A stretch of DNA of 61,254 nt from Octopus sinensis (lineage: Eukaryota), in NCBI RefSeq assembly GCF_006345805.1, contig NW_021832406.1:1-61254 (forward strand), given 5' to 3'. Position 1 is the first letter of the stretch. Every line of letters begins with the position of its first letter. Positions 1 to 61,254 of the stretch are shown here, piece after piece. Below the pieces are notes generated by a model, which did not search any database, was not told the DNA's origin, and saw nothing but the letters and a program-made list of their open reading frames with translations. The position numbers and the translations under genes are program-made.

Positions 1-45
1 CATTGACTGTAAATTGAAGAACACAGCCAGCATTCCTTAAATATT

Positions 46-215
46 GATTTCAAATTTTAGCACAAAGCCAGCTCAGAGAAAGGAGTAAGTCGATAACATT
101 GGCCCCAATGTCCAACTGGTACTTATTTTATCGACCCCGATAGGACGAAAGGCAAAATTAACCTCGGCGAAATTTGAACTCAAAACGTGTTAACTATTCT
201 GTTAGCTCGCCACCG
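46..215 (-). mobile_element. tRNA-derived SINE fragment, family M (Meta/MESC-like central domain)
   Basis: Reverse complement matches the core of the 52503-53895 units (GAGTTCAAATT..GCCGAGGT..CTTTGCCTTTC.TCCT.TCGGGGTCGATAAAATAAGTACCAG). Confidence 0.75.
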
Positions 216-300
216 CATATGTTTTTAACATATTACCTGCCTAACACCCTACATACATCCTTCTATAACCCTCCTTCGCTCATTTCACTGGGGCCATAAC

Positions 301-347
<47 letters not shown>

Positions 348-654
348 TATATATCCATACATACAAGGGAATTAGAAAATTTATCTGTACTCTCGCTTAC
401 CATTTTAGTTTAGCTTGGCTGGCACTGCCTTCAACGCTCACGTACTAAAGGGTGGTACTCCTTCATCTCTCCAGTTTCCTTTCTTGTGTTACGGAGTAAA
501 TATTGCTGCTCCTCTGGCAGTGAACCCAGGAAGAACAGAGAACAGTCATTCTACTTCTCTGGTAACAGTGGGTGTTGTGACAAATGCATGAATTAACACA
601 GGAATATTTGTTGTTTTAGTCTTATGATTCTTGAGCGTAATATAAAGTTTATAC

Positions 655-1030
655 AGGCGTTGCTGTATGGTAAGAAGCTTGCTTTCCAACCACATGGTGT
701 TGGGTTCTGCCCCACTGCGTGGCACCGTGGGCAAGCTTCTTCTATAGCTTCGGGCCGACCAAAGCCTTGTAAGTGGATTTGGTAGACGGAACTGAAAGAA
801 GACGTCGTATATATATGTACATAGATATCTACGTGCATCTTTGCGTCTGTATTTTTCTACAACTGGCGTTGGTAGTTTTACGTCCCCGTAACTTATCGGT
901 TCGGCAGAAAAGACCGATAGAATAAGTACCAGGGTTTTTTTTTTAAATATAAAAGGAAATACTGGGATCGATTCATACGACAAGGTGGAGCCCAGTATGG
1001 TCGTTAGACTGAAACAGATAAACGATAAAA
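655..1030 (+). mobile_element. tRNA-derived SINE, family A
   Basis: tRNA-like head (GGTAAGAAGCTTGCTTTCCAACC...GGGTTCTGCCCC) and body shared with 27840-28336, 45411-45590 and 58005-58460. Confidence 0.85.
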
Positions 1031-1239
1031 GTTAAGAAGTCGGTCTGTGCTGTATTCTATTTTGAGTTGAGAAGTTTGTTCCTCTCAGTTGTGTTTATGA
1101 TGTCAAAGGCGACAGTGATATGTTTATCACGAGGTTATACAGTATGTGGAAATCTTAGTTCGCATGGATATTTTGCTTTGTCTGTGGTGATAAAGGCGAT
1201 CAAATCGACGTTGATTGAAAGGGGTGTCCTGTGTACCAT

Positions 1240-1372
1240 GAGTTAGGTATTGAAGTCATCGCAGAGTAAAGTGAGATGAAGTGTTTGCTTAAGAACACAA
1301 CGCACCACACGGTCTAGGAGTCGGAAGCACGATCTCGTGTACAACATCCTTCCACTAGGCCATGCGTCCTCA
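1240..1372 (-). mobile_element. degenerate tRNA-derived SINE head, family B
   Basis: Reverse complement GAGGACGCATGGCCTAGTGG... resembles the heads at 14394 and 50823. Confidence 0.6.
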
Positions 1373-1373
1373 C

Positions 1374-1409
<36 letters not shown>

Positions 1410-1422
1410 AATATATATATAT

Positions 1423-1735
1423 ATCACCGTGATCACCGTGACCGACCAGGCTATCAGATGTTGTTACACATCGCTGGTTACAATGCGCTTCGCATTGTTT
1501 TAGCCTTGAAATGACGCCAACCCGCTGGCTAAGCGGGCAGGCCAACAGAAGAAAGAGTGAGAGAAAGTTGTGGCGAAAGAGTACAGCAGGGATCGCCACC
1601 ACCCCCTGCCGGAGCCTCGTGGAGTTTTTAGGTGTTTTCGCTCAATAAACACTCACAACGCCCGGTCTGGGAATCGAAACCGCCGATCCTACGACCGCGA
1701 GTCCGCCTGCCCTAACCACTAGGCATTGCGCCTCC
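1423..1735 (-). mobile_element. tRNA-derived SINE, family B, near full length
   Basis: Minus strand has A box TGCCTAGTGG, B box GGTTTCGATTCC and a tail ending GGTCACGGTGATCACGGTGAT at (TA)n. Homologous to 14394, 28925, 50823 and 47688. Confidence 0.85.
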
Positions 1736-1964
1736 ACACACACACACACACACCACACACACACACACCACACCACACACACACACCATATAATATATAT
1801 ATATATAAAGCACACACATTTATATATAGAGAGAGATACATTCACATACACAGACACACATGCACAGACACACAAACGAATATTCACAAGCAGTGACACA
1901 GTAGCCATATTCGAACACATGCCACTAGCATAACAGCTTTAAATTTTGTTGAATATTCCTGTAA

Positions 1965-2075
1965 TGCATATGTATGTATGCTTGAATGTATGTATGTATG
2001 TATGTATGTATGTATGCATACATACATACATACATACATACATACATACATACATACATACATACATACATACAT
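1965..2075. repeat. (TATG)n/(CATA)n inverted microsatellite
   Basis: Direct reading of the sequence. Confidence 0.95.
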
Positions 2076-2618
2076 GCACGCATTCATATGATTACATGTA
2101 TGCGCGCGCATCCTAGCAAAATGTCACCTACACGCAGTTCCGATTATCTTTTAATTTTTCAAAATATTTTCGTACTTACTCTTTATTATCATTCAAATTT
2201 CTCGGTACAGTCTGTTTACATGATTATTGACGATTTAGGTCAATATGCTCAATAACGTTCCAGTAACGTGAAATGGAAACAGATGCATATAACAACTACA
2301 ACACAAACAACAACAACCTCTGTAACAAAAAAAAGAACAGCAGACTAATTAGCATTTACTTTTATCTATTTATGTGTGTGTGTGTGTGTGTGTGTGGCCA
2401 TGTATGCATACATATATCTACGTGAGAGAGTGTTTGTGCGTGTGTGTGGGCATGTATGCATACATATATTTACACATACACACTCACATATATTTATATG
2501 TATATATATATAAATGTGTGTGTGTATTGATATCTATCTATCTATCTTCTATCTATCTATCTGTCTATCTTCTAATCTATCTCCCCTCTCTCTGTATGGG
2601 TATATATATATATATAAT

Positions 2619-2673
<55 letters not shown>

Positions 2674-4011
2674 ATATATATTATATATATATATATATGC
2701 ATATGTATGTATGTATATCTATTTCTATAGCAATCGATTCAAATTACATTTAAATAACCCACAATGTATGAGAAGTATTTCACTCATAATTGCACAATTA
2801 CACATAAAGAAGTTTCTATGCAAACGTATCTGCACACACGAGCAGGGCTATATAAACATATACAAGCAAACACATACACATACTTACACGCGCATAAATA
2901 CACATAAAACCATATATATATATACATATATTCGTGTAAAATAATGTGCTGCATATTGTTTCATAAATTGAACATCTGTCTATTCCTGTCTATTGATAGA
3001 AATATGCATTGTGGCGAGGCGTTTTTAATTGATCCTATAAGTGTATGTATACATGCATGTGGCTATACATGTATGTATGCATGAATATATATGCATGTAT
3101 GCATGAATATGTATGTATGTATGTAGGCTGGTAGGAATTATACATGCATTATCTATGCATATATATATATATATACTTATTATGCAAAGTTGTACCCAAT
3201 GCTACTGGTATCATGCAACCCAGTACAACCTGTAGGAGGATCAGGTTGAGCGTGACTAAACCGGCACCTCGCTAGGTTAGCCTTGTATGGTTAGAGTTGC
3301 TACTGACCCAGCAAGTCAGAAACAAAAATAAATCCAGCTTAGGGTGAATGCCTAACAAGCAATAGTGTGTGGGATACAGAGATAGGATACAGAGATAGTG
3401 AAAGACCATTTTGGTGGGTGATGAACGACTAGTTCTTGTCACAGAGTTAAGTCAGACTAGATGTCACTAATTTCCAATAATGGAGGGGGTGACCTATCTG
3501 CTTTACCCAACTGGTTTATAGTTGAGGTCAAGAAGATAAATACTAAGTGAGTACATATTAATAAAAAAAAAATCAAAGTTTAGGTGGTCTCCGACAGACA
3601 AAACTTCGGGAATTTTCCGCAGCTGGATTGAGGTACGACTTATCAAGTAATATTCTTTCCTTTGTGTCTCTTTCAGTAGAGGCGCACTACTAATATTGCT
3701 ATAAAGTTCAAATGTACACACCTTCAATGGCAATCATGCACCTTGAATTTTTGCACTGATACTTATTCGGATGTTCTGATGTCATGCGACTCTACGACGT
3801 CGATGAAACACTGCTGTTTCATGTGTGAGGACACATGAAACTCGTGGGGTCGTGATTCTTTAGTCGCTGGTGGGTTTGTGCTCTTTACTGCTTGTACTCT
3901 TTCACATGTATAGTCATCCAAGAATCTACGACTAAAGAAAATGGTCAAAAATACCACAATTGGGCAAGATGGGTTACATGGCACATGCATGTATGAATGT
4001 ATGTATGTATG

Positions 4012-4045
<34 letters not shown>

Positions 4046-4645
4046 TGTATGTATGTATGTATGTATGTATGTATGTATGTGTGTGTATGTATGTAAGCAC
4101 ATACGTAAGTATTTATATAAATGCAACTATGCATATGTGTATGTGTATGCATACATGTAATTATGCGCGTATGTATTCATGTATGTGTTTGTGTATGTAG
4201 GCAGCCATGTATGCATGAGTGTGTATATATGTAAGTGTCGATATGTGGGGTAGGGAGAGAGAAGGGAGGCAATAAGCATCAGTATTAGGTAAGTGGAAAA
4301 GAGATAAGAGGAAAGAGGACGAGGAGTGATGATTTGAAAGAGGATTAAATTGAAGAGAAGGAAAGACAGGAGGAGAGGATTTTACCTCATGTTTTTTCCA
4401 CTTACCTTATACTGATTCATATTGTCTCTCTTCGCTCCTCCACCCCATGCCTAGACCATTCCTTCAGTATTCTGCTTTGTTATAACCAGAAATGACCCTA
4501 ACGAAAGTAGCATTAATCTTTTTTAGGTCGCTCAATTTTTCTCACCCTCTCAATAACGAATCTATAATGAGTTTTGGAAACAGATGTAAGTCAAATTCAC
4601 AACGATAAAGAAAAATATAGAACAACCATTGTTTATAACTTGTCT

Positions 4646-4676
<31 letters not shown>

Positions 4677-4947
4677 AGCTAAATGCGAAACCGGTCTTTC
4701 TTTAAAAATTATGTCATTATAAAGGAAAAAAAATTTGTTTAAAAAATTTTCTAATATTCTTCACATATTGACGCAAATATATATTTTTTTAACATTTAAG
4801 CCTTCTGTCGTTTTTTCACTCTTTCTATTTTTTTATATTCACCCACGTGCTTTCACAAACCACTTTTTTCTTCTATCTATATATATACATATATATATAT
4901 ATATAATATATATATATTATAGATATATATATATATATATGGCATTG

Positions 4948-4994
<47 letters not shown>

Positions 4995-5000
<6 letters not shown>

Positions 5001-5810
5001 TATTAGAGACAACACCACTATTTTTGCAAAACAAACAAGGAAATACTTAATCAATACATAAAATTTTAATAAATAGTCAAAAAAACCGCCACAATAGTTG
5101 AACGACAAACACCAATGACAAGGCACGAACTTGCGACTTTTTCAGTTGCGAACGCTTACATTTCATCTCTTTACCGGTGTGTGTGTGTGTGTTGTGTTTG
5201 TGTGTGTGTATGTGTGTGTGGGTGTGTTGTATATACTCTCTCTCTCTATATATATATACATATATATAATAGCACAAATTTAAATTGCAAACAAACCATA
5301 TAACAAAAGAGATTTTCTAACAGAGGAACGAGAAATATACAAATTTCAAGAAGTGAATATCATTGATAAGAAAGCGGGAAGGCTGAGAGTTACAGGAGTT
5401 TCAACTGACGTCTCTTATCTACCCCACATTGTCTATACCCAGAACTTGACACCTGATTTGTTTTATCTACCCCAAACTCAAAGAAAGCCAAAGGATCGAA
5501 ACAGAATTTGGATTTAGAATCTAAGAAAAGAAAGAACTCCGTCTGAAACGTGTTAAGTGGATTTATTTGGCCGTCCGCAATGATAATCAAACAAACTGTG
5601 AAATAGTATTACTATTAGGGGAGGGGGGACTGGGGGGCGGGGTCAGTTATTAAAGGATACCAACACAAAAGATTGTCGGAGTTTAGTCGATTATTTCGAC
5701 CCAAAGTAGTGGCGTTTTTTTGACTATTTATAAAATTTTATGTATTGATTAAGTATTTCCTTGTTTGTTTTGTCAAAATAGTGGTTTGTCTCTAATAATA
5801 TTTTATAATA
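4995..5810. repeat. inverted repeat pair with ~100-bp arms (about 4995-5095 and 5705-5805)
   Basis: AAATATTATTAGAGACAA...GGAAATACTTAATCAATACATAAAATTT is the reverse complement of AAATTTTATGTATTGATTAAGTATTTCC...TTGTCTCTAATAATATTT. Confidence 0.85.
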
Positions 5811-5908
5811 TTTTACTATAAAATTGGATTTATCCTAAATCTGATTTTTTCCCTGTAAATTTGGATTTATTCCCTAATATTTATTATTATATATAATATT
5901 ATATATAT

Positions 5909-7113
5909 GTGGCATTGCGATGGGTACCAAGGCTCACCCGTCCTTGCGAACCTCATAATGGGTTACTTCGAATTGTCACTCTGAAATATCAAGCCAGAAA
6001 TTTGGACATGTTTTCCACACCTACCTAATGGAAAACTGGAAAAGTTATTTAGATGATTGTTTCATCATATGGAAAAACCTTATGAAAAACTCCTGGAATT
6101 CAAAACCATACTAAACAACATACATCCCAACATCCAATTCACTATGGAATTAGCAACATCATCTCCCATTCCTTGATCTCCTAATTATAAAAACACCTAA
6201 GAACCAAATCATAACAGACATCTACCACAAACCTACAGACTCACAACAATACCCCTCTTTAGTTCATGCCACACCCAACACACCAAGACAAATATCCCTT
6301 TCATTTAGCTAAAAGGGTATGCACCATTGTCTCGGATCCAAAAACACGAGAAATACGCCTTCAAGACCTCAAAAAAACACTATTACAAACGTCAAATCCC
6401 TCCACCCTTATAGAGTATGGAATAAAACGCGCCAAAGAACTAGACAACACTACACTGAAAACCACCCAACCTAACACCACACACAACCTCAAAATACTTC
6501 CATACATTTCCACCCCAACCCCCAAAATATCGAAGCATACACCACAATCATACAAAACCTCAGTCTACTGTCAACAGACCCAAAAATGAAAAACATTATA
6601 ATACACACAAAATCCTCAAATGCAAAAGGCAACACAATCTTAAAAAAAAACTCTGACAAATGCCAAACTTCACACACCACATCCACCCCCAACAGTAAAA
6701 AATTTGCACGCTCAAACTGTGGTACCTGCCCCTTTCTACTTGAAGGCTCTGAATTTACCTTCAAACAAGGTACGAAGTTTAAAATCAAGACTAACTTCTC
6801 CTGTTCCTCCGAGAACCTTATCTACGTTCTCACATGCGCTGGTTTGCCAACATAATTATGTTGGACAAACGAGTCTCCCGTTACGTAAACGAAACGAGTA
6901 ACGGTGCATAAAGAACAAATAAATCTCCCGGAATACCGACAAATTCCACTGAGTGACCACTTAGACTCATGTGCTAAAGACTTTAACCCAAATTCTTCTA
7001 TATATTCCCCTTCTACCAATGTAAAGACGGGATCACCACACAGGAGAGATTAACAAGGAGAATCTCTTTATTGAAAAATTCCAAACACAACTTAATATGC
7101 AAACTCCTCGTTG
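5909..7113 (+). mobile_element. Penelope-like retroelement, 5'-truncated and frameshifted (RT + GIY-YIG endonuclease)
   Basis: Conceptual translation gives GIAMGT, YLDDCFIIW, PFLD, TDIYHKPTDSQQY, then a CGTC linker, CSSENLIYVLTC..YVGQT (GIY-YIG) and FIEKFQTQLN near the stop. Confidence 0.92.
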
Positions 7114-7321
7114 ATCAAACTTCCTTTCTCTACCTCACTCTTCATGGATGGACTAACACAAATATATAAAGATACCATGCATTCATCACTTCAAGCTAAA
7201 ACTTATATTCTTTAAATATCATTTTTACTATTGTTGTGTTATTACTATCATTTTTATTATAAATGATATGACAATTTGAAATGCAATTGCCTATGCAGAT
7301 TTATTATTTTATTATTTTTTT

Positions 7322-7520
7322 GTCGTTGTTCTGCGGCCATGCTGGAGTACTGCCTTGAAGGGTTGAAGCCAAATAAAGTTTTTGTAAAGCCTGACACTTT
7401 TTCTATCGCTTATATTTGCCGAACCGCTATGTTACGGGCGACGGAAACAAGCCAATACCGGTTGTCAGGTGGTGATGGGGACAAACACAATCTCAAAGAC
7501 ACTCACACACATAAATATTG
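7322..7520 (-). mobile_element. SINE family A, 3' part
   Basis: CTGCGGCCATGCTGGAG...GCCGAACCGCTA.GTTACGGG matches the other family A copies. Confidence 0.7.
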
Positions 7521-7550
7521 TATGTGTGTGTGTGTGTGTGTGTGTGTTTT

Positions 7551-8500
7551 CATACCAGAGTTGGACAAAATAATGGAAACACCTTAACATTTCAAACAAA
7601 TTTATTTTAATATGGGGTAGGACCGCCTTTGGCAGCAATTACAGCTTCAATTTTACGAGTTGTAGACTCGTACAAAGTTTGAATTATTTCCAAAGGAATT
7701 TTTGGCCATTCTTCAGCCAGAACAGTCTCCAGTTCTTGTAGTGATGATAATGGAGGATATCGGCTCCTTACTTGTTTTTCTAAAATGCCCCATAAATGTT
7801 CCATAATATTGAAATCTGGGGACTGTGGTGGCCAAATAAGATGTTCAACTTCACTAGAATGTTCCTTGTGCCATTCAGTAACAACTTTAGCTGTGTGAAA
7901 GATTGCATTTCCATCCGGTAACAATTCCGCAACCATACGATGAATTTGATCAGATAAAATGCCTAAATAGTCTTGACTATTAATTCTGCCATGAAGGGAA
8001 ATCATTGGGCCCGCGGATTACCATGATATACCCCCCCCCCCGCCAGATCATCACATATCCTCCTGCATGTTTAACAGTTGGAGGAGGCAGTCTGGGTAAA
8101 ATGCTTCTTTTGGTTGTCTCCACACATATATTTGGCCAGTGGTCGGAAATAAGATAAAGGATGACTCGTTTGAGAAAATAACATTCTTCCACTGCCCTAG
8201 ATACTAATTCTGTAGGTTTTTACTCCACTCTAAACGCTTTGTAACGTTTGTGTTTGAAAGTAGTGGTTTTCTGATTGCAGCCCTCTCGTGAAATCTGGCT
8301 TTGTGTAGCTCTGAGCGAACAGTTTTTGTGGAAACTGGGTTCTCGATGTGGTCATTAAGCTCTGCAGTAATTTTGGAAGCTGTACTTTTGTGATCCTTTC
8401 TAACAATTCGCTTAAGGCTCCAACGGTCCCTACCTGAAAGTTTTGGTTTTCTTCCGGACATTTGTTTCAACGAGGAGGTTTTTCCCTCTTTCTCAAAGAC
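7551..8500 (-). mobile_element. Tc1-family DNA transposon, one-ended, decayed transposase
   Basis: Minus-strand ORFs give SGRKPKLS..HTH..RKPLLS and WPPQSPDFNIMEHLW..AVIAAKGGPTPY. The QDDNAP motif is deleted and the first catalytic D reads N. TIR-like end CCAGAGTTGGACAAAATAATGGAAACACC at about 7555. Confidence 0.9.
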
Positions 8501-9783
8501 TGAAGACAAACTTGACCACGAAAAGATTTGAATAAAGAATGTAAAGAGCCGAAAAAAATACTGCAAGACATTTTCTAAAGTCACTGGCTTTACTCTAGTA
8601 TCACTCTTATTTTATCATAACGACTCCCGAGATATGGACGGTAGGAACGATTTAAACGTAGAAGGTAAAGGCATTTTGTTTTCGCCTTAATATCATTAGG
8701 CATTTTACCAATATTAAATGAACATAAGTATATTATATAATGTGTGAATGTATATATAGGATTTTGCACATGAGTATGTGAGAAAATAGTAAGTTGGCAG
8801 AATAAATGAAGCGTCGGTAAAAAGAATTAAAAAAAAATATTTGTGTGCTGTATTAACGTTTCTTTTTTATCGATACAATATCAGTATTGCTTGAATCCCA
8901 ATTTTGCTTTCTATGCTGTTTATCGGATTCGAAGACTGCAATTTTACTGTTCAGAACCACGCTTCTTACGCCTTTGAATAACTACTCTGTACGAAATATC
9001 GGAACACATCTCAGGGCAACATAAAGAGCTTTTATTATACAATGATCCAAAGAAAACTTGTAAATGATGAATGTTATGGCTGTGTACTTTTATTTAGTGA
9101 TTGTGAAGCCATCTTAAATAAGAACATTTCTGTTCTCAGTGGGTGAAGATATTTTCATGTAACATATTGATTCATCTAGTATACTCCTTTCACAGAAACT
9201 CACATGCATACATACTTACATAACTACATATATACATCCCTGTACGCATACATACACACGTATGTATATACTTGTATACGTATATATACACATACACTCA
9301 CGTATGTATATATACGTATATACGCCTATACTTTTATTACCTATACTCTTTAAAATGCTGTTGTTTATACAGCTATTTTCCTTACTGAGTTTTGTCTATT
9401 TTCTGTTAGTTTATTTTTATTCGTATTTAGAGGCAGAAAATTAAATCTAATTTCCTTGTGGAAATGTTCCCTTCTTTTTTCATACCGAAATTTTTTCAAC
9501 AACAACAACAACAACAACAGCAGCAGCAGCAAAAACAACAACAACAATAACAACGGAATCGTGAGAAAAACAGCTACAAAAGAAAATCGAAGAAAAAAGT
9601 TGGGGAATTTTTGTTAAAATTCCTTAAATTTCTTGAGAGTCAGTTATCTTTCTCACTCTTTATCACCATCTTCAATTCTGCTATACCGCTCTCTTTCTCT
9701 CTCTCTACATCTATCTGTATCTCTTCTATTTCAATGTTTTTCTTTATCTCGCCTGTCACAATTTTTCATTCTCTCTTTGTTCC

Positions 9784-9846
<63 letters not shown>

Positions 9847-9893
9847 GTCTATCTCTATCTATCTATCTGTCTGTCTGTCTGTCTATCTGTCTA

Positions 9894-9992
<99 letters not shown>
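9784..9992. repeat. (TCTA)n/(TCTG)n microsatellite
   Basis: Direct reading of the sequence. Confidence 0.95.
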
Positions 9993-10014
9993 GCTCTTAT
10001 TACATATAATGTCA

Positions 10015-10860
10015 GTGTCATTTCGAAACCTTTCAATGTGAGTGTTGGACTTCGGCAGAGGTGTGTATCGTCATTTACCCTTTTCAAAATTTTTATGAAT
10101 TGTACTGACATACGCAGCCGTTGTGGAAGTAATATCACAATCGGTGGGTGTGGGATCAGTCGGCTGATATTTGTAGTCGGTATGATACTACTTGGCTAAT
10201 CAGAAGGTGATCTCCAGTATGTACTGAGTAGATTTTCAGCCGAATGCTGCAACGCAGGGATGAGCATTAGTGTTGCGAAGACTGACATGTTGGTCATCTC
10301 AAAAACGTCTTCCCAGGGCACTGTGCATGGTAGTGGAACATCACTGAAGTAAGTGGAGAAGTTTAAGTATCTCGGGGAGGTATTCATGTGTGATGGGAGG
10401 TAGGAGATTGAACTGGATTACAGAACTGGAGGTGCTGGAACAGTAAAGTGTTAGCTCCAGCATTCGATCCTTAGGAGAGGAGAAGTCGGAAAAAAGATCA
10501 TCTCAGTGTTTTCAGTTGAGTTTTCGTAACCATCCTGAGCTGTGGTCAAACATGTTGGGGAATGACCTAAAGTGTATGATCGCGATTACAAGTCACCGAA
10601 ATGGAGTTCCTTTAAAGAACCCTAGAATAACGTTACTCAATAGGGTGGGTAACTCGGAGACCGAGGAGACTCTTCGGGTCAACTTTCCATATTAAGAAAT
10701 CACAGCTCCGGTACAACGTGCATGAGATTATAATGTCACTGGAAATAAAAGCATGATATTCTTGAAGCTGAGTAATCTGCAAGAGATTTAGGGTAAACCA
10801 GGACCGAAATCATTGGGTAATAGCCATAGTCTCAGTTGTATACGCTTGAGAGCCTAGCGG
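10015..10860 (+). mobile_element. RTE-clade LINE (Expander/Rex3-like) reverse transcriptase fragment
   Basis: [25 protein letters not shown]...DLQYVLSRFSAECCNAGMSISVAKT...VEKFKYLG, with stops and frameshifts. Confidence 0.85.
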
Positions 10861-12034
10861 TGAAGTCTAATGTTTCTGATAGGACTCTCTGAAGTACTCT
10901 ACTCCTCTCAGGAGAAGTGGGCGGAGAAGATGGATGAATGGATGGATGGATGAATGTATGAGAACGTATAATGCCAATAGAACTTCCTGTTGAATATAGG
11001 TTAGTTGGAATATAGAATGTCACACATTAATACTTTCTGTTAATTATATCTTAATTGAAACTTGTAATATCACACGCCAATAGCTTCTGATAGATGTGGA
11101 TTGGCTACAATATAGAATACAACACACCATTACTTCCTGTCAAAAGTAGGGCTGAACAATATCGCATCAAACAATAAAGATATTGCATCATTCGTGTCAA
11201 ATGGAATCGACGTTATTTCTTTACAAATTGATTTATCTGTAATAATTGAAATGTCAATGAAAGCAGGCGGCTTTCTGTACTGATTTTAATTGTTGCTGCT
11301 GCTGCTGTTGTAGTCGTTGAAGTTCTTTGGTGCCAAATGATTTCTGAATATACAAACCTATGACCGAAGATATTTGTTTCCCGACCTCCACCTTAATTAG
11401 TTCGCGAGAGTGTATCGAGGTCTGTGCTATAAAATGTATTCATGGTTAGATATAATTTGAAGGTAGTTTGGTTGGCATTTAACGAACAAACAAGTAGAGA
11501 TCTTTTCATCGGTTCTTGTAGATGGGTGTTGTTGATAGCATTGCGAAGAAGAAAGAGGATCATACTGGTTCTTAATCTTACTCGATTTTTAATCTCACAT
11601 GAAAAGATATATCAGCGTCCTTTATCTCATACGTCTGGCGATACCGCTCTGCTGCTGTTTCTATAATCTGATGATATGATAGTGTGGAAGAGGGGCATCA
11701 AAGTGAATCTAACTTTATATCCGATTATTTCCAGATTTCTTCAATTATATTGTAATTTTTCTTTCTTTCATGTCGTGTGTACGATTTTGACATCTCCCAA
11801 ACCTGGAAAATATCAACCAATTTTCTCAGGTTACCATATTTCCGAAGCCTTAACATACCGGCTGCTCAACTCACCTCATACTCTCAATATCTCCCCACCG
11901 AAACACATACATTCACTTACATACACACACGTGAACACATACACGTGCACACATTCGTGCGCACATACTCACACACGTGCACACACACGTGCACACATTC
12001 ACAAACGCACGCACGCACGCACACGCACGCACGC

Positions 12035-12075
<41 letters not shown>

Positions 12076-12371
12076 CAAAAATGAACGAACAAAACTGTAA
12101 AACTAAGGACAGGGCTCCAAAATATCGTCCCTTAAATATTCATAGAAAATATCTTTAAAGGAAACGACAAAAAAAAAAAAAACGACACTAACAAAAACAA
12201 GAAGCCAAAGCAAAGATGGTTGTCTGGTACCTTAAAAGAGTCTTTCTAATTTGATGGTCTGTAGTGGGGTTTAAGGATAATTACCCGCATGGAAGGAGAA
12301 TATTTCTGTGACCAGAGTTTAAAATTGCTTGTATGACTGTGTGTATAACTTATTTCTTGTTATTGTTTATA

Positions 12372-12484
12372 TACAGGGTTGCAGTGAATAAATTGTCGTC
12401 TAAATTACGTAAAATGTAAATAACACTGACATCTCATTTTAACAGATATAGTTACATCTTAAAATACTAAAGAGTAAATTTACA
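12372..12484 (-). mobile_element. terminal fragment of a mariner-like (DD37D/maT-type) transposon
   Basis: Similar to 46793-46925 (CAGGGT..GTGAATAAATTGTCGTCTAAATTA..AATAACACTGACATCTCATTTTAACAGATAT). Confidence 0.75.
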
Positions 12485-12688
12485 TTTCACGGATATTTTC
12501 CCTCATCTTGTTTGTTGTTAACACAACGTTTCGGCTGATATATCCTCCAGCCTTCATCAGGAGTTTTGGGGAAGTTTCGAACCTGGGTTCTAATTCCTAA
12601 GGTATTTTTCGATGTTGTTGTTGTTATTATTAATATTATTATTCGGGTCACTGCCTGGAATCGAACTCGGAATATTGGGGTTAGTAGC
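12479..12688 (-). mobile_element. tRNA-head + hammerhead ribozyme non-autonomous element (HHR-SINE), 5'-truncated copy
   Basis: Collinear with both arms at 60175-60780: B box GAGTTCGATTCC, (AAT/AAC)n linker, ATCGAAAAATACCTTAGGAAT, hammerhead, AACAACAAACAAGATGAGG. Confidence 0.85.
12520..12565 (-). ncRNA. minimal type I hammerhead ribozyme motif
   Basis: Minus strand reads AACTC-CTGATGA-A-GGCTG-GAGGATATAT-CAGCC-GAAAC-GTT-GTGTT. Core intact, one mismatch in helix I. Confidence 0.75.
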
Positions 12689-12698
12689 TTAAGTGATT

Positions 12699-13061
12699 TT
12701 GGTACATTATTTGGTACATTAATTGGTTTAATAAAATATTCTTTTCTATCCTAGGCACAAGGCCCGAAATTTTGGGGGAGGGTCCAGTCGATTAGATCGA
12801 CCCCAGTAAACAACTGATACTTAAATTATCGACCCTGAAAGGATGAAAGGCAAAGTCGACCTCGGCGGAATTTGGCTTTAGAAACAGCACCACTAAAACC
12901 AACTATGGCTGCGATATGATGATAACTCAGGCGATAATTTAAGTGTCAGTTGTTTACTGGGGTCGATCTAATCGACTGGCCCCTCCCCCAAAATTTCGGG
13001 CTTTGTGCCTAGGTTAAAAAAGAATATTTTATAAAACCAATTAATGTACCAAATAATGTAC

Positions 13062-13063
<2 letters not shown>
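12699..13063. repeat. inverted duplication (~133-bp arms) containing family M SINE 3' ends
   Basis: 12699-12831 is the reverse complement of 12931-13063 with few mismatches. Confidence 0.9.
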
Positions 13064-13127
<64 letters not shown>

Positions 13128-13175
13128 CACGCACATATATATTATGTATAAAAATTGTAAATATCATTACAATAC

Positions 13176-13817
13176 AATAGTATTATTTTCCAGCGAAATA
13201 AAGCACCGTAGAAGTAGAATTATAAATAGGAAATAGTGGCACAACAAAGTACCAATTTTTGCTGGAAATAGCAGTCAATAACCGTACGGCGCTAAATATG
13301 CTTCACTGAATGTATAGAAGCAAAGATGTGTGCGGGTGCTGAACATTTCGTCTTACCTCTAAGAAGAACGCTAGAGAAATGGACAACCTAGTCTCGTGTT
13401 TCGGATTTTTCAGAGTACGTTTGTTATCGTAAAACTGATTGTTTTTTCGCCGGCTAGGTCTACCGGAAGGCTAAATTTAAAATATCCGCTACATCAATGA
13501 CTTTATTCTCGGCCAATAGCCCCAGCCATGAGCAACAGTATTTTTTCCAGCGAAATAAAGCACCGTAAAGGTAGAATTAAGTCTTCCGGTAGACCAATCA
13601 GCTTTACGATACCAAGCATATTCTGAAAAGTCCCAAACTCGAGTACAAGGTTGTCCTATTTTCTGGCGTTCTTTCTAGAGGTAAGACGAAACTGTTTTAT
13701 GTTCGACACCCGCACACGTCTTTGGCATCTATGCGTTCAGTGAGGCTTTGTATAGCGTCGTACGGTTATCGACTGCTATTTCCAGCAAAAATTAGTACCT
13801 TGTTGTGCTCCTATTTC
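13176..13817. repeat. foldback element: ~240-bp inverted arms plus a ~45-bp direct repeat
   Basis: 13228-13470 and 13581-13817 are inverted (GCTGGAAATAGCAGTC / GACTGCTATTTCCAGC). TTTTCCAGCGAAATAAAGCACCGTA is repeated at about 13186 and 13543. Confidence 0.85.
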
Positions 13818-13972
13818 ATTTTTTTTTTTTACATATTAAAGCAACTTTCCTTTTATTCAAAGTTTTTTCATAGCGTCTATTGCTATTTAAAGCCGATGAG
13901 AATGCATCGTAGGTCTTTGCTCCGCATTCGCAATTTCGAGTACTATAATGACAACTTACTGTTTGTTCTAAA

Positions 13973-14095
<123 letters not shown>

Positions 14096-14168
14096 TATAT
14101 GTATGTATGCATGTATAAATGTATGTATATATTTATATATATTATGTATATATATGCATATATGCATA

Positions 14169-14246
<78 letters not shown>

Positions 14247-14393
14247 GGTATGTATGTATGTATGTATGTATGTGTGTATGTATGTATGTATGTATGTAAG
14301 TCTGCATCTAAGCATGTATATATATATTTAAAATATACGTAATTTATGGAATGAAACACGTGTTTCTTTTCCCAATTACAAGACACCACCTGC

Positions 14394-14580
14394 AGTGGAG
14401 GCGCAATGGCCCAGTAGTTGGGGCAGCCGACTCGCGGTCGTAAGAACGCGGTTTCGATTCCCAGATCGCACATTGTGAGTGTTTATTGAGCAAAAACATC
14501 GAAGGTCCACGAGACCCCGGCGGTGGAGGGGTGAACCCCGCTGTACTCTTTCATCACAACTTTCTCTCACTCTTTCTTCC
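14394..14580 (+). mobile_element. SINE family B
   Basis: GTGGAGGCGCAATGGCCCAGT..GACTCGCGGTCG..GGTTTCGATTCCC tRNA-like head. Confidence 0.85.
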
Positions 14581-14955
14581 TACTTCTGCCACAAAGCAGA
14601 GGAACCACGGTGTAACCCACTATGGTGTGGTAAACTTTCAGACCCTAGTTTAGATTGCGAATCCTCTGTATCCCACGATGGTTCAGCTCTCCGTTAAAAG
14701 CCACCGTTTACGGAATGAGGATAACAACGCTCGTGCAACCGCCAGTGTATCTCGTGTGGTGAGTGGATCTTCAAGTTGCCACACGCATTCTTAGTAACTT
14801 AGAGTAGGCTCGAATTAGAGATTATTCTTTGTGGCTAATGGTGTGAGTCTTGATTGGAGGAAGAAGACGAAGAAGAAGAAGAAGAAGAAGAAGAAGAAGA
14901 AGAAGAAGAAGAAGAAGAAGAAGAAGAATTTGAACTCAGAACCTAAAGACAAGGC

Positions 14956-15018
<63 letters not shown>

Positions 15019-15044
15019 AAGAGGAAGAAAAAGAATAAGAATAA

Positions 15045-15175
15045 GAAGAATTATCACTTACGTGGAAGCATATAGCTGATGTCTTGGTGGAAGAGCTATA
15101 CAACTACCTGGAAAGTAACAATCTACTTTCAGAAGAACGGAAAAGGAAGCCGCAAAAATTGGTACTAGCGATTCT
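15045..15175 (+). mobile_element. R4/Dong-type non-LTR RT fragment
   Basis: WKHIADVLVEELYNYLESNNLLSEE.K..RK resembles the WKLLT..EEIY.HLE.NNLL.EEQKG motif. It lies next to (TAA)n/(GAA)n. Confidence 0.6.
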
Positions 15176-15199
15176 TCCTACTCAATAGGCTGGGGTAAG

Positions 15200-15420
15200 A
15201 TGGCGACGTGGCAGAATTCGTAGCACATCAGGCAAAATGCTTAGCAGCATTTCGCTCGTCTTTACGCTCTGTGTTAAAAATACCTTGAGATCGACTTTAT
15301 CTTTCTTCATCTAGGGGTCAATAAAGTAAGTACCAAATAAGCACTGGGGTCGACGTAATCGACGTAACCCATCCTCCTCGAATGTGCTGGCCTTGTACCA
15401 AAATTTGAAACCAGTAATAA
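15200..15420 (+). mobile_element. SINE family M, degenerate
   Basis: GGCAGAATTCGTAGCAC..GGCAAAATGCTTAGC..GGGGTCAATAAAGTAAGTACC..GGGGTCGACGTAATCGAC. Confidence 0.75.
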
Positions 15421-15689
15421 GCTTTGTAAATGGTACTGTACACTCAAATACAAGCAATATACATACACCTCTCTCACTTACCTTTCCTTCTCTTCCTTGT
15501 ACCATTCCTTCAGTGTTCTGCTTGGTTTATAACTAGAAATGATTGATAAAAGTAGCGTTAATTCTCTAGGGTATTCGAATTTTCTCAACCGATCAATGGA
15601 CCGATTAAGTAAACCAATCTATACCGAAAGTATGACTTCAGGAAGCAACTGTAAGTCAAATTTACTACATTTAAAAGTGTACATTTAAA

Positions 15690-16370
15690 AGGGCGAAGGG
15701 CTGCGTCTTCGCAGTAAATTTTGAAAAAAATTAGGATGTATAAACAAGAGGTACATAGTTGATCGAATTTTATCCCTAATTTGTGGTTATAGAACCTAGC
15801 TGTTCTTTCTAGCGTGTTGAATCCCAAGAGTGAATTCTTTATGTGTTTAAATGTACACTGTATTTTATGAGTAATATATAGTCTTTGGACTAAATTTTTA
15901 CACGTTAGGCCACTGGAAGTGAAAATTTCTATTTTTGGATAATTTTCGGATTTTAAAAGTTGGCATTATTTTATTGCTGGCAAAGGGCTTCATCTGCGCA
16001 GTAGATTTTGAAAGAATTAGGATGTATAAAAAAGAGGCATATAGTTGATCGCCTCGTGTTTATATATTTAATCTAAGGTGCACCTGTTGAGAAAGATTTC
16101 ACCTAGCGAGTAAATATTTATTTGCTAAACTAAAATCAGAAACCAATTGGTCCAGGAAACTAGATGGTAAAATGTTTTTATTTTTTCATTTCGTTCCTTT
16201 AGAGATTTTATCCCTAATTTTGTGGTTATAGAACCTAGCTGTTCTTTCTAGCGTGCTGAATCCCACGAGTGGATTCCTCATGTGTTTAAATGTACACTGT
16301 ATTTTATGAGTAATACATAGTCTTTGGACTAAATTTTTACACGTTAGGCCACTGGAAGTGAACATTTCTA
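15690..16370. repeat. imperfect tandem duplication (~240 bp shared; second copy has ~135 bp extra)
   Basis: ATTTTATCCCTAATTT..GGCCACTGGAAGTGAA.ATTTCTA at about 15767-15930 and 16206-16370. TTAGGATGTATAAA..ATAGTTGATCG at about 15731 and 16017. Confidence 0.9.
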
Positions 16371-16415
16371 TTAATTTCCATTTCCCTTTGATATGATTAA
16401 GTATTTATACATATT

Positions 16416-16447
<32 letters not shown>

Positions 16448-16530
16448 CACATACATAAGCATAAACACGCACACACACACACTCAGAGTCACGCACGCGC
16501 ATACACACACACTCACACACACACACACAT

Positions 16531-16581
<51 letters not shown>

Positions 16582-17082
16582 ACACACACACACACATGTT
16601 CAGAGCTTGTTTTCATGATTTTCTTTTCTTTTTCTGTTTACTCGTTTTATAGTTTTAGTGTATTTTTTATACATTAAATCCTTTTTCCCTGTTTCACATA
16701 CAAGAATTTCGCCTATTAATTCTCTTATTTTCTTTCGTTCTTTTTTCTTTCCTTCTTTCTTTCTTTTTTATTTGCTTTCTTTGTTCATTTATATATTTGT
16801 TTCCTTTGACACTCACTGACACCAAACACATTCTTCCTTTAAATCATTTTATACCAAGCCAACTGTTTCTTCCCTTGCATTGTGACAGAAATGGAACCAA
16901 ATTTATCACTAAAATGCCACCAAGAAGCCTGACTGGACAATCCAGGTCGAGAATCACACAGCTGTTGGGTGGCCATCTTGCCAAGCACACGCTAGCTAGT
17001 CACGTCACATGAGCAATTAGTGATGTGTGAGTGCGTGCATATAGACACATTCACACATACACACACACATATATATATATAT

Positions 17083-17146
<64 letters not shown>

Positions 17147-17159
17147 ACATGCATATACG

Positions 17160-17231
<72 letters not shown>

Positions 17232-18035
17232 ATGTATGTATGTATATATGTATGTATGTATTTAATTAGAGAGGTAGAGACAGGAAGCTGGTAGAGTTAA
17301 AAATATCTTAGCGTACGAGTCGTTCCAATTCAAATAAATTATCCGCCATTTCTTTCCTTCTTCTATCCTTACTCTGTGAGGTTTCCTTATCAATTTTGTT
17401 GCTGTTCTTGTTGTCTTTATTTTGTTAGTATTATTACAGTTATAGTAGTCGTTATTGAGTTCTCTCTCCTATCTCTCTTCACCGTTTCTCTTTTCTTTAT
17501 GATCCGATATTCTTCATTTTTATATTGAGATTTTCCTACATCTACGGATGACTTATTTTTTAAAATTATTTATTTTGTTTTCATGTTGTTTCAACTTTCA
17601 GTTATTCTTTCTATGCACATCTATACACAACTATGCACGCCTAAACGTTCTCTTTCTTCCCACGTTACTCTCAACTCTGAGTTCACGCATTTTCTTACTC
17701 CTCTTTTTCTTGCTCTCCATCATCCTCTCACTATCAATTTAACTATTAATTTAACTATCTATCTATCCATTCATCTATTTATCTACCAATCTTTTTTATA
17801 TATCTACCCACAGGATCGTCTTCACACTCGCACACGCACACAAACACGCACACATACGCATATACGTATATATATATATATATTATATATATTATATATA
17901 TATATTATATATATATATATGCATGCATGTATCTATCTATGTATATATCTATATATGTGCGTATATATATACATATACATACATATATATGTATATATAT
18001 ATATATATAATATATATATATATGTATATATATAT

Positions 18036-18067
<32 letters not shown>

Positions 18068-18080
18068 CATATATATATGT

Positions 18081-18124
<44 letters not shown>

Positions 18125-18770
18125 TATATATATAATATATATATACATACATACACATACGCTCAAATATGAGGTGGAGTAAATGTATGTGAAATATGAT
18201 ACTAAATGATGTGCAAACGGTAAGTTAAGAGAAAATAAATCATGACATTCATATTAGAATAAATATATCTCTTGATAATCGTATCTCTATATTCTTCTCT
18301 TTCGCCATCACCATTCTTCTTCTCCCTCCTCTCTCCTCCTATCTTCCTCTTCGTTGTTCTTTATTTCTGTCTCTATATTTCCGATATCATCTGTTTAAAG
18401 CCACACTTTATCTGTTACTATTTCCCATATTCTGTGTTTCGTCCATACTTTTCCTCATCTGCCTCTGTGTGAGTATGTATATATGCATAGGTACATACAT
18501 ACATGCATACATACATACACACACACAGATACACACACACATATGTACATATATGCATACACATATATATACATCCTCTGTGAAACCAACATTCTCCCTT
18601 CCTCTCTCTTTCAGCCTCTCCCATTCTCACTCGCTCATCGACGTATCTGGTTATTAATCAATTTATCTTTCATCTCATCATTATTTGACTCTTCACTGAC
18701 TCCCGCTTTTCATTCTTTCCATTCTATTCTTTCTTTCGGTTCGTTCCCTTAAACATGTAGTATTTGTTTT

Positions 18771-18806
<36 letters not shown>

Positions 18807-20221
18807 TCATTTATTCACCCATTGATTCATTCAGTTCTTTATTTTTGGTTGTGTTTTCTCCGTAACTGTTACATTGACTCTACCGTTCTGACTGTTTTTT
18901 ACCCCTAGATCAGCTCTGAAAAAGCAGCTGTATGTTCCACAACCATTCCAGCTTTGGCCATCATGTCCACAATACCAAACATATTTTCTTTGATATAGTG
19001 GATTAGTTGGAATGTGTGTTAAATTTAGCTTCTGTTTTTGGTAGGTAAAGTTTCTCTCATTCACTCCTATACATCTATCGTACGTCTATATATTTTACTT
19101 TCTATCCCTCCGTTACTCTCTTGCTCTCTCTTCTTGCTTTCATCGCTTTCTCTCTCTTTCTTCACTCTTCACTCTTTCTAGTCCTCAAGGCCTCCTTGAC
19201 TGGATTACCTCCCGCTCCCCTTATACCGAATCGCATTACCCCCAACCCTACAATCATCACCACATCTATCTTTCAGTCAATCTCCCCTATGGTTTCTCCG
19301 AACTCTGGTATTGTTTCTGTTTTTTCCTTTCAGCCCTTTCACTGTACAAACCTTTGTCAACACCTTCTATCTAAGTCAAAGCGGAACTTTTAAACAACAA
19401 TATATAACAGTCAAACACTACACACTTCCACCTCCGCGTGTCGTATTTGTTTACAATCGATGATCTTCTTTCTCCCACTTAGCAACCTACTCCAACAACA
19501 AATACTTAAAACATCAAAGCTATAGATATTTGCTGAATATTTTTTGAAAAATCTGAACATTTTTTCAATTCAGTATGGGAGGAGAAGAATGTTACATAAA
19601 ATTGAAAGACGTGTGTAACGACCTATCGTTTCATTACTATTGCATTTGATTTCTAGTCTACTCCACTGGTGATATTATTATTTGTGTAGAAAAATCAAAA
19701 CACTTAATACAATCTCATAAACTGGGGTTCTTTAACAGGTAGCTAAATGTTGCTTTTGGTTCTAAAATTAGTAGGAAAACGATACAAACGAAGGGACCCC
19801 CACATAAACGTATTCGAAGGCAGGGCATGGAAATATTTTGATGGGGTGTGGATTACTACTGGATAAAATTTGCATACCATGCATGTCATCTAAAACCCAT
19901 ATCGCTGAGATGCGAGCCATAGATTCTACATCATTGCCCTAATGGTTGAAATGTCTTTGCTTACAGACCTCTCAATTTCAGACGTCAAATGAAATTAAAC
20001 AACAATAATAGCAAACTGAAAAATCATTAATAAATATCCGATTACTGATGCTGTTCACAATATTCGCTAAAAATCATGCGAAATAACCCTGCGACGAACT
20101 AGCTTTCAGTTGGTGGGGTGTCGGTCTGTTTTCCTGGTCATCTGAGTGGTATCATTGGAAAGCAAAAACTCTGCGAAGTGCATTGTGACCAGCGATATAT
20201 AACAACATTCAATAGTCTAGT

Positions 20222-20468
20222 CTAGTGGTTCTCAACCATTTTAAAAAACTTATGGACCCCTTTGATTCCTATTTTACTCTACAGGACTTTTATAGCCATT
20301 CGATGTATATAAAATGCATCTTACTGTATTCTTAAAATTAAAAATTAAGAATTGTATTTAAAAAATTTAAATATTTTATGTATTGTAGAAGTATCAGTAA
20401 TTTATAGATAATCAATTTAACAATGTGGACACCCAAGGACCGTATGGAGCTCGTTTGAAAATCACTGG
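20222..20468. mobile_element. hAT/Charlie-like MITE inserted in a family B SINE tail
   Basis: TIR-like TAGTGGTTCTCAACC ... GTTTGAAAATCACTG. The flanks GTGACCAGCGAT..AACAACAT and GTCGATCACGTGATCACGTG rejoin as the SINE tail. Confidence 0.6.
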
Positions 20469-21903
20469 TTTTGTCGATCACGTGATCACGTGAATGTTAT
20501 AACGCTTTTAAAAAATGGAATATCAAAATGTGCGTTGTTTATGCCTCTATAAATATTGACATTTTAAATAAAAAATAAAACGTAGCTTATCAATAAGTAC
20601 AACTGATATGCAATGGATACTCTTAAAATTTATCGCATGTCGCCAGCAATAACTGATATGTGAACCTCGCTTCTCTCCTGGTACTTGAAATACCATGCCT
20701 TGAAAACTATATATGGGAATTGAAACGGGATTAGGTGACCTTTATACTTTACCAAAAGCATTAAGTAGCATTAACAGAGAATCGTTACCGCCTTCCAGAC
20801 GTGTTTTCCGCTGGCTTATAACTTCAGCTTTCTGGTGCCAAATGACTGAATAAAAAAAATAATAATTTGGATGTTCGATATCAATTAAATATTTATTCTA
20901 ATGTTTATTTTATTTTGAAATTTCCTCTGTTCATTTATTTATTGTTTAATAATCTCATCATCTATTTGGTTGGTTGGTTGGTTGGTTGGTTGGCTGTTTA
21001 TATAATTTTTTTGTGGCTGCTATGGTTGTTAGCGTTCTTGCTGCTGCTGTTCTTAAATGATCGTCTAACGAAATGTAAACCGAGTGACGAAAAACACAAA
21101 GACAATATTCAGTGAATCTTGCGCTGATGGATAACGTATTTGTAAGTCGACCGCCTTTTGATGAATCGTATGGCAAAAATCGCAAACACACAACAACATC
21201 AATAACAAAAAAACAAAAATAAATTTACAAAAGCAAACAGCCAAATATTTATCATCAGCTCATCTAAAGACAAATACTCACAGGAACTTAACTTCACCAG
21301 TATGTCTGGAGAATTCCACCGCCAACCCCAACCGCCGCGTAATAAAAAAATAATAAAAGCCAAATTACACAAAACAAGATAATTTCGATCGAATTAAAAA
21401 TAGAAATAAAATGGCTGCAAAAAGATTTAGAAACATACAAATAAATATTTAAAATTTTCGAGATTGAAGAAGCTTTTTTCATGATTCTTTGTTAGCTTGG
21501 TGACATAATTTCTTTTATATAAACGCCATTATTATTATTGCTGTTGTTGTCTTCATCGTTGTCGTAGTTATCATCGTCATCATCATCATGAGCAGCAGTT
21601 TCCTCATCGACGTCGTCATCGTCATTACCGTCATTGTCAGATCAGCATCATCATTGGCGGCGTCGATGACGTTATAATAATGGAGATGATGATGATGATG
21701 AGGAGGAAATGAAAGAGGGGATCATCATCATCATCATCATGTTCATCATCTCAGTCTTTGCTTTCGTTGACTACAACCGCCACTGCCACCATCAGTGCCA
21801 CAACCACATTGACCATCACCACGACGGCCACCACCTCTACAGCAGTACCACCATCACCATCATCATTCTTCTTCTTCTTCTCCTCCTCCTTCTTCTTCTT
21901 CTT

Positions 21904-21934
<31 letters not shown>

Positions 21935-22679
21935 TCCCCTTCTTCCTCCTCCTGCTTCTTCTTCTTAATCTTATTGCTGTTATTATTATTCTATTGTCAT
22001 TGTTTTTTTTTTATTTGCATTACATCATTATTTCATCTCGAATATTCGGAAAACGCATATCGCCTTCGTAAATATTTGTCCAAAAATAACGATGCACAAA
22101 CAAAACATTTGAAATGAAAATACAGTTAAGACGGGGTAATGGCCGGGTGGGGGTTACGGCAGAAATGGAGAAATAAAAATTAATTAAAAAATTTCCTAAA
22201 CAAAAATACATTAACAACGTTAATATGAATTCTATTGCTCTGCTCCATTTTTTTTGTGGTGGTGGTGGTGTGGTGGTTGCACGGGCTTTTCTTTTTTAAT
22301 CGATTCCTTCTGTTTCATTCTCTTTTATCTTCAACGTCTTATTCTTTATTTTACTCTCACGCTTTCCCTCCTTCAGTGATTCTTGAGACTTCTCACTTTG
22401 CTAACAGCACTCTCTCTTCTTTGGCTGCTTTGTTACATTCTCTTATTTTCATTCATATATGTATGCATACATGTATGCAAATATATATGCATGTTCGTAT
22501 GTATGTATGCATGCATGAATGCATATATATATGTTTGTATTGTGCAGGTATGTATGCACGCATATTTGTATGTTTGTATGTATGCATATATGTATGTATG
22601 CACGTATGCCTGTATATATGGATGGATGCATGTATGCATATACGCATGCATGTATATATGTATGTTTGTGTGTATGTTA

Positions 22680-22730
<51 letters not shown>

Positions 22731-22957
22731 GTATTACTATTGTTTCCACCCAACGTGATTTTCCACAAGTACAGGTATTGGATTATGCAACTGTTATTCA
22801 AGCGTTGTCTCCCTTATTTTAAAATCTTCGACTTCATGGCCATCCCATCTGTCCGTCTTGGTCTGAATTTTGTAGCAGTTGGTTAGATTTATGTATTTGG
22901 TGGCAGCAGAGTGTGTTTGTTGACTGCAGTCAATATTTTTCAATTTCATATACATAC

Positions 22958-23077
<120 letters not shown>

Positions 23078-23099
23078 GTATGTACGTATGTGTGTATAA

Positions 23100-23219
23100 A
23101 AAATTTAAGTACCAGGCTCGTGATACTCGACTAAATATTTCAAGGCTGAACCCCGGCATGGCCGCATTCTAATGACTAAATCAAGGGATAAAAGATGTAC
23201 ACAGACACACAGACGCACA

Positions 23220-23251
<32 letters not shown>

Positions 23252-23520
23252 ACACACACACACACACACACATGACAAACACACATATATTATATGCATC
23301 TCTCCCCCCTCTCTCTATATAATATATATATATGTATGTGTACATACGTACACACATACAGACATACACACGTACGTATGTGTGTGTGTGTTTGTGCTTT
23401 TGTGTGTCTTTGTCCCCCAACATTGCTTAACAACTGGGGTCGACTAAGCTCTTTAAGATGTTGCCCCACCATGGCTGCAGTCCAGTGATTGAAGTAAGTA
23501 AATCACAAAACATAAAAGAT
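23100..23520. mobile_element. two oppositely oriented SINE family A tail fragments around (CA)n
   Basis: CCCCGGCATGGCCGCATTCTAATGACT at 23151 and CCCCACCATGGCTGCAGTCCAGTGATTGAA at 23464. Degenerate; orientation of the internal parts is uncertain. Confidence 0.5.
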
Positions 23521-23539
23521 ACATACACGCACACACAAG

Positions 23540-24105
23540 AACCTGAAATCAACAGTAAACTTTTTACGGAAACATTCATACTGACAGACTCTATCTCAGA
23601 AGAAAGAAAGTAAAAAGAGGTTTACGATCTTTGTGGACATTATTCGAATGCCGTGTGTTTCACCTGAGACAGAATCTGGTACATAACGGCTGTAAAATTA
23701 AATATGTCAATCAAATGCTCAAAAGCGATCGCTTGCGAATAGGTAGTATATTCCTCATGAAGTACTGATGACACTACCTGAAGAACCCAGAAGTACAAGA
23801 CTAGCCCACCTTTACAAACACTTGGAGGAGAATCATTCAGCATTCTGCAAAAAAGGTTATGTTACTTGACTTATAATCGTAATGATATTAACTGTAACTA
23901 ATATATTAACTTCTTTTGGGCCTGTGACCGTTATAACAATTCAAATCTCGAATATTGTACTTTTGCAATCCAAGAGCAGGTAGTAATTATGAAATGCTTC
24001 TTGAGCAAGACAAACAGCGAATCAATTAAACCATCGTGATGCAACCAAAATGGTGATTATGTTTCATTTCTGCGGAAGACATTGCACGTGATCATCAGCT
24101 GTAAT
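23540..24105 (+). mobile_element. decayed R4/Dong-type (RLE) LINE fragment, thumb to CCHC knuckle
   Basis: TDRLYLRRK..RGLRSLWTLFECRV, then FAIQEQ and a degenerate RLC..EDI..H..SC zinc knuckle. Confidence 0.7.
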
Positions 24106-24674
24106 AGAACTAAATAATATTTAACTTGTACTTTAAAAGACGTTCTTTAGGATAAACGTGAAATATTGAACTTCAGATAGAATAAAGTAAAATAAAGCTA
24201 GGAATAAAAGGTGCTTAGATTATGAATTTTGATTGAAGAGATGGGGCTGCGAAACAAAATGTTGCAAGGGGGTCTCTAAAAGTCACGCTACGTGCCTGTA
24301 CATACTCACACACACACACACACACACAGGTCAAATACAATGCATTGCCATTTCTATGTTAGCTATGCTAAAAGCTGCGTCTCATCAGCTGGGACTGAAA
24401 AGTCATCTTCGCTGTGCAACTCATTAACAAGCTGTCATACTCATTGTTGAGTCAACTTCTATCACACACACACACACACACACACACCAACACACACACA
24501 CACACACACATACAAGCACACGTACATGCACACATGCATACATACATATGCACGTACTTGTATGTGTGTGAGTGTTTGAAATTATCTCACTGTTTCTCTT
24601 TATTTTTATCAAGTCCATCGGAGTAACTTCTCTCTTCTAGCCCTTTCTTTTGCTAACCTCTACTCTCTCTCATA

Positions 24675-25440
<766 letters not shown>

Positions 25441-26904
25441 TTTGTCTTTCTATCTCATTGTCTATCCTTTTCTCTAAATAACTGTTTGTCTGTATGCCTG
25501 CCTGACGCATTTCCCCACACCCATCACCCTCCCTCACCCGCCCCCACACCACATAGCACACCACTATCTCACACGGAGACGTAATAAATCTTCACTCAAC
25601 ATCTCAACACAAATCATTCCGTCCGTCAGCTTGCGTATGACTATTGTAATACAAACCCTGTCACTAGAAAAACCGAATGCACAATAAATACACACACATA
25701 CACACACACACAGTCACACACTTACATACACACACTCACAAACACGCTCACACACACACACACACAGAAGTAAGACTCTTCTTGTGCACAGCATCATTTT
25801 GAAGAACAGCAACTAATACACAAACACACAATCACATACACACACACACACACACACACACGTAGACTGATACACACACGCAAACACACACAGACATGTA
25901 ACAGACACATGCCAACATGCACACATACACGTACGCAGACTCCGCGCACTCGCGCATCGTTTTGAAGAACAGCGGCTAATAGCTTTGGGAGGGAGCGTTA
26001 TCTGAAGGTTATCGTCATTAGCTGACCAGTGACCAACGCAACTGGGCGTTCCAAACGGAATGACGGTTGATAGTAGCTGCGGCGGCGATGGCGGCGGCGG
26101 CGGCAGTGGTGGTGGTGGTGGTGGTGGTGGTGGTGGTGATGGTGGAAGTTGTGATGCTGGTATTATAAGCTGCTGCTGCTGTTGCTGCTAGTGGTGGAGA
26201 CAAAGGTTAATGGTAGCTCTGGTGAATGGTAGCGGGGATGCACCACCCCCGTTTTTTTTTTTTTTCCGTGTAAATGGTAGGTTTCAAGTAGATAATTTTG
26301 ATAGAGAATATTAGCCCATTGGAATGTAGTTCTTACCTCATTTACTCTCTAAGACTAACTCTGTACAAACAGACGTATTTGACATAGACTGGCGTCAGGT
26401 ATTTAACCCCAGTTCGGACTTGATCGAAAATACCTATGATAAAACGTATTCCAGTATAACCATCCTGCCTTTTAGATCCAGGTAAGTTCTTTTCTAAGAA
26501 GGCAGGATGTTATTTAAGATTGGTTTAGCTGCTATTTTAGCACGATATGCTACCACATAAATATTCTTACATTGGTGAAAATGGTACCGAAATATTGTTG
26601 TAGTTGCTGCTATTGCTGTTCCACCCTAGGTGACTATAACAGAGTAAACCTATGATTAAAGGTGTCTCAGCAATGTTTTTTTTTGTATATTTAGTATATG
26701 CTTTATCCAGTGTGTCCTTCCTCTTTCAGAATGTTACGGAGAGTGTGATTGGAGTGGAGTAAGCTTCCACATCTAGCAAGTGACTGAATAGATGGTTCTC
26801 TTGTTGACTCTGTGTTGCTGTAGTTATTGTTGGTATTCTAAGCGTCAGGTCCGCCCAGCAGAGTAATATCGATTCCAGCCATAACTATTCTATTCTTTCT
26901 TTTC

Positions 26905-27160
26905 TTTTCTTTTATTCTTTTACTTGTTTCAGTCATTTGACTGCGGCCATGCTGGAGCAACGCCTTTAGTCGAGCAAATCGACCCCAGGACTTATTCTTT
27001 GTAAGCCTATTACTTATTCTATCCGTCTCTTTTGCCGAACTGCTAAGTTACGGGGACGTAAACACACCAGCATCGGTTGTCAAGCGATGTTGGCGGACAA
27101 ACAGACACGCAAACGTACACACATATATACGACAGGCTTCTTTCAGTTTCTGTCTACCAC
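26905..27160 (-). mobile_element. SINE family A, 3' part
   Basis: TTTTACTTGTTTCAGTCATTTGACTGCGGCCATGCTGGAGC..GGGGACGTAAACACACC. Confidence 0.85.
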
Positions 27161-27458
27161 TACTTACCACATAGCCAATCCTGCACCTATCCTGTGTTTT
27201 TACATTACTAGGTCTCACACAACCAAATGTGGCCTTCTCTACTTTTTGGAAACTGTTGGTGAGGGTGATTTGAAATACATTAGGCTACTGTTTCAAGCCG
27301 GGCACAACGCGCAGAGACAACCTTCGTCGGCTCGTAATGGGTTGTGACAGTCAGGAGTGATTCGTCGCATGCAGTCGTAGGAAACACTGTTTCCTCTGGT
27401 TTATTCTAATGTTCTGCATGTCAGTTTGACAGGATGCGTTTCTTTGCCACTGTCTGGA

Positions 27459-27835
27459 CCAGTTGTTCTCAACCGGGGTCACCATGACCCCTACAGCCCA
27501 TATAAGATTTTTTATGCCTCGTGCAAGCAAAATAGTAACTAATGAGCCCGTGGTTGTATTTTTGGCGTCCATGATAAAACAATCTTACTTCAGACATTTA
27601 TTTCAAGAAACTACGTTCCTTTTTTTTTCTCCGACGTTTTACATAGTTTAGTATGTTTCCAGTTACTGAAAAATGTTCTCTCAAAGAATGCTATTGCAAA
27701 ATTATGCAAGTGCATGTGTCAAAAACAAGATAAGAATGTTGAAAGAAGTTTCTTCAAAACTAGTTTTTGAATATGGGATGTGTATGAAGAATGTCTAGAA
27801 TGAAACTTCCTCTATAAATATCAGGCTCGCATCAC
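27459..27835. mobile_element. hAT/Charlie-like MITE, right end degenerate
   Basis: Starts CAGTTGTTCTCAACCGGGGTC..GACCCC, similar to the 20222 element. Confidence 0.45.
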
Positions 27836-27839
27836 TTAC

Positions 27840-28045
27840 TCTTTTACTCTTTTACTTGTTTCAGTCATTTGACAGTGTCCATCCTGGAGCACCGTTTTAG
27901 TCGAGAAAATCGACCCCAGGACCTATTCTTTGTGAGCCTAGTACTTATCCTGTCGGTCTCTTTTGCCGAACCATTAAGTTACGGGGACATAAACACACCA
28001 GCATCGGTTGTCAAGCGATGTTGGGGAGACAAACACAGAGACACA

Positions 28046-28076
<31 letters not shown>

Positions 28077-28079
28077 CAC

Positions 28080-28130
<51 letters not shown>

Positions 28131-28138
28131 GATATATT

Positions 28139-28170
<32 letters not shown>

Positions 28171-28336
28171 CATATATACGACGGGCTTCTTTCAGTTTCA
28201 GTCAACCAAATCCACTCAGGAGGCTTTGGTCGGCCCGAGGCTATAGTAGAAGACACTTGTCCAAGATGCTACGCAGTGGGACTGAACCCGGAACCATGTG
28301 GTTGGTAAGCAAACTACTTACAACACAGCCACTCCT
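27840..28336 (-). mobile_element. SINE family A, full length, with internal (CA)n(TA)n
   Basis: Minus-strand head GGAGTGGCTGTGTTGTAAG..GGGTTCAGTCCC and tail GACTGAAACAAGTAAAAGAG. Confidence 0.88.
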
Positions 28337-28459
28337 AACAACATTGCAACACAATTTTTCTCGTACCTCGACTGGCCCTGCCCTATTCAACATTACTCCG
28401 AAAGAAGTAGAGAAGAAAAGTACATTATAGCTTTTGAACTACACCGAAATAAATTTTTC

Positions 28460-28570
28460 TAGTACTAGGCTTACAAAGAATAAGTCCTGGGGTTGATTTT
28501 CTCGACTAAAGGCGGTGCTCCAGCATGGCCACAGTCAAATGACTGAAACAAGTAAAAGAGTAAAAAGAGT
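28460..28570 (+). mobile_element. SINE family A 3' tail, inverted relative to the 27840 copy
   Basis: AGTACTAGGCTTACAAAGAATAAGTCCTGGGG..GACTGAAACAAGTAAAAGAG. Confidence 0.8.
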
Positions 28571-28645
28571 AAGTATTTAAAATAGGGCGTTATTTTTCAA
28601 TCACCCTTTATATATATATGTGTGTGTGTATGTGTGTGTGTGTGC

Positions 28646-28679
<34 letters not shown>

Positions 28680-28924
28680 AAAGTATTAAAATTTGTAAAT
28701 AAAAGGAAAAGAAGAGTATTTAAATTTCTAAATAAGATACACGCACAAAAAAAATACAAAGCTAAAACATCAATATTCTTTGGAAAACTTTAATTTGTTT
28801 TTGTAGTGAAATGTTTACTATTCCCTTTCTCCATCGGACGAATCAAATGTGAATGGATTTCGTTAAATGCTTAAATGGCAGTTATGTAGATTTATTAACA
28901 CAAGAATTAGTTGAATAGTAGCAG

Positions 28925-29224
28925 CTTGTTCCTTCTCGAGCCATGCCTGGTTCATAAGGGCCGGTTTCCCGGTTTCCTTGGTGTATAGGTTCCCCATCTG
29001 GACGGGACGCCAGTCCGTCGCAGGTGAGCTGGAAGAGGCAGTAGGAAAAAGTGAGAGAAAGTTGTGGCGAAAGAGCCAGCAGAAGTTCGCCATTACCTTC
29101 TGCCGGAGCGGGTTCAGCTTAAGTGTTTCGCTCATAAACGCACACATCGTCCGGTCTGAGATTCAAACCCGCGATCCCTCGATCGCGAGTCCGCTTCTCT
29201 AACCACTAGGCCATGTGCCTCCAC
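28925..29224 (-). mobile_element. SINE family B
   Basis: Minus-strand head GTGGAGGCACATGGCCTAGTGG..GACTCGCGATCG..GGTTTGAATCTC. Flanking direct repeat GAATAGTAGCAG at about 28913 and 29225. Confidence 0.85.
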
Positions 29225-29388
29225 GAATAGTAGCAGTGGGGTTGAGTAAATGGTAAAGATATTGATGAAACGTTTGTGTTGTTATTTAGATGTTAGTGAC
29301 TTTGGTGATATGGTAAAAAGTATCAGTTAAGTGTTGATTTTAAATTGTAAAAATTTGGATTAAATAGTGGTATTGTAGTTTAAATAGC

Positions 29389-29900
29389 AGAACCAGACCT
29401 CTTGTCCGGTTTCCAGAAATCCATAATTTCCTGCAATCCGGGAAAACTGCGCAATATTATATAATATACACTATGCCCTGCTTTGGGTAAAAATACCGTT
29501 TTTGAAGTTGATTAATTTGCTATCAGTGTTTTAAAAATAGCTTTAATTTATACTTTTTATGTAGATTAAACATACTCTACTTTAGAAAAGCATATTAATT
29601 TGTATCTTTATCTGTTAAATAAAAATCATTTTCTTTACTTTTCTTTAATTTACATCCTATAAATTTTATGCTGTGTGTGTATGTGTGTGTGGTTGGTACA
29701 GTATGATATATGTTACGAATTAATAAATCTCAAACAGATTCTGTCTTAGCAGTGTATTAATTTGAATCCGTTAAATACCACTTAGTTCTTTACTTTCCAA
29801 AGTCTATTTTATATTTTAAGTATATATTCAGACCGGAAAATGCAGAAATTCTGGATACTTCAGGTTCTAAGCCTGTCGGATAATTGGTCCCGTACCGTAT
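29389..29900. mobile_element. possible pogo/Tigger-like MITE
   Basis: Degenerate TIRs CAGAACCAGACCTCTTGTCCG ... CGGATAATTGGTCCCGTACCG around an AT-rich interior. Confidence 0.4.
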
Positions 29901-30547
29901 TTAAGAAAGTAATATTGTGTTCACTCGTATACAATGCGAGAAATTTTACAGCCAAGGTCAGCACTGGGAGTGTAAAAATAATAGGAATTTAGGCACAAAA
30001 GTCTGTGTGTGTGCATGTATGTAAGTGTATACGTATTTGCGTGTGTTGGGGAATAACTGCGCTTTACATTCCTGATCGCATTTTACTCGAATAAATACGA
30101 TATTCGTTCGCACCATTTTCATTGGTTCTCGCACTATATTTGATTTATTATCACGCTGCTATTTGATTGGTTCTGTCACGCTGTATTTTCATCAGTTATA
30201 TTCCATTGGTTTTCCATTACACTTCGATACAACCAAAGACATTTTCATATGTGTTTGCCTTTCTTATTTCAATATTCTTTTATTTTATTTCATTATTTCT
30301 TATTCCTCTTTCTTTTCCTGCCATTTTGTTCTTGTTGTTGTCGTCGTTGTTATTATTATTTGTTTTGTTTTTTTTCAAATTGATATGTTTGATTATTTGC
30401 TTTGGCATTTTTGTCATTCTATCTTCTCTCCTTCAAAACAACTCTATCTTTCCAGTTTTGTTTCTTCTTTCTCTCCATTACTTCATCTCTTTCGCTCTAA
30501 TTTTTCCTCTTTCTATATCCCGCTCTCTCTCACCCCTTCTCTCTCTA

Positions 30548-30588
<41 letters not shown>

Positions 30589-30783
30589 ATCTCTCTCTGC
30601 CTTTCGCTCACGCATTCACTCAGCTGTTCATTATTTCACTCTCCCTAACAAACTCCATCTATTTTCTCTTCTCTCTCTTTCTTTCTCTCTTTCACACACA
30701 CACACACACACTCACACACACATCTTCATTTCTTCATATATTCCACCCAACCTTTCTTTTCTCAATTATTCATACTCTCTCTC

Positions 30784-30823
<40 letters not shown>

Positions 30824-31642
30824 AACCATTTCCTTTCCTTGTTTCGTTTTAGTATTTTCTTCCCCTTCAAAATCTTGCTTTCCTTTTCCACTTTGTTTAA
30901 AAGTCATTCAATATTTCTTTAGATTCTGTCGATATCATATCTCACCTTACCTTCACAATCTCTCGACATTTGCCAAACCTTCTCTTTGTTTTTCACATTC
31001 CGCTTCGCACTTTTATATAAGTTTCACATGTTCATTCTCTTCTTTCGATTCCCTCTACTTTCTAATATATCTGTTTCTCGAATTAATAATTTTTATCTCT
31101 CCAATACTCAAGACTTCATTACTTTTTACATATATTTTGCATTCATTCATACTATTTTCTCCTTTTAATTTCCCCATATTCTAGTCATTCTCTTCTCCCT
31201 TTTTCTCTTTTATTTTTCTTATCATTTTATCTTCTCAAATTTGACTTCCCTTTTTCACACACATACACACAGTCGGGTAGATAAACACACACATACACAG
31301 ACAGCTATACACATGTATATTACACACATATAAACACATGCGCAAACACATTTTTATTCACGCTTTTCTAATTTTTCTCACTGTCATTTTTTCCATTCCT
31401 TTTCCAGTTTCACTTTCACTCTCTGTCACTTTTTGCTATCATCGAAAATAACTCCATGTCATCACTGAAATACCTACACTTCACTCCAAGCTCACATCAA
31501 CAATAAGGATGACAAGAAAAATCAATGTAATAAGAATCAGTTTGTTGCTGTTTGGTTTCAGGTCAGCCCTGGTCAAAAAAATCTATGATAAAGACATTTC
31601 AGCTATAACCACGCTGTCATTTTAGCATTATCTACGACTTGG

Positions 31643-31725
<83 letters not shown>

Positions 31726-31726
31726 C

Positions 31727-31759
<33 letters not shown>

Positions 31760-31796
31760 CATCTATCTATCTATCTATCTATTATAATTATTATAG

Positions 31797-31917
<121 letters not shown>

Positions 31918-32409
31918 GTATATATGTATTTATGTATAAAAATGAAGAACATTAATACTCATGTGAGATATTAATGTTTGTGGCCGCTAGCTAAAGTCGT
32001 ATAGAGAAAGTAATTAGATTTATATAAAAATTATATATAACAACGGTGCTTTGTTTCTTGTTAAAAAACATCAGCTTTGCTGAACATAGGAGCTAAAATC
32101 TTCCGAAGCCACAAAACGTTAACACTATATTTACACAGGCACCCTTGTTGGTCCGTACATTGGAAACATTGTTGTTCTTGTAGTTGTTTTAAGCCATATT
32201 GGCTCTTAAGAGGCACATGAATGGCTAAAAATGAAGCAAACAATTACAAACCCAGCTCTGTCACTTAGACAAAGTGTATCTAAAGTTATATTATCCAATA
32301 TCCAATGTGTCTGTTTCCAAAGACAGTTGAGTGTGGTTTCAGAGAAATATTTGTTTACTATTTCTAACATGCTGAGCGACTACGAAGGAATTTAATATTG
32401 GTTAAAAGG

Positions 32410-32590
32410 CTAAGCGGCACTTCGTCCGTCTGTCTTTACGTTCTGGGTTCACATTCCGCCGAGGTTGACTTTAACTTTCATCCTTTCGAGGTTGCAGAAA
32501 TAAGTATCAGTTGTGCACTGCAGTCGACGAAATTGAAGAGCCCCGCCTCACTAAAAAATCAGGCTTTGTGCCTATAGTAGAAAAGATATA
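32410..32590 (+). mobile_element. SINE family M
   Basis: GGGTTCACATTCCGCCGAGGTTGACTTT..TTTCATCCTTTCGAGG. Confidence 0.75.
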
Positions 32591-32593
32591 TAA

Positions 32594-32628
<35 letters not shown>

Positions 32629-32789
32629 CATGTATACGGGGTAACATAGCTAAGCAGGGATATGAATAAATACAAATTTGTTACCAGGTCAAATATACTT
32701 GGGGCATATTCAAACATGTAAGGAAGACATTCATTGTATTTTGTTATAGAGAAAATTTCGCTGTAGACTGAATGGTATAAACACATCCA

Positions 32790-33640
32790 GTCAGTTCGCA
32801 GCGCTCCTTAGCCGGACTGTTGGATGCATGCATTTCGGAGTAGTTATCTCGTCTTCAGTAAGAGAACCCGGAAAGGTAGGCGTAAAGGAATTGTGCCTCA
32901 AATGTTGCTCGAAAGTTTTTACAACTTTCAGGTAAATACTTTCTTAAATTTAACCCATATGATAAAATCTTCACCATACACGCGGTTAAACATGGCTTAC
33001 TCAACCATGACTAATTTTGCTGAATGTATAGCAAGATTTTACCATAGTAAATGAAACTGTGCAATTTATTATACTACAACTACTGACTGTCCATCTAATA
33101 CGACCACTCCTAGCCATCTAAATAATCGAAACATTATATTTGCTGCAAATAATCTACAATTTGATGTACCTGATCCAATAATAGTACTATTAATGATAGT
33201 CGAGCTGAACTCATCATACCTACCAATAGTCAGGCAAACCTTGCTCTATGTAACTTCGTAATAAATCATTGTGTCTTATTAATAGCCAGCGCCTTAAGAA
33301 AAGTATAGTGGACCAGGGCTCTCTCACTGCTAAAGAACATGTTGATATTGGTGCGTCCTCTTCCTCATTCAAACTTCGTTGGGATAATCACACATCTACA
33401 TTCAGACATAAAGATAAGGCTAGTAGTATTTTTCTAACTAAATTTGTATAGTTCCTCGCTGATAATAGCATTGAATATAAAATTGATACATCTAATGTAT
33501 GTAATGCACAACTATATAAGAGTCATTGTGGTTGGTGTGGATTGATTTGATTAATAAACCAAATCGAATATTTTTAATCAACGTAATAAATAATTAAACA
33601 TGATGAATTAATTATAAGATGCCATCACGTTAAACGTAAA
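32790..33640 (+). mobile_element. highly decayed Penelope-like element, linker + GIY-YIG
   Basis: KIFTIHAVK..AYSTMTNFAECIARF and LKKSIVDQG..DIGASSSSFKLRWDNHTSTFRH, a PLE endonuclease-like motif. Confidence 0.7.
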
Positions 33641-33867
33641 TTGTTCCCATATACTAACTATACTTAATTGTTATACTTATATAGTAATAAACAAAATAAC
33701 CTAGAATATTGAAATTGTATGATTCCCAAACATATGGTTAAGCATAATTTGAAATCATCTCAGTAACAAGATAATGGCTTATACCATATTCAGGCATTCT
33801 GCTATTTGTAAAAATATTTATTACCCATTGATACATAACATTTGAGTTTATCATACCCGTATTTTAT

Positions 33868-34192
33868 CAGTGGTTAGAGCGTCGAGCTTACGATCGTGAG
33901 GTTGTCAGCTCGAATCCCGGACCGGGCTGCGTGTTGTGTTCTTGAGCAAGGCACTTTATTTCACGTTGCTCCAGTTCACTCAGCTGTAGAAATGAGTTGC
34001 AACGTCACTGGTGCCAAGCTGCATCGACCTTTGTCTTTCCCTTGGATAACACTGGTGGCGTGGAGAGGGGAGGCTGGTATGCATGGGCGACTGCTGGTCT
34101 TCCATAAACAACCTTGCCCGGACTTGTGTCTAGGAGGGTAACTTTCTAGGTGCAATCCCATGGTCATTCATGACTGAAGGGGGTCTTTACCC
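33868..34192 (+). mobile_element. tRNA-derived SINE (family B variant)
   Basis: CAGTGGTTAGAGCG..AGCTCGAATCCC..CTTGAGCAAGGCACTTTATTTCACGTTGCTCCAGTTCACTCAGCTG. Confidence 0.8.
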
Positions 34193-34282
34193 TTATTTTA
34201 TGCCTCAACTATTTGCTGCGTATTACTGAAGTTGTTAACTCTTGAAACTTGTTTATACTCTTGATTGCCTCTATCTTATATC

Positions 34283-34348
<66 letters not shown>

Positions 34349-34395
34349 TATTGTTGTTGTAATATTTGTTGCTGTTGTTGTTGTTGTTGTTGTTG

Positions 34396-34430
<35 letters not shown>

Positions 34431-34930
34431 GAGTGAGAGAGCAGTGCATGCCATCAAAGTGACACTGAGGTAAAATATACGAAGCCCAGCATACCCGTCT
34501 GATAAGGGTACACTAGGCACATGCAACACACCATATGTGCGTGACATATGACCTTGCAGGTGGGGCCCAGTTAGAATTTTCTTCTGGTCGAGTAACCCAT
34601 CCTGCTCAAAAGGTCCCTGAGTAAGGGTTGTTTAAGGATGTCGAACGAACCACCCATGTTTCCAAAGGTGAATTATTCAAACCCCAAATAATCCCTCTCA
34701 ACACATCGCTATGATGCTCCCTCACTACTTCTGCTCGTGATCAGAAATGCACATATCGTCAGCCACTAAGGGACATGCTCAACTAGCTTAGGTCAAACAA
34801 CTGACAAGCAAATCTGTGGTATGAGCAGAATATTTGATATAGCCCATCTTTTATACCAAGACAAAACAATGTACATGATAACACTTCCAATCAGTTAAGA
34901 TCAGAAGCCATGAGAGCCACTGCCTGGTAC
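34431..34930 (-). mobile_element. non-coding 3' region of a (TAA)n-embedded retroelement (Dong/R4-like), copy 1
   Basis: Both ends abut (TTA)n. Its end matches 36140-36270 in the opposite orientation. Confidence 0.6.
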
Positions 34931-34997
<67 letters not shown>

Positions 34998-35022
34998 CAT
35001 TATTATTATTATTATTATTATA

Positions 35023-35093
<71 letters not shown>

Positions 35094-35122
35094 TATTGTT
35101 GTTGTAATATTTGTTGCTGTTG

Positions 35123-35186
<64 letters not shown>

Positions 35187-35687
35187 GAGTGAGAGAGCAG
35201 TGCATGCCATCAAAGTGACACTGAGGTAAAATATACGAAGCCCAGCATACCCGTCTGATAAGGGTACACTAGGCACATGCAACATACCATATGTGCGTGA
35301 CATATGACCTTGCAGGTGGGGCCCAGTTAGAATTTTCTTCTGGTCGAGTAACCCATCCTGCTCAAAAGGTCCCTGAGTAAGGGTTGTTTAAGTTTGTCGA
35401 ACGAACCACCCATGTTTCCAAAGGTGAATTATTCAAACCCCAAATAATCCCTCTCAACACATCGCTATGATGCTCCCTCACTACTTCTGCTCGTGATCAG
35501 AAATGCACATATCGTCAGCCACTAAGGGACATGCTCAACTAGCTTAGGTCAAACAACTGACAAGCAAATCTGTGGTATTGAGCAGAATATTTGATATAGC
35601 CCATCTTTTATACCAAGACAAAACAATGTACATGATAACACTTCCAATCAGTTAAGATCAGAAGCCATGAGAGCCACTGCCTGGTAC
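35187..35687 (-). mobile_element. same element, copy 2 (tandem duplication, period ~756 bp)
   Basis: Near-identical to 34431-34930, including the upstream microsatellite interruption TTGTAATATTTGTTGCTGTTG. Confidence 0.85.
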
Positions 35688-35732
<45 letters not shown>

Positions 35733-35758
35733 TATTATTATTATTATTATTATTATTA

Positions 35759-35803
<45 letters not shown>

Positions 35804-35827
35804 TATTATTATTATTATTATTATTAT

Positions 35828-35892
<65 letters not shown>

Positions 35893-36001
35893 TTGCCTTT
35901 GCACAGCTTTTAACGCTGGAGATGTACTACAGTGTCAGCTGTTCACTACCAGTGAATTAAGGTACTACCTCTTATTTTTCGAGCACATTCCGGAGTATTC
36001 G
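35893..36001 (-). mobile_element. 3' end of an R4/Dong-type LINE
   Basis: Minus strand reads RILRNVLEK-stop, then a short UTR running into (CTA)n/(TAA)n. Confidence 0.65.
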
Positions 36002-36270
36002 AGGGAGAATAGAAAGTGTCAGCTAATTGACTTTACAATCCCAAATGATGAAAAAATCAACATAAGAGCTATAGAAAAGATAGCAAATACCAGGACCTTG
36101 ACCATGACCTAGCACTGTTTATCTTGATATGAGATCACCATGTCGTGCACATTTGATTGTGATGCATGAGCCTGATGTACCCTTATCAGACGGGTAGTCA
36201 TGATGGGTATACAGGGTTTCGTATATTTTACCCCAGTGTCACTTTGATGGCACGCACTGCTCTCTCACAA
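36002..36270 (+). mobile_element. restriction-like endonuclease fragment fused to a retroelement 3' end
   Basis: RKCQLIDFTIPNDEKINIRAIEKIA(KY)QDL, then CCCCAGTGTCACTTTGATGGCACGCACTGCTCTCTCAC and (AAT)n. Confidence 0.7.
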
Positions 36271-36318
<48 letters not shown>

Positions 36319-36330
36319 TATTATTATTAT

Positions 36331-36365
<35 letters not shown>

Positions 36366-36406
36366 TGATGATGATGATGATGATAATAATAATAATAATA
36401 ATAATA

Positions 36407-36455
<49 letters not shown>

Positions 36456-36469
36456 TTATTTATTTATTG

Positions 36470-36650
36470 TCCAAGACAAACAAGGACAGACAACGGGATA
36501 GTTGATTGCATCGACCCCAGTGATTAACTGGTACTTATTTAACCGACCCCGAAAGGATGAAAGGTAAAGTCGGTGGAATTTGAACTCAGAACGTATTTCG
36601 TCTGCCGTTACGTTATGAGTTCAAATTCCGCTGAGGTCGACTTTACCTTT
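36470..36650. mobile_element. head-to-head family M SINE fragments
   Basis: Minus copy ending GGAATTTGAACTCAGAACG is directly followed by a plus copy GAGTTCAAATTCCGCTGAGGTCGACTTT. Confidence 0.75.
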
Positions 36651-36988
36651 GGAGTGTATGTATGTAAATGTGCGTATGTGTATGATTATGTATATGTTTA
36701 TGTGTGTGTATACATATATTCTGGTGTGCGGGTTTATAAGCTAATATATGTTGACATATCTGTATAAGTGTAGGCATATAAATTTAAATAGGCATGTGTG
36801 TTTGCGTTTTATTATTCTCTGTATCTATTTGTTCAATTATTTGTCAAATCTGTATTTATTTAAGTGGATATATACATTTGTATGTGTGTGTTTATGTATA
36901 AGTATCTATCTATCTATCTATCTAGCTATCTATCTATCTACTATCTATCTATCTATCTATCTATCTCTCTCTCTCTCTCTCTCTCTTC

Positions 36989-37020
<32 letters not shown>

Positions 37021-37135
37021 TATCTATATATATATATATTTATATATATATATATATAGAGGGAGAGAGAGAGATAGAGAGATAGATAGTATACATACAC
37101 ACATACATACACACATACATATCTATCTATCTATC

Positions 37136-37169
<34 letters not shown>

Positions 37170-37180
37170 TAGATAGATAG

Positions 37181-37211
<31 letters not shown>

Positions 37212-37249
37212 TGTATGTATGTATGTATGTATGTGTGTATGTATGTATA

Positions 37250-37708
37250 CTAGCTGACGTACCCGGTAAATTCCCGGGAAAGCGGGGCTTGTCTCTTGGT
37301 TTCGTTCTCATATTGTTTCGCTAATCTAATAACAACAATATAAAGTACAAAGCCCTTAAAACGGTTTTTGTGCATTTACAGAGAATACCGAACAGTCTTA
37401 CACAGGATCTTGTTAGGAATTTCCAATAAGTTATGAATATCCAAATTGTGAAGCTAGTTATATAATAACATAATATTAATTACCCTATAGTAAGAATTCA
37501 AATAAAGTAGCCCCGAAAGGGCTTTAATGTGTTCCCAGAGTATTTAGAACATAGGAGGAAATACTAATAAGGTATGCATACTAATATCGTGAAGCATGTT
37601 ACGTAATAACAGGTTAATTAGATATGAGATAATACCAATTCAAAGTAGATAACTCTGAAAAGGGCTTTTGCGCCTTCCCCCAGGATATTACTCTCAGGGG
37701 CGCTAGTG
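37250..37708. mobile_element. possible non-autonomous Helitron-like element
   Basis: ACTAG..CCCGGTAAATTCCCGGG is a hairpin + CTAGT on the minus strand. The other end, CGCC..GGCGCTAGT, shows the same pattern on the plus strand. Confidence 0.4.
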
Positions 37709-37861
37709 TAGATATATACATGTGTGTGTAAGTGTATGTGTGTGTATGAGTTCGTTTATTTGTGTATACATGTATATATGTATAAATGTGTTTCGGTGTG
37801 TGTACAAGTAAATGTGCATTTATGAGTGTGTATCTGCATAGGGTATACTCTATGTGTGTGT

Positions 37862-37894
<33 letters not shown>

Positions 37895-37989
37895 CGTACG
37901 TTTGAGTATGTGCGTATATACTTTTTGAGTATGTGCGTATATACTTCGAATAACACAGATGCAAATGGACTTCCTTCAACCTGGAAACA

Positions 37990-39250
37990 CTGGCATTAAC
38001 GAATAACCATCAACCTATGTTAACATCAGAGGAAACTCTCAGCAAACTTCAAACCGGTAATGTTCTTACAATAAACCAAATCCACTTCACCATATGCATC
38101 GAAAAATTCAACGAATTTCTTTTCTCGGTGCTTGTATGCTGTTGTTTTGGTTCCTTGTGCCAAATTCTCTGAACATTGTTCTAGCCAGATAAGTATCATT
38201 CTTGGAAAGTCCCAGCTTGCGAACAAAATGACCCAGTTGTTCTTAACTTATTTCAGAGCTTGAAGGAAGAATTTCAAAATCCTTGTCATCTATTTGAACT
38301 TCACATCCACTTTCGTAATCGGATCCATCATCTGTTACTCAATGGTCGATTGCTTGGCACAGCAGGAAGTTACTTTACATATGGCTGAGGTCTTATGGCA
38401 GATGGCAAATTAGGATACTTGATAAATTTTGCAGTTTTCTCATTGGATCTCTCAACATTAGTAATGCAAAAGTAACAATCAGTAGAATGGTAGTTTTGTT
38501 CTCGCCGTGCAGTTGGAGTGGCAAATGACATTTGCTTCAGCTTGCCACCGGACCACAGAAAAAAAGCTGATCATGAAACCTTGGCACACAATACGTGGAA
38601 CAAAACAATTATCTTGGTCTCCAAGTTTCATTTTGAAGTAATCTTTGCCTTTATCATGCTTGTATGAGTGGCGTGATGCTTTTTGCTAGTCCTTGAATTC
38701 AAATTCTCTACAGATGTAGCAAAAGTGATCTGTGTCAGTGCGATATACACGTCTTGAAGTCATGCAAACTGAAGCAAATTTAAGGGGAGAAATATTAAAA
38801 AATATAGTAGACCACAGTGAACAGAGCAATAACCAATTTCATACAAGTCACAATAACATCTGAAACACGCATTTTAATCAGTGTTGTAAAAATAAACATG
38901 ATCCAATATCTGTTATATATACTCTTACAGCTATCTCATTGAGAGTGTTTATAAAAATAGACACGATCTAATATGTGTTATATCTACTTTTACAGTTCTC
39001 TCATTAAAGGTTGTCACAAAAGAACAGTCAAAAGCATTTTTGAAAGATAAATAGAAACACCTGACGTACTTCATACAATATTACATTTCTGTAAACTTTG
39101 GTATATAGGAGTATCTTGTAGACCAAAATCTAGATGTGATGGCGCAACACTGATATCATATTCAGAAAGATTACACTAAAATTATCTAAGAATCATTTTA
39201 ATTATCTCTTGCTAAAGAAACTTTTTTGTTCCGTTTTTGTCATGCAGTGT
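37990..39250 (-). mobile_element. Chapaev3-like (CMC) DNA transposon, 5' part, decayed
   Basis: Minus strand starts CACTGCATGACAAAAA. Protein MTSRR..DHFCYIC..KLGDQD..SFATPTARREQNYHSTDCYFC..LVYCKNITGL. Confidence 0.75.
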
Positions 39251-39561
39251 ACTTTCACTAATGCTGTGATTGATTATTTATGATGCTGTTCCAACTACTA
39301 CTTCTACTATCATCGCTGTACAGAACCTTCCGCAACTACTTTGAAATCTCCACCACACTTTCCTTCACCAACACCACCACTACTACTCTCAGCTACCATT
39401 AGTAATAAAGCACGGACACCGAGGTAATGGCTATACCATTTCCAGCGTCTTCATTGCACTCCACCTTATTATACTTGACTGGTTGGTGCATTTTCAGTCA
39501 ATGGTAAGTGAGAAGGACATTAGTGTGCATGCCATCATCAGCTAGTCAGTTGATCGCGTCG

Positions 39562-39610
<49 letters not shown>

Positions 39611-40117
39611 GTGCATAACTGTCTACTGTAGACTATACAAACCTCTGTTCGTTTCTCGGTGTATCAGTCCGCTACTAATAAAGATATATTCGACTATTCG
39701 AACTCCTCCCAAGGGAAATCAACTACTTTTATTGGTATTAAAGTCGCCATAATAACAATAACAATAATAATTATTATTGTTGTTGTCATAAACCGTCGTC
39801 GTCATTATTACTTTCATCATCATAAATACATCGTCGTCGTCATCATCATCATCATCATCATTTCAGCAGCAGCGGCGGTAGCAGTAGCAGCATTGACCTC
39901 ATCCTTATCATCGAGCGTACTGATGCAACTGAACTACGTCAGTGAAATTTCTCACCTCTTTTTATGGCCTGCTTCTGTTCTCTGTCTCCCCAATGTTTTC
40001 GATCTGACACCGTCCGTTTTCAAAAATTGATGAACATTACCATCGCCGCCACAACCTTTGTTTCCTAGCTTCTTTCATTCGTATACTCTTTCCCTACTAC
40101 CACTCCATCATACATAC

Positions 40118-40413
40118 ATATGCTGAACTATTGAGGAAGTCTGCAGTTAATCTATCCAGATTACAAGTTTAGGTTTATACCTGTAATTATTGGAGCCCTG
40201 GGATATGTAACACACTGCCTAAATACCAATCTTGAGAAATTAGGCTTCTCAAAACCAGAAAGGAGAAAGCTAATTTGAAGACTACGGATCCAATCTATCA
40301 CTGGAACTGTAAAAATCTGTAAAACTTTCCAGAAGTTTATCATTTAAATATATATGAGCATGTCTAGATATGCAGCTGTATGCATGAGAATACATACATA
40401 AAACATACAAATC

Positions 40414-40473
<60 letters not shown>

Positions 40474-40572
40474 CATACATATAAACAAACAAAAATACCC
40501 TATTGTCGATTTTGAAATACCAATGAAAGTTCTTTCTCTATTGGCAAGAAATATTGAAATAAACTGAATAAT
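40118..40572 (+). mobile_element. 3' end of an RLE-type (R4-like) LINE in a (CATA)n context
   Basis: YAELLR..LIYPDYKFRFIPVIIGALG..QSITGTVKICKTF-stop, followed by a UTR. Confidence 0.75.
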
Positions 40573-41012
40573 GACATACACATATACATACGTACATACA
40601 TACATTCATAAAATTAAATTTTCTTATAAAGTGTGTTTTTAAGTATACCTCACAATATATGGATCGTATTAAGAAGTTTTCATTGCGAGCTAAATCGAAG
40701 GATAAGAGAAATTATCGAAGGATCACATTTAGGCAATCAATAGAAATTCTAAAGCACAATTTAAAGCACACAACGAAATAAATATACATATAAATCTATA
40801 TAAACAAGTGAATAAAATTACAGGTAAAAGTTGTATGTAAAAACTATGCATCATGTACATTGGGTTCAGGTACCGAATGGAGAAGTGACAAATAAAGAGA
40901 CGAAAATCCAAGGTAAGAGCCTCCGAAAGGAACTGTTACAATCGATTAAGAATTTGATGTTCATATGAATTGTCGAATGAGAGTTCAAAACTTCATAAAT
41001 ATACAAATTCGG

Positions 41013-41063
<51 letters not shown>

Positions 41064-41089
41064 TACATACATACATACGTATATGTATG

Positions 41090-41465
41090 CGTCTTTTACT
41101 TTTTCAGTCTTTAGACTACGTCTATGCTGGGCCGGGGGGGGGGCACTTAAGGAGTTTCAGTCGAACGAATCAACCCCAGTATTTGTTTTTAAGCTCGGTA
41201 CTTATTCTATCGGTCTCTTTTGTCCAACCTCTAAATATGGGCCATAATCAAATGAGCACCTGTTGTTAAGCGGCAGTGGGGGACAAATACAGACACAAAG
41301 ACATACGCACAATTGGTACTTGGTAAAGTCGACCTAGGCGGAATTTGAACTCGGACTGGGCTGAGAAAGCAAAGAAACGTAAAGGGTGAAAGCACAAAGA
41401 AACAGACGAAATGCCGCTAAACATTTTGTCCCGTGTGCTAACGATTTCGCCAGTTCGTCGCCTTA
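41090..41465 (-). mobile_element. adjacent SINE fragments: family A tail (41090-41310) and family M head (41310-41465)
   Basis: GGTACTTATTCTATCGGTCTCTTTTG..GGGGGACAAA, and AAAGTCGACCTAGGCGGAATTTGAACTC..CTAACGATTTCGCCAGTTCGTCGCCTTA. Confidence 0.7.
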
Positions 41466-42528
41466 AGCAGTATCTTATAATAATTATGTTTGTCATTTCG
41501 TTAATTAGCCCGTCCGTAACGCTTCCACATGATTAGTTGAAGAGGGATGGAAAAGGGGAGAGGAAGGAATGGGAGCGGGAGAATGGGGAGGTAGTGGTGA
41601 GTGAAATGTGTCTTTTGAACTAAGTTTCTTCTGTTACTTAGCCCGTCTGTAACGCCTTTATGTGTTTAGTTGAAGGGAAAGGCGAAAAGCGAAAGTAAAA
41701 GGAAAGAGAAAAAGAGGGTAAGCCGAAGAGTGAGAGAGAAAGAGGGAGAGTTCTGTGTATTAAGTCTATGAAATTCTGCATAAAGTATATAAAGGTATAT
41801 ATAAAGAACATTAAGTAATCATCATATTCCAATTTCCTTCACTTTCCAATGATTAGCAGATGAGCGACTATCTTTTGATATAGACACAACACAGGCTACG
41901 CTTTCACGTTCTTGGATAAAGTTTTCAAAAACAACCCAGTAAATTTACCATTAATTCCGTGAAATATCCACGGGTCTCGCTAGTATTAATTATTGACACT
42001 GATCACATAGCTCTCGTCCCATGACGTGCATTAAAGAATTGAACTGATACATTTTCTATTTAGATTAAATGCTTTAAAACACTGTTATTAACTGTTGTGA
42101 CTGGGGAGAGTCATTTTCTTTTTGTGCCTTATAATTTAACATACTCACTGGTAAAATTATTATTTTACTGTTATTAAAATTAAGAAAATTTTCAAATGTT
42201 AAACAATGTCTTGATCGATAAGCCAATCTGACATATATCTTGATGTATTATACGCAGTAGATTCCAGTTTGCTATTTCTCTAAACAATTTCCCTAATTTT
42301 ATTTCTCCTGGCGGAACTTTCGTTTCTGAACCCAATATCCAATTCCATGCTGAAATCTCTCTAGATAATTTCCTTCTTGTTGAACATTTTGAACTCACTT
42401 CCTGGTCACTGCTTTCTGCAAGGATATTCTCTCTCATTGAGAAACTCCTTGATCACATCTCTTAATTATTTTTGACGCACACATTGTCTGTGTGTGTGTG
42501 TGTGTGTTTGTTTGTATGTCTCCATCTC

Positions 42529-42589
<61 letters not shown>

Positions 42590-43465
42590 AATCTCTCTCT
42601 ATCTATTCATCTATCTGTCTGTCTGCCTCAGTTAATGATCTATCCTTTAATGATCCGCAATCATAATACCCACACCCAAAACGAGATCACTCTTCCTGAT
42701 ACTCCCCTAACACATAGCATCTTTAACACTCAATGTTTTAGTCGATGTCTCTGTTGTTATCTACAATATATTAACTCTTCCATTACTAAAATTTTCCTCA
42801 CTGTTCCTTTCGTTAATGGCCTTTTCATTGAAGATTCCTTTTCACTGTTAATTTCCTTCTTAACTGATCTCTTCATAAACAAAATCCTTACGTAACGATC
42901 CCTCTATGTTATCTAAATATCAGTAAAGAAGAGATCATCTTGATCTGATCTCTTTCTAACCGATTTACTCTTATAAGAATATTGAACCCGTCTTTCCCAA
43001 ACCTGTTCTTGATACTAATTCTGATAAATGTTTTCTCACTGATATCTCTTTTACTGATGCCAATCCATTTTGTTATATGGCATACTGACTATTCCTCATT
43101 GATCTTGCGTTACTACCCCTCTTTGACCCTCCCTCTTCCCCCCTTTCCCTTTTCCTCCTTATCTTCCTCTTCCCTCCCTGTTATTCATATTTTCGTTATT
43201 GACCACCCTATTACTGTTCAGTTCCTTAACGATCTCTGAAATATTTCTCTTCCCGATCTGTCCCTTAACATCAGCTTCTTTGCTGATATCTAAGATTCTC
43301 ATCATTTCCTAAGAGTCCCTTACTAAATATTTCCATGCTGAGGACTGAGTTAAAGAACAGTTGCTACTAATCTCTTCTTTAAAGAGTTCTACCGTACTGT
43401 CTCCTAACTTATTGACAAACCTAACAGACATTACCACACCCAGTTCTCCTTTGTATATTTATGAG

Positions 43466-43700
43466 TGCAGTGAAGGCGTGTGGCTTAGTGGTTAAGGTAT
43501 CAGGCTCACGATCGTAAGGTTGTAAGTTCAATTCCCGTGGAGGCTTTGTGCCCTTGAGCAAGACACTTTATTTCACGTCGCTCCAGTTCATTCAGCTGAC
43601 AAAAATGAATAGTAACTGTATTTTAAAGAGCCAGTTTTGTCTGTGGAGTGGTCAGCCACTTACACTTAAATTTCACGAACAGTTTGTTTCGCTGATCGGA
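43466..43700 (+). mobile_element. SINE family B variant
   Basis: A box TGGCTTAGTGG, B box AGTTCAATTCC and CTTGAGCAAGACACTTTATTTCACG. Confidence 0.8.
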
Positions 43701-43794
43701 TCAACTGGAACCCCGACGGTGTGCCAGTTTTTTTTATGTATGCATGCATACATGCACGCACGCATGCACGCGTGCGCACACAAACACACTCGAG

Positions 43795-45342
43795 TATATA
43801 AAGGATGCTTCAGTTATTAAAAAAGGAAAGTTTTAATATAAGGAAACCAAAAATATTTGTTAGAAAAACCCAATATATTTTTATAGAATTTGGTATCCAT
43901 ATCCTTACATACACATAACAAAAGACTATTGAATTAAAGGTGTCATCAACCTCGATTACAGCTTCGCTACTGCTTCTGAAACGACTAAATTCGTTGATCA
44001 GGTGATCGTTATTCATGTTAGCCATAACGTTCCCAGTAGCAGACATCAAGGTATGCTTGGCATTGTGGGTATGTTTGTTGGTATACCTCACAATAATGCT
44101 CCTGATGTAGTAATCCAAGGGGATGTAAATCAGGAGAGGTAAGTGACCGAGTGTTAGGACTAACATGATCATAAAAAGTTTTCGGCAATCTACTCATTGA
44201 TCGTGCAGGCTGCGTAAGAGGGAACAGTGTCTTGCTGGAACTCATACGGCCTCTCTCCAATCAACTCCCTCGATCCATGGCTTGACAACCGTCTCCAATG
44301 TCTCGATGTAGGCTTCCGCGTTCACTCTAAGACTTTGTGGGGAAAAGTGAAGAAGCATGACATGACCCTCTTACTCGTAGTCCCCAAGACTATCACAGAC
44401 GATGGGATCTTCGTGTGCATAACAGTGAGGACTTCAATAGGGCTGCCTCAGAGCCATCTATCATTCTTCCTATTCACTTTTTGATCTTGAACAAAATTCT
44501 TCTAATCTGAAAAGAACCTGAGCATGTCGGGTTCTTTGGGGTACTTGAATTTGTTCAGCAAGCACTTTCAGCGGATCAAATGGTTCTTTTATGTCTTATC
44601 GGACAAGGGCTGTCCTCTTGTCATAATATAGGATTTGTACCCGATGTCTTCGTGCACTACAGACCTCATCGTTGACTCCGACACATGAAGATAATTGGCA
44701 ATGACCCTCACTGAATGTCCAGTATTCTCACTGATGATGTTCAGAACTTGCTGGACAAACTCGTCTCTTCTGACAATATCTGGCCGTCAAGAGCGTCTTT
44801 TGTTTTTCTTCTGGCCAAAGACATAGTGGAGGCTTGTGGATTAGTGGTTAGAGTGTTGAACTCATGATCGTAAGATTGTGGTTTCGATTCCTGGACCGAG
44901 CAACACGTTGTGCTCTTGAGCAAAACACTTCATTTCACGTTGCTCCTATCTACTACTCAGCTGGCAAAATTGAATAATGCTGCGACGGATTGGCATCTTG
45001 TCCAGGTAGGGAATATATACGCCATGGAAACCGGAAAACAGCCCTTATGACTCGAGAGGAAAACTTTGCTATTTTTTAATTTACAGAAGGCGTATTCCCA
45101 CGAAAATCCAGGACTTCTTTTCTGATTTTCAAACGAAGAATCTAGCAACATTTAAGGAGGTTGCAATCTCAGAATCACTGTGATTGGTAGCCGAGGCGAC
45201 GAGGGCGGTGTATCTTTTCATCGTTTGCATTTGATTCGGAGCTTCTCCGTTGGGGTTGAAAAAAGAATGGAAATAACTTGTTAAAGTTTGTGTGACTTAG
45301 TGTTTTTAAAAGTTTTGTTCTCAAATAATGTTCCCACCTTGC
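43795..45342 (-). mobile_element. mariner-like (DD37D/maT-type) transposon, decayed, interrupted by a SINE
   Basis: N-terminus MKRYTALVASATNHSDSEIATSLNVAR at about 45221, and GRPYEFQQD...SPDLHPLDYY..TNKHTHN. Confidence 0.8.
44823..45060 (+). mobile_element. SINE family B variant nested in the transposon
   Basis: GTGGATTAGTGGTTAGAG..GGTTTCGATTCC..CTTGAGCAAAACACTTCATTTCACG. Confidence 0.8.
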
Positions 45343-45410
45343 AAAAGTGTGTGTGTATGAAATGCATGCATGTGTATAAATTTATGTATATATATTTATA
45401 TGTGTATATG

Positions 45411-45590
45411 TAGGCGCAGGAGTGGCTGTGTGGTAAGAAGCTTGCTTCCCAACCACATGGTTCCGGGTTCAGTCCCACTGTGTGGCACCTTGGGTAAGTG
45501 TCTTCTACTATAGGATAAGGCCAACCAAAACCCTGTGAGTGGATTTGGTTGACGGAAACTGAAAGAACAAGTAAAAAATAAAAGAATAAA
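45411..45590 (+). mobile_element. SINE family A, 5' part
   Basis: GGCGCAGGAGTGGCTGTGTGGTAAGAAGCTTGCTTCCCAACCACATGGTTCCGGGTTCAGTCCC. Confidence 0.85.
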
Positions 45591-46096
45591 AGAATATATA
45601 TGAAGAATAAAAAATTATATATATATATCCATGGTTATAGTGTTGCAATCAGGGAAGCAACGTCATGGTTTCCATTCGAATGGAAACCAAACTGAGCAAA
45701 ACACTTTATTTCACGTTGTTCTACTCTACTCAGTTGTAAATAGGTAACCGTGCCACGGACTGGCATTCCTTTCAAACGGAATGTTGGCCTGCCCGCCTTG
45801 CAAACGGGAAAACATTATTCGAAAGATAAAACAATGCGAGGAAACGTATCGTAACCACCGGTGTCTGTCTCTCTTTCTGTCTGTCTGTCTGTTATTTATG
45901 TTAATATATTAAAAAAGGGAGGCACTTTCAGCTGCAATGCGCAACCAAAACTGCGCACAGTAGTGATGTCCACAAATCTCCCCGATATCCAATATAGAAA
46001 GATCCGAGTCACCAAACTCGGGATAGGCTAGAGGGAGGAATACCATCCAAACAATGAGAAAAATAATAAGCAAAAGGCAGGTGAGATATTCAAAAT

Positions 46097-46247
46097 TTTA
46101 TAGGACATACAAGCATTTCAGCAAAATGCCGAAAGAATTTAATAACAAGTAGAAACATTCAGCAATCGGTCATTTTGCCTCTTGCATAATGTTTCTACTT
46201 ATGTAATTATTTCCGCATTTCACTGAAACGCTTGTATGTCCTATAAA
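46097..46247. repeat. ~60-bp-arm hairpin
   Basis: TTTATAGGACATACAAGCATTTCAG pairs with CTGAAACGCTTGTATGTCCTATAAA, and AAGTAGAAACATT with AATGTTTCTACTT. Confidence 0.85.
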
Positions 46248-46352
46248 GCTTTGTCTACCATACATGTTTTCTACTCTCTCTCTCTCTCACTATCTCTCTC
46301 CCTAAACTTGTTACAAGTTCAAATATACTTGAGGCGTTTATATATTTATGTA

Positions 46353-46437
<85 letters not shown>

Positions 46438-46458
46438 GTCTGTCTATCTATCTATCTA

Positions 46459-46493
<35 letters not shown>

Positions 46494-46792
46494 GCACACA
46501 CAAACACACATGTATATATATGTATGTATATATATATATATATATTTTTCAGGGTTAAATAAAAAGGCAACAAACGGAAAATATGACATACTTATATATA
46601 TACAATTACAACAAAACGTCTAGTAAATAAACAAACGAACAAAGGCGAACACAAAACACAGGTCACCGATTCTTCATCCGTTATCGGCCAGAGGGTCAAA
46701 AGCAATTTCAACTATGCATATATGTATATATGTGTCTCTATGTACATACACACACACACACACACACACACATGTATGTATATATAAAAATA

Positions 46793-47630
46793 TATAGGGT
46801 ACGGTGAATATATTGTCGTCTAAATTAAGCAAAAATGAAAATAACACTGACATCTCATTTTAACAGATATATTTACCAAAATTACAAAATTACATCTTGA
46901 AACATGGAAGAGTAAATTTAAATAAAATTTGCCATTGGTTTCAACCACCACGTTCAGATGACTTAGGAATATCTTGTAGCACTTCTGGAAAGTCTCCTTG
47001 TTTAAGTCGGTGAATGCTGCCATAATCCTGTTCATCTTTGGTGTTTTGTTGGTCTCTCGCTCTACTGCACCCGACACATAATAATCAAGGAGGTTACAGT
47101 TAGGGGAGTTAGGTGCCCCGGTGCTAGGAGTGATGTGGTCGCAGAAATTGTCTGATAGCCATGACTGAGTTCTTCTGCTTGTGTAGCATGGCGCAGAGCC
47201 CTATTGCCAGATATAGGATCTTCCAGTAGCCACCTTCTTGACCCAGGGCAGCACTTGACGTAGACCTACGTACTGAGTCTAAGGCCGTGTGGGAAGATGA
47301 ATGGAGGCATAATGTCGCCATCACGAGTGGTCACTCAAAACACCATGAGGTTTACTGGATATTTGATTTTTATCACTCTCGGTACATGTTTTTGGGACAC
47401 AGTAAGCCAACGGTTGTTCTGTGTGTCTACCATCTGTTCGTATTGGAGCTTCTGGTGCGAATTCCGTGCAGTACAGCATGTCGTTTCCAAATTCCTGGCA
47501 GATTGAACTGCGTCATGCTGCAGTTTTTTCTCAAAGACGGCGACCGTGTAGTCGCCAAAATCAAACAAATATACACATGCACGAAATAAAAAAAATATCA
47601 AATAGCGATAATTTACCCATGACACCCTAT
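46793..47630 (-). mobile_element. internally deleted mariner-like (DD37D/maT-type) transposon with both TIRs
   Basis: TA-flanked TIRs TAGGGT..ATTGTCG / CGATAATTTACCCATGACACCCTA. Protein ..PNSPNCNLLDYYVSGAVERETNKTP. Confidence 0.8.
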
Positions 47631-47687
47631 ATATATATTTATTTACACACACGCACACATATGTGTGTATAATATATATATATATAT

Positions 47688-47912
<225 letters not shown>

Positions 47913-48114
47913 ATATACATATATATACAAACAGCTGTAATTTACTAGATGTATCATTTATTTGTATCAAATAATAAAACTGAATTGAATTTATCATTTA
48001 ATGATTAAATTATTTAATTGTTCAATTTGTTATTTTGGTTTCCATTTCAAATTTATACATGCATACATTCACACATACACACACACACACACACATACAT
48101 ACATACATACATAA

Positions 48115-48146
<32 letters not shown>

Positions 48147-49065
48147 CACATACATCCTTAATTTAAGAATACCCTTCTTTCTTGTTCCCACTATCTATTT
48201 ATTTATCTTCTATTCTCTTCTAGTCTGTCTTTCTGTCTCTCTCTCCCTCTCTGTGCATGTATGCCCACATACACACACATATACACACACACTCACACAC
48301 ACACAAATACAGCTTTGTTTTCTCGGCTGAGTTGATCACCTCCTAATCTCTTCTTTGTTTAATTTGCAAGTCCTCTCTCTCTCTCTCTCTCTCTCTCTAG
48401 CTCTCTCTCTCTTCCTCCCTCCCTCCCTCTCTTTATCTAATTCTCCCTCGCTTACTCTCTTCCCCTCACTCTGTCCCCCCTCTCACTCTCTCTCAATAAT
48501 ACTCATATTTCTAATTTCTCTCCTACATCATTCTTATTTTCCTTCTTTCTTTCGTCGCCCTTTCTACAGTTCTTCCTTCACTTAAATTTGTTCTTATCGC
48601 TTCCATTTTTTCCCTACCTCTCCACAAACCACCATACTCCATCAGAACTCCTTATATTTACAGCCAACCCACTCACCTCATCGCCCAAACCTACCGGTCT
48701 TCAATGTTTCCAATGTCTGGACCATTCTTTGTCCTCCTAATTCCTTCTCTTTTCGACTTGTTTTCTTGCTTTTATTATCATTCTTTTTCTTTTTGCTTTT
48801 CTTTTCTTTTTTTTTTTTTTTTTGCTACCAAAGGACATATTTACACACGAGCAAGTCTGCTGTCCTGTTAAAGAAACTGGACAGTGGTCAAACAAGATTC
48901 AATCAAGATGTCAGACTACGTATAGACGAAGATAGTGGAAGAGGGGAAAAGAGCGGGCAGTTGTTGTTGGTTTTGTTATTGATGTTAGATTTTTACTTTT
49001 CTTTTGTTGTTGAAATCATCATCATCATCATCCTCATCCTCATTATTATTATTATTATATTATTA

Positions 49066-49096
<31 letters not shown>

Positions 49097-49529
49097 GTTG
49101 TTGTTGTTGTTGTTGTTATTGTTGTTATTATTATTATTATTATTATTATTAGTAGTAGTAGTAGTCGTAGTTGTAGTTGTTGTTGTAATAGCAGCACGAG
49201 AAGTAGTGGTAGTAGTTGATGGGTAGGTCGTGGTGGTGTTGGTAGTCGTATTAGTTATTATTAGTTGCTGCTGTATCGGTGATGGTCAAGCTTGTGCAAT
49301 CAAGATGGTGGTAGCTACAAACACCGTTGTTGGCGGCGGTGTTGAGTAGACAGTAGCAGCAGCAGAAGCAGTGTTGGAAGGTGGTGGTGGTGGTGGTGGT
49401 GATTGTGATGGTTGTGGTGATTGTGTTGGTTATGGTGGCGGTGATAGTAATGGTTTTTGTTAAAAGGTGGCGCTGGGAAGCGGTAGATGAGGTTAAATTC
49501 TGTAGTCGGTGAAGATAGCAATAGTCATG

Positions 49530-50100
49530 AACAAAATGAATGACTTATGGGGAACAGATAGACATCAGTAATGGCGGTGATGGAAGAGGAATTGTGGGGA
49601 GGATGACGATAGCAATGACAATATTGATGGTAATGACAGACAACGACAAAACTGATAACCAATGGGAGAAATGATCTCCTAGAAATAGCAGTCAAATCTC
49701 ATTCAAATTACCTTATGTAATAAGAAATAAACAAAAATAAAACTGGATGGTCATGGTTGGAAAGCTGTTAATCAAAGGTCTGCTGGATCAGGGCTGACTG
49801 GGAATGGACTAAAATGAGTGACTTATGACGGATAGATAGACATCAGAAATGACGGTGATGGTGGAGGAATTAGGGGAAGGATGACGAAAACAATGACAAT
49901 ATTGAAGGTAGTGACAGACAACGACAAAACTGGTAACGTGTGGGGAAAATGACCTTATAGAAATAGCAGTTAAATCTCATTTAAATCACAACGTGTAACA
50001 TCCTAAAAGAAATAAACAAAAATAGAACTGGGTGATCATGGCTGGATAGCCGTTAATCAAAGTTCTACTGGATCAGGGCTGAGCTGGTAATTGACTAAAA
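49530..50100. repeat. diverged tandem duplication (~280-bp unit) containing an old dispersed repeat
   Basis: AAAATGA.TGACTTATG..GATAGACATCAG..GACAGACAACGACAAAACTG..GGATCAGGGCTGA occurs twice. Related pieces at about 11340, 18905, 26410, 31560 and 50520. Confidence 0.85.
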
Positions 50101-50214
50101 TATGACAATTATAGGCAAGGGAAGTTCTTCAATGTCGCTTGACCGGTTAGGATTACTAGTCTAATCTTTTCAAATCATACGCTACCGTTTTAAATAAGGT
50201 AAAGATACGTGCGT

Positions 50215-50400
50215 TAAGTGAAGGCGTGTAGCCTACCGGTTAGAATTCTGCATTCACGATTGCAAGATTCTGGTTTCGATTCCTGGACCAGGCGTTGTGT
50301 TTTGTTCTTGAGCAAAACACTTCATTTCACGCTCCCGCAGACCACTCAGCTGTAAGTGAATAAACCTGTGACTGACTGACGCTAGGTTCAGAGAAAATAT
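50215..50400 (+). mobile_element. SINE family B variant, degenerate
   Basis: GGTTTCGATTCCTGGACC..CTTGAGCAAAACACTTCATTTCACG. Confidence 0.7.
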
Positions 50401-50822
50401 TGTGATCTTGGTCAATTACATGTCATGGAAACAAGGTCGCCGGCTTTATATGTCTTAAAACTCGTGACGTTAATGTCTAAGGGACTTATACGCATTAGTG
50501 TAGTCCTAGGTATCCAAAAGATGGGATGGTCACAGCTGGAATAACTTCAATGATAGGTTGGGTCGACCAAGGATTGATCTGGTACTAAACAACCACAAAC
50601 AACAATGATGATGATAACGGTGATACTGAGTGATGGTAATAATGATGATGATGGTGATTGTGATAGTAGTGATGTTGATGAGGATTATGGTGATGATGAG
50701 GATGATGATAATACTGGTGGTGATGGTAGCGGTGTTCATGTTGGTGGTGATGGTGGAATGTGGACAATAGTTTTGGAATGGTAAAGATCAGGAGGAAAGA
50801 TGAGGTTGCGTATAATGAAAGA

Positions 50823-51145
50823 CGGAGGCGCAATGGCCCAGTGGTTAGGGCAGCAGACTCGTGGTCGGAGGATCGCAGTTTCGATTCCCAGACCGGGCGT
50901 TGTGTGTGTTTATTGAGCGAAAACACCTAAAGCTCCACAAGGCTCCGGTGGGGTGGGGTGTCGACCCCTGTTGTACTCTTTTATTCCAACTTTCTTTCAC
51001 TCTCTCTTCCTGTTTTATGAGCAACGCTGCGATGGACTGGCGTCCTGTCCAGCTGGGGGTACACATACGCCACAGAAACCGGGAAACCGGGCCCATGAGC
51101 CTGGCTAGGCTTGAAAAGAACGCACAAATAAATAAATAAATAAAT
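50823..51145 (+). mobile_element. SINE family B with (TAAA)n tail
   Basis: A box TGGCCCAGTGG, B box AGTTTCGATTCC. ATAATGAAAGAC direct repeat at about 50812 and 51144 is a probable TSD. Confidence 0.88.
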
Positions 51146-52502
51146 AATGAAAGACAACTATGATCAAGGTTGTGAATACGTGTCAGTGGATGATGATGAT
51201 GATGACGATAATGATGACGACGACGATGACGATGCTGGTGATGAGGAGGATGATAGTGACGACGGCAATGATAATGACGATGATGATAGTGTTGGCGATA
51301 GTGACGGTGGTGGTAACGATGAGGGTCATACTGACAGGTGAAGATGTGGACGGGTAAAATAGATTAGCGGTGGTGACGTTCATGATGACGACGTTGTTGG
51401 TGATTTCGAAAGGGAAAGCAACGTTGGTGGTGCAGGGACGAGTTGCAACGATCGTATAGTTCGTTCATATACATACATACATACATACACACATATACAA
51501 ACACACGTGCATGTGTGTATGGAGTGTTGAGTGTAAAGTGGAAGAATGAGGAGACACAAATGAATAGCTTCTTTTGGCCACCGTAGACGTCTCGTCTTCA
51601 TGTCTTGCCAAAGTTCTAGCCGCAGGCACTCTTCTCCCGTCCTTGCGATAAAAGCACGATCCGACACCGGCGACGACGACGACGAAAACGACGATGACGA
51701 TGACTACAGCAGCAACAACAACAACAGAAACAACAAGAAAAAAACAACAACAACAACAACAACAATAACGACGATGACGAGGGCAACAGCTACAACGACA
51801 ACAACCAGTGTAGCAACGATATCGGCGACGTTAACAATGAAAATTACAATTGACAAGGTGAATAAAGGACGAGAACAACAAGAACAACTTTATCGACGAC
51901 GATGTCAACAACAACAACAACAACAACAACGAGGCGATGATAACGAAGCTGACAGCAACAACGACAACGGCAGCAATAACAGCGGTGACGATGGACGATG
52001 GCAAAGACGCAACTGTTACGATTCTAATACAATAATAATGGCAACAACCACGACAATAACAGAAGTGTCAAATGACCACCACCACGACAACAACAATAAC
52101 AGCAACAATGACAATTAGTAGAATCGACAAGGAAAAGCAAACAGCAACAACAACAACAACAACAACAACAACAGCAACACTTAAAGAAGTCTCATATATA
52201 TGTAAAATAGTGGGCTTGATAGAAAAATTTCGGTTATCGGTGATTATTCAAACAATTAACAGATAAAGAAGAAACTCCCTGTAGGATGTTTAGATTTTTA
52301 AAAAAATAGAGAAGAGAAAGGTATTCAAGGGAGATAACTTCAATATGAATACTTGATTGAACCTTGAGGCACAATATAGACGGTCGTTATAATTCCCACT
52401 ACCACCTTCGAAATCCCCAAACAGTACCACGATTATCGATATCACTAGACGTAATTAATGTATCTTACTCACCCATCCTATCACCCGTTAACATCATTGT
52501 CG

Positions 52503-53895
52503 TAAGGCGGCGAGCTGGCAGAAACGTTAGCACGCCGGGCGAAATGCTTAGCGGTATTTCGTCTGCCGCTACGTTCTGAGTTCAAATTCCGCCGAGGTCG
52601 ACTTTGTCTTTCATCCATTCGGGGTCGATAAATTAAGTACCAGTTACGTACTGGGTCGATGTAATCGACTTAATCCGATGTAATCTGTCCTTGTTTGTCC
52701 CTTCTGTGTTTAGCCCCTTGTGGGTAATAAAGAAATAAGAATCGTTTGCATGCCAGGCGAAATGCTTAGCGGTATTTCGACTGTCATTACGTTCTGAGTT
52801 CAAATTCCGCCGAGGTCGACTTTGCCTTTCATCCATTCGGGGTCGATAAATTAAGTACCAGTTACGTACTGGGTCGATGTAATCGACTTAATCCGATGTA
52901 ATCTGTCCTTGTTTGTCCTCTCTGTGTTTAGACCCTTGTGGGTAGTAAAGAAATAGGTATTTCGTCTGTCTTTACATTCTGAGTTCAAATTCGCCGAGGT
53001 CGACTTTGCCTTTCATCCATTCGGGGTCGATAAATTAAGTACCAGTTACGTACTGGGTCGATGTAATCGACTTAATCCGATGTAATCTGTCCTTGTTTGT
53101 CTCCCCTATGTTTATCCCCTTGTGGGTAATAAAGAAATAAGTAACGTTAGCCCGCCGGGCGAAATGCTTAGCGGTATTTCGACTGTCTTTATGTTCTAAG
53201 TTCAAATTCCGCCGAGGTCGACTTTGTCTTTCATCCATTCGGGGTCGATATAAATTAAGTACCAGTTACGTACTGGGTCGATGTAATCGACTTAATCCGA
53301 TGTAATCTGTCCTTGTTTGTCTCCCCTATGTTTATCCCCTTGTGGGTAATAAAGAAATAAGTAACGTTAGCCCGCCGGGCGAAATGCTTAGCGGTATTTC
53401 GTCTGCCGTTACGTTCTGAGTTCAAATTCCGCCGAGGTCGACTTTGCCTTTCATCCTTTCGGGGTCGATAAATTAAGTACCAGTTACGCACTGGGGTCGA
53501 AGTAATCGACTTAATCCGTTTGTATGTCCTTGTTTGTCCTCTCTGTGTTTAGACCCTTGTGGGTAGTAAAGAAATAGGTATTTCGTCTGTCTTTACATTC
53601 TGAGTTCAAATTCCGCCGAGGTCGACTTTACCTTTTATCCTTTCGGGGTCGATAAATTAAGTAACAGTTGCGCACTGGGGTCAATATAATCGACTTAATC
53701 CCTTTGTCTGTCCTTGTTTGTCTCCCCTATGTTTATCCCCTTGTGGGTAATAAAGAAATAAGTAACGTTAGCCCGCCGGGCGAAATGCTTAGCGGTATTT
53801 CGACTGTCTTTATGTTCTAAGTTCAAATTCCGCCGAAGTCGATCTAATCCCTCTCCCAAAATTTCAGGCCTTGTGCCTAGATTAGAAAAGAATTA
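52503..53895 (+). repeat. tandem array of seven family M SINE units with ~620-bp higher-order period
   Basis: Units start at about 52503, 52739, 52957, 53141, 53361, 53577 and 53762, each with a B-box-like GTTCAAATT and the Meta-like core. Confidence 0.92.
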
Positions 53896-54763
53896 TCGTC
53901 GTCGTCATCGTGTCATCGTCATCATCGTTGCCGTCGTCGTTGTCTTTGTCGCTGTCGTCGTCATCGTCGTCATCGTCGTCGTAGTTGTCTTTGTCGTCAC
54001 CCTCTTCGTCGTCGTAAGTTGCTTGCAATGAACTACTTTATGCACTGACAAACACACATTCACACACATATGCTAATCAAATGAAACCGACTATACAAAT
54101 ATAAACAACGCAAGTTACACAAATAGCATTAAAAGTCATAATAGAATTATCACCCAGCATAATGCTACTTACGGAATTCAGGTAGCATCGGATATCTGAA
54201 AAATTCTCTTTAGGGCATTAAATAAACATTTTTCTCCTCTAGATATTCCACTAAAACTTATCTAGCTGATAATAAAGCATCTATTAACAGTAAGAAATCG
54301 AATACTTATAGAAATAGCGACTGTAAGTTTAATTAGTCAGGCGGCAAATACTATTACAAATACTGTTACAAATAATATGCTATCTGGTACAAAAACGGTG
54401 ACAGCAATAATTATACCATTAACTGTAAAAGAATAAGCTTCCTAATGACAGTAAACTTAACAGTATTTGCAATATTTACATATATACATACATACATGCA
54501 TACATACATGCATACACAGGCGTATGTACGTGCATGCATACGTACATACATACACACATGTATGCATACATACACACATACATACGTACATATATATGAC
54601 GAACTAACTGTTACTTTCTCAGATGCAGCACGGATTTTTGTCAGTGAACAGGTCGCGGATTTTAGCGACGAAAATATTTTGACAAATTAAACTTAAATGT
54701 TGAAGTGAATCGAACGGCTTTTGTGTGTTTCTTAAATGGCTTATAAACACCTTCCACGCTGCA

Positions 54764-54799
<36 letters not shown>

Positions 54800-54996
54800 C
54801 TATTTTCAACTGCTTAGAATAGTGTACTCAAAGATAAATCTTCTGAGAGTGAATATAGATAACTCGCACCATATTTGTTAGTCTGGCAAAATATATATTC
54901 TGATCTGATTTGTCTATGCCTCATCGGGAACTCATGAGCCATTGACGAAGCAATATATATTTCATCAGATTAACGAATACGGATTACATAATCTCC

Positions 54997-55030
<34 letters not shown>

Positions 55031-55244
55031 CTATATATATATTTAGAGAGAGAGTGATAGAGAGAAAAAGGAAGAGAGAGAGAGAGAAAGAGAGAGAGAG
55101 AAAGAGAGAGAGAGAAAGAGGGAGAGAGATAAGTGCCAACGCACGAATTTCGGCCCTTGAGTCACTCTGTTGCTTCTGCTAAATATTAATAAAATTATAC
55201 ATATACTCAAATTTCGAGTTCTATTTTTCATATATGCATCACCA

Positions 55245-55287
<43 letters not shown>

Positions 55288-55288
55288 A

Positions 55289-55325
<37 letters not shown>

Positions 55326-55332
55326 CTCTCTT

Positions 55333-55385
<53 letters not shown>

Positions 55386-56059
55386 GATCTCGGAACTCCA
55401 TTATATGGAACAAATGTTACAAACCCCCGTGCCCTCGAATAGATGAAGGGCAAATCCAGTGGGATTTGAACTCCAAGGGTCTGTAATCGGAGCAAATATA
55501 GCAAAGCCATCTACTCCTCTCTCTCTCTCTCCCTTCTCCTTTCTCTTTGTTTATTTTTGTTAGTGGTGTCCTACGAGTATGGCAGTATTTAAACATTTTA
55601 TTATAATTGGAAATCTGACAGACTTAACGGAGACATACGTGTTTGTGTGTGCCTGTGAGTTATGTTTATATTGAGTATGTGTATGTTTGTGTGCTGGGAG
55701 AATACGAGGGTGGGGGACATACAATTTGAAAGAAGGAGAGAGGTGGGGGTCCTGAGTTGAAATATTCTAGAAGGTAACATCGTCCTCCAGTCAATAACAA
55801 GCGATCAGGTAACAGATTAAACATTAGATATCAGTGACGTGATGTAATTTCTACCACAGTTCAATCAACATGACAGTAAAACTTGGACAGAGGACGGTGG
55901 TAGTTTGGGCTGAGTGATTGATAGAAAGACAGAAAAACAGGGAAAAATGTGTGTGTGTGTATATATTGATGTAGGAGTAGGAGGAGGAAGGTCGCATGAG
56001 AAGGAGAAAAAGGGAGAAAGAAAAGACATGGATGAGGTGTGGTGGTGGTGAAAACTGAT

Positions 56060-57370
56060 AATGAACAAGCAAGAGATGATATCAGATATTTTAATGACAA
56101 ATTTGAGAAACAGAAAGTACTATAGTCGCATTGAAGATAAAACAGCCATTCAGCAATCGACATAAGCGTGGTTCGAAACTCAACAGTAACCTTCTTGATT
56201 TCTTTCTGCAATGCTGAAGGCGGTGGAACATTAGAACTGTGAGAATGTTGGACAGGAAGCCTTGTGATAATTCTTCTGTGTTTTTCGTGGGGGAAGGGGG
56301 CTCTGAATTCAAATACCGCAATGGCCCACTTGAGAGGTAAACTCAACCCGCCACCTGGTTTAGCACTAGTACCTGATATCTTATGTAATTTTAGTCCACA
56401 CTACTGCAAGCATTTGGGCCAGGTTTCCTCTCTCCTTTCCCACACATGAGCTCTGCATTTCATCCCGATTAAGAAGTTAAAAAATACACTAACTTAATTA
56501 GCTCTTTGCAAATTACCAGCGTGCCTTAAACTCGACGCCATGTTATTCTAGTCTGATATATCTCTCTGTTCTATCATCATGTGTTCCATTGGAATCTTTT
56601 GTTATTCCAATATCATAGTTCCCTCCATAACTCTGGTCGTGAAATACCACGATTCTATCATTCGAATTATATTCATAATTTTTTATATATATCTTTATTT
56701 GTTGTTCATGGTTTGAGAATTATTTAAAAATTTTAAGAAATCTTGGAAGGCTAAAAAACAGTAACCGATACATATATCAAGAAAATTCTTCACACGACAT
56801 CATGAGCAGTATACAGAGCGCTTACGATCGTTCCAGAGCGTTGGAATTATTACAGTTATCAAGGGAGTCTACTGGCGGAATCACATCCTAAACGTAAGCA
56901 GTATCTCATTGGTTGGTGCTTCTCGCCGGGACTAAAAGAGATTGCACTCCATCTCAATGATTATTCACGATCTACAAAGCACATGCGAAGCCCACAACAG
57001 AGTATTGTGTCTGGAAGGGTGCTGTTGCTGCAGACACAGACACTTTAGCCCGCAACCACTAAAGAGTCGCTCAACTGATTGGCATAGAATCACTCAGACA
57101 CACTCTCAGAATCCAGGTCCAGGAGCACACTGTTTCTTCTCCATGACGACATTACCAGCCCTGACGTTAATCTTCCTTTCATTGCACTTGTTTGTCCAAC
57201 CTCCTTGTCCGTGAACTAAACACTACGCATAGACCTTCCTTCACCGACTGGCAGCCTGCTCATGTTTTTTTTTCTCTGGTAGTATTCACTGCAATCGTTC
57301 GATAGGAACATTCATGTTATGAGTCTCAACTGTATCGGAAGGCCCGTTAACGTCAAAGGCACTGCAACAT
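56060..57370 (-). mobile_element. possible highly decayed L1/Tx1-type LINE 3' region
   Basis: Weak motifs only: RDEM..G..TWPKC (zinc-knuckle-like), KEIKKVTVEF and WRRNSVLL. Confidence 0.35.
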
Positions 57371-57633
57371 GCAACAAGGAAAACATGCAGTATATAGAAA
57401 GCTAGGGATATATAAATTAGATAGATGAATAGCTAGCAAGTTAGATAGATGAATATATATTTATCTAGTATATACCAATACACTATATACATATATATAT
57501 ACAAGGATAGCAAAATCCTATGAAAGTACTGGTTAATTACCTAAACAAAGAATATTGAACATAATACTTAATACTCAATTGCAAGGTAAATATTTAAATC
57601 TTGGTTTATATATATTGTATTTATTATAATAAT

Positions 57634-57992
57634 ACGAGAAAATAGAGCGGTAATTAATAAAATATCATTTATTAATTAAAAAAAATTGACAAACATCCCT
57701 TACAGATGTTTCAGTTCAGACCTCCAGAAAATTAATTAATTAAATAATAAAGTATTTGAAAGTCGAATCTCTTCAGAGGTAGATAAAGATTACAGAATAG
57801 GTGTTGAATTTCCTCATGTTGAGTAAATGGCTGAAGAGATTCGATTTTCAAATAATTCGACTTTTAAATAATTTTTAATTTGATTAATTAATTTTCTGGG
57901 GGGGGGGGGGTTCTGAATTGAAACAGCTGAAAGGGATGCTTGTCAATTTTTTAATTAAATAATAATTAATTAATTACCTCTCTATTTTTCGT
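57634..57992. repeat. inverted repeat whose arms carry hammerhead-like motifs (Penelope pseudo-LTR-like)
   Basis: Arms 57634-57776 and 57831-57992. Each reads CTGAAGA-long helix II-GAAACA(G/T)CTG(T/A)A-AGGGATG outward from the centre. Confidence 0.75.
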
Positions 57993-58004
57993 CTTATTTT
58001 ATAT

Positions 58005-58207
58005 ACAGGCATAAGAGCGGCTGTATAATAAGAAGCTTGCTTCCAAAGCACATAGTCCGGGGTTCAGTCTCACTGCGTGGCACCTTGGGCAAGTGTCTTC
58101 TACAATAGCCTCGGGCTGACCAAACACTCGCGAGTTGATTTGGTTGACGGAAACTGAAAGAAACCCATCGTATATATATACATACATACATATATATGCA
58201 TATATAA

Positions 58208-58240
<33 letters not shown>

Positions 58241-58460
58241 TGTATGTATGTATGTAGTAATTGTGTGTCTTTGTTCCCCCCACCATCGTTTGATAACTGA
58301 TGTTAGTATGTTTACGTTCCCGTAACTTAGCGGTTCGGCTAAAGATACCGATAGCATAAGCACTAGGCTTACAAAGAATAAGTCCTGGGGTTGATTACTT
58401 CGACTAAAATCAGTGTTTCAGCATAGCTGCAGTCAAATGACTGAAACAAGTAAAAAGAAC
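58005..58460 (+). mobile_element. SINE family A, full length
   Basis: Head, body with internal (TATG)n, and tail GACTGAAACAAGTAAAAAG. Confidence 0.85.
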
Positions 58461-58501
<41 letters not shown>

Positions 58502-58504
58502 TAT

Positions 58505-58543
<39 letters not shown>

Positions 58544-60221
58544 GATTAAGAGAGAGATAGACAGAGATGAGAGAGAGAGGTGAGAGAGAGAGAGAAAGCG
58601 AGAAAGAGGCATACATACAAAAAGCCATAAAGATAGATAAGTAGATAGAAAGATAAGTAGTTCGTTAAATGGATGGATACATGGGTACATAGATATATAG
58701 TGATACATCCACAGATAGAAGCCATATAGAAAGATGGTATGTAGATTGAATGATAGATAGGTAGATGAATTTCAGAGATAGACGGTAGACGTATAGTTTG
58801 ATATATGGATAGGAAGACATGGATAGGAAGACAGGGATAGGAAGACAGGCAGATGAAAAGTAGGCAGATAGAGGGTTATATAGATAAAGAGATAGAAACG
58901 TCACTGATATAATGACCTGTATGACAGAAGTACAGAGACAGCAAGATACATTGATAGATTATTGGCACAATCAAGGAGTGAAGGATTTATTCAGTATAAG
59001 GGATAGAGATGTAAGTTTATTGGAAGCTGAATACGCTATTAGCACTTGATCATCTGCCGTTCATGTAGCGGTTAGCGAAGTTTCCCGTAACAAATTTATA
59101 CTTACCAACGAATTACCTACTTACCTACTTGCCTACCTACCCACCTAAAAGGAGGGGTATATATATTTTTTTATGCTGGAAAGCATTTATATACATTGGA
59201 AAGGTTACCTTCTTCAAGACGATAAATGATCCCAAATAATATACAGTTTGACGGAGAGAAGTCACTCCCAGAAATATGCAGACTGTGATGATTGTATGTA
59301 TCCATGCAGGCACATAATTAACATATATGTATAAAATATTCAAATGCACACATAAAAACAGAAAATATATGTTAACACTTATTTAAACTGGTACATATGA
59401 ATACAAAGGGTTTTTTCGCTATTCGAATTTCAGGCATGGAAATCGTATTTACATATTCAAAATGTTACGCTCTAGTTTGTAATAATCAGTCATATTTAGT
59501 CTATCAATTATTATGCGGTTATCGTTCTTACAGGTTTGTCCATTATTATTAATGAAGCTGTTGTAGTATATTCGTCTTGCTTGCAACTCCGAAAAATCAT
59601 TCAATATGAATGAATTTGACAACCTGTACTAGAATAGGATCTCACTTTTCGCATTGTGTAGGCATGCATCTTGCGTAATGATACTACATTTTCCTGCAAC
59701 ACATTACGGACACATCTCAGACACATTTACTTAAGGTGTCACAAAAGCTATTATGTCCATTCTATATTTATGTTAACATTTTTCTCTTTTACGAATCAAA
59801 TAAGAGGTTGTATTTCTTTTATGTATCTTGCGGAATGTGTTCATATGGTATATTTGGGACAGTATTAAATGTTCGTTGCTCCAATGGAATTGGTAGTTTT
59901 TTAAAATTATTTCTTAATTTAAAAATTACATGTTTACATTTTTGGTATAGTACATTTGAATATATTTATAACTAAAGCCTGTATATTACAAGCTACTTTG
60001 CTAATTATTTTCTTGATGGCATGCTTTTGATCTCTTTTGTCTCTGTAGATAAATTTTGCATTGTTTCTGTTAAAGAGCAGACGGAACTTATGGTCAATTG
60101 TAAAATGTAGAGGCATTAGTAATAACAAAAAATCTTCCCCACATTCGGCGGTACGTTCAGACAAAAAAATAGGTATATTATTTACAATTGACGTATATTT
60201 GTCCTCATCTTGTTTGTTGGT

Positions 60222-60267
60222 AACACAACATTTCCGCTGATATACCCTCCAGCCTTCATCAGATGTC
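60222..60267 (-). ncRNA. hammerhead ribozyme motif, two substitutions
   Basis: Minus strand reads GACAT-CTGATGA-A-GGCTG..CAGCG-GAAAT-GTT-GTGTT. Confidence 0.65.
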
Positions 60268-60520
60268 TTGGGGAAATTTCGAACCTGGAATTTCATTCCT
60301 AAGGTATTTTTCGATGTTGTTGTTGTTGTTGTTGTTGCTCTTCTTCTTCTTCTTCTTCTTCTTCTTCTCTTCTTCTTCTTCTTCTTCTTCTTCTTCGTTC
60401 TTTCTTCTTCTTCTCTTCTTCTTATTCTTCTTCTTCTTCTTCTTCTTCTTCTTTTCTTCTTCTTCTTCTTCTTCTTCTTCTTCTTCTTCTTCTTCTTCTT
60501 CTTCTTCTCCTTCTTCTTCA

Positions 60521-60590
60521 GGTCACTGCCTGGAATCGAACTCGGAACCTTGGGGTTAGTAGCCCCCGCTCTTCACCACTTAGCCATATG
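60521..60590 (-). promoter_or_regulatory. tRNA-like head with Pol III A and B boxes
   Basis: Minus strand has TGGCTAAGTGG (A box), a GGGG-CTACTAA-CCCC anticodon-like arm and GAGTTCGATTCC (B box). Confidence 0.75.
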
Positions 60591-60655
60591 CTCGTGGGTA
60601 TATGGCGTAGTGGTTAATAACAACATCGAAAAATACCTTAGGAATGAGAACCCAA

Positions 60656-60701
60656 GACACCTGATGAGGGCTGGAGGGTATATCAGCCGAAACGTTGTGT
60701 T
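60656..60701 (+). ncRNA. minimal type I hammerhead ribozyme motif, intact
   Basis: GACAC-CTGATGA-G-GGCTG-GAGGGTATAT-CAGCC-GAAAC-GTT-GTGTT. Helix I GACAC/GTGTT, helix II GGCTG/CAGCC, palindromic AACGTT in place of helix III. Confidence 0.82.
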
Positions 60702-61089
60702 AACAACAAACAAGATGAGGACAAATATCCGTCAATAGTAAATAATGAAAATAATTCCTCATCTCTTAAATATAGAACAGAAAAATAGGTTTAGCCAAAT
60801 TATCTTGTTTCATGATTCCATTGGGATTTTGTTTAGTTTCTTATGCAGGAACGGTTATGTTTCCTTCCTTACATCCCGATACTTATTTACTGCTTCATTA
60901 CATGGTTTTTAGTTTATCTGCATTTAGACATCCTAAAGGAATATAGAAAGATAGGGATATATTGAATATATCAAAAATGGATTGCAGTTTTTAAACAACG
61001 TATCGTTACATACACGCGCACACACACACACACACACACAAACAAACACACACACACACACACACACCACGCACAAACAACAACGACAG

Positions 61090-61123
<34 letters not shown>

Positions 61124-61254
61124 TATGTCACACATTCCTTCTTAATATGTTCCAAGAGATTCGAACGTGTATATGGCATGCGTTTTTATATTAAGTTAAA
61201 GTTATATATAAAAACAATTAAACATTGAGCTGCAGAATTACTCAGTAACTTTTA

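Follow-up and report, generated by a model that had tools for sequence, protein, structure and literature searches.

The window analysed, a stretch of 61,254 nucleotides of Octopus sinensis DNA (contig NW_021832406.1 of assembly GCF_006345805.1), contains close to its right-hand end two facing arms, 60175-60593 (−) and 60596-60780 (+), which form a single inverted insertion with a 10-bp target-site duplication on each side. A third, separate arm lies at 12478-12688 (−). The features of both loci are collected in Table 1. All three homologous arms reported by a first-pass annotation of this DNA were present in the window sequence, and its description of their layout was borne out: the tRNA-like head is complete only in the inverted arm, and the hammerhead core with helices I and II is intact in the sense arm and mutated in the core in the inverted one. 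The complete head has an A-to-B box spacing of 33 nt and the loop CTACTAA. The sense-arm hammerhead contains GAAAC-GTT, with a palindromic AACGTT where helix III would be. The ORF frame of the family is disrupted in the window copy by a 17-nt deletion, and the statement that the element lacks an ORF stands for this copy; it does not stand for the family, where a Penelope-like element (PLE) ORF has its first codons in the hammerhead and tail.

Table 1. Features of the insertion at 60165-60790 and of the separate arm at 12478-12688, in window positions.
Feature	Position	Strand	Remark
Left target-site duplication, 10 bp	60165..60174	+	same sequence again at 60781-60790
Inverted arm, hammerhead-bearing body positions 1-142, core mutated, without tail	60175..60318	-	
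Inverted arm, expanded trinucleotide linker (GAA/CAA)n	60319..60517	-	sequence
Inverted arm, complete tRNA-like head; A box 60576-60586, B box 60532-60542	60518..60593	-	
2-nt axis of the head-to-head inversion, loop of a native short hairpin at the 5′ edge of the head	60594..60595		
Sense arm, head positions 1-22 (60596-60617), internal deletion, linker remnant	60596..60621	+	sequence
ATG opening the ORF frame of the family	60644..60646	+	putative start codon
Minimal type I hammerhead	60656..60701	+	predicted cut after 60696
Hammerhead helix I	60656-60660/60697-60701	+	
Hammerhead core CTGATGA, intact	60661-60667	+	followed by one extra purine
Hammerhead helix II	60669-60673/60684-60688	+	
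One-sided tail of ~25 nt, body positions 152-176	60756..60780	+	N-terminal ORF coding sequence in full-length copies
Right target-site duplication	60781..60790	+	
Separate 5′-truncated copy: head 31-76, linker, body 1-139, without tail	12478..12688	-	

Other repeats are found in the same window. Directly upstream of the 12478-12688 arm, 12700-12831 and 12932-13063 form a fold-back pair of a different abundant repeat, which also occurs at 88-176, 15287, 32450 and 36500 and as a tandem run at 52583-53893. Positions 5911-7300 (+) hold a 5′-truncated copy of another PLE family with a Neptune-like linker, 97% identical to many copies in the genome searched (G000, 2.7 Gb); copies of this family terminate in (TA)n and contain a motif that resembles a hammerhead but has a variant core.

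Across eight sequences, 87% of the cells of the hammerhead helices were paired (slid controls 19-50%) and compensatory changes were seen in 4 of 10 pairs, the set being small and related. The minimal type I hammerhead proposed earlier was supported by compensatory helix II changes with respect to three older relatives. These (L121-L123) are old and present in few copies, with 64-70% identity to the hammerhead body, and no head or ORF was seen beside them. An Rfam search of the arms gave no hammerhead match, and the core pattern was intact in only 11 of 52 aligned arms. Non-CpG mismatch within copies was 3.0% in the core and 4.3% in the flanks, a comparison which is uninformative under neutral decay. 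Cleavage by the hammerhead, which is predicted from sequence, probably requires a dimer or the help of protein, and the ribozyme probably does not set the ends of the element.

Search of G000 with the body revealed many dispersed copies, mostly 3-11% from the consensus, which decay neutrally with loss of CpG (CpG sites mismatch at 18%). Copy number was estimated from 80 blind 10-kb stretches of G000 taken at round coordinates (799,700 bases), 8 of which contained the family; this corresponds to about 27,000 loci (Poisson 95% interval about 12,000-54,000). A search with the head alone gave no match, its words being probably too common, and head-only copies are thus left out of the counts. The linkage of head and hammerhead was confirmed in other genomic copies, the body lying within 900 nt in 81 of 90 arms with a near-complete 3′ end of the head. 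The sequencing runs holding the family carry five species labels, and none of those returned by the run search was on record as RNA.

The 5′ ends of 99 head-bearing arms fell at −7 to +5 in 53 cases, within head positions 6-76 in 35 and upstream in 11. The 3′ ends formed two classes about 25 nt apart, at body position ~150-151 and at the end of the tail, a distance shorter than the 30-40 nt quoted for PLEs. Divergent, head-to-head pairs were found at 47 of 85 loci picked with the body and at 4 of 8 blind loci. Target-site duplications, about 10-14 bp long in the family, reached at least 8 nt at 20 of 31 loci among the two-arm loci to which this count is restricted (shuffled pairs: mean 0.8, maximum 4). 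The long perfect inversions, ten in number, share one axis, the 2-nt loop of the native hairpin at the 5′ edge of the head, so that the hairpin alone could produce the pile-up of 5′ ends; this fixed axis fits fold-back priming by a cDNA ending at that edge. Directly upstream of many head-start arms lies an unrelated flank or a deleted partner. Heavy 5′ truncation and inverted pseudo-LTRs (pLTRs) are known for PLE insertions (PMC8557442), and an inverted arm, a one-sided tail and target-site duplications together are the PLE footprint published there. The occurrence of these three traits in family copies supports the earlier proposal of mobilisation by PLE machinery.

Upstream of the head, a common sequence was present at five of the first 30 loci, and at one of them, L012, it extended to the end of an endonuclease coding region. 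Through these shared 5′ flanks an ORF-bearing element was found, the autonomous PLE with the same pLTR that the first-pass annotation had suggested looking for. Its order is ORF stop, 29 nt, head, (AAT/AAC)n, ATG, hammerhead, tail, and the rest of a ~2.5-kb ORF for reverse transcriptase (RT) and endonuclease. Among loci picked with the endonuclease the head starts 29 nt past the stop codon in 29 of 30 (three being duplicates of one insertion), and the first head bases were visible by eye in the thirtieth. Among those picked with the ORF start, several of them duplicates, the body lies directly upstream in 26 of 30 and reads straight into the ORF. Near full-length copies with the order pLTR-ORF-pLTR were obtained (L179 and L287), both broken, as was every full-length copy seen. 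The repeat is the pLTR, head included, of an autonomous Penelope/Poseidon-type element and not a stand-alone SINE.

The ATG at body position 23 opens a frame which runs through hammerhead and tail into the ORF and provides about its first 50 codons. In an intact relative of 847 amino acids (P0005), the N-terminus can be aligned with the body frame at 44% identity over 277 amino acids. An intron at the tail had been considered and was dropped, since the open frame from the ATG matches P0005. The reverse transcriptase gave an RVT_1 match (E 6e-8). The C-terminal domain is 59% identical to that of P0005 and is assigned to GIY-YIG by homology, PF01541 being present on some homologues; the Pfam GIY-YIG model itself stayed below threshold, with no match on L179 and E 0.23 on P0005. 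By eye, from translations compared with the Cys-rich linker of L077, the linker between RT and endonuclease has no zinc finger of the Neptune/Nematis type. A Zn-finger-like linker separates Neptune and Nematis from Penelope/Poseidon (PMC8557442), and the linker therefore points to the Penelope/Poseidon clade, the tree containing no named Poseidon reference.

In a Pfam GIY-YIG search of G000, at least three other PLE families were recovered, none of them with the body within 1.5 kb. In a third PLE family (L124-L148), which we take to be Nematis-like, the 3′ UTR is long and rich in microsatellites, and a motif resembling a hammerhead, its core a variant one, is present.

That the short units form a separate non-autonomous family, as had been supposed, did not hold up: the whole unit, including the head, is the autonomous pLTR, with neither an age nor robust diagnostic sites of its own. 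Head divergence was 4.7% in head-start copies and 4.4% in endonuclease-linked copies, and no robust diagnostic site or age gap was found between these two groups. One hammerhead position differed between them (7 of 17 vs 2 of 40), a difference which fails multiple testing, the short copies having been picked with queries bearing the other base. The head sits in the 3′ UTR of the ORF and is not the true 5′ end of the element in every copy: of six ORF-bearing insertions which reach it, three start there and three continue into the upstream endonuclease end. L408, L414 and L422 are head-start copies reading on into the ORF. Large internal deletions in L408, L414, L417, L423 and L431 fuse the first 300-900 nt of the ORF to the 3′ end, and these copies resemble non-autonomous deletion derivatives; many ORF-bearing copies are of this kind. 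In DNA contigs as in RNA reads, pLTR sequence is over 100 times as frequent as sequence of the ORF 5′ part, and the ORF was present at none of the eight blind-sampled loci. The leader weakly resembles the inverted head (shuffle P 0.009).

The A box of the head matches the consensus quoted in PMC8969392 at 11 of 11 positions and the B box at 10 of 11, both lying near the 5′ end of the unit at the spacing given above. ARAGORN found no tRNA in the arms, and in Rfam the head of the 60175-60593 arm gave a sub-threshold tRNA match only (15.9 bits, E 1.1). The head has no tRNA fold now; compared with 32 distinct tRNAs, it matches Arg, Ala and Cys tRNAs at 46-47 of 73 positions.

Runs of T are the stop signal of RNA polymerase III (Pol III), which normally makes only short non-coding RNAs. 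No TTTT was present in three near full-length copies of 2.4-2.6 kb each, and four partial copies had one each, at different places; taken together, the ORF copies (31.4 kb) contained 8 sporadic TTTT runs. Against a codon-aware null which keeps the protein and the third-position base use of the element, 0 TTTT were observed in 794 codons where 5.7 were expected (P about 0.003). Four copies had 0, 0, 0 and 1 with 5.2-5.9 expected, these being descendants of one master and not independent. Phe codons were shifted to TTC (T:C ratios of 6:14 and 4:14) compared with the other T/C codons, which favour T (85:73 and 68:61; Fisher P 0.06 and 0.02). The T-runs of three further PLE families in G000 (five copies) agreed with their nulls. 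A-runs in the tRNA-headed family were also 12-30% below the null, which therefore overestimates runs somewhat, and with runs of five T's the test had no power. The A and B boxes, together with a coding strand free of T-run terminators, suggest that the head is likely read by Pol III.

The same pair of traits was looked for in metagenomic relatives. A first metagenome scan found none; 79 were subsequently collected, of which the 66 with at least 300 aligned codons were used for the T-run test. L330, a distant relative, had the largest T-run deficit of the 66 (1 observed, 6.9 expected) and, among relatives with a scorable 3′ flank, scored highest for A/B boxes in the 400 nt that follow the ORF, with the order A/B boxes, (AAT)n, hammerhead. 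Two TTTT per unit lie shortly after its hammerhead, which counts against Pol III read-through. The other 65 relatives, many of them near-copies, showed no deficit when pooled (313 TTTT observed, 263 expected), and at least 3 runs were present in each of the 26 whose expected number was 4.5 or higher. L334 and L344 had no T-runs with about 3 expected and yet have no A/B boxes, which argues against the pairing of boxes and depletion. The tree of the relatives came from a quick search only, with L330 on a long branch in an unsettled position, so that one and two origins of the head are indistinguishable.

L330 itself (positions 2740-3250; JGI1357J11328_10009043) is a perfect tandem Poseidon-type element with A/B boxes, (AAT)n and hammerhead in the pLTR and a T-run-poor ORF. 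A histone-3′-like stem-loop follows the hammerhead (E 0.15). It looks intact and young and is better suited for testing than the G000 family, which has decayed. In the group L334 and L342-L344 the aligned ORF has no TTTT and A/B boxes are absent; the 3′ UTRs of L342-L344 are T-rich.

Transcription was inspected in about 6% of each of three RNA-seq runs, whose species label is shared with some of the family holders and which possibly come from another species. The repeat was covered equally on both strands, and 66-80% of the examined repeat reads continue into unrelated sequence. RNA ends did not accumulate at the cut site or anywhere else in these three standard runs, which are not a test for circles. 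The signal is passive transcription of old copies and is silent on Pol III.

We favour, with some confidence, the reading that this PLE has a pLTR with a tRNA-derived A/B-box head in the 3′ UTR, the head likely driving Pol III transcription of the short unit as well as of the coding element. More tentatively, at a level where we would neither assert nor dismiss it, the PLE may be transcribed end to end by Pol III from its own pLTR, its own SINE arising as a by-product of internal RT initiation, a design that L330 would share. The Pol III model draws on the pile-up of 5′ ends at the head, the absence of TTTT from the ORF and the same pair of traits in L330. Pol III would start a few bases upstream of the head in the upstream pLTR and, meeting no terminator, would proceed through the ORF into the next pLTR. 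The protein of the element would nick the target DNA, and reverse transcription would begin internally at body positions ~151 and ~174; internal RT start sites have been demonstrated for Anolis PAc (PMC11167929). Initiation in the first pLTR would give a cDNA of head, linker and body halted at the 5′ end of the RNA, and hence abundant SINE-like stubs, and initiation in the last pLTR would give ORF-bearing copies, mostly 5′-truncated. The cDNA end would fold back on the hairpin at the 5′ edge of the head and prime the inverted arm. Solo stubs, retaining promoter and RT start site, could be remobilised in trans as true SINEs. For the translation of an uncapped Pol III RNA the model gives no explanation.

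The pile-up at the head could also be due to stalling of the RT and fold-back at the hairpin in an ordinary Pol II-transcribed PLE with an inactive tRNA or SINE remnant acquired by the 3′ UTR of its master; the short copies would then be plain 5′ truncations. This agrees with the heavy truncation and inverted pLTRs of PLE insertions (PMC8557442), with the turning of all long perfect inversions about the native hairpin, with the equal age of short and long copies and with an RNA-seq signal of passive transcription only. We nevertheless hold it unlikely, because it leaves unexplained the lack of TTTT over 2.4-2.6 kb, the Phe shift to TTC and the recurrence of the trait pair in L330; the unrelated flank or deleted partner directly upstream of many head-start arms also speaks against it. 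Nearest to the first-pass annotation is an arrangement in which Pol II makes the ORF RNA and the head is a Pol III promoter for the short unit alone, amplified in trans as a PLE-dependent SINE that either arose from the autonomous pLTR or was recaptured by it. The large excess of pLTR over ORF 5′ sequence and the lack of the ORF at the blind loci would suit it, as would the resemblance of the leader to the inverted head, such as a captured SINE-type junction might leave, and the hammerhead position that differs between the groups. The purge of T-runs, however, spans the whole ORF and would be needless for a short SINE, the differing position has the statistical and query bias already described, and L408, L414 and L422 start at the head and read on into the ORF; we regard this arrangement as quite unlikely.

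A non-LTR retrozyme spreading through circular RNAs cut at the hammerhead, which had been suggested as well, is very improbable. The minimal type I hammerhead is present and retrozymes are proposed derivatives of PLEs (bioRxiv 10.64898/2026.07.22.740005), but no head-to-tail array of the short unit cut at the ribozyme occurred among the 85 body-picked and 8 blind loci, the repeats being head-to-head, and the 5′ ends gather at the head and not at the cleavage site.

Abundant tRNA-headed short repeats of octopus, the SINEs OK, OR1 and OR2, were reportedly described by Ohshima and Okada in 1994. The present unit resembles them in tRNA head, abundance and similar size, a likeness by description only; OR2 has been cited as a CORE SINE (PMC4758252). 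Like Anolis PAc and other endonuclease-bearing (EN+) Penelope/Poseidon PLEs, the element has a single ORF with RT and C-terminal endonuclease and no Zn-finger linker (PMC11167929, PMC8557442); with Anolis PAc it shares a hammerhead overlapping the ORF start, an inverted 5′ arm and a one-sided tail that is flanked within the ORF by two RT start sites (PMC11167929). Unlike the EN+ elements of these two sources, it has a pLTR with a tRNA-derived A/B-box head and a coding strand without TTTT. Neither trait was found in the portions consulted of Frangieh et al. 2024 (PMC11167929) or Craig et al. 2021 (PMC8557442), the latter mentioning tRNA there for selenocysteine only. A Pol III-type promoter followed by a hammerhead is known from SMalpha and Sjalpha of Schistosoma (Weinberg et al. 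2019, PMC6765202), which are non-autonomous, often tandem, and have a canonical ribozyme freeing monomers; the G000 unit differs in being the pLTR of an autonomous element with a minimal ribozyme that does not set the ends. The TRIMp3 elements Cassandra, Helenus and Ajax likewise have a Pol III promoter derived from a small RNA within the terminal repeat (Kojima 2024, PMC10886601). They are non-autonomous LTR elements whose autonomous partners must use Pol II, whereas in the G000 family the autonomous element itself bears the promoter. Metazoan non-LTR retrozymes are also short hammerhead-bearing repeats tied to PLE pLTRs (PMC7229834; bioRxiv 10.64898/2026.07.22.740005), and the G000 family differs from them in the lack of head-to-tail arrays and of ribozyme-defined ends; a word search of the main text of both sources, as far as available, gave no tRNA head. 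The main text of PMC13343379 mentions neither tRNA nor Pol III. No tRNA-headed autonomous PLE was met in the literature searched, mostly at surface level; such consensuses may be present in supplements. In the sources consulted the nearest precedents are the schistosome SINE-like elements and TRIMp3, both non-autonomous (PMC6765202, PMC10886601). The short unit may well already be catalogued as a repeat.

By definition, a SINE is transcribed by Pol III and parasitises a partner that Pol II transcribes. In the present family it is the autonomous element that carries the tRNA-type promoter, and the 2.5 kb of its coding strand look suited to read-through by Pol III. If this is true, Pol III makes a retrotransposon mRNA, which would raise a testable question on the translation of uncapped RNA, and a SINE could arise directly from its own partner. 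It would also provide a promoter for PLEs, about whose transcription little is known, and a reason to suspect PLE stubs behind tens of thousands of the 'SINEs' annotated in such genomes.
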